Positions 1 through 6,816 of a stretch of 6,816 nt of DNA are shown here, piece by piece. Within the stretch, counting starts at the first letter, position 1; each line of letters starts with the position of its first letter. This stretch comes from Promethearchaeia archaeon (GTDB lineage Archaea > Asgardarchaeota > Lokiarchaeia > Sigyniarchaeales > SOKP01), in contig JAWOFX010000010.1 in assembly GCA_046497275.1 (NCBI GenBank), forward strand, positions 1 to 6,816, read 5' to 3'. A program made the translations under genes and the position numbers. Below the pieces are notes generated by a model that saw only the letters and a list, made by a program, of their open reading frames with translations, did not search any database and was not told where the DNA came from.

Positions 1-170
1 GTTAATAAATTAACTCAAATTAATATAATTATAAGGAGTACATTAACTATATTGAGCTGTTTAATTTGAATAGATTAATATATTCTACTTTATCATATGA
101 GTCTTATTATGTAGCCATTAGCTATATGACCTATATTAAATTTTAAAAATTTATTCTAAAATAATACATT

Positions 171-178
171 TTTATAAA
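171..178 (+). promoter_or_regulatory. Candidate archaeal TATA box (TTTATAAA) for the coiled-coil gene
   Basis: TTTATAAA lies 27-34 nt upstream of the ATG at 205, the spacing expected for a leaderless or short-leader archaeal transcript. The region is very AT-rich, so chance is possible. Confidence 0.35.
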
Positions 179-204
179 AATTAAAACTCCAGAGATCAAA
201 CAAT

Positions 205-1668
205 ATGTCAGACGAATCTAAAGAAGAAGAGAATGAAAGGGAATCAAATAAGGAAGTTGAGAAAGTAAATAAGAAATTACTGGCAAAAGCTAAAGATTCA
301 AGGGATTTAATAGACAAACATCTTAAGGATTTTGAAAATAGCATAGAAGAAGCGAAAGATGGAATGGAAAACAAAGATATTCAAGAGGACACGACTGATG
401 AGGAAAAAGAAACAATCGATGAAAAAAAAAACGAACCATCAACACCAAAAAAAAGAATGGAAGAGGTAAGCAGAATAACCAAAGATAAAGAGAAATATTT
501 AGAAGCATTACAAGAGACAATATCTTCATTGGAAGAAAAATATAACCATAAAGTCGAAGAATTGCAAAATTTAGAAGATACTATGGAAATCACAAAAGAG
601 AGTAAAAACAATTTAGAAACAGAATACCAAGAATTATTAGAAAAAAATGAACAAGTGGTAAAGAATTTTGAACAAAGACAAATCGATTTGATGATTCTGT
701 CTGATGATGTTAAAGAAAAAGTAGCCGAGAGAGAGAATCAAAGAAATAAATTACAAGATATTAAAGGAAAGATTGAAGAAAAAGAGAATCAACTCAATAA
801 TAAGCAAGAATCTTTAGACTCATTAGAAAAGAAACTAAAAAGTTTAAAAGCTGAAAATGAAGCGATTAAAGCTTCTATCGGTAAGAATAAGACTGAATTA
901 GAACATTCGAATAACTTGATAGACGCTAAAGAAGAAGAATTAAATCACTTGAATACACAAATAGAGAATAAAGAAAAGGAATTAAAGGAGATGGAAGAGG
1001 ATATAGAGAGGTATAAAGATGGTTTTCCAGAAATAAAAAAACAGAGAGATACTTATGAGCAACTTTTAGAAAAATATAAATATCAAATGACGGAAAAGCA
1101 ACAACAAGTTGTAGAATTAGAATCACGTATTCAAGAACTTAATGACAAAAAAGAGAATCTACAAGAAGAAATCTCAAAAGTAGAGGAATTAGTAAGTGCA
1201 CATGAAGCGAGATTAAATGAAATTAAGAAAAATATCGAAACAACTAAGGATGAATATAAAGAATGGCAGGATAGGTTAGAATCTGTTTCAGATAAATATG
1301 AATCCGTTTCAGAGGAACATGAAAGATTAAAAAATGTAAATGACTCAATCGAAAAAAGTATAAGTGAATCGCAAAAAGTTTTTCAGGATTTAAAAGGTGC
1401 ATTAGAGGGACAAGAAAAAGAGATAAGAGATAAAGAAAGTCGAATTCATCGATTGGAAGTTTTGGGCATAATTTATCGTTTATCTAAATTTTTTGGTGGA
1501 ATTTTACTTGGATTTTCAATTCTTTTCTTGATATTTGGAATAGGAATGTTTTTAAGATTCTTTAATTTTGGATTTGATGATATATATGTTGATTTAATTG
1601 CTCTCATGTTTACAGTCAGTTCAATCTTAATGCTTGCTTCTGGAATCTTCCATTTGGAGAAATCTTAA
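205..1668 (+). CDS. Long coiled-coil protein with two C-terminal transmembrane helices (membrane-anchored rod), function unknown
   Basis: 487-aa ORF. About 420 aa are E/K/Q/N/L-rich with heptad-like periodicity, followed by two hydrophobic segments (FFGGILLGFSILFLIFGIGMFLRFF; IYVDLIALMFTVSSILMLASGIFHL). No Walker A motif, so not an SMC/Rad50 ATPase. Confidence 0.85.
   Translation: MSDESKEEENERESNKEVEKVNKKLLAKAKDSRDLIDKHLKDFENSIEEAKDGMENKDIQEDTTDEEKETIDEKKNEPSTPKKRMEEVSRITKDKEKYLEALQETISSLEEKYNHKVEELQNLEDTMEITKESKNNLETEYQELLEKNEQVVKNFEQRQIDLMILSDDVKEKVAERENQRNKLQDIKGKIEEKENQLNNKQESLDSLEKKLKSLKAENEAIKASIGKNKTELEHSNNLIDAKEEELNHLNTQIENKEKELKEMEEDIERYKDGFPEIKKQRDTYEQLLEKYKYQMTEKQQQVVELESRIQELNDKKENLQEEISKVEELVSAHEARLNEIKKNIETTKDEYKEWQDRLESVSDKYESVSEEHERLKNVNDSIEKSISESQKVFQDLKGALEGQEKEIRDKESRIHRLEVLGIIYRLSKFFGGILLGFSILFLIFGIGMFLRFFNFGFDDIYVDLIALMFTVSSILMLASGIFHLEKS
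1279..1320 (+). repeat. In-frame 21-bp (one heptad) tandem duplication in the coiled-coil gene
   Basis: gaatctgtttcagataaatat / gaatccgtttcagaggaacat, 17/21 identical, encoding ESVSDKY / ESVSEEH. Confidence 0.75.
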
Positions 1669-1746
1669 TGAGCTTAATTAATAAATTCTCAATATATTAT
1701 TATTTAGTCTTGAATAAGAAACTTCCAATAAAAAAAATGATTAAAG

Positions 1747-3708
1747 ATGAGAGATGAAGGAAGAGAAGGATTGGATGAAATCGATGATAAGTTTGAGAAG
1801 AAATTAGGTCTTTTTCCGCTTATAGTTCTAGGCCTTTCATCCTTAACGGGGGCAGGAATTTATTCGTTATTAGGACCCTCGGCTGAGATCGCAGGACAAT
1901 CGATGATAATGTCTTTTTTCATCGGTGTAGTACTCGCTTTTTTTCTTGCAGGATTGTATTCTGAATTAGTTGCGATCAATCCAGAAAGTGGAGGAGCTTT
2001 TGTATTTGTTGAAAAAGCTTTTGGAAGAAAAGCTCTGTATCTTGGTTGGACCACATGGCTGGCTAATATGTCCTATGGTGCACTAGTTGCCCATACAGCT
2101 GCCATATTTATTACAGGATTATTTAATATTCCTACTGGTTATAGTTTACTCATTGGAATAGGATTCATAATTATAATGAGCGGGGCTAATATACTTGGTT
2201 CAAATTTTTTATCAAAGGTTCAAATTCCATTAACATTCGCCCTTATATTTTCGCTTGTTATCGGTTCGATATATCTATTTTTAAATCCGGATCCTTCCTT
2301 TAATTGGAATATACGTTCCTTTATGCCTTATACTATCATTCCCACATTTATGGCTGCAGCATTAATGTTTAATATATTTATAGGCTTTGAGGATATTTGT
2401 GCTATTTCAGAAGAAACAAAAGAACCAGAGAAAAATATTCCAAGAGCATATTTAGTTATGCTTATTGTTGCATCTGGATTCTATTCAATGGTTATATTCT
2501 CATTACTTATTTCAACATCAATGGAAGCCATAATTGGTAGCGAAATCGCATTTCTGGAGGCTGTTGAAGAGAATCCAATTGTGTATTTTATAGTTTTTTT
2601 TGGGGCAATTTTTTCACTTATAGCAACATCAGGAGTAGCTTTAATGACTTCGTCTCGTAATGTTTTTGCGCTCTCTAGAAAAGATTTTATTAATAGAAGA
2701 TATAGTCAATTAGATCCGAAAACAGGTACTCCCGTAAAAGCAATTTTTTTATCAACTATGATAACTATTTTAATTTTAATCAGCGGGCAAATAGAGTTTT
2801 ACGCATCAATTTCATCAGTATCTTACATGCTTGCCAAAATAGCTATGGGGATGTCGGTCTTTAAATTTCGCAAAACATATGATTACCCAAAAAAAGCTTT
2901 TAAACTACCAGGGCACCCTATTAGTACACTTATTGCAATTGGAACTGCCTTTTTATTGATAATCTCTTTAGGTTTAGATAGCATTCTCGTTGCATTATTT
3001 TGGTTGTTAATTGGATTAATTCTTTATTTATTTTTCAGCAGTAAGAGAAGGGTTTATGGTACTGTCTTTTTAGTCTCAGCTTTCTTATTTACACTTTCTG
3101 ATATGATGATAGGGCTCATAATCCTTGGTGTAGGTTTTATTTATTATTTATTAACAATTACCGATCGCAATTCTTTAAAACTGATATTAGCTGGAATGAA
3201 ATTCTTTTTTATCATTTTCATCGGGATAATGATTTGGCTTATTAAGAATATTGGAATATTAGATGCGTTTAATCCGACATTTATTCCATTTTTTGATAAG
3301 GTTTTACTAAATATTTTAATATTCATTTGTATTTTTTCATTAGGGACCGTATTATTAGATATAATTCCTCTTAAAGAATGGGTATATTATTTCATTAGGA
3401 AAAAGGAACAAGAACAAGTTGCTATTATCGTCGGTTCCGGTCAAATAATTGAGTTAGAACCAAAAAAACGTAAAATAATTCATATTATAAATGACATTAT
3501 AGGAATCTTTCAAATTCTCTTTTTTGTATATATCATTATACTCGTAAGCTTAATTGGGTTAAATGTCATTTCCATTCAAATCTTCTTTTCAGAAATGGTT
3601 AGCGAATTCATTTTAATGGTTATCTTAACAATTTTTGGATCTATCCTCTTAAGCTCAGGGTCATTTTTAATTTATATTAATATAGAATCTAAAGGAATTG
3701 GAATCTAG
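1747..3708 (+). CDS. APC-superfamily amino acid/polyamine permease with an extra C-terminal membrane domain
   Basis: APC motifs are present: TM1 GLSSLTGAGIYSLLG, PESGGAFVFVEKAFG, TM6 FIGFEDICAISEETKEPEKNIPRA, and KLPGHP before the last core TMs. About 220 additional, mostly hydrophobic residues follow the core. Substrate cannot be determined from sequence. Confidence 0.9.
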   Translation: MRDEGREGLDEIDDKFEKKLGLFPLIVLGLSSLTGAGIYSLLGPSAEIAGQSMIMSFFIGVVLAFFLAGLYSELVAINPESGGAFVFVEKAFGRKALYLGWTTWLANMSYGALVAHTAAIFITGLFNIPTGYSLLIGIGFIIIMSGANILGSNFLSKVQIPLTFALIFSLVIGSIYLFLNPDPSFNWNIRSFMPYTIIPTFMAAALMFNIFIGFEDICAISEETKEPEKNIPRAYLVMLIVASGFYSMVIFSLLISTSMEAIIGSEIAFLEAVEENPIVYFIVFFGAIFSLIATSGVALMTSSRNVFALSRKDFINRRYSQLDPKTGTPVKAIFLSTMITILILISGQIEFYASISSVSYMLAKIAMGMSVFKFRKTYDYPKKAFKLPGHPISTLIAIGTAFLLIISLGLDSILVALFWLLIGLILYLFFSSKRRVYGTVFLVSAFLFTLSDMMIGLIILGVGFIYYLLTITDRNSLKLILAGMKFFFIIFIGIMIWLIKNIGILDAFNPTFIPFFDKVLLNILIFICIFSLGTVLLDIIPLKEWVYYFIRKKEQEQVAIIVGSGQIIELEPKKRKIIHIINDIIGIFQILFFVYIIILVSLIGLNVISIQIFFSEMVSEFILMVILTIFGSILLSSGSFLIYINIESKGIGI

Positions 3709-3727
3709 AATCTAAAGGAATTGGAAT
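3683..3727 (+). repeat. Tandem duplication (23-nt period) between the permease stop codon and the element right end
   Basis: TAGAATCTAAAGGAATTGGAAT occurs at 3683-3704 and 3706-3727 (22/22 identical). The second copy runs directly into the element terminus ATGCAT at 3726. Confidence 0.95.
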
Positions 3728-3900
3728 GCATTTTAAAGAGCGCACATCTCTGTGGACCGCAACACATACGTGAATTGGCATTATGTAGTACTACTACACA
3801 TAAACAGTTTGAGTCTTTGCCAAAAATTCTTTTAAACTCATTTGATACCTTTGTGGTTTGATGTTACTTATTCCCACTTTGTTGTTTAACTTTAATTCTT
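3706..3900 (-). ncRNA. Putative orphan omegaRNA/reRNA (scaffold plus guide TCCAATTCCTTTAGATTCTA). The 5' boundary is approximate.
   Basis: TnpB guide RNAs are known to derive from the element right end plus the adjacent flank. On the minus strand the conserved terminal structure includes stem CAC-[GTAT]-GTG and AGAG-atgtgcg-CTCT. Expression is not shown by the sequence. Confidence 0.5.
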
Positions 3901-4054
3901 TGGTGGGGCGTCCGTTTGAGGCGGAAAATTTTATGGGTGGGGTAGTGGTAAATTTAGGAACCCTTTTTTTTGCTTGTTTTGGGCTTATCCTTTCATATTT
4001 TTTCAGATTTTCTTGAGCTTTTTTAACTTCAGAGATGGAAAAATCTTTTGTAGT
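3726..4054 (-). mobile_element. Degenerate, tnpB-deleted copy (copy A) of an IS200/IS605- or IS607-type element: right end plus tnpB 3' tail. The left boundary is uncertain and may extend to ~4128.
   Basis: Colinear homology with 6273-6534. The terminal 27 nt are 25/27 identical, the GCAACAC and GTGAAT blocks are shared, and the tail-coding region aligns without gaps. Homology with copy B ends sharply at ATGCAT. Confidence 0.85.
3794..4054 (-). pseudogene. tnpB: 3' fragment of tnpB (C-terminal tail only, no RuvC motifs, no upstream start codon)
   Basis: The stop-to-stop open frame reads TTKDFSISEVKKAQENLKKYERISPKQAKKRVPKFTTTPPIKFSASNGRPTKELKLNNKVGISNIKPQRYQMSLKEFLAKTQTVYV*. Its last 60 aa are 31/60 identical to the copy B TnpB tail. 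It is absent from the supplied ORF track. Confidence 0.85.
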
Positions 4055-4494
4055 TCAGTTTAGATTTGAAATTTCAAAATATGAAAATTTATAAAAATTA
4101 TATATACCCACTCTCCGAAATTAGAAATCTATTATATTCCCATTAAGATCTCTATAGTTTCTATATTTCTCAATCTCAATTATTATCAAAGTTTAGGAAC
4201 AATATTATTTGCTGTTTTTATGAGATTTATTATTAAGAATGTAGTGATTCAATCTTTAGTATATTTTCTATAATATGTTTAAAATTTATTATTGAACATC
4301 TTAAAATCATTTAATTTGATACTTTCAATGTTAAAATACTTATACTATAAAACATAAGCTAATGGATAAAATCATTTTAACCCATAAATTTTAGAAGATG
4401 AATTAGTTATAATTTGTATATTTCATCCAAAAATTTTTATTTTTTTGATATGTTCATAATTCAATTTTCAATCAATAAATAGAATGTGATATGT

Positions 4495-5124
4495 ATGGCA
4501 GAAGTAGAATGGAAAAGGAATATCATTAAAACAATTATTTACAGAATCATTACACTAATTTTGGGAACAATTACAGTATTTTTGGCTACAGGAGATCTCG
4601 CCGTTGCTGGAATCGTTGCATTAATAACCGAAGCAGTACAATCTGTAAATTATTTTATATTTGAAACTATATGGGATACTTATGAAAAAAGAAGATTGCG
4701 TGAGAAATTCGAAAAAGAACTGATTAATAGAGAAGTTGATATAAAAATTAAATATCTGTTCCTGAAAGATTTGTCTTATGAATTATCTCAAATGGATACG
4801 TTTATTGCTGATGTTTATAATTCTATTTTGGATTTTTATAATAGAATGTTAAAGAATGAACAACTTAAGGATATTCATGAGGATATTTTAAAACATAGAG
4901 AACATTTCATAAAGGTACATGCGCGTAGGAACTTCCCAGAAAGAGAGGAACTTGAAGTGATTAAAGATCTATTGGAAGAAAAAGACTTGGAAAAAAAAAT
5001 AGAGGAGAAGGAGGGAGAGGAAAAACAGGATGAGGAAAAACTTAAGAAAGCAGATATTGAAGAAAAGGATAAAAATAAGGAAAATAAAGAAGAAGAAGAC
5101 TTAACTCCAGGGGCTATTGAATAG
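4495..5124 (+). CDS. DUF2061-like membrane protein with a soluble helical domain and a charged low-complexity tail
   Basis: The N-terminus KRNIIKTIIYRIITLILGTITVFLATGDLAVAGIVALITEAVQSVNYFIFETIW fits the DUF2061 pattern as I recall it (K..K...R......T....TG........E......Y...E..W). ATG 4495 is preferred over GTG 4486. The tail is E/K/D-rich. Confidence 0.7.
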   Translation: MAEVEWKRNIIKTIIYRIITLILGTITVFLATGDLAVAGIVALITEAVQSVNYFIFETIWDTYEKRRLREKFEKELINREVDIKIKYLFLKDLSYELSQMDTFIADVYNSILDFYNRMLKNEQLKDIHEDILKHREHFIKVHARRNFPEREELEVIKDLLEEKDLEKKIEEKEGEEKQDEEKLKKADIEEKDKNKENKEEEDLTPGAIE

Positions 5125-5137
5125 AAGATTCTCCAAC

Positions 5138-5344
5138 CTAAAAATGATTTAGCTTTTTTATTTCATCTTTTTGTAATATTATTTCAGAGGCTTTAGCATT
5201 TTCTTTTAAATGTGAGATATTTGCTCTTAATAGCTTTTTCCAGCGCTCATAAAACTTTTCTGATTCTCCTGGAAAAATTCCATATGTGCCCATTCCTAAA
5301 ATAGGAATTTCCTCTTGTGATTTGTTTAACTTAATGTATCCCAT
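5138..5344 (-). pseudogene. Aldo/keto reductase remnant with a large in-frame internal deletion
   Basis: An AKR-type N-terminus (YIKLNKSQEEIPILGMGTYGI...WKKLLR) is joined directly to an AKR-type C-terminus (NISHLKENAKASEIILQKDEIKKL). At 68 aa it is far shorter than the roughly 270-330 aa typical of the family, and the catalytic region is absent. Confidence 0.75.
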
Positions 5345-5477
5345 ATTGAATATATAAATTATTAGAGATTTTAATCATGCTGATTAAAATTTATCAACTT
5401 TAAACGAAAATATTTACTAGATTAATTTAATATTTAATAGTTTTCTAAATAAAAAAAATATTTAGGCGATTAAGAAC

Positions 5478-6218
5478 GTGTTGTTCCCAAAAATTAATCT
5501 TCATATTCACTCCATTTATTCTGACGGTAGAAATGATATAGGCACGATAGTTAAAAGGACAATTAAATTAGAATTTAATTTTATTGCCATTACTGATCAT
5601 TTTTCTAATGCCTGGAAATCGGGAGTTATTAAAACCTTAGATTCTTCTAAAAAGATAAATCTTTATTTAGAGGAGATAGAACATCAAAATGATTATCTAA
5701 TAGGAAAGAATGTTAATCTAAAAATCTTAAAAGGGATTGAAATAGATTTAGGCAGTTCTTACAAATATATTGAAAAACTAATTGATCCCAATAGATTCGA
5801 TTTAATCTTACTAGAGTATTTAGAAGATTCCGAATCAATTGGATTTATTAACAATTTAATCAGAAGTTGGAAAAATAAAATTCAAAATGATAATCCGTTT
5901 CCAATTTTAGGATTAGCTCATTTTGATCCTTCCCATTTTGCGTATAAAAACACCCAAACCTTATTTAATTTCATGGAAAGCAATCAAATTTATTATGAAT
6001 TTAATTCTGCGTATTCTAATTATTATTCCAAAAAATACCAAGAAATTTTTTTTGATAAATTAAAAGAATATGATATTCCTGTGGGAATCGGAAGTGATTC
6101 TCATAATATAAATGAACTAAAATTTATAGAAGAACCTTTTGAAATGATAAAATATTATGGTTTAGAAAAGAACTACACATTACTAATAACAACCTTAAAT
6201 GAATTTAAACATCAATAA
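5478..6218 (+). CDS. PHP-domain metal-dependent phosphoesterase (YcdX/HisJ/PolX-PHP-like), stand-alone
   Basis: The PHP metal-ligand motifs appear in order: NLHIHSIYSDG, AITDH, GIEID, GLAH, EFNS, GSDSH. 246 aa, GTG start. Confidence 0.9.
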   Translation: MLFPKINLHIHSIYSDGRNDIGTIVKRTIKLEFNFIAITDHFSNAWKSGVIKTLDSSKKINLYLEEIEHQNDYLIGKNVNLKILKGIEIDLGSSYKYIEKLIDPNRFDLILLEYLEDSESIGFINNLIRSWKNKIQNDNPFPILGLAHFDPSHFAYKNTQTLFNFMESNQIYYEFNSAYSNYYSKKYQEIFFDKLKEYDIPVGIGSDSHNINELKFIEEPFEMIKYYGLEKNYTLLITTLNEFKHQ

Positions 6219-6234
6219 AATTTTACTCTCATCA

Positions 6235-6242
6235 TTTTTTTT
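6235..6242 (+). terminator. Candidate archaeal oligo-T terminator of the PHP gene
   Basis: A T8 run starts 17 nt after the stop codon, with no GC hairpin. Confidence 0.35.
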
Positions 6243-6252
6243 CCAATTTGTT

Positions 6253-6450
6253 TCTATTTTAAAAAATGGACTATGCATTTTTAAGAGTGCACATCTCTGC
6301 AACCAGCAACACGTTTGTGAATGCGGTATTAGGTAAAACTACTAATAAACTTCACACATAGGCAACACGAGTCATCTTTAAAAACTCTCTTGGACTCATT
6401 TGATGCCTTTGCGGTCTAACTCTGCTTTCATTTAATCTGGCTTTCCTTTT
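6253..6450 (-). ncRNA. Putative cognate omegaRNA/reRNA of copy B (guide AGTCCATTTTTTAAAATAGA). The 5' boundary is approximate.
   Basis: Positioned at the tnpB 3' end and right end. Minus-strand stem ACC-GCA-tt-CAC-[AAAC]-GTG-t-TGC-t-GGT and AGAG-atgtgca-CTCT, with sequence blocks conserved with copy A. Confidence 0.55.
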
Positions 6451-6816
6451 TAATTCTTCTGAGGGAACTCCATTTGAAGGGCAAAATCTAATCGGCGGGG
6501 TGGTGATAAATTTAACAAACCTTTGTCTTGCTTGATTGGTTAAGGGTCGGCGAGGATCGGAAATTAAGCGTAAATTGTAGGCGATGGCTTTATGAGAAAG
6601 GAGCTCTGGATGTTGTTTTCTGCCGATATTAGCCGCACCGTTGATATCTCCGTGAATGATTTTTCCGTTCCTTGTTCGAAATAGCCCATTGTGTTTCACT
6701 TTATTTTGGGTAAATCTGCGTAATCCAGCATATTCATCATTTGGTTTTTTCCCTATCGCTTCATTGTCGATATATGAACATTTGCTAGTATACCATTCGG
6801 TTGTGTAATCCACCGT
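6273..6816 (-). mobile_element. Right part of a tnpB-encoding IS200/IS605- or IS607-type element (copy B), running off the window
   Basis: tnpB 3' region plus a 79-nt 3' non-coding end that is conserved with copy A up to ATGCAT (6273-6278). No tnpA is visible in the window, so the family cannot be fixed. Confidence 0.85.
6352..6816 (-). CDS. tnpB: RNA-guided endonuclease TnpB, C-terminal part (5' truncated by the window edge)
   Basis: EWYTSKCSYIDNE...Y.G.R......GLFRTRNGKIIHGDINGAANIGRK matches the zinc-finger-less TnpB C-terminal signature (E.YTSK.SF.D...GKR..RGL.....G..INADVNGA.NI.RK). The RuvC-III Asp is present at codon 6648-6646. The frame is open to 6816, so GTG 6813 is not the true start. 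Confidence 0.92.
   Translation of the reverse strand, partial: TVDYTTEWYTSKCSYIDNEAIGKKPNDEYAGLRRFTQNKVKHNGLFRTRNGKIIHGDINGAANIGRKQHPELLSHKAIAYNLRLISDPRRPLTNQARQRFVKFITTPPIRFCPSNGVPSEELKRKARLNESRVRPQRHQMSPREFLKMTRVAYV

Follow-up and report, generated by a model that had tools for sequence, protein, structure and literature searches.

The TnpB proteins of ISDra2-type IS200/IS605 elements, which operate together with an omega RNA (PMC8612924), are among the closest described relatives of the elements considered here. The locus lies in a window of 6,816 nt, which is an entire contig of a 98.9%-complete Promethearchaeia genome of 3.85 Mb and 30% G+C. Similar to the ISDra2-type system, the elements of this genome have a TnpB-family protein, a conserved non-coding 3' end overlapping the end of the ORF, a sharp boundary followed by a copy-variable flank at the guide position, and a short A/T-rich motif before the target in empty sites. 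Unlike in that system, the family proteins are giant (about twice the usual size), neither a Y1 nor a serine transposase was found in the genome, and the 5' ends are variable, with 5'-truncated copies being frequent. The insertion motif is W-A-T-A-T, as against TTGAT for ISDra2, the copy at the centre of this study (copy A) is without a nuclease gene, and the family is known here from its sequence.

Another possibly related group is the RuvC-II-rearranged TnpB clade RIIr-5, or 'TnpB2', in which the catalytic RuvC-II glutamate is replaced (Gly) and another glutamate compensates (PMC10691335). Two of the giant proteins, P0001 and P0002, may resemble this clade and TvTnpB (PMC10530073), as they read …FGYN… at the position of the canonical RuvC-II glutamate, and the host is likewise an archaeon; …FGYNKGW… or …IGYNTGW… stands at the expected RuvC-II place, as read from the translations alone. 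Unlike the giant family, TvTnpB is small, linked to an IS605 TnpA and dependent on the TAM NTGAC. Self-targeting CRISPR spacers, which are tolerated via PAM or seed mutations, offer a further parallel, in that a perfect chromosomal guide match persists at our locus and the adjacent motif is one position off; here, however, there is no CRISPR array or acquisition machinery, and the match lies 3 nt from the template of the guide, by whose tandem duplication it arose. The locus also resembles the target-site duplications of cut-and-paste elements, since a short direct repeat of target DNA stands at the element end, and one relative of copy A (L116) is truly flanked by a 10-nt repeat. In contrast to such duplications, both repeat units of the window stand to one side of the element, 3' of its end, and no flanking repeats were seen at the full copies checked (C108 and C25). 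The W-A-T-A-T motif, the duplications at element junctions and the effect of one of them on a permease reading frame are new here.

The giant TnpB family

Full copies of the family carry uninterrupted ORFs of 700-880 aa, at least six of which are present in the window's genome. Together with the partial copy B described below, they match Pfam OrfB_IS605 and Cas12f1-like TNB, and their NCBIfam guided_TnpB score is 76 bits, under the cut-off of 100; the closest database relatives are annotated TnpB proteins from Candidatus Lokiarchaeota MAGs. The 3' end of the family is strongly conserved. Of 151 genomes of the order, only 3, which belong to one Promethearchaeota/Lokiarchaeota genus, contain its end pattern, which was also found in JGI metagenome contigs. 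When the species collection was scanned with the pattern, the family was recovered from just two MAGs, both of Promethearchaeota (BC3 and Bin_204), the other hits being chance matches in unrelated genomes; the same scan of viral contigs gave 0 matches. A related-locus search of the genome contigs with P0001 confirmed nothing further.

The 5' parts of the elements are much less uniform, with at least three different modules. A long form of at least 4.8 kb runs off every contig; its upstream ORF, 832 aa or more in length, gave no Pfam domain over the 832 aa available. Searches for Y1 (PF01797) and serine (PF00239) transposases gave no match in the genome, while control genomes did match. The Rfam scan of the whole window, at E values up to 1, also returned no match. 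The consensus RNA fold of the family is weak (-5.8 kcal/mol, 3 covarying pairs), and a strong terminal hairpin was considered and rejected, as DNA folds of the element end were no better than those of shuffled sequences (z -0.07 to -1.3). Beyond the terminal …AAATGCAT, 43 distinct flanks were collected, which are variable and have neither positional conservation nor a common motif. The sequence TTAGATTC, a candidate for such a motif, occurs in 3 flanks, which falls inside the shuffle null, and it was discarded.

Two copies in the window

Copy A is a 254-nt, 5'-truncated remnant of a giant TnpB element on the minus strand (3726..3979), recognised by its BLAST matches, of 68-83% identity, to 9-10 further copies in the genome. 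Its matches in the genome all begin at 3725/3726, and position 3726 is taken as the element boundary because all family copies end in …AAATGCAT and then pass into unrelated flanks. The remnant retains the last 60 codons (3797-3976), which correspond by tblastn to residues 819-878 of P0001 with 70% identity, and the 71-nt conserved non-coding end (3726-3796); tnpB itself is absent, and zero RuvC codons are left. This boundary supports the initial annotation, in which copy A had been described as the orphan RNA end of a TnpB-family element with a predicted guide template in the flank at 3725-3706. In the RNA end, 5 of 125 conserved columns deviate, no more than in c71 and copy B, which deviate most among the gene-linked copies (0-3 deviations being usual); judging from this conservation, the RNA end of copy A could still be functional. 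The fold of the copy A RNA with its flank is no stronger than expected (z -0.5).

Copy B, also on the minus strand (6273..6816), comprises the last 154 codons of a giant TnpB (C-terminal part, 6352-6816), whose gene is cut by the contig end, followed by the conserved RNA end (6273-6351) and a predicted guide template (6253-6272). Other 5'-truncated remnants of the family measure 601, about 75 and about 25 nt, and two decayed copies lie on contig C185. All of these are without a duplication like that of copy A, so the earlier proposal that the duplication explains the loss of the copy A nuclease finds no support.

Insertion motif

To derive the insertion motif, 3' flanks of copies in other genomes or contigs were compared with the window's genome, which yielded 11 independent empty sites, with the alignment beginning at the first flank base. 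The alternative of reading the motif from the 5' ends of full copies was dropped, as several 5' modules exist and the observed 5' boundaries are unreliable as left ends. The consensus of the empty sites is W-A-T-A-T, the presumed TAM, which appears as AATAT at five sites, as TATAT at three, and as TAAAT, TTTAT and GACAT at one site each. Positions -1 and -2 are invariant (T and A, respectively, 11/11); position -3 is T in nine sites, A in one and C in one, and never G; position -4 is A in ten and T in one; and position -5 is T in five, A in five and G in one. The dinucleotide AT precedes 11/11 sites and ATAT 8/11, against backgrounds of 0.148 and 0.019 in A/T-rich windows of the same genome (P ~1e-9 to 1e-12). 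Since AT is also how the element ends, the motif can be placed in registers 2 nt apart, and the sole pair with both junctions (L054 vs C172) does not settle this. With W-A-T-A-T, an as yet uncharacterised TnpB family of Asgard archaea, Cas12-sized, has a genome-derived insertion motif.

At the window's locus, TAGAT (3703..3707, minus strand) precedes the second of two guide-matching sites, as the initial annotation had stated in considering it as a possible TAM. It is a near-cognate of W-A-T-A-T, matching at 4/5 positions, and the derivation confirms that the family motif is related to it. The further proposal of a complete empty-site mimic is not supported. Whichever register is used, the second site is off consensus at exactly one base, the G at -3 (C3705 on the plus strand), which is found in 0/11 natural sites. 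With only those 11 natural sites to judge by, TAGAT may well be non-permissive. The element's own end, TGCAT, has two deviations from the motif (-4 and -3). The base at motif position -3 is also the sole mismatch between the two repeat units described below, one of which reads TATAT and the other TAGAT. Such a pair, one base apart and each standing before related sequence, provides a natural matched pair for tests of motif stringency.

The tandem duplication

Directly at the conserved 3' end of copy A (…AAAATGCAT) begins a 23-nt tandem duplication. The core of this duplication is a 20-mer at 3683-3702 that recurs identically at 3706-3725 (plus strand), as noted earlier on the minus strand and confirmed here by sequence comparison. 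In full, 3679-3704 repeats 3702-3727 with a period of 23 and a single mismatch, A3682 vs C3705. The element-distal unit (3679..3701), which aligns with the 3' ends of single-unit orthologous permeases, represents ancestral permease codons, and, read on the minus strand, finishes in TATAT (3684-3680), the family consensus motif. The element-adjacent unit (3702..3724) is the duplicate, and it supplies the last permease codon, ATC, and the stop, TAG. A three-base microhomology, AAT on the plus strand, flanks the units. Nothing resembling a repeat is present at the 5' junction of copy A. The region of the duplication is A/T-rich and contains small internal repeats.

The initial annotation had allowed for an assembly artefact, which is contradicted by further contigs. 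Two DNA runs, each from a different study, gave Logan contigs (X1 record 2, 3509-4082; X2 record 9, 3200-4057) that span the duplication gap-free and without variant letters at 3682 or 3705, and a 151-nt metatranscriptome contig (X3 record 16, 3608-3758) covers it as well. The duplication is therefore not the artefact of one assembly and is fixed in the sampled populations across these three data sets, although the source sample may itself be one of the two DNA runs. The Logan contigs contained no single-unit allele, and the order of events is not directly observed. In the genome as a whole, exact, non-low-complexity 20-mers repeated 20-60 nt apart occur at only 7 loci in 3.85 Mb, and this 20-mer has no third occurrence there.

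Effect on the permease reading frame

The gene that runs into copy A from the other side encodes an amino-acid permease of 653 aa (1747..3708, plus strand; Pfam AA_permease_2, E 2e-35), which ends in …ESKGIGI*. Its stop codon, TAG at 3706-3708, lies within the element-adjacent unit. Orthologues in two genomes of the same genus (G001 and G003; 74-76% amino-acid identity) are likewise of 653 aa, end in …ESK(Q/R)IGV*, and have one unit only and no element downstream. An allele with a single unit, as computed from the window, would encode 667 aa, including 15 foreign codons that read into the element, compared with 653 aa for the present allele. As 23 is not divisible by 3, the duplication brings into frame a TAG that stems from the N-I-E codons. 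Insertion at the motif requires the ancestral plus strand to have read GGA|ATAT… (Gly, Ile, stop), and G001 has GTATGA, one base from the required ATATGA.

Junction duplications in other copies

Tandem repeats that start 0-3 nt from the element end are present in 3 of 43 independent flanks, where about 0.04 are expected; the control rate at random positions was 3.75e-4 overall and 9.2e-4 in A/T-rich DNA. The three cases are the window (23 nt), G004:C366 (L044/L077; 18 nt, 21/22 identical) and a JGI contig (L110; 11 nt in 3-4 units), while at all other offsets of the same flanks zero such repeats were found. The repeat units all end in …AT motifs. Before the second sites of the other two duplications stand ATTAG and GTTAT, which form no consistent motif, and seed mismatches are present. 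Since these two duplications are intergenic, permease selection cannot explain them, and some mutational process linked to the element end is needed as well. Guide-position DNA beside these elements thus seems unusually prone to tandem duplication, a statistical signal drawn from three cases. The signal may reveal the movement of elements that have no known transposase, or the behaviour of their nucleases in cells. A different rearrangement was found in L116, which when compared with its empty site contains an 830-nt insert made up of an internally deleted element and a foreign flank (59 nt, with AATAT at its end); on either side of the insert stands a 10-nt direct repeat, whose bounds are AATAT and ATAAT.

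Guide match and transcripts

Generally, the guide of a TnpB RNA is the flank directly beyond the right end of the element. By analogy with this established biology, the first 20 nt past the 3' end of copy A (3706..3725, minus strand) would act as the guide of the orphan RNA. A second perfect 20-nt match to the predicted guide lies in the last permease codons (3683..3702, minus strand), 3 nt beyond the template and behind TAGAT, and these two sites are the only matches in the genome. Genome-wide, no further near-matches to the guide were found behind a good motif. RNA contigs (X3 and X4), which are unstranded, cover 3200-3758 and 3963-4228; the gap at 3759-3962 carries no weight as evidence. 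An active cognate TnpB had been predicted to cut at the TAGAT site if this were the TAM, which the data do not support, as the locus is fixed in three data sets although the genome possesses the uninterrupted giant TnpB ORFs mentioned above.

Origin of the duplication

Considering the anatomy of the locus, the motif, the frame effect and the recurrence of junction duplications together, we think it probable, on balance, that the duplication formed at the junction and owes its retention to the repair of the permease, the near-TAM self-match being a tolerated by-product. The element would have entered the permease convergently at a W-A-T-A-T site, between the penultimate Gly codon and the last codon, which would have cost the gene its last codon and stop. 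Subsequent truncation would have reduced the element to a gene-less remnant with a conserved 3' RNA-type end. The 23 nt adjoining the element end might then have been duplicated in tandem via AT microhomology with the last two bases of the element, bringing a TAG into frame and giving Gly-Ile-stop and 653 aa again, for which the duplication would have been retained. The exact restoration of Gly-Ile-stop could partly be chance. The perfect match to the predicted guide behind TAGAT would have come about as a by-product, and the site was most likely spared cutting by the -3 mismatch, by a lack of copy A RNA, or by both. Read in this way, the locus illustrates how a frame-shifting duplication can mend a host gene into which such an element has inserted.

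It is also conceivable, though in our judgement unlikely, that the giant Asgard TnpB elements act on their own resident flanks, so that guide-length duplications are scars left by insertion-excision cycles or by cleavage, whether RNA-guided or motif-directed, and that a TATAT self-target in the window was disarmed by a T-to-G change at -3, as an escape from self-cutting by giant TnpBs acting in trans. A footprint of this kind might be left by the fill-in of staggered cuts, one at the element end and one about 20 nt inside the flank that matches the guide, by an exchange of strands in which the element end (TGCAT) pairs up with a motif-like site downstream, or by an insertion-excision cycle at the flank. 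The excess of junction repeats at the element end and at no other offset is in keeping with such activity, as are the bounded direct repeat of L116 and the position of the window's sole mismatch, which falls exactly at -3. The 18- and 23-nt units are moreover on the scale of the cut distance of 21-22 nt reported for an archaeal rearranged-site TnpB (PMC10530073), whereas the 11-nt multi-copy case misfits a cut about 20 nt away. That the repeat units all end in …AT also agrees with this reading, but it is equally predicted by microhomology slippage from an AT-ended element, and orthologue parsimony speaks weakly for an original G in both units, in which case the escape story would fall away. 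The nuclease activity is putative, a Y1 or serine transposase was not found in the genome, and the cases are three only. If the elements do act in this manner, the locus would be in-genome evidence of active nucleases, with the orphan guide RNA in cis and the protein in trans.

Two other accounts, both entertained in the initial annotation, appear less likely still, and each strikes us as quite improbable. One holds that the orphan RNA is functional and regulates the permease 3' end, either by directing a giant TnpB in trans to bind or cut the second site or through antisense read-through. The limited deviation of the copy A RNA end, within the gene-linked range, and the perfect 20-nt match behind a near-consensus motif would fit this account, and domesticated relatives of TnpB are described as using guide RNAs as regulators (bioRxiv 10.1101/2023.11.30.569447). 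One RNA contig does extend over the repeat (3608-3758), but it is strandless and may derive from the permease 3' UTR or from DNA carry-over. The extreme 3' end of a gene is, however, a poor target for repression, cutting would kill while the locus is fixed in three data sets, and the other two duplications lack a consistent motif and have seed mismatches. The other account is ordinary replication slippage, neutral and independent of the element, to which the AAT microhomology around the units and the A/T-rich context with its small internal repeats would lend themselves. Slippage of this kind is too weak an explanation for a duplication that belongs to a class of just 7 loci in 3.85 Mb and yet starts exactly at the element end, with two further cases in the family. 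It also leaves aside the restored permease stop, by which the frame change returns the protein to its native length, and the element end has no strong hairpin that would stall a polymerase (the z scores given above).

Insertion into convergent genes

For the favoured reading, in which the permease was hit at its extreme 3' end and repaired by the duplication, the positions of other copies relative to host genes are also relevant. The locus is a synteny break, and in the orthologue genomes a second permease paralogue lies downstream. Elements of the family are commonly inserted into convergent genes at the extreme 3' end: at four other copies, the convergent host gene has its stop within or right at the end of the element (offsets -12, -11, -2 and +5).

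Flanking duplications and gene order

The family locus L116 (JGI Ga0209918_1002548) was compared with G000:C41:461-560, a stretch of the window's own genome (G000), and was found to carry an 830-nt insert with the 10-nt direct repeat GGCATATAAT on both sides. The inserted DNA combines 59 nt of foreign flank, whose last bases are AATAT, with a family element that has an internal deletion; therefore, flanking duplications and a transduced 5' flank occur in some family insertions. Two further remnants are reduced to the family 3' end alone, namely L080 (G002:C67, about 75 nt) and L070 (G002:C41:10851-10873, about 25 nt), and a flank duplication was found at neither of them (0/2). In addition, assembly breaks fall within or at the edge of family copies, including the contig end at window position 6816 and the ends of contigs C30, C128 and many contigs of the genomes G002 and G004, so that the sampling of both the number of family copies and their left ends is incomplete.

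In the window, the permease gene is followed by the tnpB-less remnant copy A and then by a DUF2061 gene, while in two same-genus genomes the next gene downstream of it encodes another, paralogous permease (54-56% identical), and window 3709-4486 is a synteny break relative to both genomes. Moreover, the last bases of the element contain or meet the ends of convergent host genes at G000:C118:2544-2554, L074 and L054:4880-4882, and a stop codon TAA within ATGCATTTTAA is provided, in one reading frame, by the element end itself.

Additional open reading frames

The window also contains a 487-aa ORF (205-1668), which gave only coiled-coil matches of the ZapB, tropomyosin and crescentin-rod type, all weak and all below the Pfam cut-offs. 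Long-form family copies have a further ORF, at least 832 aa long, which lies upstream of the giant TnpB gene and continues into it (L052:1-2496, JGI); this ORF contains an FLDSGS motif and had no match in a Pfam search. A stand-alone homologue, 55% identical, is present in G000 at C111:39164-41587, and family 3'-end probes gave no match on this contig.

As well, the TnpB gene of one subfamily is preceded upstream by a small antisense ORF of about 60-110 aa, at a distance of about 2.4-2.8 kb from the element 3' end (G000:C71, G000:C92, G000:C118, L054 and L056). This Cys-rich ORF has the pattern C…C…CxC…PPYP.C and is kept from copy to copy within the subfamily.

Follow-up and report, generated by a model that had tools for sequence, protein, structure and literature searches.

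The C-terminal domain of ISDra2 TnpB (residues 376-408) is disordered and dispensable (PMC10097598; PMC10951260; 10.1101/2025.02.11.637750). In the same element the codons for the TnpB C-terminus overlap the omega-RNA (PMC10097598), and it has been concluded that the tnpB gene and the omega-RNA do not overlap in their essential parts (PMC10097598). Members of the TnpB2 group have, by definition (Jiang et al. 2023, PMC10530073), a Gly or Pro in the canonical place of RuvC-II, with an alternative Glu located about 45 residues further downstream, and RIIr branches such as RIIr-5 are treated by Altae-Tran et al. 2023 (PMC10691335). Here we analyze an Asgard archaeal TnpB family that, judged from its sequences, has a real, selected and lineage-specific C-terminal extension, part of which is probably dual-coded with a probable guide RNA.

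The window analyzed (6,816 bp) is one entire contig (C115) of a 3.85-Mb assembly with a completeness of 98.9%, and the contig end truncates a tnpB gene of which only the 3' end, hereafter copy B, is present on the minus strand (Table 1). In protein searches, the closest relatives of the gene are Promethearchaeota (Lokiarchaeia) records. The 5' part of copy B lies on contig C133 and is joined to the window through the exact overlap of the two contigs; because a one-base deletion on C133 interrupts the frame, copy B itself is probably dead, provided that the C115/C133 join is correct. The same genome harbors eight other long copies and several remnants, amounting to about a dozen related tails, and full proteins of the family span approximately 740-880 aa (769 aa in P0007).

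[quoted passage not shown] By this arrangement of active-site residues, the family is assigned to the TnpB2-type (rearranged RuvC-II) RNA-guided nucleases. Split-RuvC motifs were found in copy B and in the eight other long copies of the genome, the Pfam OrfB_IS605 match lies above cut-off and, in terms of the WED/REC/RuvC/TNB fold and its three acidic residues, the predicted structure resembles ISDra2, ISFba1, Cas12f and Fanzor2 (Z about 13-14). The NCBIfam guided_TnpB model scores 55-64 bits against a curated cut-off of 100, with its match split by a large insertion.

The family shares with TnpB2/RIIr proteins, including TvTnpB, the Gly at the canonical RuvC-II position and the displaced Glu, as well as intact RuvC-I and RuvC-III aspartates and a structured RNA candidate beside the right end. 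In contrast to them, it is enlarged (about 770 aa versus about 400), its tail has 87 residues versus a nearest-relative median of 27-29, its zinc finger is incomplete, it has no linked TnpA, and its full-length form is fused behind a retropepsin-like domain. A set of enlarged sisters with short tails (P0015, P0017, P0019, P0020 and P0021), for which the literature searched holds no description, has the helical insertion after RuvC-I in common with the family, as well as both 3' hairpins, the right-end motif and a polyprotein form with a retropepsin-like domain; these sisters, however, end directly after the terminal strand, and their coding region includes neither extension nor stem. Like the aCas1-associated Asgard TnpBs (Cas1H-Asgard-1 and -2; PMC10691335), the elements have an Asgard host and repeat-flanked loci, and 7 of the 9 bases of the conserved downstream motif of those TnpBs match the terminal hairpin arm of this family. 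Here, however, the 9-nt-like motif lies upstream of the variable region rather than downstream, and Cas1 is absent from the genome (no PF01867 match) and from the neighborhood of the copies examined (no such neighbor at the loci read).

To the sequence-only reading, the 87 residues that follow GAANIGRK, a count that is exact, were a single basic accessory domain. An AlphaFold2 model built on a 134-sequence alignment (mean pLDDT 83.9) suggests otherwise; a model from 8 sequences was discarded (pLDDT 39). Tail residues 1-37 fall in blocks with pLDDT values of 89-96 and the following block has 73, whereas the final 40 residues have about 40, a value that could stem from the shallow alignment rather than from disorder. 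The modeled order over residues 1-47 is helix, loop, helix and a last strand on the TTPPI motif, and a short terminal helix is predicted within the last 40 residues. Alignment with solved chains of TnpB, Cas12f and Fanzor2 extends to about tail residue 5, the point at which the ISDra2 C-terminal domain starts (ISDra2 377-378 aligns with tail residue 5-6).

At its beginning the tail fits the profile of short-tailed relatives, which finish in a Pro-containing strand motif that is more than 90% conserved. TTPPI is the probable counterpart of this final motif, as indicated by weak scores together with the model and the constraint: the pairing was the best window in 5 of 9 sequences, and MAFFT aligned an earlier Pro instead. 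The 21-aa insert between these two parts (dN/dS 0.68, CI 0.42-1.04) tolerates 8-codon deletions. In the model, tail residues 1-47 are thus the folded end of the nuclease, with a motif seen clade-wide, and not an accessory domain; the true extension comprises some 40 aa, about half the size claimed. Basic composition does not set the tail apart either, since K+R content is 21% in tail and core alike (one full-length copy). Like the ISDra2 C-terminal domain, the tail follows RuvC-III, its last codons probably overlap the omega-RNA and its distal part has no confident fold. Unlike that domain, it has about 83 residues instead of 33, its first half is predicted to be folded, and it is under purifying selection (dN/dS 0.23-0.31), whereas the ISDra2 domain is poorly conserved, mutation-neutral and dispensable.

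Table 1. Features of the window that bear on the tnpB tail (positions in the 6,816-bp stretch).
Feature	Position	Strand	Evidence or remark
Copy B, 3' part of an enlarged (~770 aa) TnpB gene	6352..6816	-	191-nt exact overlap with contig C133
Alternative RuvC-II glutamate of the rearranged (TnpB2/RIIr) active site	6796..6798	-	column >90% conserved; PMC10530073
RuvC-III aspartate	6646..6648	-	sequence motif
Tail residues 1-14: end of last RuvC helix and short helix	6574..6615	-	start common to wider clade; dN/dS 0.21
Tail residues 15-35: family-specific loop-helix insert	6511..6573	-	confident model, weak selection, no codon periodicity
Tail residues 36-47 (TTPPI motif): predicted terminal beta strand	6475..6510	-	dN/dS 0.14
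Tail residues 48-87 and stop: true lineage-specific extension	6352..6474	-	dN/dS 0.23; pLDDT about 40
Predicted RNA stem in last 20 codons	6355..6413	-	arms 6393-6413 and 6355-6373; candidate 5' part of omega-RNA scaffold
Non-coding bulged hairpin (predicted)	6307..6325	-	loop mostly GNRA-type; sister-clade equivalent covaries
Terminal hairpin (predicted) and element right end	6273..6292	-	common to sister clade
Copy-specific right flank at guide position	6253..6272	-	6261-6274 (14 nt) recurs at left boundary of reconstructed element
Copy A, non-autonomous mini-element, 289 bp	3726..4014	-	left-end motif (about 3976-4014), last ~58 codons (3794-3976) and right end

When the last 70 residues were used as query, 3 of the 161 genomes of the class matched, all from one genus and with 7-11 copies each; metagenome contigs contributed 18 more loci, some from the same population, and the viral contigs searched gave no match. 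A profile search of 1.8 billion representatives returned one full-length cluster, fragments and enlarged sisters matching only up to RuvC-III, while protein searches gave this family alone, at 61-78% identity. Searches with the tail alone recovered no family in Pfam or NCBIfam and none usable in the ESM Atlas, and literature searches found no description of this TnpB family or of its tail. Among 117 other TnpBs the median tail length is 29 residues, with at least 50 residues in 17 proteins and at least 85 in two.

A quick tree of the RuvC part places the family (support 100) inside a clade (98) with sisters bearing 24-28-residue tails; tree-based values are approximate, because the copies are mosaic in sequence. 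Since the family nests within a short-tailed clade, these comparisons show the long tail to be derived and, as had been proposed, lineage-specific. An origin by simple stop read-through gained no support, as no DNA homology of the extension to the sister non-coding region was found beyond the common terminal hairpins. By the same kind of comparison, a C-terminal extension of TnpB arose more than once, because an unrelated TnpB2 branch (P0039, P0043, P0047, P0056, P0060, P0067 and related proteins; L105) bears basic tails of 45-80 residues with a common Lys/Arg-rich terminal motif.

Selection on the peptide had been argued from copies A and B, in which the last 60 codons (6355-6534 and 3797-3976) align without gaps or stops at 67% DNA identity. 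The counts of 31 identical residues, 10 of them encoded by different codons, proved exact, and the similarity is far above chance because the genome carries about a dozen related tails. Copy A, however, is internally deleted, with its left end fused straight onto the last ~58 codons, and is hence not a gene; the comparison therefore records selection on the ancestors of copy A.

We tested selection on 36 intact tails using a codon model and a counting method with bootstrap, leaving out copy A, three decayed copies (two of them with stops inside the tail), one copy with a terminal frameshift, two partial rows, one duplicate and three copies rearranged upstream. The codon model yields an omega of 0.31 for the tail, far from 1, with a log-likelihood 113 above that for omega=1. 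In 16 full-length copies, omega is 0.27 for the N-terminal lobe, 0.18, 0.12 and 0.18 for the RuvC parts, 0.39 for the helical insertion and 0.33 for the tail. Counting over the last 40 codons gives a dN/dS of 0.23 (CI 0.14-0.36); the codon-model value of 1.000 for the 9-codon TTPPI segment was taken as an optimizer failure, counting giving 0.10-0.14. When the last 40 codons are read in the four frames with a displaced third position, values rise to 0.87-1.39 and stops appear; the antisense mirror frame is the sole other frame with a low dN/dS, as expected. In neutral simulations run with the observed silent rate, 30-34 of 36 sequences acquire a stop, compared to none observed. Furthermore, the 36 copies present no internal frameshifts in the tail, even though the non-coding part directly downstream is rich in non-triplet indels; third positions of codons 727-748, which lie outside the predicted stem, vary 2-3 times more than first and second positions (p 0.0008), and conserved tail residues, including those in the RNA loop, show many silent changes with zero or single replacements. 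These sequence comparisons show that the extension (residues 48-87) is maintained by selection on amino acids, in agreement with the original claim.

The 3' end of the element also appears to carry an RNA layer. Consensus folding predicts three elements, namely a stem within the coding sequence (last 20 codons), a bulged hairpin past the stop and a terminal hairpin; the right end is sharply defined, and the flank beyond it is copy-specific. Across the family 95% of the stem cells pair, compared to 17-43% with slid partners, and pairing reaches 98.7% in the central 6-bp helix. The stem shows 13 one-sided variants that keep the pair and one two-sided change; significant two-sided covariation was not found in it, shuffles matching the observed score. 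The single-sequence fold of the region is no better than shuffles (z 0.1), Rfam has no match for it, and a raw all-pairs covariation scan was discarded because its 324 scattered hits were transition artefacts. Silent positions in the arms average 2.3 tree changes, versus 5.3 at unpaired positions (p 0.04) and 5.8 upstream (p 0.005), facing Ser and Thr codons show no silent changes at all, and the recurrent replacements of Tyr by His, Met by Lys and Gln by Arg preserve stem pairs. In the loop, Pro and Leu are retained despite 8-9 silent changes apiece, and peptide and RNA constraints therefore both appear to act there. Both 3' hairpins recur in the sister clade, where 4 of 10 hairpin pairs show two-sided changes and the right end lies 64-92 nt past the stop; no stem, and no extension either, was found at the coding end of these sisters. 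Four relatives have the middle hairpin lengthened through self-complementary insertions. In public RNA runs the locus appears as contigs, and the 3' end of another copy is included in one of them; host genes are represented as well, and carry-over of DNA is possible.

Taken together, these data suggest that the last 20 codons probably also belong to the omega-RNA, in which they would form the predicted stem. The earlier proposal that conservation is not due only to an overlapping RNA stands as far as the peptide is concerned; it probably does not extend in full to the motifs cited, since PQR.QMS and the terminal YV lie on the stem arms, where silent positions are less variable, and part of their conservation is probably due to RNA pairing.

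Several other copies are internally deleted like copy A (L050, L059, L060, L085 and C185), and all of them retain the 3' end. In copy A, residues otherwise conserved have been lost through changes that preserve G-U pairing, and its sequence is compatible with a possible stand-alone omega-RNA locus. A 23-nt tandem duplication (3679-3724) abuts the right end of copy A, at the 3' end of a permease gene, and L050 and L066 have short tandem repeats of a similar kind beyond their right ends; such repeats are possibly repair scars at the guide target.

Neither a Y1 or serine TnpA nor a resolvase was found in this assembly, in which repeats might be unassembled, and unlinked Y1 genes are present in two genomes of the genus. 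Those Y1 genes have no ends in common with the element. Two reverse transcriptases were considered as possible mobilizers and rejected, being of the eukaryote-type non-LTR ORF2 kind, located on small contigs and absent from both related genomes; the corresponding endonuclease and reverse transcriptase frames of about 1,025 aa (L098, C81:442-3519; L099, C10:1247-4336) are probably contaminating contigs. In 5 of 14 copies, 9-14 nt are common to the right flank and the left boundary; the boundary repeat averages 7.6 versus 4.9 for cross-pairs, with 0 of 2,000 permutations as high. Such repeats are unusual for IS200/IS605. They were seen at 6261-6274 and the reconstructed left end on C168, as well as on C71, C108, C25 and L012, and often begin at the AT that closes the right end; left ends differ between copies, and some have short extra junction sequence. 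No empty insertion site appeared in the contigs of public RNA runs.

Longer relatives of the family are polyproteins of more than 1,480 aa (1,806 aa in the sister clade) with a retropepsin-like domain (L044:2-4450, L048:2-4450, L045, L049, L043 and L052; P0019 at L092:3001-8421). Their order is about 900 residues without a family match (two stretches of which look PIN-like by eye), the retropepsin-like domain and TnpB. A 1,758-codon frame at L089:6753-12029 (C111:36752-42028, minus strand) has N-terminal ~1,030 residues and a protease motif as in the TnpB polyproteins, and carries HTH-like and HNH-like motifs (the latter by eye only) in place of TnpB at its C-terminus, an architecture that suggests the C-terminal nuclease of the polyprotein may be swappable. 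Between the left end and tnpB there is a conserved block of about 400 bp (L090:417-746, minus strand; equivalents on C71, C92, C116, C18 and C134), containing a short divergent frame that is frameshifted in several copies and has no family match.

We favor, with slightly more confidence than doubt, an account in which these observations form three layers. Residues 1-47 would complete the nuclease fold through a helix, an inserted loop-helix and a terminal strand. The last 20 codons would template an RNA stem that continues into the two non-coding hairpins and the right end, as expected for an omega-RNA scaffold, assuming that this RNA is produced and folded as predicted. About 120 extra bases beyond the terminal strand were acquired in this lineage, once to judge from the sister clade, which has the two hairpins without extension or stem; across their whole length they are kept by selection on the peptide and, in the distal half, probably also on the RNA. 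The extension, presumably flexible by itself, would fold on the enzyme's own omega-RNA and stabilize the complex, taking no part in catalysis. Were the last 40 residues instead a dispensable passenger, with the frame merely running through an omega-RNA gene conserved as RNA alone, they would resemble the ISDra2 precedent, in which mutation of residues 376-408 is neutral and the segment is both disordered and dispensable (PMC10097598; 10.1101/2025.02.11.637750), and both their low pLDDT and the coincidence of the most conserved motifs with the stem arms would fit. We nonetheless consider this very unlikely, and the RNA-only version strongly disfavored, given the codon periodicity outside the predicted stem, the restriction of low dN/dS to the coding frame and its antisense mirror, and the lack of stops or internal frameshifts next to a non-coding part with many non-triplet indels.

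Alternatively, the extension might bind DNA, in target search or in holding cut ends, and thereby aid a spread unlinked to a transposase that leaves short target duplications. About a dozen copies exist in a 98.9% complete assembly with no Y1, serine resolvase or Cas1, 5 of 14 copies (versus 0.5% of cross-pairs) have direct repeats of 9-14 nt connecting the two boundaries, and right ends are precise while left ends vary. Nothing connects the tail to such mobility, however: tail-less sister elements look mobile too, given their different flanks, two genomes of the genus have an unlinked Y1 gene and a transposase could be unassembled here, and with no empty site seen the duplications are unproven, which leads us to regard a DNA-binding role as unlikely. 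A protein-protein surface, serving self-association, a host partner or a latch on the ~1,800-aa protease-containing precursor, seems comparably improbable. The conserved Pro, Gly and hydrophobic residues, the short predicted terminal helix and the polyprotein nature of full-length relatives are consistent with it, yet the sister polyprotein of the same architecture has a 24-aa tail, most copies in the genome keep the tail with no polyprotein part, and no conserved partner gene adjoins except for the short divergent frame of doubtful coding status. Combining the preferred omega-RNA account with mobility, a single insertion could have provided both a new omega-RNA stem and a selected peptide recognizing it, with the element spreading in the absence of a linked transposase and duplicating 6-14 target bases; this composite scenario is, in our judgment, quite unlikely.

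With the omega-RNA account as the working explanation, the family looks like a counter-example to the rule proposed for ISDra2, as one stretch of 60 bases appears to be under constraint in both its peptide and its RNA form. Such dual constraint would illustrate TnpBs adding protein and RNA parts jointly towards larger, Cas12-sized effectors, and it cautions that tail truncation, standard for shrinking TnpB editors, may fail to transfer to this clade. The reach of these results is modest, concerning one genus, a probably auxiliary tail and an enzyme known here from sequence alone.

Elsewhere in the window, positions 205-1668 encode a 487-aa long coiled-coil protein with two C-terminal hydrophobic segments, for which Pfam coiled-coil hits are sub-threshold. 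A 68-aa minus-strand frame at 5138-5344, with no Pfam hit, resembles by eye the N-terminus of an aldo/keto reductase and is possibly a gene remnant.
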